Part shown: piece by piece, positions 1-64,000 of the stretch
Layout of the letters: every line of letters begins with the position of its first letter
Position numbering within the stretch: position 1 is the stretch's first letter
Source of the DNA: Nitrosopumilaceae archaeon
Lineage (GTDB): Archaea; Thermoproteota; Nitrososphaeria; Nitrososphaerales; Nitrosopumilaceae
Direction of reading: 5' to 3'
Assembly (NCBI GenBank): GCA_965208905.1
Contig: OZ242365.1
Span: 96,001-160,000, forward strand
Length of the DNA: 64,000 nt
Made by a program: the position numbers and the translations under genes
The notes under the pieces: generated by a model
Databases searched by the model: none
What the model was told of the DNA's origin: nothing
What the model saw: only the letters and a program-made list of their open reading frames with translations

Positions 1-981
1 AAATTTCTTCAAAATATATATGAATTAGGCATTAGGACCATATTTGCCGATACAGTTAACACATTTGATGTTCCATTAAATGTGATACGTCCCAGCGGGG
101 ATTCTACATATGTCTGGGAAAGTGATAATAATGAGCGAGCAGGCAGGCGCTATCATATACTGTCTAATGCCGACATACAGATTATGCTCAATGACGCATC
201 TGCTGGGCTAGACTTTGTTATAGCTGATGTGGATGACTGGAAGATAATACCATTAGAGAATACAATTGCCAAACTGCACGATGTGGACTCAAAGATACTG
301 GTTGTGGCCAAGACGGCCGATGAGGCGCGCAAGATGTTCTCCATACTGGACATTGGTGTGGATGGTGTCATCTTGGAGACAGACTCTATACAGGAGGTCT
401 CAAATACAGTATCCCTCCAAGACCAGTCATCCTTTGAGATGATACCTGCCCGAGTTACCGCAGTTCGCGAGGTCGGTGATGGTGAAAGGGTCTGTGTTGA
501 TACGGCATCCATCCTACACATGGGTGAAGGGCTATTGGTGGGCAACCGTTCAAACTTTCTATTCCTAATACATAACGAGTCGGTAGGCTCATCCTTTACA
601 TCCCCCCGCCCGTTTCGTGTAAATGCTGGTGCCGTCCACTGCTATACACTATCTCCTGATGGTACAACCAGGTATCTATCTGAGATAGAGAGCGGCTCTG
701 AAGTAGTAGTAGTCACAAAGAGTGGTGCTTCACGTCGCGCCATAACCGGACGCTCAAAGATAGAGCGGCGACCCATGCTGTTTGTTACCGCTACCACATC
801 TTCAGAGTCTGGAGGAATAATTGCCCAAAACGCTGAGACAATACGATTTGTACGTCCTGATGGTGAGCTGGTGTCGGTGACACACCTAAAGGAAGGAGAT
901 GAGATAATGGTACATGCTACACCTGCCGCCGGACGTCACTTTGGCATGAAGGTGGCAAGTGAGTATATACTGGAGAAATGA
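1..981 (+). CDS. aroB': 3-dehydroquinate synthase II (archaeal type), 5'-truncated by window edge
   Basis: Frame is open from base 1. Motifs GERVCVDT, RPFRVNAGAVHCY, KIERRP, QNAETIR; heads the aro operon. Confidence 0.9.
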   Translation, partial: KFLQNIYELGIRTIFADTVNTFDVPLNVIRPSGDSTYVWESDNNERAGRRYHILSNADIQIMLNDASAGLDFVIADVDDWKIIPLENTIAKLHDVDSKILVVAKTADEARKMFSILDIGVDGVILETDSIQEVSNTVSLQDQSSFEMIPARVTAVREVGDGERVCVDTASILHMGEGLLVGNRSNFLFLIHNESVGSSFTSPRPFRVNAGAVHCYTLSPDGTTRYLSEIESGSEVVVVTKSGASRRAITGRSKIERRPMLFVTATTSSESGGIIAQNAETIRFVRPDGELVSVTHLKEGDEIMVHATPAAGRHFGMKVASEYILEK

Positions 982-1643
982 AGTATACCACATGCGTCTC
1001 CATAGCTAACCAGTCCCCCGAAGCTATACTGTTGCAGATTGATGAGGTGTTAAAGTCATCCAAATATGTGGAGCTGCGACTGGACTATTTGAAATCTACT
1101 GATGATGTGATGTATCTTCTAAAGAAGGCTACTCCATATATGGGTAATGTAATCTGCACCCTAAGACCCAAGCGTGAAGGAGGTCTGTACGATGGTACAG
1201 AATCCCAGCGAATACAACTACTAAAAACTATATCTGAGTACAAACCTTACCTTTTAGATGTGGAGTATTCTACTATAGCAAAGACCAATCTTGCCGATGA
1301 TCTATTATCTGACATAATGGTGTCTTGGCATGATTTTGAAGGCACCCCAAAATTAAATACGCTTATACATCAAATGAACCAGATGGCCGACTATTCAAAT
1401 GTAGTAAAGATAGCTACATTTGCCAAGAGTACTATGGATGTCGCCAAAGTCTTGGCATTATACGCTCATGCAAAGACACCTTCTCTGGTAGCCTTTGCCA
1501 TGGGTAATACAGGCCGATACAGCCGGCTCTGTGCAATGCATATGGGTAGCCCGTTCATGTATGTTTATGTGGGCAAGGCTGTGGCGCCTAGCCAATACTC
1601 ACTTCAAGATGTACGGAAGATAGAAGAGGAAGGTGTGCTATAA
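978..1643 (+). CDS. aroD: 3-dehydroquinate dehydratase type I
   Basis: VELRLD, TLRPKREGG, SWHDF, KIAT, AMG..G..SR motifs; overlaps upstream stop. Confidence 0.9.
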   Translation: MKYTTCVSIANQSPEAILLQIDEVLKSSKYVELRLDYLKSTDDVMYLLKKATPYMGNVICTLRPKREGGLYDGTESQRIQLLKTISEYKPYLLDVEYSTIAKTNLADDLLSDIMVSWHDFEGTPKLNTLIHQMNQMADYSNVVKIATFAKSTMDVAKVLALYAHAKTPSLVAFAMGNTGRYSRLCAMHMGSPFMYVYVGKAVAPSQYSLQDVRKIEEEGVL

Positions 1644-2472
1644 GATAATGACTGTCAAAAACACAAAAGCATTTGCCATAATAGGCGACCCCATCGACCA
1701 TTCTTTGTCGCCGACAATTCACAATGCAGCGTATAGGCGCTTGGGTATGAACTGCATGTATATGGCGTATCGTGTACGGGCCGATGAGTTAGAGGAGGGC
1801 GTAGAGTCACTCAAAGAGGCCAATATACAAGGGTTCAATGTTACAATTCCCCATAAGGTAAGTATAATGAAGTATTTAGATCATTATGATCAAACATGTA
1901 ATATCATAGGCGCAACCAATACTGTACGTATGAAAGATGGCGTATCATACGGGTACAACACAGATATGGACGGATTCTTAAAACCTCTGATAGATAGGAA
2001 GGTTCAACTCAAAGATGCAAACGTATTGCTTTTGGGGGCGGGCGGTTCGGCGCGGGCCGCGGCATTTGGGTTTATCAAACATAAAGTGAACAGCATACGT
2101 GTATGTAATCGTACAATAAGCAAGGCCGAGTTACTCTCTGAATTTTGTCGTGAATACGGGGTGTCATCAGATGCGGGACCCATACCTGATAGCATACATG
2201 CTGAATTTGATATAGTGGTGAATAGTACCTCGCTGGGAATGGGTGGCGGACAACCTACAGATGTAAAAAATATATCGCCAAACACGACAGTATATGATAT
2301 AGTGTATAGGCCTATAACCACGCCCCTACTGAAACAGGCCTCTGAGGCCGGGGCGCAGATCATACCCGGATGGGAGATGCTACTACATCAGGCAGAGTTG
2401 GCATTTGAGATACTCACAGATGCAAAGGCGCCCAGTGATGCCATGCGCCGTAGTCTTTTGGGAGGCTTTTGA
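1633..2472 (+). CDS. aroE: Shikimate dehydrogenase (start may be ATG 1648)
   Basis: GDPIDHSLSP, NVTIPHK, NTD, GAGGSA, DIVYRP motifs. Confidence 0.95.
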   Translation: MCYKIMTVKNTKAFAIIGDPIDHSLSPTIHNAAYRRLGMNCMYMAYRVRADELEEGVESLKEANIQGFNVTIPHKVSIMKYLDHYDQTCNIIGATNTVRMKDGVSYGYNTDMDGFLKPLIDRKVQLKDANVLLLGAGGSARAAAFGFIKHKVNSIRVCNRTISKAELLSEFCREYGVSSDAGPIPDSIHAEFDIVVNSTSLGMGGGQPTDVKNISPNTTVYDIVYRPITTPLLKQASEAGAQIIPGWEMLLHQAELAFEILTDAKAPSDAMRRSLLGGF

Positions 2473-3320
2473 TGAGGAGTGCCCTGGCTACTACGCATGG
2501 GGCCATATCTTTGGTGAATGCAATAGGTACCGGACATGGTGTTACCATGGGCACATCACTTACCACAACTGTTCGTATGTCGACTGTGCCTGGTAAAGGC
2601 ATTACTATACACACGCGCAACCAGAGCTCAAAGATGATAGCCTTTACCATACAGAACATAGTGCCTTCTCATGAATTGGGGCGCAACAAGATAAACGTCT
2701 GGGTGGACTCACAAGTGCCCGTTGGTTGTGGTCTTAAAAGTTCCAGCGCAGTTTCTACTGCAGTGGCCATGGCATGCTCTAACGTATTTGATCTGGATGT
2801 GCCCGAAAAGAAGTTGTTAGCGGCCGGAATGGATGCATCCATTCGTTCTGGTGTCAGTATAACGGGGGCATACGATGATGTCTGTGGGTGCTACTATGGA
2901 GGAATAAATCTGGCGTACAACTACAAGGCAATCCGATTTCGTCGAGATCGTATATCTTCAGACCTCAAGGTGGTGTTGTTCATACCTAATAATCGTACCC
3001 GCAAGAATCCCAGGAACTTGAAGAAGATGGCACATGTGCTGGATGCTGCATGGCGGCTGGCCAAGGATGGGCGTTATTGGGATGCCATGCTGATGAACGG
3101 TCTGGCCGTCTCGCCTATACTGGGGCCGGATCCCTACATATTGAATATGTTGTTGAATGCTGGAGCTGTTGGCGCGTCATTGTCTGGGAATGGGCCAACT
3201 ATAGCTGCAGTGGTTTATGGTGGTGAGGTACGTGATGTTGAGAAGGTATTTCAGACATTACCGGGGCATACTATAATAACTGCCATAAACAACACAAAGG
3301 CATACTCTCATGAATTGTAG
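2469..3320 (+). CDS. aroK: Archaeal shikimate kinase (GHMP family)
   Basis: PVGCGLKSSSA GHMP motif, ITGAYDD, SGNGP; operon context. Confidence 0.93.
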   Translation: MMRSALATTHGAISLVNAIGTGHGVTMGTSLTTTVRMSTVPGKGITIHTRNQSSKMIAFTIQNIVPSHELGRNKINVWVDSQVPVGCGLKSSSAVSTAVAMACSNVFDLDVPEKKLLAAGMDASIRSGVSITGAYDDVCGCYYGGINLAYNYKAIRFRRDRISSDLKVVLFIPNNRTRKNPRNLKKMAHVLDAAWRLAKDGRYWDAMLMNGLAVSPILGPDPYILNMLLNAGAVGASLSGNGPTIAAVVYGGEVRDVEKVFQTLPGHTIITAINNTKAYSHEL

Positions 3321-4572
3321 TGTATCAAAGTCCATACTCTCTGGTAGTATTACATGTCCGCCCAACAAGAGCTATACCCATAGGGCAATATTTTTGGCGT
3401 CATTGGCAGGGAGGGATAGCCGTGTTACAAATGTATTAGTATCTGGTGATACGATGGCCACAGTGCAGGCATGCAGGGCAATGGGAGCATCTTTGGATAT
3501 TCAGAATGATGACCTCACAGTTCATGATGCTATATGTCCATCTGGGGATGTATCCATCGATGCGGCAAACTCGGGCACAACAATACGGTTGGCATCTGCC
3601 ATATCTGCTGTATATCCATGTACTGCCAGACTATATGGAGATGAGTCGTTACAGAAGAGGCCCATGCAGCCACTCTTGGACTCGTTGGAGATGGTGGGCG
3701 CTAAATGCTCATCAACAGATGGCTGTGCTCCGTTAAGTGTATCTGGCCCTATGAACGGAGGTGCTGTATCCGTACAGGGTAACTTATCCAGTCAGTTTGT
3801 CTCGGCCCTAATGATGGCTGCTCCTCTGACCAGCCGTGGCTTGGATGTGACTATTCAGGGCGAGATGGTGTCAAAGCCGTATCTGGATATGAGTCTGGCT
3901 ACAATGCGCCACTTTGGTGTTGGTGTTAGAACAATACTGCCGTACAAGCGATATGAGATACAACCTCAAATGTATAGGCCCGCCTCTTTTACCATTCCCA
4001 TGGACTACTCTAGCATGGCATTGTTGCTATCTGCAGCAGTTCTTTGCGGGAATGATCTAGAGATATTGGGCTGCATGGATGACCTTCCACAGGGAGATGA
4101 GGTCTTTATAGATATATTAGACATGTTGGGCGTTGACGTATATACTGGCAATGACTCCACCCGTATATCCAATGATGCTAAATTAAACGGAGGTGTATTT
4201 AATCTGGGCAACTCTCCAGATCTACTACCGCCATTGGCAATTCTTGCATTAAAGACCTCAAAACCGATAACCATAACAGATACGAGCCATGCTCGACTCA
4301 AAGAGACTGATCGTATATCTATAATATCCTCTGAGCTGACTAAACTGGGTGTTAAAGTAAAAGAGAACCCTGATGGCATGGTGTTGTATCCATCTGACTC
4401 ATTACATGGAGCCACATTAAACTCGCATGATGACCACAGATTATTCATGGCTTTCTGTATCGCTGCTATGTATGTGGGCGATTGTACAGTTACTGGTGCC
4501 GAATCTGCAGCAATATCATATCCAAATTTTGTAAATGATCTAAAGAGTATTGGTGCCCGAATAGATATTTGA
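3310..4572 (+). CDS. aroA: 3-phosphoshikimate 1-carboxyvinyltransferase (EPSP synthase)
   Basis: KSYTHR, NSGTT, SSQF, RLKETDRI, DHR motifs. Confidence 0.96.
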   Translation: MNCSVSKSILSGSITCPPNKSYTHRAIFLASLAGRDSRVTNVLVSGDTMATVQACRAMGASLDIQNDDLTVHDAICPSGDVSIDAANSGTTIRLASAISAVYPCTARLYGDESLQKRPMQPLLDSLEMVGAKCSSTDGCAPLSVSGPMNGGAVSVQGNLSSQFVSALMMAAPLTSRGLDVTIQGEMVSKPYLDMSLATMRHFGVGVRTILPYKRYEIQPQMYRPASFTIPMDYSSMALLLSAAVLCGNDLEILGCMDDLPQGDEVFIDILDMLGVDVYTGNDSTRISNDAKLNGGVFNLGNSPDLLPPLAILALKTSKPITITDTSHARLKETDRISIISSELTKLGVKVKENPDGMVLYPSDSLHGATLNSHDDHRLFMAFCIAAMYVGDCTVTGAESAAISYPNFVNDLKSIGARIDI

Positions 4573-4848
4573 GGTATCAGGGACGTGTTCTGTGGATGGT
4601 TACACAAAAATTCCCGTACTTGTGCATGTCCATAGAACCAGTCAAGATAATTCCCAAAGATGCGAAAGTAAATCCCCTAGGCAGATGAGTATTACGCCAT
4701 ATGTGTGGGAAGTGAGATATGGTGTCAGCTGATGCCCGTGCTAGAAAGAAGGAAGGTATGCGCCTAAAAGGTCATAGACACGTATACTGACAGCCACCAT
4801 AAGACAGTAATCTTTGGACTCATGACCTCCAACGCAACTAAAGGTTCA

Positions 4849-4865
4849 GTGTGGGAGACTGCGCA
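4849..4865 (+). repeat. Copy of 17-bp motif GTG(T/G)GGGAGACTGCGCA, probable IS terminal sequence
   Basis: 16/17 match to 39311-39327 and to the reverse complement of 41758-41774. Confidence 0.6.
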
Positions 4866-5087
4866 CGGTTTTTGGAATTAATAATGCACATGATGGGGAA
4901 TCTGCACTCTATACCTAAACGTCGTGTACAACACCACATTCAAAGTGTAACAATGAAGACGATTGCAATCATTAGTTGTCTGTACTTTTACCATGCTGTA
5001 TATTCACATCGAATCCATGCACATACAAATGAGTATGTGCCCCCATGACAAGAAGGACTCAAATAATATAATTATACATGCGTTGTA

Positions 5088-5471
5088 ATGGACGAACCAG
5101 TAGCAGATATACGTAGTCGGCTTACGCCAGAACAGTATGATGTATGTTTTAACAAGGGTACCGAACCACCATTCACTGGCAAATACTACAACCATAAAGA
5201 GTCAGGAATGTACATCTGTGTATGTTGTGGCGCTTCACTCTTTGAATCCACATCAAAGTTTGACTCTGGTACCGGTTGGCCCAGCTTTACAGAGCCGTCA
5301 AGAGACGACTCGGTACAATTCCATCAGGATGCATCATATGGAATGATTCGCACCGAGGTGACGTGTAAAAGGTGTAATGCACATCTAGGACATGTCTTTG
5401 ATGATGGCCCGGGCCCTACACGACTTCGATTCTGCATTAACTCTGCATCTTTGAATTTTAGGGATGATTAG
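5088..5471 (+). CDS. msrB: Peptide methionine-R-sulfoxide reductase
   Basis: [32 protein letters not shown]. Confidence 0.97.
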
Positions 5472-6487
5472 AACCACTTATCTAGCGTCTCACTCTTTTT
5501 TGATATCGTCTTCTTCATTCTGTTTAGTGTTTGTAGTGTTCTTGTCTCTGCAAAGCTTCGTTCAGTCATATACTTGAGTATCTCTTCGTACCGAATACTA
5601 CCAAAAGTAATATCTTTTACATCTGCTACATCCGGCTCCAAAAATATGCGACGAATCTCCTGATATGGAATGTCTGCCAAATCATCCTGTATGCGAGGTA
5701 TGTCTTCCAAACCAGCATGCTTTTTGATCATTTTGATGGCGGTCTTTGGGCCTATGCGCGGTATGCCTGATGGATTAAAGTCTGTACCGATCATTATTCC
5801 GACATCCACCAACTGTTCACGACTGATGCCGTGCGATTCTAAAATGCTGGTAAGATGTATGAGTTCCGGTTCAACTGTAATGTAATAATTTTGGTTGGGT
5901 ATCTTGCGTCTTCCGCCACTGGTAAAGTTACGCACCAGTCTCTGAGCTCCAAACAGCACCGAGTCATAGTCTTGGCTAGCCGATGCCCAGGCCTGCCCTG
6001 TAGTAGTTAGGTGGGCTGCCGTGGCTTCCCCCTCGGATGGTGCCTGTATTGTGGGTATGCCGAACAAGTCCAGTAACTCTTTTGACTCTTTGATCATGGA
6101 ATCTTGTATTACCGTGGTCTGCTGAGCATACTTTTTTGCCAACTCCACATCTCCTTCTAGGCGTGCCTGCTCGTATCGTATACTTGCCGTCATCTTTGAT
6201 GCCTTACGCCTCTCAATTTCAGCGGCTTTAAGTGATGGGGGCTTACCATCAAATATCCAGACAGGTTTTATTCCCATGGATAAAAAGTTGGCGTTACGAT
6301 GTAACAGACCGCTAAGGTGGCTGGTAATCTGATCGTTTAGGTCAGAAAGCAACTGACCATCGCTACCCCGAATTGTAGTTAAAAACTGGTAGAGTGAGTT
6401 ATAGGCATCTATGGCAACTATCTTTCCGTTAAATACTTCAAGAGATGTCTTCTCTCGCACAACTATGTCTTTGAGATTTAGACCCAT
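5468..6487 (-). CDS. fen: Flap endonuclease 1
   Basis: [33 protein letters not shown]; C-terminal PIP-like ETLDKWF. Confidence 0.97.
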
Positions 6488-6672
6488 GAATAATCCTTCA
6501 TCTTCATCTATTTTGAGATTGTGGTGTATGTCTCCTGCAAATATATGGAATTATTGTAGTGTATGTACAACTCGAGAATTATAGAGAAAAAAAAGATTCC
6601 GATGGGCTAAATATGAAGATCAAACTTGCAGGAGGCACTCTACTATATAGGGGATATCGATTGTAATAGTTT

Positions 6673-6755
6673 GTCAGGATAGCCAAGTGGTTACGGCGGC
6701 GGTCTCGAAAACCGCTACGCGCAAGCGTGCAAGGGTTCAAATCCCTTTCCTGGCG
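6673..6755 (+). tRNA. tRNA-Ser(CGA)
   Basis: Acceptor GTCAGGA/TCCTGGC+G, anticodon arm GCGGT-CTCGAAA-ACCGC, long variable arm, T-loop GTTCAAATC; TATA-like TATATA near 6644. Confidence 0.93.
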
Positions 6756-6956
6756 CTACTCATAGAAACTATATAGTTAAGGACAAATCATGTATAACTC
6801 TTAAATACTCTTTTGGTCTATATACTATGAAGAGAAATGCCATATGAAGAAGTTTGTTACCAGAGACTAGAAAGAGAAAATCCGGAGGAATACCGGTCAT
6901 TACGTAACAAAAAATAAAACTCATCTCTTTTTCTGACATGTCTGATGTGTTCTTAA

Positions 6957-7100
6957 GGGAATTATATACAAAAGTACACAGCCTCGGCTGTACACTCATG
7001 CCTTTTCTGACGGCCTCGTTGTATGGAGCGGAGCATGGCGGGTGTTGGCTTGTAGTCCTCCTTGTGCCCCGGCCGTCTTAGGACGACGTTCCCCGCCGCC
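6957..7100 (-). ncRNA. Putative omega/reRNA scaffold overlapping tnpB 3' end (homologous copy at ~20544-20690)
   Basis: Minus-strand pairings GACGGCC/GGCCGTC and hairpin AGTGTACAGC-CGAG-GCTGTGTACT are kept in copy 2 through G-U substitutions; position is typical of TnpB omegaRNA. Confidence 0.6.
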
Positions 7101-8314
7101 CTATACAGAATATTCCAGGCGGCATTGACATCCGCGTGGAATACCCCGGTACAATTAGTGCAAATGAACTTATCGCGTGATATACGCGACTCTGAATCTA
7201 CGTGACCACACACATGGCACATCTGGCTCGTATATTTGGCCGATGCCCCCAACAGCGGTATGTTGTGCATCTCACACCACTGCGCAAGCTTGCGCAGGAA
7301 CTCCCCAACATGGTTCTCCCGCATTGAACGGTTCATGGCGCGTTTGTAATTCCCGCCATGTGTGGTCATGTCTTTTACGGAGAGCGACTCGACCACGACT
7401 GCGTCCATACCATTAGTTATCTGCGCAATCGTCTGATTTATGGTGTTCGCAGCTATGTTGTTGGCCTTCCTGTATAGCCGCTTTATTTGATCATTCAATA
7501 TATGCCACTTCCGGCCATGCCGTGTCTTGCGGTCGCGCAAACTCTTGAGAGCGTCAATATCCCGCAGGATTGCTCTATGGCGGGTGTTGTGTATTGTAAC
7601 GTTGCCGTCCGTATCTACCGTGACGGCGAGATGCTTGCCGCCCACATCAACGCCACGCATTACACCCGTAGTATGGTGCGACTCTACCGGTTCATGTATG
7701 GCAATATGCAGCTCAAACATGTGGTCTGATGGTTTGGTATGCTTGTCTATACGTTTGGTGACATCAACTATCTTGAATGAGCGCATGTCCCATAATACAT
7801 TGATGGGCTTGGCGGTCTCTGCAATACCATATCCGGGGATATGTATGGTGCGCTCACCTTTTCGTACAGGCGGATTTACACTGTATAGTATGATGCGGCC
7901 GTCTTTGCGGCGGTATGGCGCATGGCCGGAGTTGTCATCCATGACTATCCTACATGCGACGGATGCATCTTGTATGGCGCCCCTGCCAAACACCATAGGC
8001 AAGTCAGATACCCATACATGTTCAGCGCGCCACTCCGTAAGCTGCTTGAACATGCCGTACTTTAATGCCATCTTTGACGGCCCAAAATCATATGTATGGT
8101 AGTCATCGTCCAGCATACCTGATGTAAAATCCAGCTTGCCCGGCAGTTTGAAGGGCTGCAGGATGTCCACTACCACCCTCTCCATATATTCGCCACCAAA
8201 CAAATACTCTGATACGGCGCGGTTGTACACATATCTTGACGCATGATTCGTGCGGTGCGCCCACTCTGCAAACAACACAGCCCTCCGTAGTGGTACCTTA
8301 ACTATCCGTACCAT
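6962..8314 (-). CDS. tnpB: RNA-guided endonuclease TnpB
   Basis: RuvC-I GVDVG, RuvC-II VVESL, zinc finger CHVCG..CTNC, RuvC-III HADVNAAWNI; catalytic D/E/D intact; stop codon lies inside the TIR. Confidence 0.92.
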   Translation of the reverse strand: MVRIVKVPLRRAVLFAEWAHRTNHASRYVYNRAVSEYLFGGEYMERVVVDILQPFKLPGKLDFTSGMLDDDYHTYDFGPSKMALKYGMFKQLTEWRAEHVWVSDLPMVFGRGAIQDASVACRIVMDDNSGHAPYRRKDGRIILYSVNPPVRKGERTIHIPGYGIAETAKPINVLWDMRSFKIVDVTKRIDKHTKPSDHMFELHIAIHEPVESHHTTGVMRGVDVGGKHLAVTVDTDGNVTIHNTRHRAILRDIDALKSLRDRKTRHGRKWHILNDQIKRLYRKANNIAANTINQTIAQITNGMDAVVVESLSVKDMTTHGGNYKRAMNRSMRENHVGEFLRKLAQWCEMHNIPLLGASAKYTSQMCHVCGHVDSESRISRDKFICTNCTGVFHADVNAAWNILYRAAGNVVLRRPGHKEDYKPTPAMLRSIQRGRQKRHECTAEAVYFCI

Positions 8315-8426
8315 AATATATAATACGGTATGCTGGTATTTAAAGGGAGTTGTATGGACGCGATCCGTGGTTCAGGCATTAACTCTCAGAATCGGGGTTG
8401 TGTACTTTTGTATATAATTCCCGTTC

Positions 8427-8741
8427 TTAACTATGGTGTCCCGGACCCACCATGTCTTCGGCCGGCACTTCGTTGTCCCATTTACCTCTATATCCCTTAA
8501 CCAAAGCGAATATTCCGGCACCGATCAGTCCCAACACCAATCCAAAGAATGCCATCGAATATGATGCGCCAACGCCACAATCGGCAGGTTCGGGCGGACC
8601 ATCTTCAGAGTAATTCATACAGTCGTTGAACTCTGCATTCTGTACATTGATGTCACGGTATTGGTCTCCAAAGACGCCCAACACCAAAAATCCAGCAAAC
8701 ACCAAAGCCACACCGACCATAATAAAACGTATATCACTCAT
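8427..8741 (-). CDS. Small two-TM membrane protein
   Basis: Two hydrophobic helices flank a Cys-containing loop. Confidence 0.75.
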   Translation of the reverse strand: MSDIRFIMVGVALVFAGFLVLGVFGDQYRDINVQNAEFNDCMNYSEDGPPEPADCGVGASYSMAFFGLVLGLIGAGIFALVKGYRGKWDNEVPAEDMVGPGHHS

Positions 8742-8759
8742 AGTATAGATGCCACATAC

Positions 8760-8969
8760 TCACTTTTTAAGTATGGGATTACCTTCACCATCATTTGCCC
8801 TCTCTGCATCGAATGGCTCCATGTGGGCTGCCTCACGATGCATATAACTGTGGGTCGCCCCCATCTCCTTCCTACAAAATTTTTTGTGGATGGCCGTTTC
8901 TACCTTCAAAGTGGTTTCATTCTCATGATAGAGACGAATTCCGCAATCCTTGCATACGAACTCGGGCAT
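8760..8969 (-). CDS. Small putative zinc-binding protein
   Basis: CxxC...HxxxC pattern; ATG at 8969. Confidence 0.65.
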   Translation of the reverse strand: MPEFVCKDCGIRLYHENETTLKVETAIHKKFCRKEMGATHSYMHREAAHMEPFDAERANDGEGNPILKK

Positions 8970-9054
8970 ATCATAATTAAAGAAAAAATCCATATATTTG
9001 TTTCAAATAGGATCAAAAGGCTTGATGCAAGCCCAGATGTATAAAAATAGAAAA

Positions 9055-9864
9055 TTAAAGTTTAGGAACCAAAGAGAGTCTAGACCGTGCTGATAATACT
9101 ATTATGGATGTTATGGCTCCAGCAAGAACCACAACGGCAATTGTACCAAACTCGGGAACGGCTACGGATGTACCGACTATCTCTATCTGACTAGTACCGG
9201 CATAAAACTCAACGTTTATTGTGCGACTATCGGCACCAGACGACATCTCATCATAGGGTACTTCTTCACCATCTACAAGCACAAAGAATTGATCATCGGT
9301 ACCATCTGCTAACTGAGAGTCTATGAGTTCACGCGGCAGTGTTATGGTGATATGTCCATCGTCTGCGGACTCTATATCTATGAGCATTGAGTTGGTCTGA
9401 GGATTGGTATACATGGCCATCACACTACCGCCCATAATGTCGTACTGGGGCTCAAACTCAGTCCCATCGACCATCATTCCTGGTGTGTGCATTGCTGTAT
9501 ACATAAACGTCGTCTGTCCTATTCGGGGTGAGTTGACATGTAGTGAATATGTGGCTGTGACTGTGTACATTCCATCATGTCTCATTGTGTCCCCGGCGAG
9601 CAGTGTAAATGTGAACATGTTGTCCGGGCCGATCATTGGTTGACCTATGGCCACCAAGTCATTGTTCGGCGAGTGTACTTGTATTGTTATGCCGCCAGTG
9701 TGCCTCTGCAAGACCTGACCAGTGATTACTATGACATCTCCGTCTGCATATGACTCCATGTCCGTAGATACTGTTACGTACTCGCTCTGCTGCGCAGAAG
9801 CAGGCGCCAGCGCAAGACCTGTCATCATTGCAATTGCCAGTATTGCTGCTAAAGTTATCTTCAT
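9055..9864 (-). CDS. PEFG-CTERM sorting-domain surface protein
   Basis: Signal peptide MKITLAAIL..; C-terminal VPEFG + TM helix + basic tail. Confidence 0.9.
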   Translation of the reverse strand: MKITLAAILAIAMMTGLALAPASAQQSEYVTVSTDMESYADGDVIVITGQVLQRHTGGITIQVHSPNNDLVAIGQPMIGPDNMFTFTLLAGDTMRHDGMYTVTATYSLHVNSPRIGQTTFMYTAMHTPGMMVDGTEFEPQYDIMGGSVMAMYTNPQTNSMLIDIESADDGHITITLPRELIDSQLADGTDDQFFVLVDGEEVPYDEMSSGADSRTINVEFYAGTSQIEIVGTSVAVPEFGTIAVVVLAGAITSIIVLSARSRLSLVPKL

Positions 9865-10017
9865 TATAATATCCCCTGTCACTTTTTTATTTAAATGTGT
9901 AATCAATATTCGTTGGCTTTTAGCTCAACTTTTTTAATCTAACTTTAAATCTAATTAACTATATATAGAGACCTTATGTTTGTACATTAACTTTGTGTGT
10001 TGCTGAGGTAGGTATTA

Positions 10018-10269
10018 GTGGTAGTTAGAAGAAATAAAATTTTGGTACCGGATCATGAATACGTCCCTGTACATGAGATAATGACCAGAGAAGAAGCTCA
10101 AGAGGTGCTTGATAGATACAACTGTACTCCAACTGAACTACCTTTGATCTATGTGACGGATCCTGCAATAGTTGGTTTGGGTGTTCGGCCTGGAGATATG
10201 ATCAGAATCCTGCGCAAGAGTCCCACGGCAGGTGAGAGTATATACTATAGGTATGTGGTGGATGTATGA
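10018..10269 (+). CDS. rpoH: RNA polymerase subunit H (Rpo5)
   Basis: HEYVPVHEI, LPLI..TDP, RKSPTAG..YYRYV. Confidence 0.96.
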   Translation: MVVRRNKILVPDHEYVPVHEIMTREEAQEVLDRYNCTPTELPLIYVTDPAIVGLGVRPGDMIRILRKSPTAGESIYYRYVVDV

Positions 10270-13200
10270 ACGAAGCATCAAAATGGTGGCCAGTAATTCA
10301 TAATATACTAAAGAGTGAGGGCACGGCGCGTCAGCACCTCAACTCTTTCAATGACTTTTTGGAGACGGAACTTCAAAATATAATAAATGACGTAGGTCAA
10401 GTGGAGATTGAAAATGCCGAGTACCCATACAGGATACAGATGGGCCGAATAAAGTTACTGGAACCCCGCATGATGGAGTTGGATGGCTCCATCACTCATA
10501 TAATGCCCGGTGAGGCACGACTTAGAAACGTATCTTATGCTGCCCCCATAATGATGGAGACCATAGTTGTAGAGGAAGGTAAGATACTAGAGTCCAGATA
10601 CGTACACATCGGTGATATGCCCATCATGGTAAAATCTAGTAAATGCATATTGAATAATCGTACAGACAAGACCCTTATAGAATATGGTGAAGATGCTAAT
10701 GACCCGGGTGGCTACTTTATCATAAACGGCTCCGAGCGGGTCATTGTGGGCTTGGAAGATCTCTCGTATAACAAGATAATGGTGGATCATGAGACTGTGG
10801 GTGGCAACCCCGTGTATAAGGCCAAAGTATACTCTTCCATAACCGGCTTTCGTGCAAAATTGGAACTGACAATGAAGATGGATGGCCTAATTCTGGTAAA
10901 GACGCCTAACACGCCGGTAGACATACCGGTGGCCATACTGATGCGTGCATTGGGACTTGAAACCGACAAAGAGATTGCTGATACTGTATCACTAATAGAT
11001 GATATACAAGACCAGATGGAGACCTCGTTTGAAAAGTCCAGTGATGTATCTACCACAAAGGATGCCATAGTATACATCAGTAAGAGAATCGCCCCGGGCA
11101 TGCTTGAAGAGTTTCAGATAAAACGTGCCGAGACACTCTTGGATTGGGCCCTACTGCCACATCTGGGTAAGAAACCAGAGAATCGCCGACAGAAGGCTCA
11201 ATTTTTGGGTGAGGCCGTCTGTAAACTGTTGGAGCTGCGCATGGGCAAGATAATCCCAGATGATAAGGACCACTACGGCAACAAGGTGATAAAGTTTGCT
11301 GGCCATCTCCTCTCAGAGATATTTAGGACTGCCTTCAAGAACCTGATTCGTGATATGAAGTACCAATTGGAGAGATCTGGTCAAAAACGTGGAATCAGTG
11401 CAGTCTCTGCTGCCATACGACCCGGCATAATCACCGACAAGATGAATAATGCCATCGCCACTGGAAACTGGGGTCGTGGGCGTGCTGGCATAACACAACT
11501 GTTGGATCGTACCAACTACCTGTCTACGGTCAGCCATCTTCGTCGTATACAGTCACCATTGAGCCGCACACAACCCAATTATGAAGCACGTGATCTACAC
11601 TCTACACACTTTGGACGAATATGTCCTAGCGAGACTCCTGAAGGTTCCAACTGTGGCCTAGTCAAAAATCTGGCCCTATCGGCGATAATATCGGTGGACG
11701 GTCCTAGTGAAGAGATAACTGAAAAGATATACGAGCTAGGCGCCCTACCCTTTGATGAGGCAGGTACACTGCGAAGAGATGGTACGCGGGTATTTGTGGA
11801 TGGCAAACTGGTGGGTTACTATAAAGACGGTGATGAACTATCCTTTACACTACGTGAGTTGCGTCGCGAGGCCAAGATACATCATCATATTGGCATATCG
11901 TACCATCCGGCCGAGATGGAGGGTGCTGCTAACAGAATATATGTGAACTGTAATGCTGGTCGTGTACTGCGGCCACTCTTAGTAGTGAAAGATGGCAAAC
12001 CGCTTCTGGATGACTCCATTCTGGAGAAGGTGGATACTGAACTGACATGGAGAAATCTACTCTCCATGGGTGTCATAGAGTTGGTGGATGCCAATGAGGA
12101 GGAGAATACCTACATTGCCATGTCCCAGAGAGACCTCACAGCACAACACACTCACATGGAGATATTCCCACCATCAATTCTAGGAGCGGGGGCATCCACG
12201 ATTCCCTATCCAGAACACAACCAGTCTCCCCGTAACACCTATGGATCGGCCATGGCAAAACAAAGCTTGGGATTCTCCACACCAATAATGAACACCAGCA
12301 CGTATGTGCGTCAACACATAATGCTGTATCCACAGATACCCATAGTGAATACTAGGGCCATGGGTCTGTTGGGACTTGAAGATAGACCTGCTGGACAAAA
12401 TTGCGTTGTGGCAGTATTACCGTTTGATGGGTATAATATAGAAGATGCCATAGTACTCAGTCAGGCATCTGTGGATAGAGGATTGGGCAGAACCTTCTTC
12501 TTTAGGATATATGATGCCGAATCAAAGCAGTATCCCGGCGGCGAGCGAGATAACTTTGAGATTCCCAGCGCCGAAGATCGTATTCGTGGTTATAAGGGGG
12601 ATAGGGCATACGGCCTACTTGAACAAGACGGCTCTGTGGCATCCGAGTCCAAGGTGGAGGGCGGAAACATTCTGATAGGAAAGACCAGCCCACCTAGATA
12701 CAATCAAGAGTTTCGTGAAGTTGAGATGGTGGGCCGTGAACGCCGTGACACATCCATAGGTGTTAGACCATCTGAGAATGGCTATGTAGATACAGTAGTC
12801 ATGACACAGTCCAGTGAAGGTGGTAAGATGTACAAGATACGAGTGCGCGATATGCGTATCCCTGAGATTGGTGATAAGTTTGCATCAAGACATGGTCAAA
12901 AGGGAGTTTTGGGCATTTTAGCCAAGAATGAGGATCTACCATATACTGCTGATGGTATATCTCCGGATGTCTTGATCAACCCACATGCATTTCCCTCTAG
13001 AATGACGGTGGGGATGTTCATGGAGTCCATCTGTGGCAAGGCTGCAGCTCTACGGGGCAGTAAGTTTGATGGCTCTGCATTTGTGGGTGAAAAGATGGAC
13101 GAAGTCAGAGAAGCCATGGATGCAGCAGGCTTCCAATACTCGGGCAAGGAGATTATGTATGATGGACGTACAGGAAAACAGTTCCCCGTTGAGGTCTTTA

Positions 13201-13607
13201 TCGGAGTTGTATATTATCAAAAGTTACACCACATGGTGGCCGATAAGATTCATGCTAGGTCTCGAGGTCAGGTCCAAATGCTTACAAAACAACCCACAGA
13301 AGGACGGGCCCGGGGTGGCGGATTGAGATTTGGGGAGATGGAGAGGGACTGCTTGATAGCCTATGGCGCCTCTATGATACTAAAAGATAGACTCTTGGAC
13401 GAGTCAGACAAATCTGACATATTTGTATGTGAAAGATGTGGACTGGTTGCATATCAAGAACAGAAACACAACAGATACGTCTGCCGCGTGTGTGGAGATA
13501 AAGCAAAAGTTTCATCAGTATCTGTAGCATATGCCTTCAAACTATTACTTCAAGAGATGCAAAGTCTTAATGTGGCCCCCCGACTGCTAATTCGGGAGAA
13601 GGTGTGA
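10266..13607 (+). CDS. rpoB: RNA polymerase subunit B (Rpo2)
   Basis: GDKFASRHGQKG, GGLRFGEMERD, C-terminal zinc finger. Confidence 0.99.
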   Translation: MNEASKWWPVIHNILKSEGTARQHLNSFNDFLETELQNIINDVGQVEIENAEYPYRIQMGRIKLLEPRMMELDGSITHIMPGEARLRNVSYAAPIMMETIVVEEGKILESRYVHIGDMPIMVKSSKCILNNRTDKTLIEYGEDANDPGGYFIINGSERVIVGLEDLSYNKIMVDHETVGGNPVYKAKVYSSITGFRAKLELTMKMDGLILVKTPNTPVDIPVAILMRALGLETDKEIADTVSLIDDIQDQMETSFEKSSDVSTTKDAIVYISKRIAPGMLEEFQIKRAETLLDWALLPHLGKKPENRRQKAQFLGEAVCKLLELRMGKIIPDDKDHYGNKVIKFAGHLLSEIFRTAFKNLIRDMKYQLERSGQKRGISAVSAAIRPGIITDKMNNAIATGNWGRGRAGITQLLDRTNYLSTVSHLRRIQSPLSRTQPNYEARDLHSTHFGRICPSETPEGSNCGLVKNLALSAIISVDGPSEEITEKIYELGALPFDEAGTLRRDGTRVFVDGKLVGYYKDGDELSFTLRELRREAKIHHHIGISYHPAEMEGAANRIYVNCNAGRVLRPLLVVKDGKPLLDDSILEKVDTELTWRNLLSMGVIELVDANEEENTYIAMSQRDLTAQHTHMEIFPPSILGAGASTIPYPEHNQSPRNTYGSAMAKQSLGFSTPIMNTSTYVRQHIMLYPQIPIVNTRAMGLLGLEDRPAGQNCVVAVLPFDGYNIEDAIVLSQASVDRGLGRTFFFRIYDAESKQYPGGERDNFEIPSAEDRIRGYKGDRAYGLLEQDGSVASESKVEGGNILIGKTSPPRYNQEFREVEMVGRERRDTSIGVRPSENGYVDTVVMTQSSEGGKMYKIRVRDMRIPEIGDKFASRHGQKGVLGILAKNEDLPYTADGISPDVLINPHAFPSRMTVGMFMESICGKAAALRGSKFDGSAFVGEKMDEVREAMDAAGFQYSGKEIMYDGRTGKQFPVEVFIGVVYYQKLHHMVADKIHARSRGQVQMLTKQPTEGRARGGGLRFGEMERDCLIAYGASMILKDRLLDESDKSDIFVCERCGLVAYQEQKHNRYVCRVCGDKAKVSSVSVAYAFKLLLQEMQSLNVAPRLLIREKV

Positions 13608-13608
13608 T

Positions 13609-16600
13609 ATGTCCGTAGAGACTGTAAAATCAATTAACGGTATACGATTTTCGGTCTGGTCTCCTGCAGAGATACGTAAATACTCGGTGGCTGAGATAAC
13701 CGCACCTGAGACATACGATGAGGAGGGCTCGCCGGTACACGGTGGCCTGATGGATGGCCATTTGGGAGTTTTGGAACCGGGCCAGAGATGCCTCACATGT
13801 AACAAGACCACTGCTGAGTGTCCAGGGCACTTTGGCCGTATAGAGCTCTCTGAACCCGTTATGCACATAGCATTCATCAATCATATACACAGGCTATTAC
13901 AGTCCATGTGTCGCACCTGTTCTCGATTGAAGGTGCCACAAGAGACACTAGATGAGTTTCTGCGTATACGTAACAAACAGGCCGCATATGCCCTAATGTC
14001 ACAGAAGAAGATACCTGATCAAATAGTCGACAGAGCCCGCAAGGCTAAAGAATGTCCTCATTGCGGCGCACCACAACAGGAACTATTATTCACAAAGCCC
14101 ACTACATTTGTCGAAAAAACCGACGAGGAGGAGAACCGTCTGCTCCCCGGTAATATACGTGATCGTTTCGTCAAGATAACTGATGATGATCTCTTGTTGT
14201 TGGGATATGATCCCAGCACTGCTCGGCCTGAGTGGTTCATACTACAAGCCTTACCTGTACCCCCAGTCACTGTACGACCATCCATAATACTAGAGACTGG
14301 CATAAGGTCTGAGGATGATCTGACACACAAACTAGTAGACATAATACGAGTGAATCAACGACTCAAAGAGAGTAAGGAGGCAGGCACCCCACCTCTTATA
14401 GTTCAAGATTTAATCGACCTGCTACAGTATCACTCTACTACATACTTTGATAATGAAGTGTCTGGCATACCCCAAGCACATCATCGTTCTGGTCGCCCTC
14501 TAAAGACACTGACTCAACGCTTAAAGGGAAAAGAAGGACGTTTTCGAGGTTCATTATCTGGAAAGCGAGTAGACTTTTCCAGCAGGACTGTCATATCCCC
14601 AGATCCAAACCTGGATCTCTCCGAAGTGGGTGTCCCTGTATCCGTTGCGACTAAGCTGACTATTCCCGAGGTGGTCACTGAGTGGAACATTGAGAAGATA
14701 AAAAAATTAGTGATCAACGGTCCTAATACGTATCCTGGTGTCAACTATATAATGAGACCTGATATGATCAAAATACGCCTAGACTTTGTGGAGGATCGAA
14801 GTGGTATTGCTGATAATATAGAGGTGGGTTACGTGGTAGAGCGGCATCTAGCTGATGGCGATGTTGTAATGTTTAACCGACAACCCTCTCTACACCAGAT
14901 GTCGATAATGGCACACTACGTAAAGGTACTACCAGGGAAAACATTCCGACTACATCCATCTGTATGCCCACCGTATAATGCAGACTTTGATGGAGATGAG
15001 ATGAATCTACACGTGCCACAGAGCGAGGAGGCCAGGGCCGAGGCAATACTTTTGATGCAGGTACAAGATCAGTTGATATCTCCCAGATATGGCGGACCCA
15101 TAATTGGCGGCCTTCGGGATTTCATAAGCGGCTCGTATCTACTAACCAAAGACGATACAGTTCTACATGCAGATGAGTTCTCCAATTTGGCCATGTTAGG
15201 TGGCTATGAGGGCAAACTGCCCGAACCTAAAGTCCAAAATTCTGACGTGCCATTATACACGGGCAAGCAACTATTCTCACTATTCTTGCCCAGAGACTTT
15301 AACTATACAATGACATCAAAGTGGTCGAAGGGTACCAGCGGTGCAGAAAAAGATATTGTAATCAAGAACGGTCAGCTGATACAAGGCGTAATTGACAAGT
15401 CTGCCATTGGTGCTGAAGAGCCTGAGAGTGTCTTACATCGTTTGGCCAAAGATTATGACAACGCCACTGCCAAAAAGTTTCTCAACTCTGTTCTAATAAT
15501 AGTAAAGCAGTTCATCACGCACTATGGCTTCAGCTATGGGTATGGCGACTTGGTCATACCTGAAGAACGTAGACTATCAATCCTTGATGATATCGATTAC
15601 TCGTACTCACAAGTAGACTCTATGATACGGAGTTACAAAGATGGTAAATTTACCGCTAGTCGTGGAATGTCACTTAAGGAGACTCTGGAGTCAAAGATAG
15701 TTGGTGAACTTTCAAAGGCTCGTGACTCTGCAGGAAATGCTGCTGATAAGGCTATGGATGAGACCAACCCAGCTAGAATCATGGCTACAACAGGTGCTCG
15801 AGGCTCATCATTGAATATTGGCCAGATGGCTGGAGCACTAGGACAGCAGTCCCGGCGCGGAACTAGATTGGATGTGGGGTATAACAACAGGGCCCTGCCC
15901 CACTTTGTACAGAATGATAAAAATCCTGACGCACATGGCTTTGTTCGCGCCAACTACAGAGACGGACTATCCACATTGGAGTTCTTCTTTCATGCCATGG
16001 GTGGTCGTGAGGGGCTTGTAGATACGGCGGTGCGTACTCAACAGAGCGGATACATGCAACGGAGGCTCATAAACGCTCTGGAGCATATACGATTAGAGTA
16101 TGATAATACCGTACGTGATCCACATGGTCACATAATACAATTTCTGTACGGTGAAGATGGCATTGATGTGGCAAAGAGCGATCATGGTGAAGCCTTTAAC
16201 ATTGAAAGAAAGATAGAGTCTCAAAGAATGGTAGACTCCGGTCCGCCCGCCACCGAGGAGCAGATTGAAGAAGTGATCAACAAATATACAAAGACGTTCA
16301 ACCCACGTCTAAAAGAGACTGTAACAAAAGCAATACAGAACTCTAACCTATCCAATGATGGTATAGAGCATGTGTGCCGTCAGGGGTTGGAGTTATACAA
16401 CAAGGCCAAAGTAGAACCTGGCCAAGCTGTGGGCATAGTCACTGCCCAATCAATAGGTGAACCTGGTACTCAAATGACTCTACGTACTTTCCACTTTGCG
16501 GGAATTCGAGAACGCAATGTTACTCTGGGATTGCCAAGATTGATAGAACTAGTAGATGCGCGTAAAAACCCAAACACCCCCATCATGGACATATCTTTAG

Positions 16601-17412
16601 ATGAGGAGTCGTCCACCTCCAAAGACGCAGCGTTATCTGTAGCAAAGAATATCATGCAGACGCGTCTATCTGATGTTGTCCTGGATACAGAGACTGACTA
16701 TCTCACATGGATCAGATTTACGCTAAACGAGAGGATTATGAAAGCCAGAGACATCACCATGGATGACATACTAGAGATACTATCATCTAGTAAAAAGTTC
16801 ACCATAGAGACATCGCCAATGCAACTACTGCTGCGACTCACCGAAGAGTCGGATGCTTCGGCAGTCATAACCCTACGCGACAAGTTAAAAAAGACACTTA
16901 TCAAAGGGGTTGCCAATGTTGGCAGAGTATCCTTGGTGCAGAAAGGAGATAAATGGATGATACAGACTATTGGTTCTAACCTCTCCAAAATATTGACTGT
17001 CGCTGGAGTTGCCAACACCCGTGTCAAGACTAATAATGTATTTGAGATTGCCGAGACACTGGGCATAGAGGCGGCTCGTAACTCTCTGATATACGAGATA
17101 CATAATACACTTGAAGATCAGGGCTTGGAGGTTGATGTTCGATATATAATGTTGGTGGCTGATTTGATGTGTGCGCAAGGCCACATGCAACAGATAGGCC
17201 GACACGGTGTGGCTGGCACAAAAGATAGTGTGCTAGCCCGAGCTGCATTTGAGATTACAGTACCCACTATAGCTCATGCTGCATTGGCCGGAGAGGTGGA
17301 GAATCTACGCGGCGTAACTGAAAACGTAATTGTTGGTAGTGACATCCCCATTGGAAGTGGAACTGTGGACTTGTACATGCATGTCAACAAGAAGCGTGAC
17401 ACTGACAAATAA
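13609..17412 (+). CDS. rpoA: RNA polymerase subunit A (unsplit A'+A'', Rpo1)
   Basis: NADFDGDEMN catalytic motif and A'' motifs (GEPGTQMTLRTFH) in one ORF. Confidence 0.99.
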   Translation: MSVETVKSINGIRFSVWSPAEIRKYSVAEITAPETYDEEGSPVHGGLMDGHLGVLEPGQRCLTCNKTTAECPGHFGRIELSEPVMHIAFINHIHRLLQSMCRTCSRLKVPQETLDEFLRIRNKQAAYALMSQKKIPDQIVDRARKAKECPHCGAPQQELLFTKPTTFVEKTDEEENRLLPGNIRDRFVKITDDDLLLLGYDPSTARPEWFILQALPVPPVTVRPSIILETGIRSEDDLTHKLVDIIRVNQRLKESKEAGTPPLIVQDLIDLLQYHSTTYFDNEVSGIPQAHHRSGRPLKTLTQRLKGKEGRFRGSLSGKRVDFSSRTVISPDPNLDLSEVGVPVSVATKLTIPEVVTEWNIEKIKKLVINGPNTYPGVNYIMRPDMIKIRLDFVEDRSGIADNIEVGYVVERHLADGDVVMFNRQPSLHQMSIMAHYVKVLPGKTFRLHPSVCPPYNADFDGDEMNLHVPQSEEARAEAILLMQVQDQLISPRYGGPIIGGLRDFISGSYLLTKDDTVLHADEFSNLAMLGGYEGKLPEPKVQNSDVPLYTGKQLFSLFLPRDFNYTMTSKWSKGTSGAEKDIVIKNGQLIQGVIDKSAIGAEEPESVLHRLAKDYDNATAKKFLNSVLIIVKQFITHYGFSYGYGDLVIPEERRLSILDDIDYSYSQVDSMIRSYKDGKFTASRGMSLKETLESKIVGELSKARDSAGNAADKAMDETNPARIMATTGARGSSLNIGQMAGALGQQSRRGTRLDVGYNNRALPHFVQNDKNPDAHGFVRANYRDGLSTLEFFFHAMGGREGLVDTAVRTQQSGYMQRRLINALEHIRLEYDNTVRDPHGHIIQFLYGEDGIDVAKSDHGEAFNIERKIESQRMVDSGPPATEEQIEEVINKYTKTFNPRLKETVTKAIQNSNLSNDGIEHVCRQGLELYNKAKVEPGQAVGIVTAQSIGEPGTQMTLRTFHFAGIRERNVTLGLPRLIELVDARKNPNTPIMDISLDEESSTSKDAALSVAKNIMQTRLSDVVLDTETDYLTWIRFTLNERIMKARDITMDDILEILSSSKKFTIETSPMQLLLRLTEESDASAVITLRDKLKKTLIKGVANVGRVSLVQKGDKWMIQTIGSNLSKILTVAGVANTRVKTNNVFEIAETLGIEAARNSLIYEIHNTLEDQGLEVDVRYIMLVADLMCAQGHMQQIGRHGVAGTKDSVLARAAFEITVPTIAHAALAGEVENLRGVTENVIVGSDIPIGSGTVDLYMHVNKKRDTDK

Positions 17413-17443
17413 TTATATTTGAAACACATATTGTATAGAACGT

Positions 17444-17548
17444 AGCCCGATAGTCTAGCGGTCAATTGAATTCAGGCCAATGATCTCGCGCTCTGGACAT
17501 GATACAGAGGGATACGCGGGGACGGCAGTTCGAATCTGCCTCGGGCTA
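17444..17548 (+). tRNA. tRNA-Gln(CTG) with two introns (~17466-17480 in D-arm; 17497-17513 at canonical 37/38)
   Basis: Acceptor AGCCCGA/TCGGGCT+A, T-arm GGCAG-TTCGAAT-CTGCC, anticodon stem TCGCG/CGCGG; removing 15+17 nt gives a 73-nt cloverleaf. Confidence 0.85.
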
Positions 17549-17593
17549 TCTTTATTGTTTGGAGCTACGAAATATTTGAACTGTATCTATTTT

Positions 17594-18193
17594 TTATCTG
17601 GATGCTAGAGCTATACGTTCTAACTCATTCTTCTTTTTGACCGAAGGGGCTGCTGGATCGTTCTTTGATGCCAATATCAGGTGTTCTGCCATCCATTCTT
17701 CCACCGGCTTTGGATTGGCGTACGCTTTCTCTTTGATGCCATCAGCAATAAACCGTAGCGCTAAATCCACTCGGCGAATGGGCGCCACATCCACAGATAG
17801 GTGATATGTGGTACCGCCGTATACAATACGGGTGGTATCCTCGTTTGGTGCAGAATTTTCAATGGCCCTAACAAGCACTTCGATGGGATTTTTTCCTGTC
17901 TTTAATGATATTATCTCAAAGGATGTCTTTACTGTGTTGATGGCGCGGGTCTTTTTACCTGCCATTCGACCAGTATTCTTTGCATACCGCTTACCAAAAT
18001 GCATTATTTTGTTGCATAATCGTTCTACTATGTTGACATCGGCCTTGTTGTACCTCTTTAGGGCGGAGCGACCAAATGTATATGGAAGTATCTGCTTGCG
18101 CAGAGAGATGGATGTCTTTAGACCTGGATCTCTAATCTCTATATTGCTTGTGTCGTATTTGCGAAACAGAAGCATATTGTTGGGCTCGCTCAT
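17594..18193 (-). CDS. rps7: 30S ribosomal protein S7
   Basis: IVERL, NPIEVLVRAIEN, VDVAPIRRVD, ERIALASR. Confidence 0.97.
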   Translation of the reverse strand: MSEPNNMLLFRKYDTSNIEIRDPGLKTSISLRKQILPYTFGRSALKRYNKADVNIVERLCNKIMHFGKRYAKNTGRMAGKKTRAINTVKTSFEIISLKTGKNPIEVLVRAIENSAPNEDTTRIVYGGTTYHLSVDVAPIRRVDLALRFIADGIKEKAYANPKPVEEWMAEHLILASKNDPAAPSVKKKNELERIALASR

Positions 18194-18198
18194 TATCT

Positions 18199-18636
18199 CT
18201 ACCTTCTGGGCTTCTCCTTCTTACCCGTAACTAGTTCATGTAACGATGTTCCATTCACTTTAAAGACTTTGAATCGAACACCGGGTATATCTCCCATGGC
18301 ACCTCCTTGAGTGGCGCCCATACCTTGTATGTGAACCTCATCATGCTCATCAATAAAGTTCAGTGCACCATCTCGTGGCAAAAATGCCGATACTGACTTG
18401 CCATTCTTTATGAGTTGCACCCGCACGCATTTCCTTACCGCCGAGTTTGGTTGCTTGGCGGCAACACCTATCTTCTCTAAAACTATTCCTCTGGCCTGGG
18501 GGGCGCCTGCCAATGGATCTGCCTTTTTGTCTATACCTAACTTACGACGTTTATAGGATGATATGGCCCAGCGTTGCTTCATTCTCTTTGTTTTGAGAAC
18601 TCGACCTGCAAATAATCCTAAAGGCGACTTTGTCAT
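18199..18636 (-). CDS. rps12: 30S ribosomal protein S12
   Basis: [26 protein letters not shown]. Confidence 0.98.
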
Positions 18637-18640
18637 GCTA

Positions 18641-19102
18641 TCACTCTAACAATTGTTTTGGAGGGCTATTTATCATTACGTATCCGATATCAAAGTAGCG
18701 TTTGACCAATAACCGTGCCTTTTCGGCATTTTTACCCTCGCGGCCTACGACTATGCCCTTTTTACCTGCCTCCACAGTCACCAGGGCCTGTTTTGTACCG
18801 TCAGGCCGTAAAGTTATCTTGACATCATGTACCAGTTCCTTATTCAACATATTTTTTAAGAATTTTTCTGGCTCTTTGTGAAATTCTACAAGCTCAATAT
18901 TTCGTTTGATCAAATTTTTGAGCGACTTTATGTTGACTCCGCCACGGCCTATTGCCAGACCCATCTTGTCAGCCTCTACCACAAATATCACCCTATCCTT
19001 CTTCTCATCATCGATACAGTCACGCGCGGTGGACTTTGTGACTTTTTGGAATAATGACATCATTCTTATCTGTTCGCTGGTGAGTCTTATAGCCTGCATC
19101 AT
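18641..19102 (-). CDS. nusA: Archaeal NusA-like KH-domain transcription factor
   Basis: MGLAIGRGG and [12 protein letters not shown] motifs; lies between L30e and S12. Confidence 0.93.
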
Positions 19103-19146
19103 ATATCCCGACTAATTCCACACCTGTATATATATAATGTTCAATA

Positions 19147-19449
19147 TTATTTATTCTCCCTTAGTATTGACTGTACAATGGAACTATTTACATCCGTTAA
19201 TGATAGTGCCGAGACTCGAAATTGTAAACCACACATCTTTCCTAGCGCCACGGATGTGCCATCAAACCGTAATGTTGGCACATTGGCCTCTTGCGCACTC
19301 TTCTCTATCTTGTCTAGTTCTGAGTTTGTCCGATTAGACAGTATCACCAAACTGGAATTTGACGCTGAACTTGCTACTTGCTTGATACCCAAAACCAGCT
19401 GTTTCTCTTTTACGGCATCCTTTAATGTCTTGTTTAGTAGCTTTTGCAT
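19147..19449 (-). CDS. rpl30e: 50S ribosomal protein L30e (L7Ae/L30e family)
   Basis: LVLGIKQV, GTSVALGKMCG; canonical position upstream of nusA. Confidence 0.88.
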   Translation of the reverse strand: MQKLLNKTLKDAVKEKQLVLGIKQVASSASNSSLVILSNRTNSELDKIEKSAQEANVPTLRFDGTSVALGKMCGLQFRVSALSLTDVNSSIVQSILRENK

Positions 19450-19499
19450 ACGCTATGGTGAAATTTATTGAATTTAAAGTTTGGTAATTAAAACCGTTT

Positions 19500-20513
19500 T
19501 TATGCTTTTGCAACCTTTAAGAGGTCTGACATTTTTATATCCATACCAAACCTGTCTTCGTTCTTTTTCATGTATCTATAGATGGATATGACATCTAAAA
19601 TAGAGTAAAGCATGTTGAATCTATGGTGAATCTTATTTTGTACAAATTTAAACACAGTATCGTATATTTTGTAGTGCTGTTCAACGGCCACTTCATATGC
19701 CTGAAAATCATCCATATTCTTTAATAATATCTCAACACACTGCATACTGGGTATTATTCCCTCTCCTAGTAATGCATATACAGTTCCAATGGACTCTCCT
19801 GCTCCTACTACCTTACCTGAGTAGTAAGGCTTACAATGGCCCGGTGTAGCTAAACGGATGGGGCGGCCTTTTGTAGCCAATATCTTGCCTCCATACTTTT
19901 TTAGGAATGCGTCAGTTGCCTTTACATGATTCTTTTTGTAGTCCCCTGCTCCAATATGCGCCATATTATTCCCCAATGGAAAGTACCAAAAATACCCAGA
20001 CATTCCTGGAAATGGTTCTATGTAGAAATCATCAAATGGAACCCCATTCTCATATACGACCTTGTACTCATATGTGGGAAGAAAAAAATCTTTTTTTAGT
20101 TTTGGCAGGTAACCACGATGAAACCCTGTGCAATCTACAATCATATCGTACTCCTCATTCAACCAATCTAGTTTGGGGGCTTGGCCATATACGACCTCTG
20201 AATCACGAATAAAGTCTTGAATGAGTCCCAGTTTATTATACGTACATAGCCCCTTTAACCCAATACCAAACTCTACATTGTTGCTCATCTTGACATCCAT
20301 GCGACTACCATCATGTATTAAGAAATCATCAAAGTTTCGATTGGTCTTTCTGCAATACTCTTCTAGTACGGGCTTTATTGTTCCCCATGCGCATATGGAG
20401 TCATGGCGCTGTTGCGTACTTCGCTCGTATCCCACGACATGGTGTTTAGAGTTGTGTAGGCGCGCCATCAAATAACTACCTGCCACACCCATCCCCATTA
20501 CGGCTATCTTCAT
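19500..20513 (-). CDS. FAD-dependent oxidoreductase (geranylgeranyl reductase-like)
   Basis: GMGVAG Rossmann motif, GYFWYFP, GESIG..GEGI. Confidence 0.85.
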   Translation of the reverse strand: MKIAVMGMGVAGSYLMARLHNSKHHVVGYERSTQQRHDSICAWGTIKPVLEEYCRKTNRNFDDFLIHDGSRMDVKMSNNVEFGIGLKGLCTYNKLGLIQDFIRDSEVVYGQAPKLDWLNEEYDMIVDCTGFHRGYLPKLKKDFFLPTYEYKVVYENGVPFDDFYIEPFPGMSGYFWYFPLGNNMAHIGAGDYKKNHVKATDAFLKKYGGKILATKGRPIRLATPGHCKPYYSGKVVGAGESIGTVYALLGEGIIPSMQCVEILLKNMDDFQAYEVAVEQHYKIYDTVFKFVQNKIHHRFNMLYSILDVISIYRYMKKNEDRFGMDIKMSDLLKVAKA

Positions 20514-20543
20514 GAGCTCAGTCTACCTTGCACCTAATAAAAA

Positions 20544-22013
20544 GGGAATTATATACAAAAGTACACAGCCTCGGCTGCACACTCAAGCCTTTTCTGACGA
20601 CCTTGTTGTATAGAACGGAGCATGGCGGGTGTTGGTTTGTAGCCCTCCTTATGCCCCGGCCGTCTTAGGACGACCTTCCCAGCCGCCCGATGCAAAATAT
20701 TCCAGGCGGCATTAATATCCGCGTGGAATACCCTGGTACAATTAGTGCAAATGAATTTGTCGCGCGTGATACGCGACTCTGAGTCTACGTGTCCGCACAT
20801 ATGGCACGTCTGGCTCGTATATTTGGCCATCACCCCGCATAGCGGAATTCCCTCCCTCTCACATCGCTGCGCCAACTTCCTTAGAAACTCACCAAGTCTG
20901 TTCTCCCGCATGGAGCGATTCATGGCGCGTTTGTAATTCCCGCCATGTGCAGTCATGTCCTGTATAGATAATATCTCGGCTATGATGGCATCCGCACCTT
21001 GTACGATATATGATACCGTCTGGTTTATGGTGTTTACGGCGATGCCATCAGCCTTCCTGTATAATTGCTTTATTTGGTCGTTTAAAACACACCACTTCCG
21101 GCCATGCCGTACCTTGTGGTCGCGTATACTCTTGAGAGCGTCTATCTCCCGCAGTATTTCTCTGTGGCGCGTGTTGTGTATTGTGACATTGCCGTTTGTG
21201 TCAACAGTGACTGCCAAGTGCTTACCTCCCACATCCACACCCCGTACTACACCCGTATTACGGTGCGGCTTTACCGGTTCATGCACTGCGATATGTAATT
21301 CAAACATGTGGTCGGACGGCTTTGTATGCTTGTCCACCCGTTTGGTGACATCAACTATCTTGAATGACCGCATATCCAATGATGTATTGATTGGCTTGGC
21401 GGTCTTTACTATACCATATCCGGGTATTCGTACAGTATGATCATCCTTCCGTACAGGTGGGTTTGCGCAACTAAGTATGATGCGGCTGTCTTTACGGCGG
21501 TATGGAGCGTGGTTGGAGTTATCATCCATAACTCTTCTACATGCGATGGAGGCATCCTGTATGGCGCCACGGCCAAACGATACAGGACATTCGCGCAGCC
21601 ATGTATGTTTGGCGCGCCACTTCGTAAGCTGTTTATACATGCCGTACTTTAGTCTCCTCTTTGATGGACCAAAGTCATATACCTGGTAGTAATCGTCCAG
21701 TGTACCGGATGTAAAACCATCTAGTGTGTTTGGTAGTTTGAATGGCTGCAGGATATCAACTACCACCCTCTCCATATATTCACCACCAAACAAATACTCT
21801 GAAACGGCGCGGTTGTACACATACCGTGTAACATGGCCCATGCGGTGCGCCCACTCTGCAAACAACTCATCCCTTCGCAATGGTACCTTGACTATCCGTA
21901 TCATGATGTGTCATACGGTATTATGGTATTTAAGGGGATTGTTGTATCACGAAATCTGTGTTGGGTCAACATTGACTCTCAAAACAGAGACTGTACTTTT
22001 GTATGTAATTCCC
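20544..22013 (-). mobile_element. TnpB-only element copy 2 with 22-bp TIRs (1 mismatch), no TSD
   Basis: GGGAATTATATACAAAAGTACA at 20544-20565 vs TGTACTTTTGTATGTAATTCCC at 21992-22013; flanks AATAAAAA and AAATTTTT differ. Confidence 0.88.
20549..21904 (-). CDS. tnpB: RNA-guided endonuclease TnpB (paralog of 6962-8314)
   Basis: GVDVG, IIAEIL, CHMCG..CTNC, HADINAAWNI; homologous to copy 1 over its full length. Confidence 0.92.
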   Translation of the reverse strand: MIRIVKVPLRRDELFAEWAHRMGHVTRYVYNRAVSEYLFGGEYMERVVVDILQPFKLPNTLDGFTSGTLDDYYQVYDFGPSKRRLKYGMYKQLTKWRAKHTWLRECPVSFGRGAIQDASIACRRVMDDNSNHAPYRRKDSRIILSCANPPVRKDDHTVRIPGYGIVKTAKPINTSLDMRSFKIVDVTKRVDKHTKPSDHMFELHIAVHEPVKPHRNTGVVRGVDVGGKHLAVTVDTNGNVTIHNTRHREILREIDALKSIRDHKVRHGRKWCVLNDQIKQLYRKADGIAVNTINQTVSYIVQGADAIIAEILSIQDMTAHGGNYKRAMNRSMRENRLGEFLRKLAQRCEREGIPLCGVMAKYTSQTCHMCGHVDSESRITRDKFICTNCTRVFHADINAAWNILHRAAGKVVLRRPGHKEGYKPTPAMLRSIQQGRQKRLECAAEAVYFCI

Positions 22014-22155
22014 AAATTTTTTCAAATACTCATACCGTCTCTAGTGCCAACACCTCGCAATAATGCATACTGCGAACAATTTGCATATGTGATACACTTG
22101 TGGTCTCACTAATTGTGTAGAAAAATTCTTAAAATGGTGCATCTTAAGTGGTGTT

Positions 22156-23358
22156 ATGAATTTGATGTATATCGCTATGTTGATGGCTGTGGTCTTGTCT
22201 GGCTCCATGGCATACGCAACTTCGGGAACTACTAGTGGTGGCAGCTTGGATGTGGAGATTGAATTTGATGAATCTTACATGATAATAGAATTTATCAATC
22301 CGGCCACCGGAACCCTCCAAGAACATGTAGATTATACTGTAAGCGTAACAAATGGCGATGATGATCTGTTTGGCCCCATCCCACTAACCCACACTACCCC
22401 CGGCAAGGTGAACATTCCAGTTACACTGGCTGATGGAACCAACGACATCACCATAGATGTTAGGGGAATACTGTTTATACCAATTGATAGCGAGACGCTG
22501 GTGTTGCAGGTGAATGTGGGTGATGTTGCAATACCTGATTGGATCAAGACCAATGTGGATTGGTGGGTCCAAGGACATCTTGATGATGATACATTTCTAA
22601 ATAGTATTCAATATCTGATAGGCGTTGGTGTAATCCCGGTAGAGAATACATCCGACAAAGAGTCTGATGCTCCTGTGCCTGATTGGGTTAAGGATACTGC
22701 TGACTGGTGGGTTGAGGGACTGGTCTCTGATAACGAATTTCTAAACGCTTTGGGATATCTGATTGATCAGGGCATATTGTCTGTAGGGTTTGAATCATCT
22801 GATGTACTGGTTATAGGAGGTGTGGATTTGAGTCGCGCATCACCCTTGTTGGGGGATACTGATGCACCGATAACCATAATTGAGTTTGGAGATTATCAAT
22901 GCCCTAACTGTAAAAAATGGTTCACCGAATCAAGACCAGCATTGGAGTCTAATTATATAGAACCGGGCCTGGTTAGTGTCTACTTTGTGGATTTGGCTTT
23001 TATAGGTGAGGACTCGAATCGTGCTGCAGCTGCATCATACTGTGCTCAAGAGCAAGGCCTGTATTGGGAGTATCATGATGTGTTGTATGAGCGCCAAGCT
23101 GGAACAAACTCGGGTTGGGCATCAGATGAAAATTTGGCACAATTTGCTGCAGATGTTGGATTGGATGTAGCGATGTACCAGTCGTGTATGGACTTGGATC
23201 ATCAAGAGAGAGTATCCTTTAATCTGTCACAAGCTACGCAGAACGGCGTCAGTCGTACACCTTCGTTCATTATATTTGGTCCGGGCGGCACTGAACAGAT
23301 ATCAGGTAACCAGCCGTATGCAGTGCTTGACAGTGTCCTTCAGGATATGTTGAACTGA
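22156..23358 (+). CDS. Secreted protein with IPDW(I/V)K..WW repeats and C-terminal DsbA-like thioredoxin domain
   Basis: Signal peptide; two PDWxK..xWW..D..F...xYLI repeats; EFGDYQCPNC and cis-Pro loop TPSF. Confidence 0.85.
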   Translation: MNLMYIAMLMAVVLSGSMAYATSGTTSGGSLDVEIEFDESYMIIEFINPATGTLQEHVDYTVSVTNGDDDLFGPIPLTHTTPGKVNIPVTLADGTNDITIDVRGILFIPIDSETLVLQVNVGDVAIPDWIKTNVDWWVQGHLDDDTFLNSIQYLIGVGVIPVENTSDKESDAPVPDWVKDTADWWVEGLVSDNEFLNALGYLIDQGILSVGFESSDVLVIGGVDLSRASPLLGDTDAPITIIEFGDYQCPNCKKWFTESRPALESNYIEPGLVSVYFVDLAFIGEDSNRAAAASYCAQEQGLYWEYHDVLYERQAGTNSGWASDENLAQFAADVGLDVAMYQSCMDLDHQERVSFNLSQATQNGVSRTPSFIIFGPGGTEQISGNQPYAVLDSVLQDMLN

Positions 23359-23393
23359 GACTCCATCATTTTCCAAACCTGCAAAGATATACT

Positions 23394-24068
23394 GTGGTAC
23401 GTCGAGTAAGCAGATTTTCGGTAATTGTACGTAATGATGAGGGTGAATATTTGGCTCATCTTACTAATAGTGGCCGTCTTTTAGATTTGATATTTCCTGG
23501 AAGTTCATGTCTGTGTGTTTCAAAGCGACCTGCCAAGACCACACTAAAAATTGTGGGTGTTCCAGTATCAAAAGAGTGGGCCGTCTTAATTGATCCCCAT
23601 GAGCAGACTAGATGTTTTGTTAATGCAGCTGATGCTGGAGCGATTCAATGGTTGGATGGTTGGCGTATTACAGGTACCGAAGTTAACTGCGATGAATCTC
23701 GAATAGACTACAAAATCACCAGATACGAGGATAACAGTATAGGTTTTATCGAGACTAAATCCGCAGCCATGCTGTTATCTGGAAACGTGGGTTCGTTTCC
23801 GGACTGTCCCACCATACGAGGCCGCAAACACGTAAAGACAATGCTCCGTCTTGCCGATAAACATAGAAGTATTATACTATTTTTGGTACAACACCCTGAT
23901 GCAGAATCATTCTCTCCTAGCATTCAAGGCGACAAACAATTTGTCGCGGATTTGGCAGATGCAGTCGACGACGGGGTTGAGGTGCGAGCCGTAAAGATGT
24001 CTTTGAATTTAGATGGTGATGTAATACTGTTTAATTCTGATTTAAAGTGTATTATTCCTCAATTATGA
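23394..24068 (+). CDS. sfsA: SfsA family DNA/RNA nuclease
   Basis: AHLTNSGRL, SRIDY, ETKS, FPDCPTIRGRKH; start may lie slightly upstream. Confidence 0.9.
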   Translation: MVRRVSRFSVIVRNDEGEYLAHLTNSGRLLDLIFPGSSCLCVSKRPAKTTLKIVGVPVSKEWAVLIDPHEQTRCFVNAADAGAIQWLDGWRITGTEVNCDESRIDYKITRYEDNSIGFIETKSAAMLLSGNVGSFPDCPTIRGRKHVKTMLRLADKHRSIILFLVQHPDAESFSPSIQGDKQFVADLADAVDDGVEVRAVKMSLNLDGDVILFNSDLKCIIPQL

Positions 24069-24790
24069 TGGAATTTTTGACCATTCTGCTAATTAAAAAA
24101 ACTGTTTAACACTTTTCAATAATCTTTGGATATTAAATAGAGTTTTGCCATACTCTAGGTATAAATCTCAAAAGATAGTCAAATATTTATCTAAAATGTT
24201 AATTAAAATTGTTAATAGAACGATCTTTTTTGGTTAAATGATCAAACAAACTTCACCTATATAGTGGCGGGTATATAATTTCATGACGTACACCATCAAA
24301 ATATTGCCGCGCTGTCTATTATTTGTAATATTCTTATTTGATACAGTCTTGGTATTTTGTCTATGACTGGGAATATGCAATTCTGTTGTACATATATCCA
24401 AATTTAATCACCTATCACGTATAGCAGTAAAGCTGTATGGTATATTGGCTGCCATGCCAAAGAGTAGAGATGAGCAGTCTCTATCTTCTACATTTAACCA
24501 TAAAATAATATTCGATGATTATGTTGTCAACAAATCTCCTGTGCAATGAAGACTATGTCCGCCAATGTGCGAGTGTGCGTACTACACAAAGTGTAGGTGT
24601 AGCATATGGCCACAGCAGAATAACTGATGGTGGCCAAAACATAATGTAGATGCGCCTAAGAAAATACGCTGGTAGGCCCACATGGACCTGTTCTAATTAT
24701 TCATTATACAATTTAGAGGCATTTAGATCATCACTCGACCTTGGGGGCCGAACCTTACATTATAAGTTTTTTATACTATAAACAATATAG

Positions 24791-25075
24791 ATGTATATGG
24801 ATAATGTCATGCGTAAGGGATCGTGTAGAGGAATTTGTGGGGCATACCGTGTCAAAAAACCACACGGCGCCACTCGATATGGTTCTGGACAAGGACGCTG
24901 TCAGATATGTGATGTTTGGATAGATCACCGTGGTTGCCATGTCAAAGATGGCTCTCAGGCAGCGAAAGATACTATTGGATGGTTCTGTAACTGTTGCAAT
25001 TATCGGGTTAGACAAAAACCACGCAATAAAATATACAAAGAGAAATTAAACAGCTACAAACAGAGTATTATGTAG
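24791..25075 (+). CDS. Small Cys-rich zinc-binding protein
   Basis: CxGxC, RY..GQ.RCxxC, CNCC..R.KPR pattern seen in thaumarchaeal proteins. Confidence 0.75.
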   Translation: MYMDNVMRKGSCRGICGAYRVKKPHGATRYGSGQGRCQICDVWIDHRGCHVKDGSQAAKDTIGWFCNCCNYRVRQKPRNKIYKEKLNSYKQSIM

Positions 25076-25108
25076 CTATATATGATCAGTTAAGGGGCGA
25101 TTTATCAA

Positions 25109-27145
25109 CTATATCCCACTTTTATCGATACTTGTGAGTTTGTCACGCCGTCTCTTCAATACGGCGAATATGGCAATAATTGCAGTAATCCATACAGTTG
25201 CGAATATTACATTGGAGAAGTTCACGTATAGGTAAGGAATTGCCTCTATCAAATTCTTCTGCATTGTATCGGCACGACCATTTATGTCCATCATGGCGAC
25301 ATGATACGCCGAGCTATCCAATGGCAGTGTTTCGGCAACGGCCAAACTCGTACGCATGTGTTGTAGATCAACTTGTATGCTATTCAGGTCTGTAGTTATG
25401 GTGGGGAATATCCATACCGGATTACCATTGGGAATTTTATCCAACACTTTTGTAATATCTGTATCAATCGCATTAAGGTGCGACTGTATGACAGCGGTAT
25501 CTGACGATCGTAGTATGCCGTTTAGGTGCCCGCGCATGCGGTCTACAGGGTATATGTCTTCACTGTATCCTTGGAGTGCTAGAATGGTGCCTGCCACTAT
25601 TATTCCTATGATGCCCACCATTGCAGCTTTATAGATTCTATTTGCCATCTTCTCTTCCTTTGTAGGTGTGTGGTGTATCGCCGATTTATGTCTTTTAAAT
25701 CTGGAGTGGGCCAAGCTCAAGTATGTAACGTAAAAGTATCCTATGGTCTGTATTGCAATAATGGGTACAAAGACAGGATATCCATATAACATGGCGATCA
25801 TTATGCCCAACACACCATATAAGGCAAAGAATATCTCTAGTAGTGTGACTTTAGTGAATGGCAGGTTGTATGCATTTTCCTTCCAATCGTCTCGGGATTT
25901 GAGAGTGCCATACTTTGGTGTGCGATGAAAGACATTCTTCTTTCCCACAATGGCATCAAAAACGGCTACGGTGTTGTTCACCGAAAGCCCCGCATTATAT
26001 ATCAAGAGAAACGGCAATGTCTTGGCCTTCTTCTTCCATGAGTCATGATAGACATTCTGCATTATCATAAGATATGCGCCAGGTCCCATCATAAGATATG
26101 CCGCTATTGTCAGAGATGGCAAAAAGCTGAGTAGGTACAAATCTACGCCCTGTGTTAATAAAAGCGGCAACGCAAGAAACTGTATCAACATGAACGGATA
26201 CACTATATGGCGTGTCAGCTGTACAAACGCCTGTATCTTGGCGTTGATATTAATTCCCCGCTTTATGACTATGTTGGACAATAACTTTAGGGCACACTGT
26301 ATGGATCCTTTGGCCCATCGAAACTGCTGCCTTTTGGCGGCATTCATCTGTACTGGCAACTCTGCATCAACAACCACATCGGGTAGAAATACACACTTCC
26401 ACCCCTTCATCTGGGCCCTATAGCTGAGATCTAAATCCTCTACTAGTGTGGCGGTGTGCCACCCGCCTGCATCATCTATGCACTCCCGGCGCCATATGCC
26501 TGCAGTCCCATTAAAGTTCATAAATAGTTGTGAGTTACTCTTGGCCTTCTGTTCAACCAAAAAATGAAAGTCTAGACTAAGAGCTTGTGCTCGCGTTATA
26601 GCTGAATACTCCTCATTTGCATGACCCCACCTACACTGGACCAATCCTATCTTGGAAGATGAGAAGTGTGGTATGGCCTTTCTTAAGAACCATGTGGGAG
26701 GCATAAAATCTGCATCAAATATTGCCACAAATTCAGTATCTGTAGTATACATGGCATTCTTTAATGCACCTGCCTTGTAGCCGGCTCTACTATCTCGACG
26801 CACATATTGTATCTGAAATCCCTGCCGCTGATATGATTTTGTTACGTCCATGAGTAGCGTGGATGTCTCATCGTTTGAATCGTCAAGTACCATTATTTTC
26901 ATCTTGTCTTTGGGATAGTCCATGGCACAGACCGCATCAACCAATCGTTTGGCTACATACTTTTCATTATATACGGGGAGCTGTATTGTAACTGACGGAG
27001 TACCTAAGTCTGCTACTGAGTTTGTGTCTTTACGACGGGCTGCCAGTACGGCCAGGTAGTAAAAGTTGCACGTATATGTTGTTATGATTACGGCTGAGAG
27101 TATAAAGATATCTAGTATGAATTGAAAGAATGGGTTTCCGACCAC
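25109..27145 (-). CDS. GT2 processive glycosyltransferase (cellulose/mannan synthase-like)
   Basis: DDS, KAGAL, FDADF, VEDLD, QQFRW motifs; multiple TM helices. Confidence 0.92.
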   Translation of the reverse strand: MVGNPFFQFILDIFILSAVIITTYTCNFYYLAVLAARRKDTNSVADLGTPSVTIQLPVYNEKYVAKRLVDAVCAMDYPKDKMKIMVLDDSNDETSTLLMDVTKSYQRQGFQIQYVRRDSRAGYKAGALKNAMYTTDTEFVAIFDADFMPPTWFLRKAIPHFSSSKIGLVQCRWGHANEEYSAITRAQALSLDFHFLVEQKAKSNSQLFMNFNGTAGIWRRECIDDAGGWHTATLVEDLDLSYRAQMKGWKCVFLPDVVVDAELPVQMNAAKRQQFRWAKGSIQCALKLLSNIVIKRGININAKIQAFVQLTRHIVYPFMLIQFLALPLLLTQGVDLYLLSFLPSLTIAAYLMMGPGAYLMIMQNVYHDSWKKKAKTLPFLLIYNAGLSVNNTVAVFDAIVGKKNVFHRTPKYGTLKSRDDWKENAYNLPFTKVTLLEIFFALYGVLGIMIAMLYGYPVFVPIIAIQTIGYFYVTYLSLAHSRFKRHKSAIHHTPTKEEKMANRIYKAAMVGIIGIIVAGTILALQGYSEDIYPVDRMRGHLNGILRSSDTAVIQSHLNAIDTDITKVLDKIPNGNPVWIFPTITTDLNSIQVDLQHMRTSLAVAETLPLDSSAYHVAMMDINGRADTMQKNLIEAIPYLYVNFSNVIFATVWITAIIAIFAVLKRRRDKLTSIDKSGI

Positions 27146-27191
27146 ACTGTATATGACTATCTATCAAATATTTATATTTGGAAGTGGGCGA

Positions 27192-28148
27192 TTAGGACTT
27201 TTGCTCAAAGATCTTTATAGCTTGTGGCGGACATACGCCCTCACAGGCTAGACAGAATATGCAATCTGGTTCCTTTGACATTAGCGGTTTTTTATCCGAT
27301 GCGGCATTTCCTGGCGTATCAAACCATTCATAAACGTCTACCGGGCAGGCATCAATACATGCTCCATCTGCCACGCAGATGTCATAGTCCACTGAGACAA
27401 ACTCGCCCCACACCCCCATTACCTGATTGTCTTCACCTTTGCGACCCCAAGTCTTGATGGTGTGTCCTTCCACTGCATAGGGTTTGGATGTCTTCGTGTG
27501 CGACTTGAACTCTATGTCTATGGGACCAGGCTTGGCTCCATCTGGAACCTCAATCTCTTCTTCTATGGGCGCCGCAGGCCCTCCAGACTTTGCCACTGGT
27601 TTTGGCTTAGGTTTTGCGTTCGGTACTATCTTTGCCAAAGGCGTTAACTCCAACAATCTTTCATATCCCTCTTTATCTCCTATCTTTTCACGTTTCTTTA
27701 ACGCCTCAATCATTTTGTCTCCCATTACGGTATTGCGGAGTGCAGTATCAATCATCATCTTTGCAAAATAGTCTGCTTTCTTTCTATAGTCCTTGACCCA
27801 TTGCGGATCGCCAAACTTTTCAATGGGGAATATCTGGTATATGATATCAACTACCTCGCCGGTGACTATCTCGACAGTAACTGATAACTCCACCTCCTCA
27901 TATCCTGGCGCATCCTCATCTGGCATACTCTTCTCTGTCCAACGATATGTCATGTATATACGATCAGCGTAGGCATCCATCTCGAATGTCTTCTTTAGGC
28001 CATCATGTATGGATTGTATGTCAGTGGGTTCATCTACTGTGATGGGTAATCTGTACAGACCAAGTTTGAAACCATGTAGTGGATATACCCCACGCTTGGC
28101 AGTGGGCGCCTCCATAGACCAAACTCTATCTTTGAGTAACAAAGACAT
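27192..28148 (-). CDS. 4Fe-4S dicluster ferredoxin-domain protein
   Basis: CVADGACIDACP and CIFCLACEGVCP at the C-terminus. Confidence 0.9.
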   Translation of the reverse strand: MSLLLKDRVWSMEAPTAKRGVYPLHGFKLGLYRLPITVDEPTDIQSIHDGLKKTFEMDAYADRIYMTYRWTEKSMPDEDAPGYEEVELSVTVEIVTGEVVDIIYQIFPIEKFGDPQWVKDYRKKADYFAKMMIDTALRNTVMGDKMIEALKKREKIGDKEGYERLLELTPLAKIVPNAKPKPKPVAKSGGPAAPIEEEIEVPDGAKPGPIDIEFKSHTKTSKPYAVEGHTIKTWGRKGEDNQVMGVWGEFVSVDYDICVADGACIDACPVDVYEWFDTPGNAASDKKPLMSKEPDCIFCLACEGVCPPQAIKIFEQKS

Positions 28149-28299
28149 AATATTGTATACTCATTTTGGTTTTAAAAAGTTATCGATAGTTTCAGCGTCT
28201 TTCTGCTAACGTACTTGCACATGCCCCGGGTTTGTCTTGGGACCGCCTTTATTTTTTCAGATTCGGTTTGGTTGTCCATGCGCCGGGCAGGAATTGAGA

Positions 28300-28640
28300 T
28301 CATTAATCCCTTACGCAATGCGAGGTTATTTTTGATTTCAACTAGAATAATCTGGGCGATAAGGTATATTTTGATGATGCGACTCCCAAGTGGTATGTGG
28401 ATATATTCGCGCCCCATACTCCAAAGATTGTCGAACAACTCCAAAAAAAAGAAGATACGCTGCCGTTTGTATCCAAGACCCCCCCACTTTCAGAAGGTAG
28501 CATCATCGTATGTTGATGAGTCTGAATTTGAAAACACCGAAAGACATCACAGAAGAGGACTCTATCTGCCTTCCACCACCAATATATCGGATGAGGATGT
28601 GATGTATGTGGCCCAGGAGGTAGTACATGCCATCTCTTGA
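28300..28640 (+). pseudogene. 3' remnant of DegT/DnrJ/EryC1/StrS sugar aminotransferase
   Basis: GLYLPSTTNISDEDVMYV C-terminal signature; upstream KWYVDIF is in another frame, shift at the A-run near 28443-28450; no N-terminus. Confidence 0.65.
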
Positions 28641-29787
28641 ATACAAAATCATTGCGCAGAGAATAGAAGAGTTCATCAGAAAGCAAGTGTCTGATGCAGG
28701 AGTTGACGGAGCGATATTTGGACTCAGTGGTGGTATAGACTCGGCGGTCACTGCTTATCTCTGCAGTAGGGCTCTAGGTAGCAATAGGTGTCTGGCATTG
28801 ATTATGCCAAACTCTGCGTTCACCCCTTCATCTGAGACGGCAGACGGCATATTTGTAGCTGAAAGTATTCCTATACAACACAAAATAATACAGATTGACC
28901 CTATTTCGGAGGCTGTTACACGAGATGACACACTAGAGTCAACATTCGATAAAAATCACACACTGATGCAGTATGCGATTGGAAACATGAACGCCCGTCT
29001 AAGAGCTGTCTTGTTGTATTATGAGGCACAAAAACGCAACTATCTGGTGGTGGGTACAGATGATAGAAGCGAACACATGATAGGCTACTTTACAAAGTAT
29101 GGGGATGGTGCATGCGATATTCTACCAATAGCAGGCCTTTACAAGACTGAAATTTGGGATCTGGCCAAGTTTCTGGGCGTACCCTCTCAAATTGTAGATA
29201 AAGAACCCAGCCCCCACCTGTGGCCAGAACATGCGGCGTCAGATGAACTAGGTCTAGACTATGCTAAAATAGATTCAATCTTGCAACATATACGTGATGA
29301 TGCTTTTGTAATATCATCCAAACTGGGCATAAACCAAGACAAGGTGGAACGTATACTCGACCTCCATGCGTCCAGCGAACACAAACGCCGCTTACCCCCC
29401 ATGGCATATCTACACCAAGAGTCGAATGATATTATACCGACAATGCACAAACCACCTAATCCAGTAAAAATCTCCCAGTCTTGGGGATACCTTGAGAGGT
29501 TTGCTCTGAACGAAACACCTATTGTCAAACTTATACATATAAGACCTGACGCGTCCCTCCCCCTACAATTACACAATAAACACTCCAAGTTCTGGAGGGT
29601 CATCTCGGGCAGTGCGACGGCTGTAGTGGATGATAAAACAGTCAAACTACATCCTGGCGATGACCTCTTTGTACCGCCGGGATCAGTTCATCGACTAACT
29701 GGTGACAAAGAGGCTGGAGTTCAGATACTAGAAATTATGATCGGGGATTTTTCAGAAGATGATGTAGTCAGGCTTGATGATGGGTGA
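28627..29787 (+). CDS. nadE: NH3-dependent NAD+ synthetase fused to a C-terminal PMI-type cupin domain
   Basis: GLSGGIDS, GNMNARLR, GYFTKYGDG, SEHKR; then WG..KLIHI..LQLH..W..G..HRL..EDDVVRL cupin. Confidence 0.88.
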   Translation: MPSLEYKIIAQRIEEFIRKQVSDAGVDGAIFGLSGGIDSAVTAYLCSRALGSNRCLALIMPNSAFTPSSETADGIFVAESIPIQHKIIQIDPISEAVTRDDTLESTFDKNHTLMQYAIGNMNARLRAVLLYYEAQKRNYLVVGTDDRSEHMIGYFTKYGDGACDILPIAGLYKTEIWDLAKFLGVPSQIVDKEPSPHLWPEHAASDELGLDYAKIDSILQHIRDDAFVISSKLGINQDKVERILDLHASSEHKRRLPPMAYLHQESNDIIPTMHKPPNPVKISQSWGYLERFALNETPIVKLIHIRPDASLPLQLHNKHSKFWRVISGSATAVVDDKTVKLHPGDDLFVPPGSVHRLTGDKEAGVQILEIMIGDFSEDDVVRLDDG

Positions 29788-30059
29788 GACTGTAAGTGAT
29801 GCTACACACTGTAAACACATCCATAACGATTAGCGGTGGTACAAGTCTGTAGTATGTTGATCTGGACCCCGCCGGATCCGTTGATACCGACTCTCAAAAT
29901 TACTACATAAGCGCAGACTCGTTCCCGAGTGCGAATCTTGACGTGTGTTGGTCTCCGGCGGCAATTCGCCAAGATCGTCGGATACCGCCAACGTTCTAGC
30001 TCAGTGGATTGAGTTATTACCTTCAGAGTCATGGATTAGACAAGTGGGAAGCGAAAAAA

Positions 30060-31547
30060 ATGGACGACATACGTGTCACATATTCAGGTCTGTTGGGCTT
30101 TGCCGTCGCCATGGGCGGCATGGTTGCCGGACTGGCATTCACCATTATAGTGACGCGGCAGCTCTCCCCCGAAGAGTTTGGAGTCTGGGCTGTCATAGGC
30201 AGCATGACCTCCTATTCTCTCTTCGCCGAACCTGTCATCTCCTACTGGACCACGCGCCAAGTTGCCCGAGGGAAGCCTGTCGGAAAGACATCTATGGTAT
30301 CCACCTCAATGTTTGCCGGCGGCTCCATTCCGGTCTACTTGATATCTATCTACCTCTTCGCCAGCATAGAGTCGACCTTCTTTGATTCAATGTTGCTTGG
30401 GGCGCTGCTTGTTCCGGCGTTGTTTGTCAAATACACACTCTCGTCTATCAACATGGGATACCGTCCCCACGTAGTGAGCGTCGCCATCGCTGCCTTACAA
30501 GCAACCAAGATACCGGCAGGGTTGGTGCTGGTCTTCTTCTTGGAACTGGGGCTGGATGGTGCCATCTTGGCAATCTTTGCCGCCTATTTGGTTGACATAG
30601 CAGTCCAACTGCGCTACGCACATCCCCGCTTGGCCGTCCAGTTGGATTTCACTTACTTGTGGGGATGGATCCGACAGTCTTGGATGCCTCTCTACGGCAG
30701 AATATCCGGCGTGCTCAGTACCTTTGACATCATATTCTACACGGCGATCACCAGCTCGGTGGTAGGCGCCGCCTACTACGCTGCCGCCTTAGTGGCTGCC
30801 AAGATGGTAATTTACACAAATCAGGTATCCCAAGCTCTATACCCTAAACTGTTGGCCGAGGGCAGTAGGCGCCATGTATCCGAGAACTTTACCCTGCTGA
30901 TGTACTTTGCCATTCCCTTTCTGGTATTGTCGGTGCTCTTCTCCCGTCACACAATGTTCCTCCTTAATCCTGAATATGTCGTCGCTTGGGCCGCTGGCGC
31001 ACTACTGGCCGTCGCCATGTTCCTCCAAGTCCTCATGAACTTTGCCCGGAGCGTGCTCAGGGGCATTGATGATGTAGACCTTGAGGAACGACCGTCGTAC
31101 TCTGCACTACTGAAGAGCAAACTCTTTCTTGTGGCAACCATGGACAATGTCTACCATATCGTGTATCTGGCCGCGCTGGCCGTATCTCTGTACGTCTTCC
31201 GGGATATGCCCGAATCCACGCTGGTCATGGTGTGGGCATCTGTAATGCTGGCAGTCTCCAGCCCATTTTTGCTGTATTTCACGCTACTGGTCCGGAGGCA
31301 TTCGCCCTTCCATCCATCTGGCAACATCCTTCGATATGTGGGTGGTGCGGCAGGCATGGCGGCAGTCTTTTTTGCCACCAATGACCTCGTGGTGGTCTTT
31401 GACGTCAGTGTCTACTTGTACCTTCCTGGACTGTTGTCGGAGCTGGCCATTTGCTGTCTGACGTATCTTGGCATCACCTATGCCATCGATAGTAAGACTA
31501 GGCTACTGTTTAGGCGTGTAATATCCGAAATAGTCTCGCGCCGTTGA
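30060..31547 (+). CDS. Polysaccharide flippase (Wzx/MOP-like)
   Basis: About 12-14 hydrophobic segments, RQLSPEEFG motif, glycan-locus context. Confidence 0.8.
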   Translation: MDDIRVTYSGLLGFAVAMGGMVAGLAFTIIVTRQLSPEEFGVWAVIGSMTSYSLFAEPVISYWTTRQVARGKPVGKTSMVSTSMFAGGSIPVYLISIYLFASIESTFFDSMLLGALLVPALFVKYTLSSINMGYRPHVVSVAIAALQATKIPAGLVLVFFLELGLDGAILAIFAAYLVDIAVQLRYAHPRLAVQLDFTYLWGWIRQSWMPLYGRISGVLSTFDIIFYTAITSSVVGAAYYAAALVAAKMVIYTNQVSQALYPKLLAEGSRRHVSENFTLLMYFAIPFLVLSVLFSRHTMFLLNPEYVVAWAAGALLAVAMFLQVLMNFARSVLRGIDDVDLEERPSYSALLKSKLFLVATMDNVYHIVYLAALAVSLYVFRDMPESTLVMVWASVMLAVSSPFLLYFTLLVRRHSPFHPSGNILRYVGGAAGMAAVFFATNDLVVVFDVSVYLYLPGLLSELAICCLTYLGITYAIDSKTRLLFRRVISEIVSRR

Positions 31548-31655
31548 GACAGTTCTAGGGCACCTCCTTGTCGGCAAAAAATAAGGTATTATAGAGGGGA
31601 TGCCCATAGTGCTTGGGGTGAACAACTTTTTGAATTTCACGGAGCGGATTATGCC

Positions 31656-32747
31656 ATGACCCACACTGACATGCGGCTTCTCATGGGTGCTGGCACTTCC
31701 AAGCTATTCCACGTAAAAGAACTTGCGGCCGCGCTCTCTAGGCTTGGGGCTGAGTGCAGGGTGGTCGTGGCCTCTCAGGTGCATGACGGATTTCCCAACC
31801 GTAGGGTGTCATCGTGGTTCCAGACTGCAGGCCGAGCAAACACACTCTTCGCCGAGTTTAAACCAGACGCGGTGTTTGTAGACGAGGTAGGGCACTTTTC
31901 CAAGGCGGTACTTGATGACGGGCTGCCGCTGCTCTCGCACCTGCGGGGCGACTACTGGTCGGAGATGCAGTGGTACATGGAGACGTTGGGCCGGGGTCCT
32001 GTCAAAAGGGTGGGCCGCTACATCAAGGGCAGGATGGTGGAGCGATGCTTCCGCAAGTCATCCATGATCTTGCCTATATGCAACCATCTCAAGGAGATAG
32101 TGGGGCGGAGATACCCTGGCATGCCTGCCACTACCATGTATCAGGGGATAGATCCGAGTAGGTGGAACAGCAAGGACACGGGTGCGTCAAAAGGGGGCGA
32201 CATGGACCTTGCACATCCATGCGTGGGCCTCCTACAGAGCGCTAGCATCTGGGGCAAGGTTCGCGAGATGCTCGTGTTGCCGGAGGTCATGAAGGCGCTG
32301 CCTGATGTAACCTTTTACTGGGCCGGTGACGGTCCGTACCGCGACGAGATACTCCCGGCGCTCTCAAAATGTGACAACTTTGTGTGGCTCGGAAATCTGG
32401 ACTATCCAGACGCCGTTAAGAGATACCTTGCCGAGATAGACATGTATGCCCTGATTAGCGGCATCGACATGTCGCCACTGACGTTGCAAGAGGCCCAGCT
32501 GATGCAGAGACCTGTATTGGCCACCGATGTGGGCGGCATACCGGAGCTTATGCAGGACGGAACCACAGGTATATTGGTGGGACGGCAGAACCCTAAGGAT
32601 ATCGCGGCGGGGATCGAAGAGCTACTACATGATGAGAAAAGATCAAGGAAGATGGGCAGGAACGGCAGGCGGTTTGTAGAGGAGAACTTCAACTTGGACA
32701 GGATCGCGGCGGATTTTGTCAGGGCGGCGGAGCCGGTAATGGGTTAA
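31656..32747 (+). CDS. GT4 glycosyltransferase
   Basis: AGDGP, PLTLQEA, ATDVGGIPEL. Confidence 0.9.
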   Translation: MTHTDMRLLMGAGTSKLFHVKELAAALSRLGAECRVVVASQVHDGFPNRRVSSWFQTAGRANTLFAEFKPDAVFVDEVGHFSKAVLDDGLPLLSHLRGDYWSEMQWYMETLGRGPVKRVGRYIKGRMVERCFRKSSMILPICNHLKEIVGRRYPGMPATTMYQGIDPSRWNSKDTGASKGGDMDLAHPCVGLLQSASIWGKVREMLVLPEVMKALPDVTFYWAGDGPYRDEILPALSKCDNFVWLGNLDYPDAVKRYLAEIDMYALISGIDMSPLTLQEAQLMQRPVLATDVGGIPELMQDGTTGILVGRQNPKDIAAGIEELLHDEKRSRKMGRNGRRFVEENFNLDRIAADFVRAAEPVMG

Positions 32748-34042
32748 GAGATACTTGCCTCGTGGCCGAGATCTCTCGTTATGAATATGCGGTACCAGAC
32801 CTCAAAGGCTAAAAGTCCCAGAAACTTGTTGACATACCGTACGTCTTGGATGTCGCGAGACAGATTGCGCAGAATCCACTCCCTGTTTACCCACCCGTCG
32901 TGCACGGTTCGGGCACCGTCTGCCAGATACGCGGCGCATGTGTCATACCCGTGCCGCCTCCAGTAAGACACGGTATCCGGCGAGAATCCGGCCTTGGAGT
33001 CTGATACCAAGTGGTCCAGATTCATTGCGCGCAATAGGGCGCGAAGCGGCAGCTTACCCACACCGCTTTTTGTATCGTACTTCTCGTCTGCCCGCACATT
33101 CATGGCGTACAGTATCATGCCACTTGAGAGAAGAGGGGACGCGGTAGGAATGCCAAAGCGGCGCGACATGGCGCTGCTAACGTGTGCAAAGTTGTAGAGT
33201 AGCTTGCCGTTGTAATCGGCCAGAAATACCTGTTCCAGCGGCTCCAGTCGGTTGTTAAAGTGCGGACTCAGCACCCTCCAGATATCGTCCCACGAAAACT
33301 TCATGCGGGGTCCGAAGACATTCTCTTGATCTGGTACATAGTCGCGCCGGTGGTTCCTGAGATAGGCGCGCATCCTGTGATCTGGAGATGAGATACCTCC
33401 ACATTCCGCCAAGAATCCCTCATACCTGAAGGTATACCCCCCGAAGAGCTCGTCTCCACCGTCGGCCGATATCAGAATGTCGGCAGATTCCGCCGCCGCC
33501 TGTCTGGCTACGTGATACCAGTGCAGATCCCACATGGGCAAGGCCGCGGCGGAGACCGCCGTGGGCATCTCGTGCGCATAGTTGTCAACGTTCACTATGG
33601 TGTGGTCTACTCCCACATGCTCCGCGGTGCGGGCAGCCGCCTCGGTCTCGTCATATCCGTCAACAAACCGTACCGATATGGCCTTTATATCCAGATCTGG
33701 AAAGTGCCGACACAGCAAACCCAGCACCAAGGTGGAGTCGACACCTCCGCTCAGCGAGACCGCAACCCGGGCATCGGGTATATCGCGGAGCATACCGTCC
33801 AATGCCTCCACGGCTAGGCTCTCTATCGCGCCAAGCGAATACTGTGGCGGGGGACGGGTCGGACGTATGTCGGGCGGTCCAACTGCCTGCAGGGTGGGCT
33901 CCAGCAACGGATTGTAGCGCAACGACAGAATATACCGCGCAGCGGCAGGATCGTACGCCGCGTCCTTAGGAAGATCGCGTTTTGCCATGGCTCTCTTGCC
34001 TACCCTGACCGGTTCGCCCTCCTGCGTCTTGACTTTTGTCAT
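32744..34042 (-). CDS. Asparagine-synthase C-terminal domain protein (no glutaminase domain)
   Basis: SLSGGVDS PP-loop, ADGGDELFGGY, KAGF; no N-terminal Ntn Cys domain; start uncertain (33988 or 34042). Confidence 0.82.
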   Translation of the reverse strand: MTKVKTQEGEPVRVGKRAMAKRDLPKDAAYDPAAARYILSLRYNPLLEPTLQAVGPPDIRPTRPPPQYSLGAIESLAVEALDGMLRDIPDARVAVSLSGGVDSTLVLGLLCRHFPDLDIKAISVRFVDGYDETEAAARTAEHVGVDHTIVNVDNYAHEMPTAVSAAALPMWDLHWYHVARQAAAESADILISADGGDELFGGYTFRYEGFLAECGGISSPDHRMRAYLRNHRRDYVPDQENVFGPRMKFSWDDIWRVLSPHFNNRLEPLEQVFLADYNGKLLYNFAHVSSAMSRRFGIPTASPLLSSGMILYAMNVRADEKYDTKSGVGKLPLRALLRAMNLDHLVSDSKAGFSPDTVSYWRRHGYDTCAAYLADGARTVHDGWVNREWILRNLSRDIQDVRYVNKFLGLLAFEVWYRIFITRDLGHEASIS

Positions 34043-34079
34043 AGGGGCACGGGAATCACAACATTTTACAAATCTTTGC

Positions 34080-34600
34080 AATGCGGGGAAATTGCGTGCC
34101 GTCGCGTTCCAAAATTGGATGGGTTGCTACGGTGTTGGTAGAGTAGGTGGTTGGATTACAATTTCCTCCCCTACCGACTCGCAGTTCTACGCCAACGATG
34201 CAGAGACCAGAAAGAGGGACGAGTCTACATACAAGAATCCGGTGGATCTTGACATCAGGCATATATTGGCACGACTAAAGCACCCGCAGATCAATGGCAA
34301 GATGGAATGGCTGCACGGGGAGATTGAGTGTAATCTGCACCGCTTTGAGGCATCCTCGTATAGCAGCACCGTAAAGAATTCCGAATCGGGTAATATTGGA
34401 GGCCAATTCGATACGGAACGGTAAAACCTGCCCTTGAGCAGTTCATGGAATGGTACCATTACCGCCGGGTGCACATGTCTCTAGACTGGTAAAACAGGGA
34501 AACACCCGCCTAGGAATTCCTACGTAAGATGGCTCCCGCAGGGGAGATGGTCGTAGACGAACAAACCGGGGAGGGGTACCGCGCAGAATGACCCACATAC
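34080..34600 (+). pseudogene. Degenerate IS481-like (integrase core) transposase
   Basis: SQFYAN, HILARLKHPQINGKME, WYHYRRVHMSL; broken by stops and frameshifts. Confidence 0.7.
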
Positions 34601-35054
34601 AGACTCAAGTCGGGCCGGAGGCATATTCCACAGAGAAGGCATCTAGCAGAGTGGAAATGGAATCTGGTCCGGCGGCGGGCCGGATTCTTTTGTTTCTTTC
34701 GCAAGGTACTTGTCAGGTAATTTGCATATATTGGTAACCGCTTTGCTTTTTGAAGTTGATCGTGCATAATGCCTCTAATGTCTACGATATACAAAAGATT
34801 CAAGGTTTTAGTTACCAATAACAGACATTTTGAACTATTTTTTGACATGAAGTGGCAACTATTACTTATTTGTGGTACTTCAAAAAGTGAAACAGTAACA
34901 TATTTCGACCATGACATCCAAGGCGCGAACTACTTTCCAGACAGTATATAAATATGATCCAGTAGTCTAACACAAACTTTTCATCCAACACACTAATTTA
35001 CCAGTCCCACGATAACCAATCTTTTAAAACCACCATAAACCTCCTCAGTAACAT

Positions 35055-36155
35055 ATGGCGGATAGAAAAACTAGAATAGCATTCATTTACAAAGCATCCG
35101 ACCCCTTCTGGACGGGTAGACACTATGACAACACGCTCTACGAGTTTCTTGTCAAGGCCATGCAGCGGAACAGGGATGTAGACTACATGCTTGTACCCAT
35201 ATCCGGCGAGTACGATGCGGGGAGATCGCTTAAAGATAGATGCGATGCGGTCATCCTTGCCGCATTTAGGGACTATAATATGCCGAGGATATGCGGGTTG
35301 AAATCGTTGGATGTGCCGGTGCTCGCAAGGTGTGGTGACTTTCACGATGCCCGACGATACGGGATGGGTGAACGAAATTACGATGATTACGGGATCGACT
35401 GTGTGTTCAATTTCATAAGTGAGAGATACTTTTACAAATATTATCCCCGCCACATGAATTATAGAACAATATTCTTTGGTGTTGAGCCCTCATTGTACCA
35501 GAACCTCACGCCGTTCAAGCGTAGAATAGGGGACAAGATACTCAATTCCGGTACTACTGCCAGAGTGTACCAGAACCACACACCCTCCAAGCACCAAGTG
35601 GTGGGAAATGTTATCAATTTCGTCTCAGTTACCCCCGGAGCCATCTGGTGGAAGATCGCTGGCGTAGCGTGTCTGTCGTACGCGATAGATGTGCTCAGAA
35701 ACCCCGAGGGACTTCCGCTCAGGTCGCGGCTGTTGCATCCGAAGCTACCCACATACCATTTTTACAAGTTGAGAACTGACTGCAACCGACTCGCATACGT
35801 AGTGTATGGAAGAAGTGCCTCGTACCAACAAACTCTGTCCAAATATAAAGCGGCAATAGCCGCCACCACTCCTTACCCCACCATAAAATACTGGGAGATC
35901 GCCGCCGCGGGCTGCCTTGTATTCATGGAGATCACAGAAAATAACCACGGCCACTATCTGGGATTCAGGGACGGGGAGAACTGTGTTGTCATAAACGAGT
36001 ACAACTACAAGGAGCAGTTTAAGAAATATCTGGACAATTCAGACGATCCAAAATGGGAAAAAATAGCAGATGCCGGTAGGTCTCACGCCATGCGGAACTT
36101 CAGTAATGACAAGGCAGTAGAGTGTCTCTTGGAATTGATCAAGGATCTGTCATGA
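35055..36155 (+). CDS. Glycosyltransferase (GT-B, Glyco_trans_1_2-like)
   Basis: KYWEIAAAGCL, FRDGENCV, IADAGR C-terminal pattern. Confidence 0.75.
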   Translation: MADRKTRIAFIYKASDPFWTGRHYDNTLYEFLVKAMQRNRDVDYMLVPISGEYDAGRSLKDRCDAVILAAFRDYNMPRICGLKSLDVPVLARCGDFHDARRYGMGERNYDDYGIDCVFNFISERYFYKYYPRHMNYRTIFFGVEPSLYQNLTPFKRRIGDKILNSGTTARVYQNHTPSKHQVVGNVINFVSVTPGAIWWKIAGVACLSYAIDVLRNPEGLPLRSRLLHPKLPTYHFYKLRTDCNRLAYVVYGRSASYQQTLSKYKAAIAATTPYPTIKYWEIAAAGCLVFMEITENNHGHYLGFRDGENCVVINEYNYKEQFKKYLDNSDDPKWEKIADAGRSHAMRNFSNDKAVECLLELIKDLS

Positions 36156-36210
36156 ACGGCGCATATTGGATGTTACAGGGCGAGGAACCCCGTGCGCGGG
36201 ATGGTGGTCG

Positions 36211-37125
36211 ATGAGATTTTTGGTGACCGGCGGTGCCGGTTTTGTTGGAAGCCATATAGCAAAAGCGTTGTTGGTAGCGGGGCATTCGGTGCGCATATTG
36301 GACAACCTGCATACAGGCTCTCTGAAACGACTGTCCGATGTTTTGGACATCTTGGAGTTCGTTAAGGCCGACATCAGGGATTTAAATGCCCTAGATGCCG
36401 CCATGCACGATTGTGACGGTGTGTTCCACGAGGCAGCACTCGTGGCCGTGCAGGAGTCCTACGACATGGAACAAGAGTATCGCGATGTCAACGTGGGCGG
36501 CACGGAGAACGTTCTAAGCTTGGCCGCAGAGCACGGCGTAAGGGTGGTCTACGCCAGCAGTTCGAGTGTTTACGGGAACGCGCAGTTCGTCCCGATACAT
36601 GAGGATGCGTCCAAAGCACCCGAGAACCCCTACGGCGTCACCAAGGCCGATGCAGAAACGGTTGCCTTACAATACATGGTCAGGGACGGGGCCGGGGTAA
36701 TAGGACTGCGCTACTTTAACGTATACGGAAGAGGCCAGACGGGTTCATACGCCGGAGTGATAACACAGTTTATGCGGAGGCTAGAAGGAGGCATGCCTCC
36801 CGTAATCAACGGGGACGGCTCACAGTCGCGCGACTTTGTACATGTGTCGGATGTGGCATTTGCCAATCTTGCTGCCATGACCAGTCATACACGTGACGGC
36901 TTCTTCAATGTGGGTACAGGCAGGAGCATCACCATCAACGAACTGGCGCGCGCCATGATACAGGCCTACTCACTGGACACGTCTCCAGAATACGCGGATC
37001 TGCCGCCGGGTGATGTGGCGGCAAGTAGGGCCGACACCTCGCTCGCCACACAGTCCCTGCCGTGGACGTATTCCATAGGTCTAGAGGACGGACTAGCCCA
37101 GCTGGTCGGTTCCACTCCCTCCTGA
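36211..37125 (+). CDS. NAD-dependent nucleotide-sugar epimerase/dehydratase
   Basis: TGGAGFVG, SSSSVYG, YGVTK, LRYFNVYG, RDFVHV. Confidence 0.93.
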   Translation: MRFLVTGGAGFVGSHIAKALLVAGHSVRILDNLHTGSLKRLSDVLDILEFVKADIRDLNALDAAMHDCDGVFHEAALVAVQESYDMEQEYRDVNVGGTENVLSLAAEHGVRVVYASSSSVYGNAQFVPIHEDASKAPENPYGVTKADAETVALQYMVRDGAGVIGLRYFNVYGRGQTGSYAGVITQFMRRLEGGMPPVINGDGSQSRDFVHVSDVAFANLAAMTSHTRDGFFNVGTGRSITINELARAMIQAYSLDTSPEYADLPPGDVAASRADTSLATQSLPWTYSIGLEDGLAQLVGSTPS

Positions 37126-37964
37126 ACGCACTGGATCGGGCCCATTCATGAAGACCGATTTTGGGGCATTCTATTTACGCCCGACACCTTGGACGGTCCA
37201 GAGGAGCCAACCTGAGCCTGTCGGAGGCATAGTGTGGGTCCTACGGCTCCGTAGACTACAAGTGGCACGAGACCATCAGTATAAAGGGAATAGTAGGCAA
37301 GCACGAACGTTACGAGTGCAACGAATACGGTGTCAGGTTCACCGACAGATCCGGCTTTAAGGGGATGCATTATGCCGAATGGATTGTGCTCCAGGCGCTG
37401 CATGGCCTCCGGTATATGCTTGGTTTTGCTAATCTACTCCTTGAATGCCGTGGTTGGCTGATCTGTATCTGCCCCAGGCATGAACTCCGTGTCTTTGGGT
37501 ATTGCTTCTTACTCTTTATCGGCGATTGCTGTCAGAGTACACAGAGACGAAAGGATGATCTAAATTCTGCGATTTAAATTGTCCTTACCCACACCCAGGA
37601 TGATCGCATGTTTCTGACCAGCAGCACATGCGTGTTCACATACACGTACCGTGTGAGTCGTGGGCAAGCGGATTCTGGTCTATCCTCGGTGGGTGGTCTC
37701 TAATTCATCTGTACGTGATGTGAAATTCATCAGATCAACATACTACATGATACGACACAATACGGTAGACACACAGCCATTATGGCACCTACTGATGCCA
37801 AAATGCATGGTGTGGAATCTATACCTGATGTCCATAGCGGAACATAAAATTCAGAGTCGTTTGCATCAGATAATGGTTGTTAAGGACACTCCGGTGTTTA
37901 GTCTGGACGACAGAGAAATTGCGAATAAATAAGATCGTTATCAATCGGACCAGAATCTGTAAGC

Positions 37965-38231
37965 GTGACACTTATAATGATGGAAATGATAGGCATCAAA
38001 CATATATTGGCATGCATAAAGCACCCGCAGACTAACGGTAAGCTGGACTGGCCGCCTAGGGAGATCCGATGCAAATTGCACCGTTTTAAGGTATTCTCGT
38101 ATGGTAGCGCCATCAAGAGTTCCGAACCTGACCACGCTGGAGGACAGTTCGGCATATTGCCTTGGAAGTACACCGTATCATTTGAAGAGGGATTGGCTAA
38201 AACCCTTGTTGCTAGCTGCGGGCGGTGCTAG
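37965..38231 (+). pseudogene. IS481-like transposase fragment joined to the 3' end of a deleted epimerase paralog
   Basis: KHPQTNGKL is homologous to 34250-34410; tail LPWKYTVSFEEGL resembles LPWTYSIGLEDGL of 36211-37125. Confidence 0.6.
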
Positions 38232-39061
38232 CGTTGGCCATATTACATGTGTGGGATGTAGCTGGTGTGGGAAGTATTCTGTGTAAGTGGCAACGAAGGG
38301 CAGGTCATCGCAGTAACGTGCTGATGAGATCCACGCATGATCCATTTGGCATATCACGATATTATGGCAGCACGCTTGTGCGCGATGGAAAATCGCTTTT
38401 TATCAAGGCTCATTTGATGGCAACTCGAGCAGACGTTTTGCATCTACACGACATGGTTCTGCTGTTGCCCTGGTGGAGACGGCTACATGTTGGCAAGCGT
38501 ATGGTGTTACACGAGCACGGTAGCAGGACACGCGACACACCGCCGCACATACGAGCACCCTTGGAACGGTATGTTGATCATATATTGGTTGCCATGCCTG
38601 AGATGCTAGGATACGGACATACAAAACAACCCACGTATCTACCTATTCCGATAGATACTGAGTTGTTTATGCCACGCGACATACCGCAGAATAACAAGGG
38701 ACTGGTACTGATGCAGCGTTCCCAAACAGAACAGGAAACCTTGTCCCTGCTTGAGGAAAACGGTTATGCTGACGTAGATTGGGATTGTGTTGTACGGGGA
38801 AACAAATTGGTATACAATGGACGACAAAATTCACTGTATCAAGATATGCCAGAGATGCTCTCACAGTATCAGTATTATGCTGACGTTCGTGTTATAAATG
38901 GAGTGCTACTACGTGACTACTCTTCAACGGCACTACAGTCAATGTCGCTTGGCCTTGATGTTACCGGAGGTCCAGATTACAAGATCCATAACAAGCTTCC
39001 CGACATACACAGACCGGAAAACATCGTGGCAAAGTTGGATACTATATATGAAAGCCTATGA
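38225..39061 (+). CDS. Putative glycosyltransferase (GT4-like)
   Basis: ADVLHLH, LHEHGS, PIPIDTELF, ALQSMSLG. Confidence 0.7.
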   Translation: MLALAILHVWDVAGVGSILCKWQRRAGHRSNVLMRSTHDPFGISRYYGSTLVRDGKSLFIKAHLMATRADVLHLHDMVLLLPWWRRLHVGKRMVLHEHGSRTRDTPPHIRAPLERYVDHILVAMPEMLGYGHTKQPTYLPIPIDTELFMPRDIPQNNKGLVLMQRSQTEQETLSLLEENGYADVDWDCVVRGNKLVYNGRQNSLYQDMPEMLSQYQYYADVRVINGVLLRDYSSTALQSMSLGLDVTGGPDYKIHNKLPDIHRPENIVAKLDTIYESL

Positions 39062-39327
39062 TACAACAGGGTTCTGGTATGCGGTCAGGGGTCTTTGTGT
39101 GTTAACTGTTGATGGTGCTTTATAGTCATTCTACGTACTTTACGCTTATGATGTATAACGTGTGGGTTGCATTAAACGCAGTAATGGCATACTGTAACAC
39201 CCTTGTCATATATTCACACATAACACTGACTGCATTTAGAATGATTTTGCTCGATATTGCATCAAATGTATCATCTAGAAGATCACCAAAAGACGGACTG
39301 CGGGGCAATAGTGGGGGAGACTGCGCA
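39060..39327 (+). pseudogene. 3' remnant of an ISH3/IS4-like transposase with terminal motif
   Basis: FTLMMYNVWVALN..ITL resembles ISH3-type C-termini; ends in GTGGGGGAGACTGCGCA. Confidence 0.45.
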
Positions 39328-39562
39328 AAACCATCCACAATTGCATAAAATAGAGCATAAAATAGGTACACACATTTTGTACGATGCATCTAGTCGTATG
39401 AATGCATTTTGTATTGACCATATGATCATGTAATGATCAATAACTGTCTATTCTCACGTCTTTTGTCTGAATCCCATCAGTTGGCAGATTTGGGCAAGTT
39501 TACCTTTCGGTAAACTGGTATCTTAGATAAAGATAATTAGTACGATTAGCTAAATTATACGA

Positions 39563-41005
39563 ATGGTGCAACAAGAACAAACTATGCAGACAGAGCATGA
39601 CCACCCTGTTGGCAAAAGCATTTTGAGTATTGACGTAACAGACTTTGGTCCGGTAACAAGAGGAGTTCTGAATCTGAAGCCACTCACGATATTGGTTGGC
39701 CCTAACGGTTGCGGCAAGTCTCACATTGCAACCCTTACTCACTCAGTCATAAATGCCGAGTACGATGCCCCAGTTGAAATGTTAACCCCTAATCCAAATG
39801 CGTCGTTTAACATAAACACTCTACTTGAGGAAGCTATACGCATACATAACGCACGTATGGCCGGTGCCAATTCCATTGATTCAAACATATATGAGTCATA
39901 TACTCGTCACAAATTCCAAAAACTACATGATATGCTCGCCGCTAATTTTGCCGGAGGGCACAAGTCTCTCATTCGTACAGGAAAAGAGCATTTCAAAATC
40001 ATATTGACATCAAAAGACCTCAGTGGAGTAGTAGAATGCACCGATACCATAACGAGCATACCTGCGAATAAAGCACGACTAAAAATTCATTTCAAAAGGC
40101 ACAAGGGTTCTATAAATGTCGATTTGGACAAAATGTTGCGCATAGACGGTGATACTGTACATATTGATATTCCTGATTTTCATGACCATAAACTGCTTGA
40201 GGCAGGCGCAGCATTGCCATTACTGACGGCTGCACTTCACATCAGGCAACCATCTTTGGGGCGCAGCATATATTTTCCCGCCGAACGAGGAGGTTTGACA
40301 TTGGCATACCGATCTCTGACACTACATTTTTACAATAATATTGGCTGGCCTAGCGTAAATTCCCTAGATTTGGACATGACAAACGTTTCAACCAACTTTT
40401 TAAGTCTACTACTTAAGCACGCTGGGGACAAAACAAAGTTTGCGGACTCTGTTGAAACCTTTGAAAAAAAGGCGCTAAATGGGTGTATCGTCGCACGTGA
40501 GGATGAAAAAAAATCAATAAATGTAGTTTTTGAGCAGTCTGGCGCCAGTTTTCCGCTCAGCAAGTCGGCCTCGTCAGTCAAGGATTTGGCCCTGTTTTTG
40601 CTGTATTTGAAACACCGAGCAAATAAGGGAGAGACCGTAATCCTGGAAGAACCCGAGACTACCATGCACCCGAGAAATCAGATAATGCTTGCCCGCTTTA
40701 TTGCCAAGATGGTTAATGCGGGATTGCGTGTGTTGATTACCACGCACAGTCAGTATTTTCTGGAGCAATTAAGTCATTGTGTAATGGCTGGCTCTAGTTC
40801 TGGAGAAGGTCCCATACCATTTCAGAATGATGAGATGTTAAACAACAATAGCGTAGCTGCATACGGATTCAAAAAAGATGGCGACGGTTACCGCATGTCG
40901 CCTATTGAGGTTGATGCTGAGGGTATTCCGCAGTATGAATTTATCGATGTAAGCGAAAGTTTGTACGACGAGCTCTTGAGATTGGAGCGGGCTGATGATT
41001 CGTGA
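39563..41005 (+). CDS. ABC-type ATPase (AAA_15/AAA_21-like)
   Basis: GPNGCGKS Walker A, FPAER, SASS signature, ILEEPE..HP Walker B, TTHS H-loop. Confidence 0.88.
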   Translation: MVQQEQTMQTEHDHPVGKSILSIDVTDFGPVTRGVLNLKPLTILVGPNGCGKSHIATLTHSVINAEYDAPVEMLTPNPNASFNINTLLEEAIRIHNARMAGANSIDSNIYESYTRHKFQKLHDMLAANFAGGHKSLIRTGKEHFKIILTSKDLSGVVECTDTITSIPANKARLKIHFKRHKGSINVDLDKMLRIDGDTVHIDIPDFHDHKLLEAGAALPLLTAALHIRQPSLGRSIYFPAERGGLTLAYRSLTLHFYNNIGWPSVNSLDLDMTNVSTNFLSLLLKHAGDKTKFADSVETFEKKALNGCIVAREDEKKSINVVFEQSGASFPLSKSASSVKDLALFLLYLKHRANKGETVILEEPETTMHPRNQIMLARFIAKMVNAGLRVLITTHSQYFLEQLSHCVMAGSSSGEGPIPFQNDEMLNNNSVAAYGFKKDGDGYRMSPIEVDAEGIPQYEFIDVSESLYDELLRLERADDS

Positions 41006-41501
41006 CATGTATAATGTACATGTCTCTGACATGTGTAAGGACAATAACAAGTGCAGCGTTATACTACCGGAGTCGTTCTTTTCCTTATGCGGCGAGGATG
41101 TCCGAGACATGTTGATAAGCGGTCGCAAACGGAAAAAGATGTGCGATTGCATAATTGTCGACAACCAAGAAAGCCGAATAACGTTGGCCGAGCTCAAATC
41201 CGGCAAACCCAATGCTGGAATGGTTAAACGTGCCAAAAGTCAACTAAAAACTGGTCTAACCATACTAGCAGAAATACTACAACAGGCCAACATACCACAA
41301 ATTAAGATGCAGTTGATATTACTCAGTAAACGACCTCGAAATGATTCGGTGCTTGTGTTATTGAAAAAACCAGTGATAGACTCTTGGCCAAAAACGCGTG
41401 TAATACGTGTTGACTGCGACTCTGCACTTCCGGACTCGTATACAGATGTGAGTGTGTCCGATGTGGCGAAAATGGGACTGTATAAATATCCGTTGAATTA
41501 G
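40995..41501 (+). CDS. Putative PD-(D/E)XK-like protein coupled to the ATPase
   Basis: CDCII..LAELKS motif; overlaps the ATPase stop. Confidence 0.6.
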   Translation: MIRDMYNVHVSDMCKDNNKCSVILPESFFSLCGEDVRDMLISGRKRKKMCDCIIVDNQESRITLAELKSGKPNAGMVKRAKSQLKTGLTILAEILQQANIPQIKMQLILLSKRPRNDSVLVLLKKPVIDSWPKTRVIRVDCDSALPDSYTDVSVSDVAKMGLYKYPLN

Positions 41502-41811
41502 AGAGCGGATTTGCTCTTACGGAACTCCCATGTGTATGGGATGGTTAACCAATGCTGACTTTGTTGAGGTAATGCGTTCTGGTCCAAGTTAATTGTTGTA
41601 TGTTGGACATACTTTTTAATTTTAACTCAGGTTGCCCCAGTATACGATGGTATCGCCCAAACAATATCATGAATTTTGCCGGAAAGCGGAGGTCAAGGGG
41701 CCTTGAAGCCGCCCCTCACCTTGATGGGGCGGCAAGAGGTCCCGACTCTGGAAAAAATGCGCAGTCTCCCCCACATAATACAGGGCAGTATTCCCTTCCA
41801 CTGAAGGGTTT

Positions 41812-42860
41812 CTAATGCTGTATTGCCCGTGTGCGTATGCGTTGCATCTTGCGCTTTACAAGACCTTCATTCTTGGTTCTATACTCGGTATCATTGGTTA
41901 GCATATGCCAGATGATCTCAGTCATCGTTCTTGCGATAGCGACCTTTGCCTTCATCTTGCCTATTCTGACCGATAGTCTCTCGTATTTTGCCTTCAGACG
42001 AACATCATGTCGTACCGCGGTAGTGGCCGCTTCCACCATGGCGTTACGCAGTCACACAGAGCCAGTTTTTGTTATGTGGCCATCTTTTTTGACATCCCCA
42101 CTATTCCGGTGTGACGGTACCAGGCCCGCATATGAGGCCATCTTTTCGGCGCTGGGAAACCTCTTGTGGTCTGAATCTCGGCCAGTACAGTGATGGCTGT
42201 TATGTGTCCTATTCCTGGTATGGTCATAATACGGCGCGCCCTTGCATCATCCAGTGCCATCCGGGCAATTGTATTTTCCAGAGATGTTAGTTCCTTGTTT
42301 ATAGTGCAAATTACACTCCGGTGCATATTTACCAATTGCCGGTCTATGTCACGCATGTTTATTTCATCAGCATTAATAGTGCAGAGTGTTTCTGGTTTGC
42401 GTGGGTATTTGCAGATGATGGCATGTATGCGGTTTCCACGCGCTACACGGGCACGCTACAGATCCAACCTGCCGCGCACAAGGGCACGCATGTCCCGATA
42501 GTAATTGCTTGGCACATACGACTCGGATATCATGTCGGACCGAAGTAGGTCCGCCAACACCTCTGAATCAATCTTGTCGTCCTTAAGCTTTGCCTGCGCT
42601 ATGACCTTGGTATTTCTTGGGTTTGCCATCTTTATCTCAATACCTGCTTCGGCCAACATATCATATGGCAGCACCCAATAGTTTCCTGTAGATTCGCAGA
42701 CTGCCTTGGCAGGCCAGTATTTCTTACTAACCATTTGTGTAAAATCAGATATTTCTTTGGTGTTATTTGCAAACGACACTCGATGTATGACACTGCGTTC
42801 TTTCCCCTTTATGGTTGCAACACACTTTTTCAAATGAACGTCAATTCCGATGTAATACAT
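41812..42860 (-). pseudogene. IS110-family DEDD recombinase/transposase, disrupted
   Basis: YIGIDVH, CESTGNYW, KDDKIDS, TIPGIG, SYAGLVP..NSG; stops near 42456 and 42055, frameshift near 42175. Confidence 0.9.
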
Positions 42861-42872
42861 TTTTCTATTTTC

Positions 42873-43018
42873 TCACCTCCTTTACAATAAATTGAACCCG
42901 ACCAGCGGAAGGCTCCCATTCGCCCTCAATGTGGCAGTCTACCATCCGCATACCTTGAGTCAATCTGTTCAACGCCTTTATGCATGGCAAGCTCAACACG
43001 ACTCTCAGGCCCAACAGG
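42873..43018 (-). ncRNA. Bridge-RNA-like structured non-coding unit A (IS110 5' end)
   Basis: Closing stem 43005-43014/42892-42901 encloses two stem-loops with large internal loops; followed by GGAGGTGA and the transposase ATG. Confidence 0.65.
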
Positions 43019-43028
43019 GTAGATGGAA

Positions 43029-43978
43029 TGCTCAGGCTAATAATGCCCACACATAGTATCTGTTCAGGACGGTCCGGTGGGCCAACGGCCTGTTCTGCCC
43101 ACGTTGCGGCGGGGTTGATATCGTCCGATACTGCCGATACCGGGGACACGTCCGGAGGTACACATGCAAGGGCTGCCGCCGGACCTTCAACGACAAGACT
43201 GGAACTATTCTTCACTACCGGCACGTCCGGATGGGAGACTGGATGCTGGCGGTCTGGATGTTCCTGTGCGGGCCGCCCAACGGGATATCGATAAACTACA
43301 TTGCAACTTCGATAGGCCGCGCCTACGGGGCCGTCTACCAGATGTACCGCGACATCATGCGGAAGGTGGGCGAGCTGCCGGAGGGCAAGCTGTCCGGGAC
43401 GGGAGAGACCGATAAGGGATACACCAGAGCCGGCTCCAAGGGGGTGTCACCGGGCAGCAACGGCGAGAACCGGACTGTCCCCAGCCGCCGCCGACTGCCC
43501 CGCGGTCCGGGCAGGGGCACCTTCGAGAAGAATGTACCGATGGTCACCATCTACCATCAGCGGGCCGCAGAAGGCGAACCGGATGTGACAATCTTCGAGG
43601 TTCCCCGTGGCGACGGCAAAACGCTGGCCGAAATGGTGGCCGAAAAGTTCGAACCGGGCTCGACGGTGATCACCGACGAGCATCCCGCCTACAAGAGCCT
43701 TGGGGAGATGGGATATGGCCACTTGGCCATCAACCACAGCGAGGGCGAGTACGCATCAGGCGAGCACAACGAGTTTCATACCAACAACTACGAGTGCCGT
43801 ATAGGTCTGCTGTATATGGTGGCTGAAAAAACACCGCGGCGTGAGCAAATGGCATCTGGAACGATACGTCAAGTCTTTCCAGTTTGTTCACAACCACAGG
43901 CACTATGGCATCAATGGTAGGTTCGTGGCTGCGCTAGCCGCCATCCTTGACCAATATGCCGGGAGACAAGCCTGACCA
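43029..43978 (+). mobile_element. IS1595-family (ISXO2-like) element with frameshifted transposase
   Basis: Zn ribbon CPRC..CKGC, ETD, ITDEHPAY, NHS, HTN; ends TGCTCAGGCT / AGCCTGACCA; degenerate 8-bp TSD AGATGGAA / AGATGTTT. Confidence 0.8.
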
Positions 43979-44132
43979 AGATGTTTTTCGCGCCGTAATT
44001 ATTTTCCGCAGCATCCGTCCTGCAGGCGCGTGTCGTCTGACCGGTTCATGCTTTTTCTGCACTGAACGCCAACTCCGCCGCCCTATGGGCGTAATTGCCA
44101 CCCCCAACATTAGATAGATGAGCGTTCTCATT

Positions 44133-44278
44133 TCACCTCCTTTTTAGTGGATAGTCGGACCTGACCATGGTCGACTTCCATCCGCCCTCGAAGGGGCTGA
44201 AGCTTTTCACGTACCTTGAGCCATTCTGTTAAACGCCCTCGGAGGGGCCAGTTCCTGCCGACTCTCAGGTCCAACAGG
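44133..44278 (-). ncRNA. Bridge-RNA-like structured non-coding unit B (no transposase downstream)
   Basis: Homologous to unit A; stems conserved by compensatory or G-U changes, loop sequences differ. Confidence 0.6.
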
Positions 44279-44319
44279 AAGAGTGCAGGTATCGCCGATA
44301 TAACAACGACACATAACTT

Positions 44320-44366
44320 CTGGTAAGTTATCGGTAGATGTTCCTTGCTGGTAAGTGTCGGTAGAT
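44320..44366 (+). repeat. Two direct repeats CTGGTAAGT(TA/G)TCGGTAGAT resembling the adjacent TIR
   Basis: 44320-44339 and 44348-44366; first copy matches TIR core CTGGTAACTTATCCG at 13/15. Confidence 0.7.
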
Positions 44367-44581
44367 CGTCCTTAGAGGTGTTTTGTATGGGGGCTTAGCC
44401 CTGTGGGACAGGCCTGGGCTGGTAACTTATCCGCGCTTGAAAAGCCCATGTTAGAATTACAATATTCTCCAAAAAAGCCGTGATTTTTACATTTCAAGTC
44501 CGCACCACCCACCAACAACCACAATGCGCAAATACGGAATCTTGGAACAACCTTAAAACGTACCTCGGGAAAAACAATACC

Positions 44582-47038
44582 GTGAAGCCATTCCACAAGA
44601 TCCTCGAAGTCAGACCTGATGTACAGGACGGCACATTAGACCAATCTGCATATGCGGCCAATCTGGGTGATGTAGTGTCTGATATAGACAAACCTGCCGC
44701 CAAAGAATACCGCAACCCTGTACTATTCAGAGAGATGACATATGAGACTGAAGGAATGCGCAAGGCATTAGATCACATTCGTGTACGGCTACAAGACGGC
44801 AAGGGTAATGGATTAAGACAGCTAGAGACAAGTTTTGGTGGTGGAAAGACGCATGCAATGATTGCAATGTATCATAAATGCAAGGACTGGGATACTACAC
44901 CTGTTGTCATAGACGGCCAGTCCCTGCGCACAACATCCACGTTATGGGGCGAGATAGAACGGCAGTTAGACGGTAATATACAAAAGATGGCCGGCCAGGT
45001 TGCACCTTCAGGAGACCAAATCTATGAGTTGCTACACAACAGGAAGAAGCCCATACTCATACTGATAGATGAGATCTTCAACTATGTGGCAGGCGCGGCT
45101 GCCATACCAATAGGCAATTCAGACTTGGCTGCACAGACCATAATATTCATGCAGAGGTTATACGGCCAGCTAGGTAGTCTGCAAAACGTATGCTTGGTGA
45201 TGTCTCTATCCAAACGTGATGATGTACTTGGTACTGATACCGGTAATCGCACTGCAAAAATACAAAATGAGTACTACTCAAAACTACAAAAGATAGCCGG
45301 TAGGCATCACCAGCTAGACACCATATCTGAGGATAACGACATATCACACATAATACGTCGCAGACTATTCAGTACAAGTGAAGAGACCATACAGTATGGT
45401 GCAAAGGACACTATACAGTGGTGTATAGAACAGATGGTGGAGGGTGAATCACTACTAGGTGATGACATAGAGAAGTACAAGGAGAGATTTGCCAACACAT
45501 ACCCATTCACGCCAGATGTAATCGACACACTACACAAAAAATGGGCATCCTACCCGACATTTCAGAGGACTCGCGGGGTACTGCGACTACTCTCACTAGT
45601 AGTGCACTCGTTGTTGGAGTCCAAGAGGTCTTGGATTGCACCAAGCGATATTGACTTGTCCGTACCTGAGATACGCCAGGAATTGTTAAAGCATACCGGC
45701 GATAACACCGAGAGTGTGATATCTACCGACATAGTGGGAAGCGATGCATTATCCAGAAAGGCAGATGAAGAGATAGGTGTTCGTTGCGCAGCAAGCATAT
45801 TCATGTATTCATTTCCGCCCAGGACTGGTCGTGGTGCGACATATGAGGAGGTAAAGCGCTCCACCTTCACGTATAACATAACACACTCGTTTATTGGAGA
45901 TACAGTGGGTAAACTACTGCGGCGTTGTTTCTATCTTGATGAGACAGATGACAAGATGTTGTATTTCGACATAAAGCCAAACATAAACCACATGATAGAC
46001 CAGGCCAAGCGGAATGTATCTGATGGAACAGTACATGATGAGGAGCGAAATAGATTGGATGGAGCTATAGATGGCGGGATGTTCGGTGACATACACATAT
46101 GGCCTGATGAGACCGAGGCATACAACATACCAGACAGGCCGGTTTTACAGTTGGTAATATGCAAGAAGGATGATCCGGAGTGGTGTGCAAAGGTCGTGAA
46201 CGGCACTAACAAGTCGCGCCGCATAAACATGAATGGCCTGATATTTCTGCTTCCCAGCAATGGGATTATGCTAAGTGATCTGTTGCGACTGTATCTAGGC
46301 GTGAAGTTTGTCAAAGGGAGTTTGTCTGCAGAGTACAAGGCTTCCACGCGCTCCTACCTGAACTCGGAGATAAAGCGCGCAAAGGACGGAATAGGTGATG
46401 AGTTGTGCAAAAAGTATTCTGTGGTGTATGTTCCGGCGGAGGGCGGTAAGGTCAGAAAGATTCGCGACTATATGTTCAATCCCGCCACTGACAGCTTAAA
46501 GTCGTTGGATAGTCTGATGTGGGAGCGCCTCACCAAGGAAGACCATGTGGCCGCCAGAATAGCCCCGGACATCGCAGCGCGATACGGGAAGGATGCAGAC
46601 GGCGCGTACGAGTCGATGATACGCACGCCGGGCAGCATAATGCCCGCATCCTTTGAGGTTGTACGGGAGGCATTCGAGTCTGATGAACCAGAAGTACCCG
46701 AGACTCCGGACACGCCTACGCATGGAGGGCGTCCATGGGGAGGTTCAACGTGGGATGAGCCAATACAGGATGAGCCAATACAGGAACCAGAAAAGACGTA
46801 TGAGCGCGTACTGTATACTGATGTGGTCGACGCGGCAAGGTTGACCGGCATGCGCTGGATGCTTCGGTCGCCGCAGGAACTATCTCTTAAGGGATTTGTC
46901 TGCAACATAAGCCAGCGCCCTGATGGAATGTACGACATACGCGTGGAGATGGGAGGTGCGGTCCCGGACAGTGTGGTGTCCAACATAAGACCCACCAACC
47001 GGGGAAAATTGGAGAAGGATGACGGCTGGGACGAATAG
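44582..47038 (+). CDS. DUF499-family AAA+ ATPase
   Basis: TSFGGGKTH Walker A, ILIDE Walker B, YPFTP, FQRTRGVLRLL; probable GTG start at 44582. Confidence 0.88.
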   Translation: MKPFHKILEVRPDVQDGTLDQSAYAANLGDVVSDIDKPAAKEYRNPVLFREMTYETEGMRKALDHIRVRLQDGKGNGLRQLETSFGGGKTHAMIAMYHKCKDWDTTPVVIDGQSLRTTSTLWGEIERQLDGNIQKMAGQVAPSGDQIYELLHNRKKPILILIDEIFNYVAGAAAIPIGNSDLAAQTIIFMQRLYGQLGSLQNVCLVMSLSKRDDVLGTDTGNRTAKIQNEYYSKLQKIAGRHHQLDTISEDNDISHIIRRRLFSTSEETIQYGAKDTIQWCIEQMVEGESLLGDDIEKYKERFANTYPFTPDVIDTLHKKWASYPTFQRTRGVLRLLSLVVHSLLESKRSWIAPSDIDLSVPEIRQELLKHTGDNTESVISTDIVGSDALSRKADEEIGVRCAASIFMYSFPPRTGRGATYEEVKRSTFTYNITHSFIGDTVGKLLRRCFYLDETDDKMLYFDIKPNINHMIDQAKRNVSDGTVHDEERNRLDGAIDGGMFGDIHIWPDETEAYNIPDRPVLQLVICKKDDPEWCAKVVNGTNKSRRINMNGLIFLLPSNGIMLSDLLRLYLGVKFVKGSLSAEYKASTRSYLNSEIKRAKDGIGDELCKKYSVVYVPAEGGKVRKIRDYMFNPATDSLKSLDSLMWERLTKEDHVAARIAPDIAARYGKDADGAYESMIRTPGSIMPASFEVVREAFESDEPEVPETPDTPTHGGRPWGGSTWDEPIQDEPIQEPEKTYERVLYTDVVDAARLTGMRWMLRSPQELSLKGFVCNISQRPDGMYDIRVEMGGAVPDSVVSNIRPTNRGKLEKDDGWDE

Positions 47039-49613
47039 GCTCATTGGTACGATAATACCAATAAATGATATATCAAAGGGTGGAGCCGCAGAGAAGAAGA
47101 GGGGTCGCGGTAGAATCAACAACTTACATCGGTGGTGGGCTTCGCGGCCTACTACAGTATCCCGCATCACAGCATATGCAGCACTGGTTGATCCGCCAAT
47201 AGAAGAACATAAGAAAATGATACTAGACATGTGCGACTATGATAATACAACCAAACCCGAACGGATAGCAGTACGGGATGCCGCGCGCAAGCGAATCAAA
47301 GAAAAGTGGGAAAATCCTCCAAAGGTGCTGGATCCGTTCGGCGGCACGGGGGCGCTGCCGTTCAGCGCCGCGTGGCTGGGCTGTGAATCACATTCTATGG
47401 ATTACAATCCTGTTGCTGTTATATTACAAAAGTGCGCGTTGGAGTATCCGACCAGGTACGGGCATGAACTCAAGGAAGATGTCATGCGGTATGCGAAACA
47501 AGTTGGCGAGCTGTTGAAGGAGCGTACCACGCCTTATTATCCGGGCGAGTCGCACTACGGGTATATCTGGTGCCGGACAATCCGGTGTAAGTGCGGGTGT
47601 ATAATCCCACTTATACACGACTACACACTCTCAAAAAGTTATGGTATGCATTTCCGGCCCGCTGCGCGAGACGGCGAGGTTGAATTCACCATACACGACA
47701 AGGGTGAGATACCTCCCGGTCAGGTGGGAGGTAGGCGGGCCATATGTGTAAACTGTGGACACACGTACACCAACATAGAGATACGAGACATGGTATGGGA
47801 CCACGGCTCGGAGATGATGTGTGTTGCCACATCCGTACCAAAGCGAGGGAGGAGTAAGTCGTATAGGTCGGTTGATGCGGATGACCGGACACTGTATGAG
47901 TCATGCGCCGCGCAGCTGAAAGAGTGTCGTGCGCAGTTTCGCGAGAAATATGACATAGACCCAATACCTGACATCGTCATCCCCATGCCAGACGGCCTGG
48001 AGTATAGGCCGGGTGGACCGGTATGGCATGTCTTGCGCATAGCTACGTTTGGCCACACCCGTTGGTCGCAACTCTTCAACAACCGGCAGCTACTGTGCAT
48101 GGTGATACTATTGGATATACTGCGCGAGATCGAGGCGGACGTAATAAAGAATCACGGCATGGAGCGCGGCATTGCCATAATGACTTACCTTGGGCTAATG
48201 ATGGACAAGACTCTGGAAAGGTACTGTAGATTGTCACCTTGGCTAACAGATAGTGGCAGAGTCACACATTGCTTCTCCCAACAAAATCTACGTAACACGT
48301 GGGACTATCCGGAGGTTGCCCCCCACATATTATGGGGGCAGTCAATCACCCATATTTCGGACGGCATGAACGCGGCCCTCTCCAACAACACCGTATGCGA
48401 CGTGCGACGGGCCTCGGCCACCAACCTACCATATGATGACTGTACATTCGATGCCGTATGCACGGACCCGCCGTATTATGATGCCATGCAGTACTCATAC
48501 ACGTCCGACTTCTATGTGTGGCTGAAGCGCTCCATTGGACATTTACACCCTGAATTATTCCGCGGCACGCATACTCCAAAGAAAAACGAGGTGATTGAGA
48601 CAGAAAGCCTGGCCATGCATATAACACCGGAATGTAAGGTGCGAGACAGTGATGGCTATCAACAGCTAATGTCACGGTCACTACACGAGATGCATCGTGT
48701 GTTGAAACCAGATGGTATACTCACATTAGTATACGCGCATAAGACCACTGAGGGTTGGGAGACCCTCATCAAATCAATATTAGAGGCGGGATTCACGATA
48801 ACAGCGGCCTGGCCGGTCGATACTGAGAGTTCATCCCGCATGAAATCCCGTGGTACGGCAGCCCTTGCCTCATCAATATACATGGTGGGCCGTAAGTGGG
48901 AGCGCAAACCGGTAGCCGAGTGGCGCACAGTACAGTTAGAGTTCCGCGAGCATGTGTGCGCCATGCTGGACAGGCTCATCAAGGCAAACATAACGGGCTC
49001 GGACTTTTACATTGCGGCCATCGGGTCCGCTCTGGAGATATTCGGTAAGTATAAGGCGGTGCGAAGAAGTAATGGCGAGCAAATCACTATAGACGAAATA
49101 CTTGATGAGATACGCACCCTGTGCTCGGAGTTCATAGTAAAGATGCTCACACAGGGTGGTGGCGGAAACATAGATCCGCTAACCAAGCTCTACATAACGT
49201 GGCGGTGGGCGTACGGCAATCAAAAAATACACTTTGATGTTGCGCGAAAGTTGTTCACCGGTGTGGGACGAGACATGGACGAATATTCGGGCAAGGGTGG
49301 TATAATACGGCGCAAAGGCAGTGAAGTAAAGCTGCTGACGCATCAGGAGCGCGATGAAGAGATACGTATCAAGAGCCGCATAGATGCCATACATCAGGCC
49401 ATCCGCTACTGGCACGCCAACAAGCTTGACGACATGAAGGAGATATTGCGCGAGACTGGCAATATAGGCGATGTGTTCAATGCCGTCTGCAAGGCGATTG
49501 CAAGGGCCGGGAATGGAGAGACAGATGAAGCGAGGGAGATCGACCAGTTCCGTTCAGGGCGAGAAGAAGAGATAAACGAACCTGTGGGGCAGCTAAGGAT
49601 GACTGATTACTGA
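47019..49613 (+). CDS. DUF1156-family amino (m6A/m4C) DNA methyltransferase
   Basis: LHRWWASRP, DPFGGTG (SAM-binding), TDPPYYD (catalytic), zinc-ribbon Cys pairs. Confidence 0.9.
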   Translation: MTAGTNRLIGTIIPINDISKGGAAEKKRGRGRINNLHRWWASRPTTVSRITAYAALVDPPIEEHKKMILDMCDYDNTTKPERIAVRDAARKRIKEKWENPPKVLDPFGGTGALPFSAAWLGCESHSMDYNPVAVILQKCALEYPTRYGHELKEDVMRYAKQVGELLKERTTPYYPGESHYGYIWCRTIRCKCGCIIPLIHDYTLSKSYGMHFRPAARDGEVEFTIHDKGEIPPGQVGGRRAICVNCGHTYTNIEIRDMVWDHGSEMMCVATSVPKRGRSKSYRSVDADDRTLYESCAAQLKECRAQFREKYDIDPIPDIVIPMPDGLEYRPGGPVWHVLRIATFGHTRWSQLFNNRQLLCMVILLDILREIEADVIKNHGMERGIAIMTYLGLMMDKTLERYCRLSPWLTDSGRVTHCFSQQNLRNTWDYPEVAPHILWGQSITHISDGMNAALSNNTVCDVRRASATNLPYDDCTFDAVCTDPPYYDAMQYSYTSDFYVWLKRSIGHLHPELFRGTHTPKKNEVIETESLAMHITPECKVRDSDGYQQLMSRSLHEMHRVLKPDGILTLVYAHKTTEGWETLIKSILEAGFTITAAWPVDTESSSRMKSRGTAALASSIYMVGRKWERKPVAEWRTVQLEFREHVCAMLDRLIKANITGSDFYIAAIGSALEIFGKYKAVRRSNGEQITIDEILDEIRTLCSEFIVKMLTQGGGGNIDPLTKLYITWRWAYGNQKIHFDVARKLFTGVGRDMDEYSGKGGIIRRKGSEVKLLTHQERDEEIRIKSRIDAIHQAIRYWHANKLDDMKEILRETGNIGDVFNAVCKAIARAGNGETDEAREIDQFRSGREEEINEPVGQLRMTDY

Positions 49614-52600
49614 TGAAGTATGGCGACTTGAAGCCGGACATGCTGATAGACGGTCCGTATTGGGACAGGCCGGTTACACTGGAACAGTTCGAGAGTGCTG
49701 GACAGCACACCAAACTAACCATACGACGTTACAATGGCACTACGAGCACTATACGTGTGAAACTTGAAGATATAGACATTCATCACACACAGTACGGCAC
49801 GCCATGGCGTACAAGGGCGGCGGTTGACATGCTGCGCCACAAACATGCAAAGGGTGGTGGGGCCGACATGGGTGGGATGGACCCCCTTCCGCACCAGATA
49901 CAGTCAATACGCCGCATAACCAGCCAGTACGATAACATAAGGTTCCTGCTGGCAGATGAGCCCGGGGCCGGCAAGACCGCAGTCGCGTCCAGCATAATAC
50001 GCGAGATGAAACTACAGGGACGTGCGGACCGCACACTGATAGTTACACCCGCACACCTCAAATACCAGTGGAGGGCTGAGTTGAAGCGATTCACCGGCCT
50101 GAAGGGATACATAGTTGAGGGAGGCAGTATAGACCAGTCCAACCCGTGGCCGACAGACGAGCACGACATACTCATAACATCCATTGATTACGCCAGGGGT
50201 GAGAAGAACCTTCAGGTATTGGCGCGCATGGAGTTTGATCTGGTGGTTGTGGATGAGGCCCACCACATGAACTCGTCCGGCAAGAACGTAAGTAAACGGT
50301 ACAGGGTGGGCGAGGCACTCTCAAACATATCGAAACACATGCTGTTCCTGACCGCGACACCGCACCGCGGCAAGCCTGAAAACTTCCAGCGCCTCCTGAA
50401 ACTACTAAATCCGGAACTGTTCCCTGACGGCCTTTCATCCGAGGAGGTGGCTGTCCGCAAGGGGCCGATGTTCCTGCGCCACCTCAAAACGGAGATGACG
50501 GACATGGATGGCAGGCCAATATTTCCCAAACGCAGTGTAAGATCCCTCAAATACGAGATGTCCATACCGGAGAGCGACATGTATAAAATGGTGAGCAACT
50601 ATGTGCGCAAACAGCATCAGAGATTAGTAGAACAGGATGAGCGACAACTCGCACCATTCCTAATACTACTGATACAGAAACGCATGGCATCCAGCACGTA
50701 CGCGCTGCAAAAGACGTTGGAGCGACGCAGGGACAAACTCAAGGACTATCTGGAGAGGGACATATTCCCAAGACCCAATCTGGAGTACGAAGAAGTGGAC
50801 GATGAGTATGATGAGGATGACCCCGAGCATGAGCGGCGGGACGACGAGTTGAGCGGCATAAGCGCGTCGCGCACGCCAGAAGAGCTGAAGGTAGAGATTG
50901 CCGAACTGGACAGCTTGGTTGAGGCAGCAGACCAGGCGGCCAGCACAAAGCCGGACAGGAAGCTTGAAAAGCTGCTCGACATAGTAAAGAGTCTCGGTGA
51001 CGGCAAACTGCTGGTATTCAGTGAGTACATGGACACCATACAGTATCTGGAGAAGCATATTGGTGAGCGGGTATGCCGTATAGACGGCAAGATGAAGCAA
51101 CAGCAACGAGATGCTGCTGTGCAGGAGTTCCGTGATACATACCGCATAATGCTGGCAACAGATGCCGCGCGAGAGGGAATGAACATGCAGTTCTGTAATA
51201 CAATGGTGAACTATGATTTGCCCTGGAGTCCAATTGTACTGGAGCAGCGCATGGGTCGTCTGCACAGATACGGCCAGGAGAAGGATGTTACAATACACAA
51301 CATGATAGCAGACAACACAATAGAGGGGGACGTATTGGAGAGGCTGGATGCCAAAATCAAAGAGATAGAGAAGCAATACGAGGCAGTAGACGTCATAGGA
51401 ACAATACTGTCGGAGGTCAACATAAAGGACATAATGGTGGAATCGATTACGGGGCGCGTCTCCGATGGCGTCAGTAAGCGGATGCGGTATGTCGGGGAGA
51501 AGATGCGGCGGGAGCAGGAGATGTTGGAGCGCACACCGGTGGATCTGGAAGCGGCTCTCAGGGCAAAGGGTGAGATTGCTGCAAAACATGTTGATGGTAA
51601 ACATCTTGTATACATGATGCAGAACATATTCAGTGGATTGGGCGGGAGCGTCAAGTCAACCAACACAAAGACCACGATACAGGTACCATCAGAGTTGCGC
51701 AGTGGGCCGTTTAGGCGCAAGCGGGAGTCGTTTGACATACCCGTGCAGGAGGCTCTGTCAAGGGGCACCAAACTGTACAAGCACATAGAATCCTGGGTCA
51801 TGGACAACTGCAGGGCCGACCTGCAGGGAGGGTCGGTGTTTGCAGGCAACTATGAAGGCCACATAGTGTTCCATATAACCAAATTGAAGGACAGTTCGGG
51901 TAAGACTGCTGAAGTTTTGGTGCAGGCCCACCGCGTCGGCGCGGACGGTGTTGTGCAGTCCGTGCATCCGGATATATTGAGCGAGTTGGACGATATGGGT
52001 GGAGACCCCGGAGCCAGGCCGGAGGTTGGCAGTGCAACGGACAGGGCGTTTGAGGATGCCCAGGCTAGGTCAAGGCAGCTGAACGAGGAAGCGAGAGAGT
52101 ACTGGAGGCATCGGAGTGAGACGATGAACATAGGCGGGGGTTTGGAGTCGCTACGGATGGAGTTGGGCGATCTCATGCCCGGGACGCCAGAGTGGAAGGC
52201 GATAGATGAAAAGATAAAGAACTTGGAGTCGTGGGAGGGTAACATGCAGAGGAGCGCCAGCACAGACAAGCTGCACGTGGAGGAGCCTGTATTGGTGGGC
52301 TGGGTCAGGGTAGTGCGGCGCAAGGATACACAGGATACAGAGATACGCGGCATGAACCGCAGTATGGAGATAGAACGCAAAGAGGGTTTCATACCCGAGG
52401 ATGTCTCGAATAAACGCGGCCTTGGATACGATATACTATCAAAACATCCAGATGGCCGGGAGCGTCATATAGAGGTGAAGGCGCGGTGTTCATTCACACC
52501 AGTACAACTCACCCCCAATGAGGAGAATGCACGTCTTAAAGACCCGAACTACAAACTACACGTGCACGTAATTGATGGTGATACACATTATACAACCATC

Positions 52601-52705
52601 TTAGACGATCCATCTAAACTGATTACAAAGAAAAATCTTTCATATGATGCTCCAATTTCTGAGCTTAACCGTCTTGGTGTAAAGTATGAGTATTCTGAAG
52701 AGTAA
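49613..52705 (+). CDS. SNF2-family helicase with C-terminal DUF3883-like nuclease domain
   Basis: LADEPGAGKT, DEAH, TATP, EQRMGRLHRYGQ; C-terminal GYDI..IEVK..LTPNE. Confidence 0.9.
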   Translation: MKYGDLKPDMLIDGPYWDRPVTLEQFESAGQHTKLTIRRYNGTTSTIRVKLEDIDIHHTQYGTPWRTRAAVDMLRHKHAKGGGADMGGMDPLPHQIQSIRRITSQYDNIRFLLADEPGAGKTAVASSIIREMKLQGRADRTLIVTPAHLKYQWRAELKRFTGLKGYIVEGGSIDQSNPWPTDEHDILITSIDYARGEKNLQVLARMEFDLVVVDEAHHMNSSGKNVSKRYRVGEALSNISKHMLFLTATPHRGKPENFQRLLKLLNPELFPDGLSSEEVAVRKGPMFLRHLKTEMTDMDGRPIFPKRSVRSLKYEMSIPESDMYKMVSNYVRKQHQRLVEQDERQLAPFLILLIQKRMASSTYALQKTLERRRDKLKDYLERDIFPRPNLEYEEVDDEYDEDDPEHERRDDELSGISASRTPEELKVEIAELDSLVEAADQAASTKPDRKLEKLLDIVKSLGDGKLLVFSEYMDTIQYLEKHIGERVCRIDGKMKQQQRDAAVQEFRDTYRIMLATDAAREGMNMQFCNTMVNYDLPWSPIVLEQRMGRLHRYGQEKDVTIHNMIADNTIEGDVLERLDAKIKEIEKQYEAVDVIGTILSEVNIKDIMVESITGRVSDGVSKRMRYVGEKMRREQEMLERTPVDLEAALRAKGEIAAKHVDGKHLVYMMQNIFSGLGGSVKSTNTKTTIQVPSELRSGPFRRKRESFDIPVQEALSRGTKLYKHIESWVMDNCRADLQGGSVFAGNYEGHIVFHITKLKDSSGKTAEVLVQAHRVGADGVVQSVHPDILSELDDMGGDPGARPEVGSATDRAFEDAQARSRQLNEEAREYWRHRSETMNIGGGLESLRMELGDLMPGTPEWKAIDEKIKNLESWEGNMQRSASTDKLHVEEPVLVGWVRVVRRKDTQDTEIRGMNRSMEIERKEGFIPEDVSNKRGLGYDILSKHPDGRERHIEVKARCSFTPVQLTPNEENARLKDPNYKLHVHVIDGDTHYTTILDDPSKLITKKNLSYDAPISELNRLGVKYEYSEE

Positions 52706-52764
52706 TAGTTTGGAGATGGCTATCTATGTCCATTAACTTCTGGATTACTACCTCATAACAGCAC

Positions 52765-54636
52765 TTAATTTTGGTCACACGGATACATCCTGTCCAACCA
52801 ATCTGATTTCTTGGACCAATCACCTTCCATAATCTTGTATGGCTTTCCCAATATTTTGGCAAGTCTCCCTGCTGTTTCTTTGTACTTGAACGATGGTTTG
52901 TAGTAAACAAATGTACCACAATCATATACCTGAAGCATACATACATGATCTGGGAGTAGTTCATCTGATGTCAGATACTTGAGTGCCGTTTGATCCGCCT
53001 TCTGAATCAAAAAGTTTTGTCCCTGTTTAGGTAGTTTGTCTATCTTTTTTTTGGGCTTTTTATTCTCTATTTCCCAATCAAAATTGTAAGGACGACGATT
53101 AACGCCGGTATCAAACAGGTATCTTATGCGATGCCCCATACCAGTCATACCATGCCAAGCCTGAATGTTGATTATATCATCCGAATTGTCCTTGTCAAGG
53201 AGTTTAATATCAATAGCAATATATCTCTCATCCACCTTATCGGACTCTGCGGCTTCAACTGTGAAGGTACCATCCTCATAAAAGAGCCTGACAAGTTCTG
53301 TGTGCCAAACATGACCATCATGTCGCCGCTGGCCATCTGTTACATCATCAAAATTCTCTATGAGTTTTTTCATGTATGGTATATCCCTATGTGCGTCCAA
53401 CCATTCTCGTAATTTATCCCTGTATGCCTTTTCATCAGGGGTTTCGTCGTATTCAATACCAAAATATTTACATCTCTCAACCCAGAACACTTTGGCAATA
53501 CATGAATGTAGACAAGATTCATACTCAGCAAGTAGCGCCAAGGCATTTCTGTTATTGGTGGTTTCCCTAGCCTTCTCAATTTCCGTAATTCTGTCCTTAC
53601 ATTTCTTGCTATATGACATGTTAATTAGACCGTTGGTCGGGTCTGCATCCAGATTTAGGAGTAGATGTAATGCTACATCCGCCTTGTCTTTTGCCTCACA
53701 GACAGACATCCACTTGATCATCGTATCCAGTTCACTAGGCAATATGGAGGCGATCATGTTGGATCTTTTCTGTATGTCTTTGTTCACCCACGCTTGGATT
53801 GTACTTAGTGCCTCATCATTATTCAACACTCCACTTTGTTTACGCAATAATGACCACACCTGTAATCGATGATCTTCCATATGACGCAGAATTGCATTCC
53901 ATGTTGCCTTTGTGTTGAGTTCCAACATGTTAGTTAGTATGTGTGACCACTCAGAACCATGTGTTATATGTTTACGCGTTTGTTCAATGGCCCGTGTGAT
54001 GGATTTGGAGATTATTTTAGTGTCAGCCGGATTTTCCTTCATATATCTGACCAATAACTCTTTCCACTCCCAGAATGACCCTTGTACATATCTTGTGACT
54101 GGATATGCAAGAAGTACGTCACGTATGAATCGCGGCAGGGGCGTGTTGGACTTGTAATAATAAGAGAAGCACATCTTTTGCGCATTGCTTTGAGATACAT
54201 CATCACATTTGAGTAAGACTCCGATTAATTTTTCCAGTGATTCTACTGACAAATCCTTGATACGTACACTGTTACTCCCAAACCATCTGAAGGCATAAAT
54301 TGTTTGACCTTTCGTAACAGCATCACATATCCTGTTAATTGCAACATCACTGTCATTTGAGAAAATACCTTCAATATACCCGTCTTGGAAGTTGTGTGTA
54401 GTTGTACTATCTTGTACTTTTAGTATGTCGAATAATAGAGTAGCATCTATATCGGCTTGGCCCACCAAACATCCGAACTGCCCGACGCGCTCGCTATTAT
54501 GAGTGGACAATTTTTGTAGATGTGTAGAATCTAACGGTAATTGTGCCAAGTGCTTGAGTTTGCCAATCTCATCATCTGTCGCCATGGCATCAGGCACATA
54601 GACATATTGTTGCATTTCTGCTTGGTAGTCTGCCAT
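52765..54636 (-). CDS. Hypothetical 623-aa protein
   Basis: Long uninterrupted ORF; no family recognised. Confidence 0.7.
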   Translation of the reverse strand: MADYQAEMQQYVYVPDAMATDDEIGKLKHLAQLPLDSTHLQKLSTHNSERVGQFGCLVGQADIDATLLFDILKVQDSTTTHNFQDGYIEGIFSNDSDVAINRICDAVTKGQTIYAFRWFGSNSVRIKDLSVESLEKLIGVLLKCDDVSQSNAQKMCFSYYYKSNTPLPRFIRDVLLAYPVTRYVQGSFWEWKELLVRYMKENPADTKIISKSITRAIEQTRKHITHGSEWSHILTNMLELNTKATWNAILRHMEDHRLQVWSLLRKQSGVLNNDEALSTIQAWVNKDIQKRSNMIASILPSELDTMIKWMSVCEAKDKADVALHLLLNLDADPTNGLINMSYSKKCKDRITEIEKARETTNNRNALALLAEYESCLHSCIAKVFWVERCKYFGIEYDETPDEKAYRDKLREWLDAHRDIPYMKKLIENFDDVTDGQRRHDGHVWHTELVRLFYEDGTFTVEAAESDKVDERYIAIDIKLLDKDNSDDIINIQAWHGMTGMGHRIRYLFDTGVNRRPYNFDWEIENKKPKKKIDKLPKQGQNFLIQKADQTALKYLTSDELLPDHVCMLQVYDCGTFVYYKPSFKYKETAGRLAKILGKPYKIMEGDWSKKSDWLDRMYPCDQN

Positions 54637-54846
54637 ACGAAGACATTATGCATATCATGTAAAAGCATTACAGTGAGTGGTTCCTCCCCCCCCCCCCCCA
54701 AAATATCACCAGTGTCAGTATGACCCGCGCTTCCACGAAGCATGGGTACGGTGGCCACCATTCCACTTCAGGTCAGGTAGACGGGCGGTGGCTGCGCGGT
54801 GGACAAACAATCAAGATATTTATTGCTCCGCCCGGTTCATCACGCC

Positions 54847-55914
54847 ATGAAGACTGCCCTGTTTCTTGGAGCCGGGGCCTCGGCGTTCATACAATATCCT
54901 ACCGCCAGGGGGTTGATGGAACGCCTACGGAACCGAGTACAGGACGGTGAATCTGGAGGTATTGGCGAAGTCACCAAATACACCATTGAGGGCTATGATG
55001 ACATTGAGAAGTTGTACGACGGAATAGACCGTCTGTTGAGTATGCGTTATAGTGCATACCCTGACAGCTCTAACATCGGACCGATCATCCGCACATTGTA
55101 TGACAGGAACAACTCGTTCAAGGCGACACTGGATGAATTGAAAAATTTGAAGTCAGTCATCAACGACATACTCCTTGAATCGTTCAAATTCAATACCAGT
55201 AACATCGAATCAGTCGTGCGAATGTATGACATGGTAAGGCAAGTCATCAAAGACGATGAGTCAGACGGACTTCAGATATTCACTACCAACTACGACATGG
55301 TGATTGAGAAATACGCGAGGGAGATTGGCCTCGAACCTGTCAATGGCTTCCAGTATCGCAAGAGCACGGACAATGTCTGGGTCGGCAGGTGGGAGACTAC
55401 GACTCACCGTAAACCACTCTACTTGACTAAACTGCACGGCTCGGTGAGCTGGTACGAGGATGATAAAAAGATCTGGGAGACGGATGATGTCAAACAAAGA
55501 CCTGCAAACCGTAGCGTCATGATTGCTCCTACCGAGGGGCCAAAGGACTACAGTAGGACGCCGTTTCCGGAACTACTGAAGCATTTTGAGGATGAGATTG
55601 TCAAGGTTGATGTATTGCTGGTGATTGGATTCTCGTACAGGGATAAACATATTGTAGATATAATCAAAAATAATCTGGACAGGGGGATGAAGATGATCAC
55701 CGTCTCACCGACATCCATGGACGATATAAAACTCGTGGACACAGATGTCCCTAAACCTATACTGACTTTTACAGGAAGCTCATTTTCCGCGATAGATTAC
55801 AGAATAGTCCTGATCAACGAGGAGTTCAAGTTGGAGACGATTGATCGTATGGTTATGTCGTTGAATGATGGCCTCTATTATGCTTCCCATAGTCCTAAAG
55901 ACAATTCAGCGTAA
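54847..55914 (+). CDS. SIR2-like (SIR2_2) domain protein, putative NADase effector
   Basis: LFLGAGAS, FTTNYD, KLHGS, IGFSYRD. Confidence 0.88.
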   Translation: MKTALFLGAGASAFIQYPTARGLMERLRNRVQDGESGGIGEVTKYTIEGYDDIEKLYDGIDRLLSMRYSAYPDSSNIGPIIRTLYDRNNSFKATLDELKNLKSVINDILLESFKFNTSNIESVVRMYDMVRQVIKDDESDGLQIFTTNYDMVIEKYAREIGLEPVNGFQYRKSTDNVWVGRWETTTHRKPLYLTKLHGSVSWYEDDKKIWETDDVKQRPANRSVMIAPTEGPKDYSRTPFPELLKHFEDEIVKVDVLLVIGFSYRDKHIVDIIKNNLDRGMKMITVSPTSMDDIKLVDTDVPKPILTFTGSSFSAIDYRIVLINEEFKLETIDRMVMSLNDGLYYASHSPKDNSA

Positions 55915-56630
55915 TGACTATACATCATACGCGGAGATGTCCAATCATCGACGTATCTGGGAACCCGACGGCAGTCGTATGTGGAGTGGAAATGATGGTC
56001 AATTAAGGCACAGGCGTAACTTTACAATAGGTGCCGTTAATGCAATAGTCTAGGAAATATGGTCTGGAGTGGAAGCGTAGGTTACACCGATGTTGGACGT
56101 CATCACATGGGACAATTCATTCAAAGGCGAGCATAATTACATAACTTGGCATATCCAAACCACCTATGTAATCTCCCCACCATACACGAGTGGGCGAATA
56201 CCTTTTTGATGTGTGAAACTACTTATCAAAGGGCATCACTCTTATTCCAAATGTTGGAGTTGGCGGTTTGATCAAGATAACCCACGATTTTGTGGCTAAA
56301 GTCCGGACGGCGCGGAGTATCACCTTGTGATATCATGCATGGCCTACAAAGTGCGAGACCTGTACATACCCAACCCCTCTACTTTGTCGGGCATAAATCA
56401 ACTGAACGATGTTGTTACTCACGCCTAAAATTACAGTAGTGAAAGTATGTACAGGCATCGCCCTGTGGTGTGATACATAACGCCTATCACAAACTCCATA
56501 AGGTACGGCCAGACGCTCACCGTACAGTCTTACCATATTGTGTGGTGGTGTGATGGTCTGCAACAAGCGCACATTTCCATCCACTGTAGTCATCCTATTA
56601 TTTTTATAACTTGAAGATGATATTGCTACA

Positions 56631-57560
56631 ATGAAACTACCCAAACTCGGCGATTTCCAACCTCACATAGACTACCTCAAAGACGGCTTTGCTTGTGATT
56701 TTTTTGTATTGGAGAGAATGTTTGACTCAATATATCAGGAAATATGTCTGCTTCACATATACCATCCGCCAACCGATGCTGCCCCACAGATGGAAAAAAT
56801 ATTCAATGAATTGAAAGGTATCGGCTTTAAGGAGTTGGTGAGAAACGAAGGAAAGTTTACTGTGCCGAGCAAAAACATAGACATTGTTCTGATTGGCTAC
56901 CATCACGGCAATGACATGGAGTATGTCAATGAGCTACTATCAACATTTGAAAGGAATTATGGAGTACTCAGACCTGACATATTGATATATCCTCTAGATG
57001 AGGAGGAACCCCGGATTACAGAGTTTAACCGACTTGAGGTTATGTATTGCCCGCATTATGAGTTTACCAAGCATGCACTACACATGATTATATCACATTT
57101 ATGGAATCGTCGGAACTTCATATATGAGCGCGGATTTTATGTGCTGCTTGATCGACTATTAAATGAAAGTCTGCTACTGGCCTTGGGTATTGGTAAAAAA
57201 GAAGATACAATCACACTGGGCCAGAAAATAGGGAAATTAAGAGGTGTGTTGAAGGGGCATTTGCCGAATAGTGATGCTGAGTTTGTACTAAAGTTTTTGA
57301 ACTTTTTGGTTGAGGTTAGAAATTACGGCATACATGGTAATGAAGAAGCGTGGAAGAAAAGAAAAGAGTCATATGACAAAGTCAGACCGGATTTAGTACA
57401 ACGTGGCTGGATAATTCCAAGTAATAGTAAGTTAGCAAGTATGGATGAGAAAACAACAAAAGAACAGAATGGACACAGTCTACTAAAGATTCTTACTGTC
57501 TCAACGTATATCATCAAGGACTGGGTGAACGAGTACGCGAAACTTAGCGGCCAGACATGA
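56631..57560 (+). CDS. Hypothetical protein with C-terminal HEPN-like motif
   Basis: TLGQKI...VRNYGIHG (RxxxxH) in a helical region. Confidence 0.6.
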   Translation: MKLPKLGDFQPHIDYLKDGFACDFFVLERMFDSIYQEICLLHIYHPPTDAAPQMEKIFNELKGIGFKELVRNEGKFTVPSKNIDIVLIGYHHGNDMEYVNELLSTFERNYGVLRPDILIYPLDEEEPRITEFNRLEVMYCPHYEFTKHALHMIISHLWNRRNFIYERGFYVLLDRLLNESLLLALGIGKKEDTITLGQKIGKLRGVLKGHLPNSDAEFVLKFLNFLVEVRNYGIHGNEEAWKKRKESYDKVRPDLVQRGWIIPSNSKLASMDEKTTKEQNGHSLLKILTVSTYIIKDWVNEYAKLSGQT

Positions 57561-57573
57561 TCACTGCCGAAGT

Positions 57574-58279
57574 CTAACCTATCGCCAATCTGTACCAAAC
57601 ATTAGAGGACTGGAAACGTAACAGTGGTGCATAAAAAGTGTAGTACCGGCCACAATCATATGATGTTTTATCAGAATCAGGGCATGTCCGACGGGGTTTT
57701 TTGCTCTCCTGACCGGTCCGACATCTCATAATCATCTGATATGCCGCCTGTATCAACACTCTGCCCCAACAGTGATGTATAATTCAGTAATATCGCCTAC
57801 TGACTCATCTGTAATGGATATGGCGACTATCTTCATGGTCTGCGTGTCAACCATCGCGTGCATCTTTACAAAACCACGTTTTACCTTCCACTTTTTGCTC
57901 ATCCACCTCCCCTATTGTGTTGCTTTAGCCCTGTTGTATCGACTGCCAGTATACGAGAATATTTTTTGTTTGACACTGTTATCGTTTCATTCTGATTTAT
58001 ATTCACATGTATCATGCCTATCCGCTTGCGTATATGGCTAAAGGAAGGTGTGTTGGATTCTCCAATCATCTTTCCGATTATGCCCTCAAGCTGCCTGTAC
58101 CGGACTCCAATACCGACCCTGAGGGCAGCGGTCAGCATAATCAATGTCTCCGAATATTGGTACGGGGCACCCACCTTTCCCCTGTTGGCATGGTCGACTT
58201 CATACTTCCACTCAGGGTTATACTGTACGACATGTCTGCCCCACGCTTGACGTAGTGTATGGTTGTCGGTTTTTACCAT
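57574..58279 (-). pseudogene. IS5-family transposase, disrupted
   Basis: GKVGAPYQY, YRQLEG, AVDTTGLK, GFVKMH, DKTSYD; fragmented reading frames. Confidence 0.75.
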
Positions 58280-58406
58280 AAAATAGATGGTTTAATGATG
58301 GGAGCTATATGTGTTTTGATCAATGTGGCGGTATTCAGGAATAGTTACGATACAAAGTTGTATAGAAGTAATACCTATAAAATATGATATATATGTACAT
58401 ATACTG

Positions 58407-58919
58407 ATGTCGACAGAAGATACCTTTGAGTTCTCCACATCGGATAGGGCGCTCATGGTTATCAGTGATGCCACCCTATATGGTACTACACGTCTTCAAA
58501 AGTACGGATTTCTACTTACCCAACAATACAAGAAAGAGATGAATGTTATTGCAGAAGCCGAACCGAAATTGAAGTTTTATGACGATTGGGAGCCACTCTG
58601 GTTCGGACCATTCAGTAAGAGTTTGGCCGATGACATTGACATCTGTATGGACAACAGTCTCATATATAGGGAGGCTGTCAAACTGTCTCAGGACTCATTC
58701 AGGTATGGCTTGACACTTAAGGGGCGTGTGCGGTGGCGGGTCATGCTACGTAAATTCAACAACGAGATGACTGCCATCCACAAGAAGGTGATGAACCTAC
58801 AAAAAATGCGTTTGGGAAGGCTGTTGGAGAACATATACAGCGCGTACCCTGAGTATACTGTGAATAGTACTATACTGAAAAAGATTCAAGATTCTGAGCG
58901 AAAAGTGTTCCGTATGTGA
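58407..58919 (+). CDS. SocA/Panacea (DUF4065/YwgA)-like antitoxin-domain protein
   Basis: GTTRLQKYGFL...FGPFSKSL pattern. Confidence 0.6.
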   Translation: MSTEDTFEFSTSDRALMVISDATLYGTTRLQKYGFLLTQQYKKEMNVIAEAEPKLKFYDDWEPLWFGPFSKSLADDIDICMDNSLIYREAVKLSQDSFRYGLTLKGRVRWRVMLRKFNNEMTAIHKKVMNLQKMRLGRLLENIYSAYPEYTVNSTILKKIQDSERKVFRM

Positions 58920-59860
58920 TATTGGAGAGGTATTATTGCGCACAAGAAGCATGCAAAGGAAATTACTGCGGACACACGCAAGTCCGGACTATACTCAAGA
59001 GCTGTTGCAAACCCTATAATGCATATCATAACCATGCAAATACCGTCAATAATTATACCATTCCTATTGGCCTCTATTTTTCCTCTAATGTTGCCCAGCT
59101 CCATGTATGTATTAGATAATGAACCACTTCCTTTTTCATGAGCATTGTTAGCAGAATCGCCTGTAGATTGTCCACTGTTACCATGAGCGGTCTGAGCAGA
59201 ATGGTCTGTGTCATCCCACTTCACATCTATTGTCCTATTGCGCGTCCTATATTCCTCATCAACATATAGCAGACGCAGTACGGTACCCCCGGCAACTATG
59301 ACCATTAATCCAGAGATAATCGCGAACACTCCGATACTCGCCCCCATACCAATTACATCTCCTGACTGGCTCTCCCCATTCGTAGTGGCAGGAATGATTT
59401 GGATGAATCCTAACACTAATGCGAATCCCAACAGTATCAAGATCATCAAAACGGCTAACCATCTGATCGTTGAAATCCAACTTGGTTTATTCCAGCCCAA
59501 CATATATGTGGGTGCTGGTAATAGTAACACTGACATCCATCCCGCGGACGGCATATCATGTACATAGTTCAATGCTACCAAAACAGTGAGTGCTGTAATA
59601 CAAACCAAACTAACAATTATCACATACTTTGTACTAGAGATTTTCTCACCTAGTTCACTTATTCTCCAAGAAGATAGTTTAAGGAAAATCGAATATTCTT
59701 CTTTAAATGTTTCTTTATACTTAGTGTTCTTTATCCAGTTGTCGTGTATAGTGTCCAAAATACCAGCCCACTCTTGTCTCTCTTTGGAGTATTGTGTATG
59801 AAGTATACAACGCGCAGTCAATAACCAGATCAATATGCCAATGACTATGATATCAATCAT
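58886..59860 (-). CDS. Multi-pass membrane protein
   Basis: About 6-7 hydrophobic segments; 3' end overlaps the convergent gene. Confidence 0.7.
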   Translation of the reverse strand: MIDIIVIGILIWLLTARCILHTQYSKERQEWAGILDTIHDNWIKNTKYKETFKEEYSIFLKLSSWRISELGEKISSTKYVIIVSLVCITALTVLVALNYVHDMPSAGWMSVLLLPAPTYMLGWNKPSWISTIRWLAVLMILILLGFALVLGFIQIIPATTNGESQSGDVIGMGASIGVFAIISGLMVIVAGGTVLRLLYVDEEYRTRNRTIDVKWDDTDHSAQTAHGNSGQSTGDSANNAHEKGSGSLSNTYMELGNIRGKIEANRNGIIIDGICMVMICIIGFATALEYSPDLRVSAVISFACFLCAIIPLQYHIRNTFRSES

Positions 59861-60689
59861 CCCATAGCCTCCAAACGATCATGGTTTAAACCCCACAAAC
59901 TCTATCCAGTCTTTGACATACTCAACATACCACTGGTTTACCATAATGTATACATGAATTATATGACATAAAATATTATCTCAAGCTGTGTAAATATATA
60001 TAGATACTCAACCACTATTACACCTACACTCACGTTTGCGCTGAACTGTCTCAAATATGGAGTGTGTCTCGAAGTGGTGCGCGAACTCGGCCCGGCATAT
60101 GTTTCCATGAGACTGACCGAAATCACCTTGCTGAGGCCCCGTGTTAGAGAAAATATAATGAAATGGTGGAATAGATGATTGAGAGTAAGAATGTATCTTC
60201 GTAGATATAGATGTGATCGAGTATTGTGCACATTAGACAACTATCTCTAAAATTTTTGTCGGCGGTCCACCTATCCGCTAAAACCTCAGCCTGCTCCAAG
60301 ACGGTCCGCGTGGTTCTCTTCTTCCTGTCCTATAGCAAGGACTTGTGGGATTGGCTATGTGTTCAAGCGCGTCTTGAAGGTATCCGAGATAGCCTACATC
60401 GTGTCGATGAACTCTGGTAAGGGTTGTTATGATATCAGTTCCCAGGTATAGCGGCGTGTATAAGTTTCTGCGCACTGGTTTTCAAATACATGACGGTTTT
60501 GTCATTGTGGCAGCTTGTTTCTGCCATACATGTTTGGCGCCGTACCAGGCGCTACATGCGTAGCATGTCCCGCTATATGAGAAGAATTATGACACAGAAC
60601 TCTGCACTATATCTACTTACATAGTCCTAAATAGTATCAACACTAGCTCAACATTATTGATAAACTACGTCACCCGAACTATATAAGGA

Positions 60690-61757
60690 ATGACACGCGA
60701 AGACCACGGCAGACGCATAGCATCAGAGAATAGAATTAGAAAACTGGGCAGGAACTCATACGCTGTACCATCTGAGACTATACAGAACCATGAGTATGTA
60801 GTACGACTGGGCAAGGTGGGATGGGTGTGTGAATGCCCCGACCATACTGAGAAAAAATCAGTATGTAAGCACATACACGCAGTCTTTGTATTTCGCAAGC
60901 CGGAGGCGCGTTCCATCTGGTATGTACCGGAAATACAGTGCCCCAAATGCCTTAGTAAACAGACGATATCGCGGGGCCAGAGCAGGTACTGTAAAATATG
61001 TAACTCGCGCTATGTACCTTATGGAATAAAGTCCCGTTTTGGGCTAGACACAATCATAGAGGGAATGAATATGGTGTATAGTGGTAGCTCACTCCGCAAG
61101 ACCGAATACATATTGGCGCAGCGCGGAATAGACGTATCGCATATAGGCATACTGAAATGGCTCTCCAAGTATGGCACAATGGTTGATGAATACATCAAGA
61201 CACTCCGGCCACGGGTTGGCGACCATTGGAGAATCGATGAAGTTTACATGAGTGTAGCCGGTGTACGGATGTATGCGTTTCATATGCTAGATACCGAGAC
61301 GCGATACGTAATAGACAGTATGGTTTCAGAGAATAAAGGCACGGATGATGTGCGACCGCTGTTCAGGTCATGCATGAATATAGCCGGCAAGAAGCCGTAT
61401 TTGTTGTCATCTGACGGTGCGGGGAATTTTGGTGAGGCGTGGCGCGATATATATAAACAGAAGAATCCGCGCGACATGTATACTATACATGAGAGTAAGG
61501 CTCGTGACAAGACCCCACTGCACAACAACCAGATGGAGTCGTGGAATGGGAATACGTTTAGGCTGCGCGAGCAGGGGTGTCGTGGATTGAAAAAACAGGA
61601 CTCTGTGATTCTGGCAGGGATACGAATCTACCATAATTTTATACGCCCACATCTTGCGCTGGGTGGAGATGTCCCGGCTGAGAGGGCAGGACTGCGTCTT
61701 GAGGGAGTGAATGGCCTCAAGATTTTAGTCCAGAATGCCGCGATGCAGAAAAAGTAA
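60690..61757 (+). CDS. IS6-family DDE transposase with N-terminal SWIM and Zn-ribbon
   Basis: CECPDH..CKH SWIM, CPKC..CKIC, WRIDEVY, SDG, NNQME; intact ORF. Confidence 0.88.
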   Translation: MTREDHGRRIASENRIRKLGRNSYAVPSETIQNHEYVVRLGKVGWVCECPDHTEKKSVCKHIHAVFVFRKPEARSIWYVPEIQCPKCLSKQTISRGQSRYCKICNSRYVPYGIKSRFGLDTIIEGMNMVYSGSSLRKTEYILAQRGIDVSHIGILKWLSKYGTMVDEYIKTLRPRVGDHWRIDEVYMSVAGVRMYAFHMLDTETRYVIDSMVSENKGTDDVRPLFRSCMNIAGKKPYLLSSDGAGNFGEAWRDIYKQKNPRDMYTIHESKARDKTPLHNNQMESWNGNTFRLREQGCRGLKKQDSVILAGIRIYHNFIRPHLALGGDVPAERAGLRLEGVNGLKILVQNAAMQKK

Positions 61758-61875
61758 GATTTACAAATTTTTTACAAAAAGCTATGAAAATTACATACTG
61801 TTTTTGAGTATATAAGCACGCGCGGATAAGTTACCAGCCCATGTCAAAAATAGCAGGGCGGTAACACGTCAATAC

Positions 61876-61936
61876 GGAACTGTCAAAAACTTGTGTGATG
61901 GCGTACACTGTCAAATTTGTGTGATGGTGTCAAAAA
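61876..61936 (+). repeat. Putative end of a second IS6 element with subterminal direct repeats
   Basis: GGAACTGTCAAAAA start; ACTGTCAAA..TTGTGTGATGG at 61879-61901 and 61907-61927. Confidence 0.55.
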
Positions 61937-62017
61937 GGGTACACGAATAGAAAAAGAACAACAAACAAACAACCTTGTAGTGTGATAATTTAAATGTGCA
62001 TGTTGTGTATATTGTAC

Positions 62018-62359
62018 ATGGAAAAAACACAAGATACGCCTCTTACCCGCGAAGAGTTTACACAATTCATGGCCGGATTTACTAAAGACCTGAATGTTGC
62101 GTTTACCAACTTTTCTGACAGTATAGACACCCAAATTATTCACATCTTTATGCGACTTGATGATATTGACCGAAGGATAGATAGGTTGGAAAGTAGAATA
62201 GGTAATATCGGGAGTAAAGTAGACAGTATGGGAAGTGATGTACATGACATAAAGAATGAGACAAAACTCATAACACCAATCTTTGAGTTGACACGTATGG
62301 ATGGGCATGATATTGGAGAACTCAAATTACGTGTAAGGAAATTAGAAACTCAATCCTAA
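62018..62359 (+). CDS. Small coiled-coil protein
   Basis: Heptad pattern RLDDIDRRIDRLESRI..RVRKLE; convergent with the transposase. Confidence 0.65.
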   Translation: MEKTQDTPLTREEFTQFMAGFTKDLNVAFTNFSDSIDTQIIHIFMRLDDIDRRIDRLESRIGNIGSKVDSMGSDVHDIKNETKLITPIFELTRMDGHDIGELKLRVRKLETQS

Positions 62360-63492
62360 ACATTTTTCTGTTGTTTAATATATGATTTAGTTGCAGCCTG
62401 TATCATCGTAAGATATTTGTTGTCTCCTTCAATATGTATTCCTGCGACCTCACCGGGTGTTTGGCCATCCAAACCAAGATGTGGTCTTACATAATTGTGG
62501 TATATGCGCAAGCCTGATAGTATAGCCGAATCATCTTTCTTCAAGCCACGTGTTACCTTCTCTCTATGTCGTAGTGTGGCACCGTTGAAGGATTCCATTT
62601 GGTTGTTGTTCATGTCACCAGCTAGATGTATGTGTCGCTCATGTTTAGATTCTTTGTGTAGAAAGTTCTTTGCTGCATACTGTTTCTTGTGGGCATGACT
62701 AAAGTTAGATGCACCATCTGATGTTAGTTGTTCTGGTACCTTGCCCGCTAACTGTTTGGCCTGTTTAAACATGGGTGCTACATCGTCATTACCCTTGTGT
62801 TCTGCGACCATCTTGGCCAGCCAGAATCTAGTCTCCGAGTCCAGCATGGCAAACAGGTATTTTCGTTCACCCTTTATCTTTAGATACATTTCATCAGTAC
62901 GCCACTTTTCACCAACTTGGGGCTGTATCTTATCCATGAACTTGTCCATCAAACGTGAATACTCGGTAGCCCAATTCAATACGGTTTGATGTGTAACCTT
63001 GACATTCATTCCCTTTAATGTAAATGCAGTCTTGCGGGTTGACAAACCACTAAACACCAAGTCAACAGCCATTGTAATCTGTTCAGGTGTGGCATGTTTG
63101 CCTTCAAAGCCTAGATTCTGTGTGAACCGTTTACCACAGTCTTTACACTTGTATTGTTGTACATTACCCCTTTTGAGTCGCCGTATGCTGTCCTTGACTA
63201 TATGTATAGAATCACAGAACTTACACTTTCCCAAGTCTATTTGTTTGATGGTAACTGATTGCTTGACGGCCTCACGCATTTTGCGTGATATTTCAACAGC
63301 ATGAATGTGCTTGCAGCATACATGTCTATATGTATGGTCAGGGCATGAGCATGTATAGCCACGTTCAGTAGATATTACATCATACTGCTTGTCGCTTGAC
63401 TGTGAGTTTACTTTGTATTCGGTGTCTGTTACACGGAATATTTGGTTTTGTTGTTGTGCTATTATTTTACCACGTTCTTGCCTAGTCGTCAT
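62356..63492 (-). CDS. IS6-family DDE transposase with SWIM and Zn-ribbon
   Basis: CSCPDH..CKH, CKFC..CKDC, WRTDEMY, TSDG, NNQME; ATG at 63492. Confidence 0.9.
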   Translation of the reverse strand: MTTRQERGKIIAQQQNQIFRVTDTEYKVNSQSSDKQYDVISTERGYTCSCPDHTYRHVCCKHIHAVEISRKMREAVKQSVTIKQIDLGKCKFCDSIHIVKDSIRRLKRGNVQQYKCKDCGKRFTQNLGFEGKHATPEQITMAVDLVFSGLSTRKTAFTLKGMNVKVTHQTVLNWATEYSRLMDKFMDKIQPQVGEKWRTDEMYLKIKGERKYLFAMLDSETRFWLAKMVAEHKGNDDVAPMFKQAKQLAGKVPEQLTSDGASNFSHAHKKQYAAKNFLHKESKHERHIHLAGDMNNNQMESFNGATLRHREKVTRGLKKDDSAILSGLRIYHNYVRPHLGLDGQTPGEVAGIHIEGDNKYLTMIQAATKSYIKQQKNV

Positions 63493-63664
63493 TATGTATA
63501 GGCCTCCAAAAACATAAATTGAAAACAAGTGTCAAGAGCTCTGAACGTTACAACCAGTTCACGGATTGCCTTTTGGGCGATCTCATTTTTCCTATCCTTC
63601 ATCATTGCTTTTCTTGCTTGCTTCATGTACTACTATGGTAATTTCCCATATATATAGTATACCA

Positions 63665-63684
63665 ATTTACCATATATGGTAAAT
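63665..63684. promoter_or_regulatory. 20-bp perfect palindrome between divergent promoters
   Basis: ATTTACCATATATGGTAAAT equals its own reverse complement; AT-rich TATA-like boxes on both sides. Confidence 0.6.
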
Positions 63685-63716
63685 AATTATATAATGTAAT
63701 ACTGGTAATTATTATA

Positions 63717-63872
63717 ATGAGTAGTACACAGGTAAAAGGTGATTATTGGTGCCATGAATGTAATCGCTGTGGCAATATATGGTATAGTAAGAATCAAACT
63801 CCCAAAAACTGTGCAAACATGAAGTGTAAATCTCCATACTGGAACAAGCCTAGAATACGTATTCCGAATTAA
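63717..63872 (+). CDS. 51-aa zinc-finger microprotein
   Basis: Hand translation MSSTQVKGDYWCHECNRCGNIWYSKNQTPKNCANMKCKSPYWNKPRIRIPN; below the ORF-track size cutoff. Confidence 0.7.
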   Translation: MSSTQVKGDYWCHECNRCGNIWYSKNQTPKNCANMKCKSPYWNKPRIRIPN

Positions 63873-63897
63873 GGAGAAATCGACAGCCTTGCAAAAT

Positions 63898-63939
63898 TAC
63901 AATGCAATACTGCGTACAATGCAATACTGCGTACAATGC
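63898..63939 (+). repeat. 17-bp tandem repeat TACAATGCAATACTGCG x~2.5
   Basis: Read directly from the sequence. Confidence 0.8.
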
Positions 63940-64000
63940 TCTAGATGATTACCTACAATATGAACCAACTGGGGGCCATCTATGAATGCCCGGCATTGCG

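Follow-up and report, generated by a model that had tools for sequence, protein, structure and literature searches.

What moves a gene for a predicted RNA-guided nuclease that lies between terminal inverted repeats (TIRs) and an 8-bp target-site duplication (TSD), with no transposase gene beside it? The question is raised by one locus in the window analyzed here, a stretch of 64,000 nucleotides from a Nitrosopumilaceae archaeon (contig OZ242365.1, positions 96,001 to 160,000). The element, which we call E1466, is 1,466 bp long (window 6957-8422) and has one intact tnpB inside it; GTTCTTAA is present at both 6949-6956 and 8423-8430, abutting from the outside the inverted repeats 6957-6986 and 8393-8422. 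The preliminary description of this DNA had reported perfect 24-bp TIRs (6957-6980 and 8399-8422), an exact 8-bp duplication and the lack of a transposase gene, and all of this was borne out: the outermost 24 nt pair perfectly and the pairing extends to 28 of 30 nt (93% complementary), the duplicated 8-mer is the same on both sides, and tnpB is the sole open reading frame (ORF) with a family match, a Pfam search of the other ORFs of 6957-8422 having returned no transposase match. The features on which the first part of the argument depends are as follows.

6949-6956, no strand: TSD copy on the tnpB 3' side (GTTCTTAA), from the sequence and from the empty site in sister genome G005, which has a single ATTCTTAA
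6957-6986, no strand: TIR at the tnpB 3' end, containing the tnpB stop codon (6962-6964), from repeat pairing
6962-8314, minus strand: intact tnpB of 450 aa with RuvC D223/E309/D395 and a zinc ribbon, from the ORF, Pfam and a structural-chain alignment
8393-8422, no strand: TIR at the tnpB 5' end, from repeat pairing
8423-8430, no strand: TSD copy on the tnpB 5' side (GTTCTTAA), from the sequence and the G005 empty site
20544-22013, minus strand: second, diverged copy, 80% nucleotide identity, with an intact tnpB at 20549-21904

The 21-mer GGGAATTATATACAAAAGTAC occurs four times in the window, at both ends of each of the two copies, and its count in 100 dinucleotide-preserving shuffles was 0. 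The second copy had been described as diverged but with the same TIRs, and so it is: its TIR has one mismatch in the 21-mer, and its TnpB is intact, with 451 aa and 79% amino acid identity to the first. No TSD was found at this copy (AATAAAAA on one side, AAATTTTT on the other), and the upstream motif discussed below is also absent from it. DNA contigs of 8-14 kb from public runs (Logan) end inside both TIRs, as a repeat predicts, and none of the contigs from four such runs spans the element. Sponge-associated metagenomes contain this DNA. We also considered a nested structure for the cassette, with an IS605-type element inside a MITE; the tnpB stop lies inside one TIR and the ATG only 78 nt from the other, and a second pair of ends is not visible, so that a nested origin, if there was one, has since been streamlined.

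The source genome (G000) holds 16 full-length copies of the E1466 family, across which the TIR is conserved. As the preliminary description expected of other copies, 13 of the 16 have a TSD (an exact 8 bp in 12 and 7/8 in 1); the remaining 3 have none, and 2 of these also miss the upstream G. In 27 copies from four genomes the shared sequence breaks off exactly at the terminal ...AATTCCC, which is to say that homology ends at the TIRs, and at all three sites compared with G005 (102957 and 456071 for the E1466 family, 239554 for a second, 1.6-kb family) the orthologous insertion site is empty and holds one 8-mer, not two. The E1466 element inserts with an 8-bp staggered-cut duplication.

As for the enzyme responsible, no Y1 TnpA (PF01797) was found in G000 or in any of 10 genomes of the genus (the control matched 6 of 14 reference genomes), and no serine recombinase or Resolvase domain (PF00239), the TnpA of IS607, was found in G000 (control, 12 of 14 reference genomes); a TnpA-bearing relative, one of the observations that the preliminary description had named as telling against its reading, did not appear in these sets. 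G000 has four intact IS1595 elements (2131, 2131, 2690 and 2837 bp; PF12762, 1e-40), all with GGGAATTATA... TIRs and exact 8-bp TSDs. Resident IS1595 transposase genes lie at G000 1770102-1771043, 1045415-1046377 and 676416-677366. Their terminal nucleotides are identical to those of E1466 over 13 nt in the 2690- and 2837-bp elements and over 10 nt in the 2131-bp pair. Autonomous IS1595 TIRs in genomes G037 and G008, together with solo ends in G000, match the E1466 TIR at about 19-22 of 23-25 nt, as counted by eye from printed strings, and in G015, which belongs to another genus, an intact IS1595 transposase occurs together with tnpB cassettes that have the identical 24-nt TIR and 8-bp TSDs. 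G000 also contains MITEs whose termini and TSD length are those of its transposase-bearing elements, and the window itself contains genes of both the IS1595 type (PF12762, one locus, 43459-43773) and the IS6 type (PF13610, two loci, 61224-61640 and 62524-62907), in agreement with the preliminary description.

The lack of Y1 and serine TnpAs, combined with the presence of four IS1595 elements with matching ends and TSD length, supports mobilization in trans by a DDE transposase, and to this extent the proposal of a DDE-mobilized, non-autonomous cassette stands. None of the autonomous elements found in G000 has all 24 nt of the TIR, so the exact partner is something that we infer, and the resident IS1595 elements, which share only 10-13 terminal nt with E1466, are candidates for mobilizing it in trans. 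On balance, we consider it likely that window 6957-8422 is a transposase-less, non-autonomous cassette of the IS1595 type, moved in trans, whose sole cargo is a complete TnpB/omega-RNA module; with tnpB as the only ORF that has a family match, the element is a derivative of IS1595 and not an autonomous member. It has in common with the IS1595 family and its MITEs and mobile insertion cassettes the TIRs starting with GGG, the 8-bp TSD and termini that also occur on autonomous copies, but differs in having no transposase and in carrying as cargo a predicted RNA-guided nuclease, the RNA of which apparently uses the TIR as its 3' part.

Other tnpB families of G000, with IS1595-type or IS6-type ends, are arranged in the same way. 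There are about 74 tnpB loci in this genome, which in a quick tree form about 8 deep families interleaved among the two types of ends, compared with 4 intact IS1595 elements and about 13 IS6-like transposase genes; at 16 of the 74 loci a search for three TIR motifs was negative. The E1639 family belongs to a different TnpB clade (quick tree) and has the same 23-nt TIR as the E1466 family, and the TIRs of the 1.5-kb and 1.6-kb families diverge from each other from position 15 on. With ends of the GGTTCC type, the sole transposase-bearing element found has a decayed IS6-like transposase between the same TIRs; in element 926302-927837, tblastn with an intact IS6-like transposase detected homology, and Pfam gave no match for the 117-aa ORF fragment. 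The 5' end of the 1.6-kb family had no DNA match in five genomes of the genus.

The cargo itself is well preserved. TnpB matches PF07282 (1.5e-15) and PF01385 (1.2e-08), and alignment to the solved TnpB-like chains 9yyg_A and 8iaz_A identifies the RuvC D/E/D that had been noted earlier as D223 (GVDVG), E309 (VVES) and D395 (HADVN), with the zinc ribbon CxxC...CxxC retained. ORFs of 450-451 aa are kept in 11 of 11 E1466-family copies examined, and dN/dS between tnpB copies is 0.10-0.32 (8 of 8 copy pairs), values that point to a role of TnpB in the spread of the element; by this measure, the cargo appears to be under purifying selection. A word-indexed protein search with TnpB returned 47 proteins, a narrow family, and the source names among those listed for these matches were only Cenarchaeum sp. 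metagenome-assembled genomes (MAGs); a single-protein search for related loci gave four loci, all in one close relative. The remaining features of the module, and the motif beside it, are the following.

6937-6956, minus strand: predicted guide template, consisting of the downstream TSD (6949-6956) and about 12 nt of flank, of assumed length, from the geometry
6957-7200, minus strand: candidate scaffold of the omega-RNA, which overlaps tnpB at the 3' end of the gene, from a fold z-score of -4.77 and alifold
6968-7001, minus strand: stem-loop predicted at the 3' terminus (11+3 bp), with the inner TIR as its 3' arm, from folding
8338-8345, minus strand: TTTAAATA in minus-strand reading, a TATA-like box that precedes the tnpB ATG (8314) by about 27 nt, read from the sequence
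8431-8434, minus strand: ATAG (plus-strand CTAT), a TAM-like motif that immediately precedes the upstream TSD in the tnpB orientation, in target DNA and not in the element

In the predicted scaffold, alifold over 27 copies found compensatory changes in 9 of 50 pairs, in a set that amounts to about two sequence clades and overlaps coding sequence. The terminal stem-loop is followed by a single-stranded tail of 11 nt (6957-6967). A 3' hairpin with an inner-TIR arm was obtained for 11 of 11 elements folded, although their sequences differ, and for 0 of 11 5' ends, and it is present in every tnpB family folded. An Rfam search of 6700-8700 (evalue mode) returned a cut tRNA and a chance match, with no omega-RNA family. 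In two RNA libraries (Logan), contigs overlap stretches of tnpB together with the 3' end of the gene, and a 433-nt contig extends from this end into the flank at the copy located at 1972621; we discount these contigs as evidence of expression, since DNA is possible in the libraries and the contigs show neither strand nor ends. The TATA-like box, to judge from its sequence, may act as an archaeal promoter.

The ATAG beside the upstream TSD was already there in the empty G005 allele, and comparison of insertion sites showed that such motifs are one-sided. Among the 5' ends of the E1466 family (n = 12), G is found at -1 in 11, A at -4 in 10 and T at -3 in 9; G is at -1 in 5 of 18 3' ends. In the 1.6-kb family, 14 of 15 5' ends have T at -2 and 14 have A at -1, with 13 3' ends free of the motif, and in the 1.5-kb family 8 of 9 5' ends have TT at -3/-2, with 11 3' ends free of it; for reference, the G content of the genome is 0.229 and its TA dinucleotide frequency is 0.070. 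The family motifs, on the tnpB side only, can be written as ATNG (E1466), WTA (1.6-kb) and ATTG (1.5-kb). At the 239554 site, the empty G005 allele has catG in place of the catA of G000, a candidate TAM-escape variant. The cassettes of G015 have G at -1 in 2 of 2 cases, and the E1420 family (4 ends) shows no clear motif. Only G at -1 is near-invariant in the E1466-family motif, which is weak for a TAM. The motif, a candidate TAM, occupies the position that a TAM would need to have were the guide to start with the TSD.

A mechanism can be proposed from these observations. Resident (or closely related) IS1595 transposases would mobilize the cassette in trans by binding its TIRs, while tnpB would have a TATA-like promoter of its own. 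The tnpB 3' end would give rise to the omega-RNA, which would close with the inner-TIR hairpin and the 11-nt tail and then enter the flank; because it would read outward in this way, the guide would begin with the 8-bp TSD and continue with flanking sequence. An uninserted or precisely excised allele, which would consist of the motif, one TSD and the flank in that order, would then be a perfect target if the TAM lies just 5' of the TSD, and TnpB might cut such empty alleles and provoke repair from the occupied copy, i.e., homing or retention. A homing or retention role has been shown for IS605 TnpB, and the cutting of empty alleles would account for purifying selection on the cargo; if IS1595 transposition is replicative, a retention role is less obvious. 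We tentatively propose, at somewhat less than even odds, that TnpB modules have repeatedly been repackaged into IS1595-type and IS6-type shells, with the TSD serving as guide nucleotides 1-8 and the TAM lying just outside it. That such a TAM arrangement is not described for IS605 or Fanzor is part of the same reading and is offered with the same reserve. If the proposal is true, nearly every surviving insertion would have the TAM of its TnpB family upstream at a distance of exactly 8 bp, and either homing or retention by TnpB would select the DDE insertions that last or TAM-bound TnpB would help to place the DDE transpososome.

The motif may instead reflect an asymmetric target preference of the transposase that acts on each type of TIR, with TnpB as passive or host-directed cargo of a DDE-mobilized cassette. 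The motif does track the extended TIR as well as the TnpB family: the E1639 family, of another TnpB clade but with the shared 23-nt TIR, has G at -1 in 2 of 2 cases, which fits transposase preference as well as a TAM, the TIRs of the 1.5- and 1.6-kb families diverge from position 15, and two MITEs with GGGAAT ends show G|T in one orientation. We nonetheless think this explanation rather unlikely, as the preference is strictly confined to one side even though both TIRs have the same first 24 nt, autonomous IS1595 ends are without the motif (G at -1 in 4 of 15), G at -1 is kept in 4 of 5 G006 relatives that have a TSD and whose TIR differs after nucleotide 13, and a passive TnpB does not sit well with the dN/dS values among copies.

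A further possibility is that TnpB, alone or with a host factor, is itself the transposase and duplicates 8 bp beside its TAM, the DDE elements merely having similar ends. The excess of tnpB loci over IS1595 and IS6-like transposase genes would be expected in that case, as would the failure to find an autonomous element with the 24-nt TIR, the decayed state of the transposase-bearing element with GGTTCC-type ends, and insertions at a fixed distance from a motif specific to the TnpB family. We regard it as very improbable, given that MITEs and transposase-bearing elements share termini and TSD length in G000, that RuvC-type TnpB is not known to have strand-transfer activity, and that known TnpB cleavage falls well downstream of the TAM and not 0-8 bp away.

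Elements of the IS1341 group have several things in common with E1466, namely, the protein family (PF01385 and PF07282), the approximate size, the lack of any gene besides tnpB and a hairpin toward the 3' end. IS200/IS605 elements insert 3' of a fixed site of 4-5 nt. That family has no TIRs, makes no TSDs and depends on a Y1 TnpA (PMC4810608; PMC13565253, accessible portions), and all three features fail for E1466. An ordinary IS200/IS605 (IS1341-group) tnpB-only element moved by Y1 TnpA, with the TIR and TSD as coincidences, agrees with the subterminal 3' hairpin beside a lone tnpB and with the filing of such elements under IS200/IS605 in surveys of this archaeal group (PMC6563490, accessible portion), but we reject it as having practically no chance of being correct, contradicted as it already is by a TIR of 28/30 nt, 8-bp TSDs in 13 of 16 copies, single 8-mers at empty sites, the absence of Y1_Tnp from 10 of 10 genus genomes and a 5' end without a hairpin.

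The IS1595-type cassette moved in trans, which we favor, is not new in kind; the architecture of a non-autonomous, DDE-mobilized tnpB cassette has been in print since 2023. In the main text of their paper, Altae-Tran et al. (2023, PNAS, PMC10691335) describe DDE-associated TnpB branches DDE-1 to DDE-6 as well as solo TnpBs between inverted ends and propose trans-mobilization of the solo tnpB elements. These DDE-associated TnpBs have in common with E1466 that tnpB lies between TIRs with its 3' end near the transposon end, and the ends of solo tnpB elements resemble those of transposase-bearing elements in both sets; unlike in that study, no element here combines tnpB with an intact DDE gene. 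The partners named are IS630 in the main text of PMC10691335 and ISL2, IS630 and IS1031 in a 2026 review (PMC13565253, accessible portion), which also calls the TnpB-DDE association rare in prokaryotes and gives possible reasons. Neither IS1595 nor IS6 is named as a TnpB partner in that main text (where IS1595 is absent altogether and the listed matches to "IS6" are names of the IS605/IS607 type; its supplements may list them) or in the accessible portion of the review, and a literature search for TnpB with IS1595 gave no relevant paper by title and abstract. A one-sided motif beside a variable 8-bp TSD was likewise not met in the portions of the literature compared. What is new here is the multi-family set of tnpB elements in two DDE end types, the dN/dS values, the TIR hairpin and the one-sided motif.

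Bao and Jurka reportedly described Fanzor inside DDE transposons with TIRs and TSDs in 2013. The same association is reported in the accessible text of Yoon et al. (2023, 10.1101/2023.08.09.552727), and Fanzor resembles E1466 as a TnpB homologue carried by a non-autonomous element with TIRs and TSDs and, as predicted here, in having part of a TIR in the last stem-loop of the guide RNA. The preliminary description had presented the locus as a prokaryotic parallel to the capture of Fanzor by DDE transposons; this parallel is already in print (Altae-Tran et al. 2023, main text, PMC10691335). In Fanzors, according to the accessible portion of PMC13565253, the TSD is short and fixed and counts toward the TAM, and the scaffold contains the 3' TSD, whereas the TSD of E1466, at 8 bp and variable, would have to supply guide nucleotides 1-8, and the TAM would lie beyond the TSD.

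The family-specific motifs could reveal what TnpB does for DDE transposons, and G000 is a natural test bed for this, with dozens of recently active tnpB cassettes, two DDE shells, the candidate transposases, insertion sites that are empty in a sister genome, no confounding TnpA and TAM predictions for three TnpB families. Should the motifs prove to be TAMs, the guide would start with the 8-bp TSD and RNA-guided homing would be compatible with transposons of variable target, which would help to explain how TnpB moves between transposon superfamilies on the way to Fanzor. In practical terms, the element also provides archaeal TnpBs that are compact (450 aa) and that each come with a predicted scaffold and TAM. 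Autonomous IS1595 copies also carry cargo, in their case MTase-HNH genes.

The 1,466-bp tnpB cassette at window positions 6957-8422, which together with its copies forms the E1466 family, is a discrete element, as the preliminary description had proposed, with terminal inverted repeats (TIRs) and a target-site duplication (TSD).

Features of the window element and its second copy
6949-6956 and 8423-8430, exact 8-bp TSD GTTCTTAA, directly outside the TIRs (read from the sequence)
6957-6986 / 8393-8422, TIR pair, 30 nt, 93% complementary, first 24 nt perfect
6962-8314, minus strand, intact tnpB, 450 aa, sole ORF filling the element
20544-22013, second copy, 80% nucleotide identity; intact 451-aa TnpB, 79% amino acid identity

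The window TnpB matches PF07282 (1.5e-15) and PF01385 (1.2e-08), and alignment to solved TnpB-like chains showed that RuvC residues D223, E309, and D395 and the zinc-ribbon cysteines are kept. The tnpB stop codon lies within one TIR and the ATG 78 nt from the other, with a TTTAAATA box ~27 nt upstream of the ATG. The diverged second copy does carry the same TIRs: the window contains four occurrences of the 21-mer GGGAATTATATACAAAAGTAC, one at either end of each copy, against 0 in 100 dinucleotide-preserving shuffles; comparison of its flanks revealed no TSD. Because the right-hand TSD of the first copy overlaps the stop codon of a small membrane-protein ORF (8427-8741, minus strand), this insertion lies exactly at a gene end; a tRNA-Ser(CGA) gene (6673-6756) is ~200 bp away.

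The E1466 family transposes with an 8-bp duplication. The genome (G000) is a single 2.21-Mb contig in which the window spans C1:96001-160000, and a DNA search of all of it returned 16 full-length copies, plus fragments, at 77 to 100% identity; the TSD is exact in 12 of the 16, matches at 7 of 8 positions in one, and is absent from three, and a 1109-bp IS630-like element (G000:C1:1973364-1974472; DDE_3, 335-aa transposase) interrupts one copy. Similarity among 27 aligned copies from four genomes stops exactly at ...AATTCCC, and 3/3 insertion sites tested (two of the E1466 family, one of another tnpB family) are empty in the sister genome G005, with one copy of the 8-mer each and flanks 94 to 98% identical, so the TSDs, boundaries, and empty sites all bore out the preliminary description. 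G005, the closest relative searched, has almost no E1466 family (one 82-nt match), and the 5' end of the 1.6-kb tnpB family has no DNA match there; both families therefore seem to have expanded recently in G000. The flanks of two identical tnpB elements of 1639 bp (G000:C1:1455264-1456902 and 2049469-2051107) are swapped, with TAATTTCC to the left of one and the right of the other, a pattern that points to recombination between copies and to inversion of ~596 kb; recombination between copies may also lie behind the TSD-less copies.

Passages in PMC4810608 and PMC13565253 give IS200/IS605 and IS607 elements neither TIRs nor TSDs, whereas the E1466 element has both. Pfam domain searches of G000 found neither a Y1 TnpA nor a Resolvase-domain protein, and a TnpA-bearing relative, raised earlier as a possible counterexample, did not appear, with Y1 TnpA in 0/10 genomes of the genus. 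Four intact IS1595-family elements are present in G000 (2131, 2131, 2690, and 2837 bp; transposases of 313 to 320 aa, PF12762 at 1e-40), all beginning GGGAATTATA... and each with an exact 8-bp TSD; two contain an N6/N4 methylase-HNH gene, split in one. The E1466 element has 13 terminal nt in common with two of the four, its TIR is resembled through ~23 to 25 nt by IS1595 ends in two further genomes (G037 and G008) and by solo ends in G000, and G015, from another genus, has an intact IS1595 transposase and tnpB cassettes with an identical 24-nt TIR and 8-bp TSDs. Given these shared ends and TSDs and the lack of Y1 TnpA and Resolvase hits, trans-mobilization by an IS1595 DDE transposase is the best-supported mechanism for the proposed non-autonomous element, but we go no further than to infer it, because none of the autonomous elements found has the full 24-nt E1466 TIR. 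Both DDE families named in the preliminary description do occur in the window, as an IS1595-like remnant (43231-43920; 229-aa ORF, partial PF12762 at 56 bits) and two IS6/IS240-like transposase genes (regions 61224-61640 and 61876-64000), one of them within a 3688-bp element (G000 157876-161563, TSD GTCAATAC) that extends past the window end.

The arrangement recurs across the genome, where 75 TnpB TNB-domain matches were counted as 74 loci and 38 elements emerged from a scan for paired GG-initiated TIRs flanked by 8-bp TSDs. Three tnpB families (E1466, 1420-bp, and 1639-bp) have GGGAATTATATAC ends, more than 25 further tnpB elements of 1.5 to 1.6 kb have GGTTCCTCCCGCAA ends and exact 8-bp TSDs, and a third group ends in GG(A/C/T)(G/A)CTGTCAAATCTT; 58 of the 74 loci bear one or more of these three TIR motifs, and 40 bear them at both ends. 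G000 also contains 13 genes for IS6/IS240-like transposases that pass the Pfam cut-off and two intact IS6-like elements with 8-bp TSDs and restriction-modification-like cargo, and the element at 926302-927837, with GGTTCC-type TIRs, contains a decayed IS6-like transposase (tblastn 3e-13, 4e-12). When 60 TnpBs were placed on a quick maximum-likelihood tree, a minimum of six changes in TIR class was required, and IS1595-type and IS6-type clades were interleaved (e.g., the 1420-bp and 1.5-kb GGTTCC families are sisters); the tnpB module therefore appears to have switched shells repeatedly.

DNA methylase, HNH, or restriction-like genes are the cargo of autonomous IS6-like and IS1595 elements (G000:C1:18695-22054, 1043578-1046414, and 1770047-1772736), so the DDE shells in G000 transport a variety of nuclease and modification genes. 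Another cargo cassette, a 2075-bp element with perfect GG-TIRs, an exact 8-bp TSD (CCTAAAAC), and no transposase (G000:C1:1903198-1905272), encodes a repeat-rich 406-aa ORF with recurring LDLTDPYNI-like units. At G000:C1:924780-927837, the decayed IS6-like element is separated by 8 nt from a tnpB element of 1.5 kb. A single outer TSD (TTAAACTC) flanks the two, neither has one of its own, and the pair looks like a composite moved by the outer TIRs.

Values of dN/dS were 0.10 to 0.32 in 8/8 pairs of E1466-family copies, and ORFs of 450 to 451 aa are kept in 11/11 copies examined, up to dS ~1, which argues that the tnpB cargo is not passive. The 3' 264 nt, a candidate omega-RNA (TnpB guide RNA) region, folds far better than shuffles (z-score -4.77); RNAalifold on 27 copies found compensatory changes in 9/50 pairs, and these come from roughly two clades and overlap the coding region. 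All 11 elements folded form a stem-loop with the inner 3' TIR as its 3' arm, followed by 4 to 12 unpaired nt to the terminus, with stem sequences that differ among families and no comparable hairpin at the 5' ends of these elements. This predicted hairpin agrees with the guide-adjacent stem described for TnpB and Fanzor RNAs (10.1101/2023.08.09.552727).

With elements oriented by tnpB, the positions immediately 5' to the upstream TSD (-1 being nearest) carry family-specific motifs.

Bases outside the TSD (G000 background: G content 0.229, TA dinucleotide frequency 0.070)
E1466 family, 5' ends (n = 12): A at -4 in 10, T at -3 in 9, G at -1 in 11
E1466 family, 3' ends: G at -1 in 5/18
1.6-kb family, 5' ends (n = 15): T at -2 in 14, A at -1 in 14
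1.6-kb family, 3' ends (n = 13): no motif
1.5-kb family, 5' ends (n = 9): TT at -3/-2 in 8, G at -1 in 6
1.5-kb family, 3' ends (n = 11): no motif

The motif belongs to the target DNA, and at both E1466-family sites the empty G005 allele has it. G at -1 is kept in relatives from another genome (G006) whose TIR diverges after nt 13 (4/5 with a TSD) and in the G015 tnpB cassettes (2/2), and occurs at 4/15 autonomous IS1595 ends. The guide would begin with the downstream TSD, the uninserted allele being motif, single TSD, and flank; if so, the motif sits exactly where the TAM, the short motif 5' of a TnpB target, must lie. We give the reading of the motif as a TAM about an even chance: the 1639-bp family, from a different TnpB clade but with the same TIR, also has G at -1 (2/2), the 1420-bp family has no clear motif (4 ends), and the E1466 motif includes a single near-invariant base. 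Enrichment could come from homing or retention making TAM-adjacent sites persist, or from help in target choice.

TnpB branches associated with DDE transposases have already been described, and solo TnpBs lie between ends that resemble those on elements with a transposase; trans-mobilization was proposed, and IS630 is the DDE partner named in the main text (Altae-Tran et al. 2023, PMC10691335); the main text of a 2026 review (PMC13565253) lists ISL2, IS630, and IS1031. Neither main text names IS1595 or IS6 as a TnpB partner, though the supplements may do so, and our literature searches found no paper linking TnpB to either. Passages of a mobile-element survey of this archaeal group file tnpB elements under IS200/IS605 (PMC6563490). 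The kind of element is known, and new here are the putative IS1595 and IS6 partners, the apparent repeated exchange of shells, and a variable TSD with which the guide would begin; the case is valuable because the system is complete within one genome and yields a testable TAM prediction.

At the 1.6-kb-family insertion G000:C1:239554, G000 reads catA-CATTATCA and the empty G005 allele (locus L079) catG-CATTATCA, so that the two differ by one substitution, at the final position of the TAM-like motif; the catG allele could reflect chance or be cleavage-resistant.

What the first reader, a model, noticed from the sequence alone, without database searches (positions are those of the whole stretch)
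42873..44300. Two homologous bridge-RNA-like units with conserved scaffold and different loops upstream of one IS110 recombinase
Seen (minus strand): units A (42873-43018) and B (44133-44278) share CCTGTTGG-x-CCTGAGAGTCG...GCC-loop-GGC..AACAGA..CTCAAGGTA...GCC-loop-GGC...GGAGGTGA. Stems are conserved through compensatory or G-U changes (TTGGGCCTGA/TCGGGTTCAA in A; TTGGACCTGA/TCAGGTCCGA in B), while internal-loop strands differ (TGTTGAGCTT vs GCAGGAACTG; TGGTAGACT vs AAAAGCTTCA). A precedes the recombinase; B precedes only a non-homologous short ORF. Each has its own TATA-like box + CGGCG. Known: IS110 non-coding ends encode bridge/seek RNAs whose internal loops specify target and donor. Inference: an archaeal bridge-RNA family, with B either an RNA-only mini-element or a second guide that reprograms the same recombinase. 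I could not match the loops to junction sequences convincingly.
Basis: partly seen in the sequence, partly recalled or inferred. Interest (0 to 1): 0.75.

Follow-up and report, generated by a model that had tools for sequence, protein, structure and literature searches.

The report
Two archaeal bridge RNAs, one orphaned
Both units are real guide ("bridge") RNAs of two different IS110-type jumping genes in an ammonia-oxidising-type archaeon, and the one without a recombinase is simply the stranded front end of an element that other insertion sequences broke up.

Summary
Units A (42873-43018) and B (44133-44278), minus strand, are homologous and belong to an RNA family found in 19 of 151 related archaeal genomes, with strong stem covariation. 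Their internal loops are guides. Across dozens of elements, one strand of loop 1 repeats the left flank, the other complements the right flank, and loop 2 matches the element's own ends. They are therefore bridge RNAs, with guide order reversed relative to IS621 (as in IS1111 seekRNAs) although they lie upstream of the recombinase.

B is not a designed RNA-only element, nor a second guide for A's recombinase. It is the first ~195 nt of a second IS110-family element ("ISB"), which has three full 1.68-kb copies elsewhere. It is cut at the start codon by an IS1595-family element. Element A then inserted into that IS1595 element at a site matching A's own guides. The outermost flanks form an intact ISB-type target, so the rest of ISB and 185 bp of IS1595 were lost later. 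All three elements here are defective.

True recombinase-less mini-elements do exist in two relatives. Expression is untested. This is a new member of a known kind.

The parts
44320..44327 (-). Left half of an ISB-type target: CTTACC plus core AG, directly upstream of B's left end.
   Evidence: The same CTTACC/GTTACC-AG lies left of all three full ISB copies. It equals the ISB left target guide.
44125..44319 (-). Remnant (~195 nt) of the left end of an ISB-like IS110-family element. It includes a TATA-like box (44303-44298), and homology ends at the recombinase start codon.
   Evidence: 93.5% identity over 215 nt to the full copies, and nothing further.
44155..44273 (-). Bridge RNA B core (outer stem to outer stem). 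Right target guide 44259-44249, left target guide 44234-44223, right donor guide 44207-44198, left donor guide 44183-44174.
   Evidence: CM score 177.5 bits; helices supported by covariation; guide assignment.
43060..44124 (+). IS1595-family element fragment (1,065 of about 1,251 bp), with its transposase on the + strand (ORF 43231-43920). Its terminal inverted repeat abuts B at 44124. Its other end is cut by element A, and the last ~185 bp are missing. The 65-aa ORF 44131-43934 lies in its end.
   Evidence: Pfam DDE_Tnp_IS1595 6e-15; 94% identical full copy at genome 1403493-1404746 and others; A's insertion lies about 35 codons into the transposase ORF.
43060..43067 (-). Left half of A's target (CTGAAC plus core AG), which is IS1595 sequence.
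   Evidence: Two of the three uninterrupted IS1595 copies examined read CCTGAAC-AG-CTCGGC at this point; the third reads CTGAAC-AA-CTCGC. A's left guide is TTGAAC-AG. A's right guide complements AG-CTCA, which pairs with AG-CTCG through G:U.
41525..43059 (-). Element A: a 1,535-bp IS110-family element comprising left end with bridge RNA, recombinase pseudogene, 3' non-coding region and right end.
   Evidence: Boundaries come from the end of IS1595 homology and from the right-end motif ACACATGGGAG.
42893..43013 (-). Bridge RNA A core. Right target guide 42999-42989, left target guide 42973-42962, right donor guide 42946-42936, left donor guide 42921-42913. TATA-like box upstream at 43044-43038.
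   Evidence: CM score 150.5 bits; covariation; the left guide matches its own flank at 7 of 8.
41812..42860 (-). IS110-family (DEDD) recombinase pseudogene of element A, with three lesions.
   Evidence: Pfam; translation in three frames.
41525..41535 (-). Right end of the composite: subterminal repeat ACACAT, then GGG, then core AG.
   Evidence: It matches A's left donor guide ATGGGAG at 7 of 7, and B's ATGGAAG at 6 of 7.
41521..41524 (-). Right half of an ISB-type target (TTCC).
   Evidence: The same TTCC lies right of all three ISB copies. B-type right guides complement AG-TTCC. A's own right guide scores only 4 of 8 here.

Best explanation
A and B are bridge (seek) RNAs encoded in the left ends of two different IS110-family insertion sequences of an archaeon.

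Structure. Each RNA has an outer stem enclosing two arms. [quoted passage not shown] Arm 2 is the donor-binding loop: its 5' strand pairs with the element's left-end start, and its 3' strand repeats the right-end tip ...ATGGRAG.

Mechanism (inferred from IS621/IS1111 work). The DEDD recombinase uses this RNA to bring the circularised element's RE-LE junction together with a matching target, and exchanges strands at the AG core.

History of the locus (inferred).
1. An ISB-like element inserted into CTTACC-AG-TTCC.
2. An IS1595-family element inserted at its recombinase start codon.
3. Element A, guided by its own RNA, inserted into the IS1595 transposase gene at CTGAAC-AG-CTCG.
4. A deletion or recombination between the right part of A and the right part of the ISB-like element removed 185 bp of IS1595 and the ISB body.

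This leaves B stranded as an orphan left end. All three elements are now defective.
For: Family and structure:
- The model hits 7 places in this genome and 19 of 151 related genomes.
- On 56 distinct rows, 95.2% of cells pair, 20 of 22 pairs show changes on both sides, 0 of 500 shuffles reach this, and slid controls give 21-45% pairing.
- RNAalifold on an independent MAFFT alignment (33 of 40 non-redundant units) recovers three helices, 9 of 12 pairs with compensatory changes.

Guides:
- Left guide versus own left flank: mean 6.12 of 8, with 31 of 58 at 7 or more. Against other elements' flanks: 4.31, with 12 of 2,952 at 7 or more; permutation 0 of 10,000.
- Right guide versus own right junction: 5.63 of 8, with 17 of 27 at 6 or more. 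Against others: 3.88, with 44 of 646 at 6 or more; 0 of 10,000.
- Right donor guide versus left-end start: 4.93 versus 4.41 of 7; 0 of 10,000.
- The two bases after the core in the left-guide strand match the element's first two bases: the second matches in 30 of 38, where 12.7 are expected.

Locus:
- ISB has three full copies; B matches only their first about 200 nt.
- The IS1595 terminus abuts B.
- Two of the three uninterrupted IS1595 copies carry A's predicted target, and that 10-mer pattern occurs nowhere else in the genome.
- The outer flanks equal the ISB target.
- Public contigs cover 41300-43089, 43298-44263 and 44199-44444 without differences.
- The genome's SSU rRNA is best matched by the archaeal model.
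Against: - No RNA data are available, so transcription, RNA ends and recombinase binding are untested.
- Single-sequence folding z-scores are unremarkable.
- The donor-guide signal is weak in size.
- The alignment used for the pair counts was fitted to the model.
- Related sequences inflate the permutation tests.
- The three ISB recombinase genes all need a +1 shift within the Transposase_20 domain, and A's is a pseudogene, so no obviously intact recombinase of this family is in the genome.
- The order of events and the deletion mechanism are inferred. The right end cannot be assigned to A or to the ISB-like element by homology.
- The contig across the A|IS1595 junction overlaps the IS1595 side by only 29 nt.
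Confidence: 0.85

Rival explanations
1. B is a functional orphan guide. It would be transcribed from its own internal TATA-type promoter and act in trans with an ISB-type recombinase encoded elsewhere. It could retarget ISB donors to TTAAC-AG-TTCC sites, or mobilise the composite segment bounded by B's left end and the right end at 41525.
For: - B's scaffold is intact: 177.5 bits against 179.1 for full copies.
- The conserved T/A-rich box lies inside the left end, so it is kept in orphans.
- B's left guide differs from ISB at two positions, and its variant 11-mer target occurs 3 times in the genome.
- The composite is flanked by an intact ISB-type target.
- IS621 bridge RNA works in trans (PMC11208160, passages read).
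- Recombinase-less modules are moved by an IS110 transposase in Pseudomonas putida (PMC12288879, abstract only).
Against: - B's own left flank matches the ISB consensus guide, not B's variant guide (6 of 8), as expected for post-insertion decay.
- The truncation is explained by an IS1595 insertion.
- ISB recombinase genes are frameshifted.
- Three sites against about 1 expected is not a meaningful excess.
- No expression data exist.
Confidence: 0.1
2. The whole segment from B's left end to the right end at 41525 transposed here as one composite unit. It would have been excised and inserted by an ISB-type recombinase using B's left end and A's right end, rather than being built in place by nested insertions and a deletion.
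For: - The flanks are a clean ISB-type target.
- The right-end tip differs from the ISB left donor guide at one base only.
- Internal-deletion and mini derivatives with matching flanks exist in relatives.
Against: - It still requires an earlier deletion elsewhere to join these parts.
- No second copy of the composite exists in the genome.
- No empty or alternative site was found in 9 same-genus genomes.
Confidence: 0.12
3. The units are cis-regulatory 5' leaders of the recombinase mRNA (translation or stability control), not guides.
For: The unit ends in a conserved GGAGGTGA 5-9 nt before the start codon, so it is probably part of the recombinase transcript.
Against: Loop sequences covary with flanking DNA outside the element, which a leader function does not explain. 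Recombinase-less mini-elements keep the RNA and matching flanks.
Confidence: 0.02
4. The B / IS1595 / A arrangement is an assembly artefact in repeated DNA.
For: All parts are multi-copy repeats. An 8.3-kb 99.9% duplicate starts 87 nt from B.
Against: Independent contigs of public runs bridge the IS1595|B junction (966 nt) and B's left junction (246 nt). They also cover A plus 21 kb beyond its right end, all with 0 differences. These runs may come from the same material as the assembly.
Confidence: 0.02

Closest known systems
IS621 bridge RNA (IS110 group; Durrant et al. 2024, PMC11208160; Hiraizumi et al. 2024, PMC11208158; passages read)
   Same: - Encoded in the left end upstream of a DEDD recombinase.
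- Two internal loops, each with one strand pairing to the bottom-left and one to the top-right of target or donor around a shared core dinucleotide.
- A long left guide and a short right guide.
- Extra handshake-like bases that match the partner DNA after exchange.
   Different: - Guide order is reversed in both loops: the right guide is 5' and the left guide 3'. In IS621 the left guides are at 50-58 and 123-130, and the right guides at 77-80 and 157-165.
- The core is AG, not CT.
- There is a three-way arrangement under one outer stem and no separate 5' stem-loop.
- The likely promoter is a TATA-type box wholly inside the left end, rather than a sigma-70 promoter rebuilt across the RE-LE junction.
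- No Rfam family matches.
IS1111-type seekRNAs (ISEc11, ISKpn4, ISPa11; Siddiquee et al. 2024, PMC11187229; sections 6, 9, 12 read)
   Same: - The top-strand-complementary segment lies 5' of the bottom-strand one.
- Subterminal inverted repeats flank the junction (ACACAT / ATGTGT).
- The recombinase carries a GL-P----S(G/A) motif (seen; the motif definition is from the paper).
   Different: - The RNA is upstream of the recombinase gene, whereas almost all IS1111 members have it downstream. The paper names a few exceptions, such as ISMtsp17, and ISHvo10 and ISAcp5 with both.
- The repeats are only 6-7 bp.
- Subgroup membership was not tested by phylogeny here.
ISEc21 (IS110 family), which targets the transposase gene of IS3-family elements (PMC11187229, section 12)
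   Same: Element A's guides specify a site inside another insertion sequence's transposase gene (IS1595 family). That site occurs only in copies of that element.
   Different: A different target family, the opposite guide order, and an archaeal host.
ISPpu9 / Ssr9 modules of Pseudomonas putida (PMC12288879; abstract only)
   Same: IS110-family small-RNA modules are found with and without the transposase gene in one genome.
   Different: There, the RNA-only module forms its own circles and was not needed for transposition. Here, B lacks a right end of its own and is explained by disruption. True LE+RE mini-elements were seen only in relatives.

Membership tests
Bridge / seek RNA of IS110-family elements | Encoded in a non-coding end of an element with a DEDD (PF01548 + PF02371) recombinase | tested here: met
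   Pfam hits for A's gene and for ISB's. 26 of 59 units with at least 1 kb of downstream sequence are followed by a full recombinase gene.
Bridge / seek RNA of IS110-family elements | Conserved secondary structure with two internal loops, supported by covariation | tested here: met
   95.2% of cells paired, 20 of 22 pairs with double-sided changes, 0 of 500 shuffles; independent RNAalifold support for three helices.
Bridge / seek RNA of IS110-family elements | Target loop complementary to both strands of the insertion site around a core | tested here: met
   Left guide n=58 and right guide n=27; both 0 of 10,000 permutations. The core AG sits at the fixed position in 39 of 57 distinct upstream regions.
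Bridge / seek RNA of IS110-family elements | Donor loop complementary to the element's joined ends | tested here: met
   The left donor guide ATGGRAG equals the right-end tip and takes the state GGAAG or GGGAG together with it. The right donor guide versus left-end start gives a weak but non-random signal.
Bridge / seek RNA of IS110-family elements | RNA is expressed and bound by the recombinase; changing the guides changes the sites | not testable with these tools
   No RNA run was listed for this stretch.
IS621-like (IS110-group) bridge RNA architecture | Left guide 5' of right guide in each loop | tested here: not met
   The order is right guide then left guide in both loops (compared).
IS1111 group | Guide RNA in the right end, downstream of the recombinase; subterminal repeats of 7-17 bp | tested here: not met
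   The RNA is upstream. The repeats ACACAT/ATGTGT are 6-7 bp. Guide order and the GL-P motif do fit.
RNA-only mini-element (for unit B) | Own left and right ends close together without a recombinase, flanked by the target its guides specify, preferably in more than one copy | tested here: not met
   B runs straight into an IS1595 terminus. No right-end motif follows within 900 nt. The feature is met for other members: two ~305-nt copies in G040 and one ~720-nt derivative in G001.
IS1595 family (the element between A and B) | DDE_Tnp_IS1595 transposase, terminal inverted repeats, multiple copies | tested here: met
   Pfam 6e-15; a 1,251-bp full copy with inverted ends CGCTCATCT...GTTGGGGG; at least 4 further copies or fragments.

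The most novel reading that the evidence does not exclude
In this archaeal lineage the promoter lies inside the left end, so stranded left ends such as B and recombinase-less mini-elements stay transcribed. They would then form a pool of free-standing bridge RNAs that retarget, or parasitise, recombinases encoded by other copies. B's two guide changes would be a natural reprogramming to TTAAC-AG-TTCC sites. The 2.8-kb segment between B's left end and the right end at 41525 would be a mobilisable composite.
Probability: 0.1. Interest if true: 0.7.

Novelty: new member of a known kind. Interest (0 to 1): 0.42.

Why it matters
Bridge RNAs were described in 2024, and almost all functional work is bacterial. 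This analysis gives a well-supported archaeal family whose guide code can be read directly from dozens of natural insertions. It has a 5-6 nt left guide, an AG core, a 4-6 nt right guide and a 2-nt handshake-like extension.

The layout mixes IS110-group position with IS1111-group guide order, and the promoter appears to be archaeal and internal. That is useful raw material for two lines of work. One is engineering recombinases with a different RNA geometry. The other is the proposed evolutionary link between IS110 recombinases with bridge RNAs and archaeal Nop5 with C/D-box RNAs (bioRxiv 10.1101/2024.06.21.599552; passages read), which so far rests on proteins.

For the specific finding the result is deflationary. 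The orphan unit is ordinary insertion-sequence wreckage.

Tried and rejected
- Rfam scan of 40000-46000 at E up to 1: no family.
- Single-sequence MFE folding: z-scores of -0.60 and -1.04, not informative.
- RNA evidence: no RNA holder was listed for window 42800-44400. The four DNA runs were laid only to check the junctions.
- Empty-site search: the 773-nt left flank and the 725-nt right flank were searched in the 9 other same-genus genomes. Only gene-internal matches at 66-79% came back, with no orthologous uninterrupted site.
- Assigning the right end at 41525 to A or to the ISB-like element by homology of the 3' non-coding region: only two weak matches, so this is undecided.
- Model R1 on 10 loci of the more distant recombinase relatives (bacterial, 26-35% identity, and one partial archaeal), filters off: nothing below E 0.15. 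A phylum-wide sample gave hits only in the window's own family: 4 of 151 including this genome.
- Naming the IS subgroup through annotated plasmids: all hits are called only 'IS110 family transposase'. The best are haloarchaeal at about 33% identity.
- A rejected reading was that A's insertion next to IS1595 sequence is coincidence. A's predicted target occurs only in IS1595 copies.
- Literature searches for an earlier description in this lineage ('bridge RNA', 'IS110', 'archaea'; then the same with Nitrosopumil/Thaumarchaeota/Nitrososphaer) found none. A 2026 preprint (10.64898/2026.10.21.760802; section 8 and passages read) models 32,190 bridge RNAs with 86 covariance models and may include this family. 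Its supplements, and those of the 2024 papers, could not be seen.
Full report
WHAT IS THERE

All features below read on the minus strand. The order is as follows.
- The flank ends in CTTACC-AG (44327-44320).
- A 195-nt left-end remnant (44319-44125) contains unit B.
- An IS1595-family element fragment follows (44124-43060), with its transposase on the plus strand.
- Element A runs from 43059 to 41525. It comprises unit A, a recombinase pseudogene at 42860-41812, a 285-nt 3' non-coding region and the right-end tip ACACATGGGAG.
- The flank then resumes with TTCCGTAAG.

Pfam assigns A's gene to DEDD_Tnp_IS110 and Transposase_20, and the middle ORF to DDE_Tnp_IS1595. A's gene carries a TAG, a frameshift and a TGA.

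THE OBSERVATION

A and B are clearly homologous, and the quoted stems and loop strands are present.

Copies elsewhere in the genome:
- B has three more copies at 94% identity.
- A has one full-length relative at 81% and two 5' fragments.

The B-like copies are the left ends of a 1,682-bp element that I call ISB. Two copies are identical and the third is 96% identical. B in the window matches only its first ~200 nt.

ARE THEY BRIDGE RNAs?

I built a covariance model from five copies.
- It finds 7 places in this genome.
- It finds members in 19 of 151 related genomes, counting this one.
- In a phylum-wide sample it hits 4 of 151 genomes, all in the window's own family.
- The genome's SSU rRNA is best matched by the archaeal model.
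- The only close named protein relative lies in a record titled Nitrosopumilaceae archaeon (L019, 67% identity).

I fetched 56 further regions and aligned 69 matches, of which 64 are non-identical.

Stem covariation:
- 95.2% of cells pair, against 83.3% when shuffled.
- 20 of 22 pairs change on both sides, and 0 of 500 shuffles reach the observed values.
- Slid partners give 21-45% pairing.
- That alignment was fitted to the model. As a check, I ran RNAalifold on a plain MAFFT alignment of 33 of the 40 non-redundant units. I left out seven truncated or insert-bearing rows. It recovers three helices, with compensatory changes in 9 of 12 pairs.

THE DECISIVE TEST: LOOPS AGAINST FLANKS

For ISB the match can be read by eye.
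- The 3' strand of loop 1, CTTACCAGAA, repeats the left junction.
- The 5' strand, GGAACT, complements AG-TTCC at the right junction.
- The 3' strand of loop 2, ATGGAAG, repeats the right-end tip.
- Its 5' strand, AGCTTC, complements the left-end start.

Across the family:

| Comparison | Own element | Other elements | Permutations reaching observed |
|---|---|---|---|
| Left guide (6 nt + AG) vs left flank | mean 6.12 of 8; 31 of 58 at 7 or more | mean 4.31; 12 of 2,952 at 7 or more | 0 of 10,000 |
| Right guide vs right junction | mean 5.63 of 8; 17 of 27 at 6 or more | mean 3.88; 44 of 646 at 6 or more | 0 of 10,000 |
| Right donor guide vs left-end start | mean 4.93 of 7 | mean 4.41 | 0 of 10,000 |

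- The right-guide test used only elements in which a right-end motif could be found.
- The donor-guide signal is weaker but non-random.
- The two bases after the core in the left-guide strand follow the first two bases of the element. The second matches in 30 of 38, where 12.7 are expected. This resembles the handshake guides of IS621.
- Relatedness among elements inflates all of these tests. However, many distinct guide-flank pairs are visible in the raw table.

I conclude that these are bridge RNAs with a target-binding loop and a donor-binding loop around an AG core.

HOW THE FAMILY COMPARES WITH KNOWN TYPES

- In IS621 the left guides precede the right guides in both loops. Here the order is reversed in both.
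- The seekRNA paper reports exactly this reversal for IS1111-type elements. Those carry the RNA downstream of the gene and have subterminal repeats.
- This family has the RNA upstream, 6-7-bp repeats (ACACAT/ATGTGT) and a GL-P----S(G/A) motif. It therefore mixes features of both groups. The paper mentions rare exceptions of this sort. I did not make a phylogeny.
- A conserved T/A-rich box sits 16-22 nt before the model start, inside the left end. This fits an archaeal TATA promoter whose transcript would start at the outer stem. That is inference only.

WHAT B IS

- B's similarity to ISB ends at GGTGAAATGA, the start-codon region. There the sequence CGCTCATCTATC... begins, which is the terminal repeat of a 1,251-bp IS1595-family element with several other copies.
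- At its other side the IS1595 fragment stops at CCTGAAC-AG. Two of the three uninterrupted copies examined continue ...AG-CTCGGCTG.
- A's left guide is TTGAAC-AG. A's right guide complements AG-CTCA, which pairs with AG-CTCG through G:U. The pattern TGAAC-AG-CTC[AG] occurs in the genome only in two other IS1595 copies.
- Element A therefore inserted into the IS1595 transposase gene, about 35 codons in, guided by its own RNA. ISEc21 similarly targets IS3 transposase genes.
- The remaining 185 bp of IS1595 and the body of the ISB-like element are absent.
- The sequence right of the composite is AG-TTCC. This is the ISB-type right half-site, scoring 6 of 8 like the three ISB copies, whereas A's own right guide scores 4 of 8.
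- The outermost flanks therefore form one ISB-type target, CTTACC-AG-TTCC. The simplest history is nested insertions followed by a deletion or recombination between the right parts of A and of the ISB-like element.
- A comparable product is seen in a relative, where a left end truncated exactly at the left-guide core is fused to a complete element (L168).
- The exact path, and whether the right end is A's (left donor guide 7 of 7) or the ISB-like element's (6 of 7), stays open.

WHY B IS NOT A SECOND GUIDE FOR A

- B's donor loop is of the ISB type.
- The recombinases share 41.9% identity.
- A's gene is dead.
- B's left guide has two changes from the ISB consensus, whereas its own flank fits the consensus. 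This looks like decay after insertion.

ORPHANS IN GENERAL

Of 59 units with at least 1 kb of downstream sequence, 26 have a full recombinase gene, 17 a truncated one and 16 none.

Most of these look like wreckage, but two cases are real mini-elements:
- In G040 a ~305-nt element has the left end with the RNA joined to a right end. Its right flank matches the right guide at 7 of 8. It is present in two copies of 88% identity.
- In G001 there is a ~720-nt internal-deletion derivative.

CHECKS ON THE ASSEMBLY

Contigs from four public runs, which may be the source material, were laid on the region.
- They cover 41300-43089 within a 21.7-kb contig.
- They cover 43298-44263 and 44199-44444.
- All show no differences.
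- The A|IS1595 junction is overlapped by only 29 nt on one side.

VERDICT

The special role proposed for B is not supported. Bridge RNAs and their diversity are already known, so this is a new archaeal member with an unusual mix of features. It is not a new kind of system.

Noticed in passing
genome copies of ISB (L007:1661-2672; genome 1374833-1376514, 1695404-1697085, 1907161-1908851): All three ISB recombinase genes need a +1 shift at ACC-AAA-G|TCC to continue into ...SGSRWLRNAAVEAAF.... The shift splits the Transposase_20 domain at residue 271. Eight orthologues in relatives are contiguous there. It is either a shared inactivating insertion or programmed +1 frameshifting.
   Followed up: partly
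window 41708-41733 (minus strand), and the 3' non-coding region of ISB: Both elements carry a strong GC hairpin (GCCGCCCC...GGGGCGGC, with further flanking pairs) in a long 3' non-coding region of 285 nt in A and about 450 nt in ISB. Its function is unknown. This family therefore has sizeable non-coding regions at both ends.
   Followed up: no
window 44415-52679: An 8.3-kb stretch holding the DUF499 gene is 99.93% identical to genome 1116873-1125137, and a 75% paralogue lies at 1646357-1654430. The duplicate's boundary is 87 nt from B's left end. On the minus strand it reads GTTACC-AG-CCCA, which resembles an ISB left half-site.
   Followed up: partly
window 44328-44430 (minus strand): The flank left of B contains three spaced copies of (C/G)TTACCAG. 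Two of them sit within a repeated ATCTACCGA..CTTACCAG motif that also precedes other ISB copies, so ISB seems to target a short dispersed repeat. The 11-mer TTACCAGTTCC occurs unoccupied 6 times in the genome, where about 1 is expected.
   Followed up: partly
L168 (G068:C3:936927-939627), positions 60-200: A left end that stops exactly at the core of its left guide is fused to a complete copy of the same element. The DNA that encodes the guide mimics the target, so copies can insert into each other's guide.
   Followed up: partly
L182 and L183 (G040:C21), L184 (G001:C13): Recombinase-less mini-elements carry only the bridge RNA between a left and a right end. Two ~305-nt copies lie in one genome and one ~720-nt derivative in another, all with flanks fitting their guides.
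   Followed up: partly
window 39563-41501 and 44480-47038: The insertion-sequence cluster lies between an AAA_15/AAA_21 ATPase gene with a weak TdeIII-like endonuclease neighbour and a DUF499 ATPase gene. This context looks like a defence island.
   Followed up: no
genome 1544667-1544870 (L096) and 780579-780677 (L097): There are two further orphan A-type units in this genome. One is complete, with other repeated DNA starting at the recombinase start codon. The other is cut right after its left guide by another copy of the same IS1595-family element. Each has its own left guide matching its own flank.
   Followed up: partly
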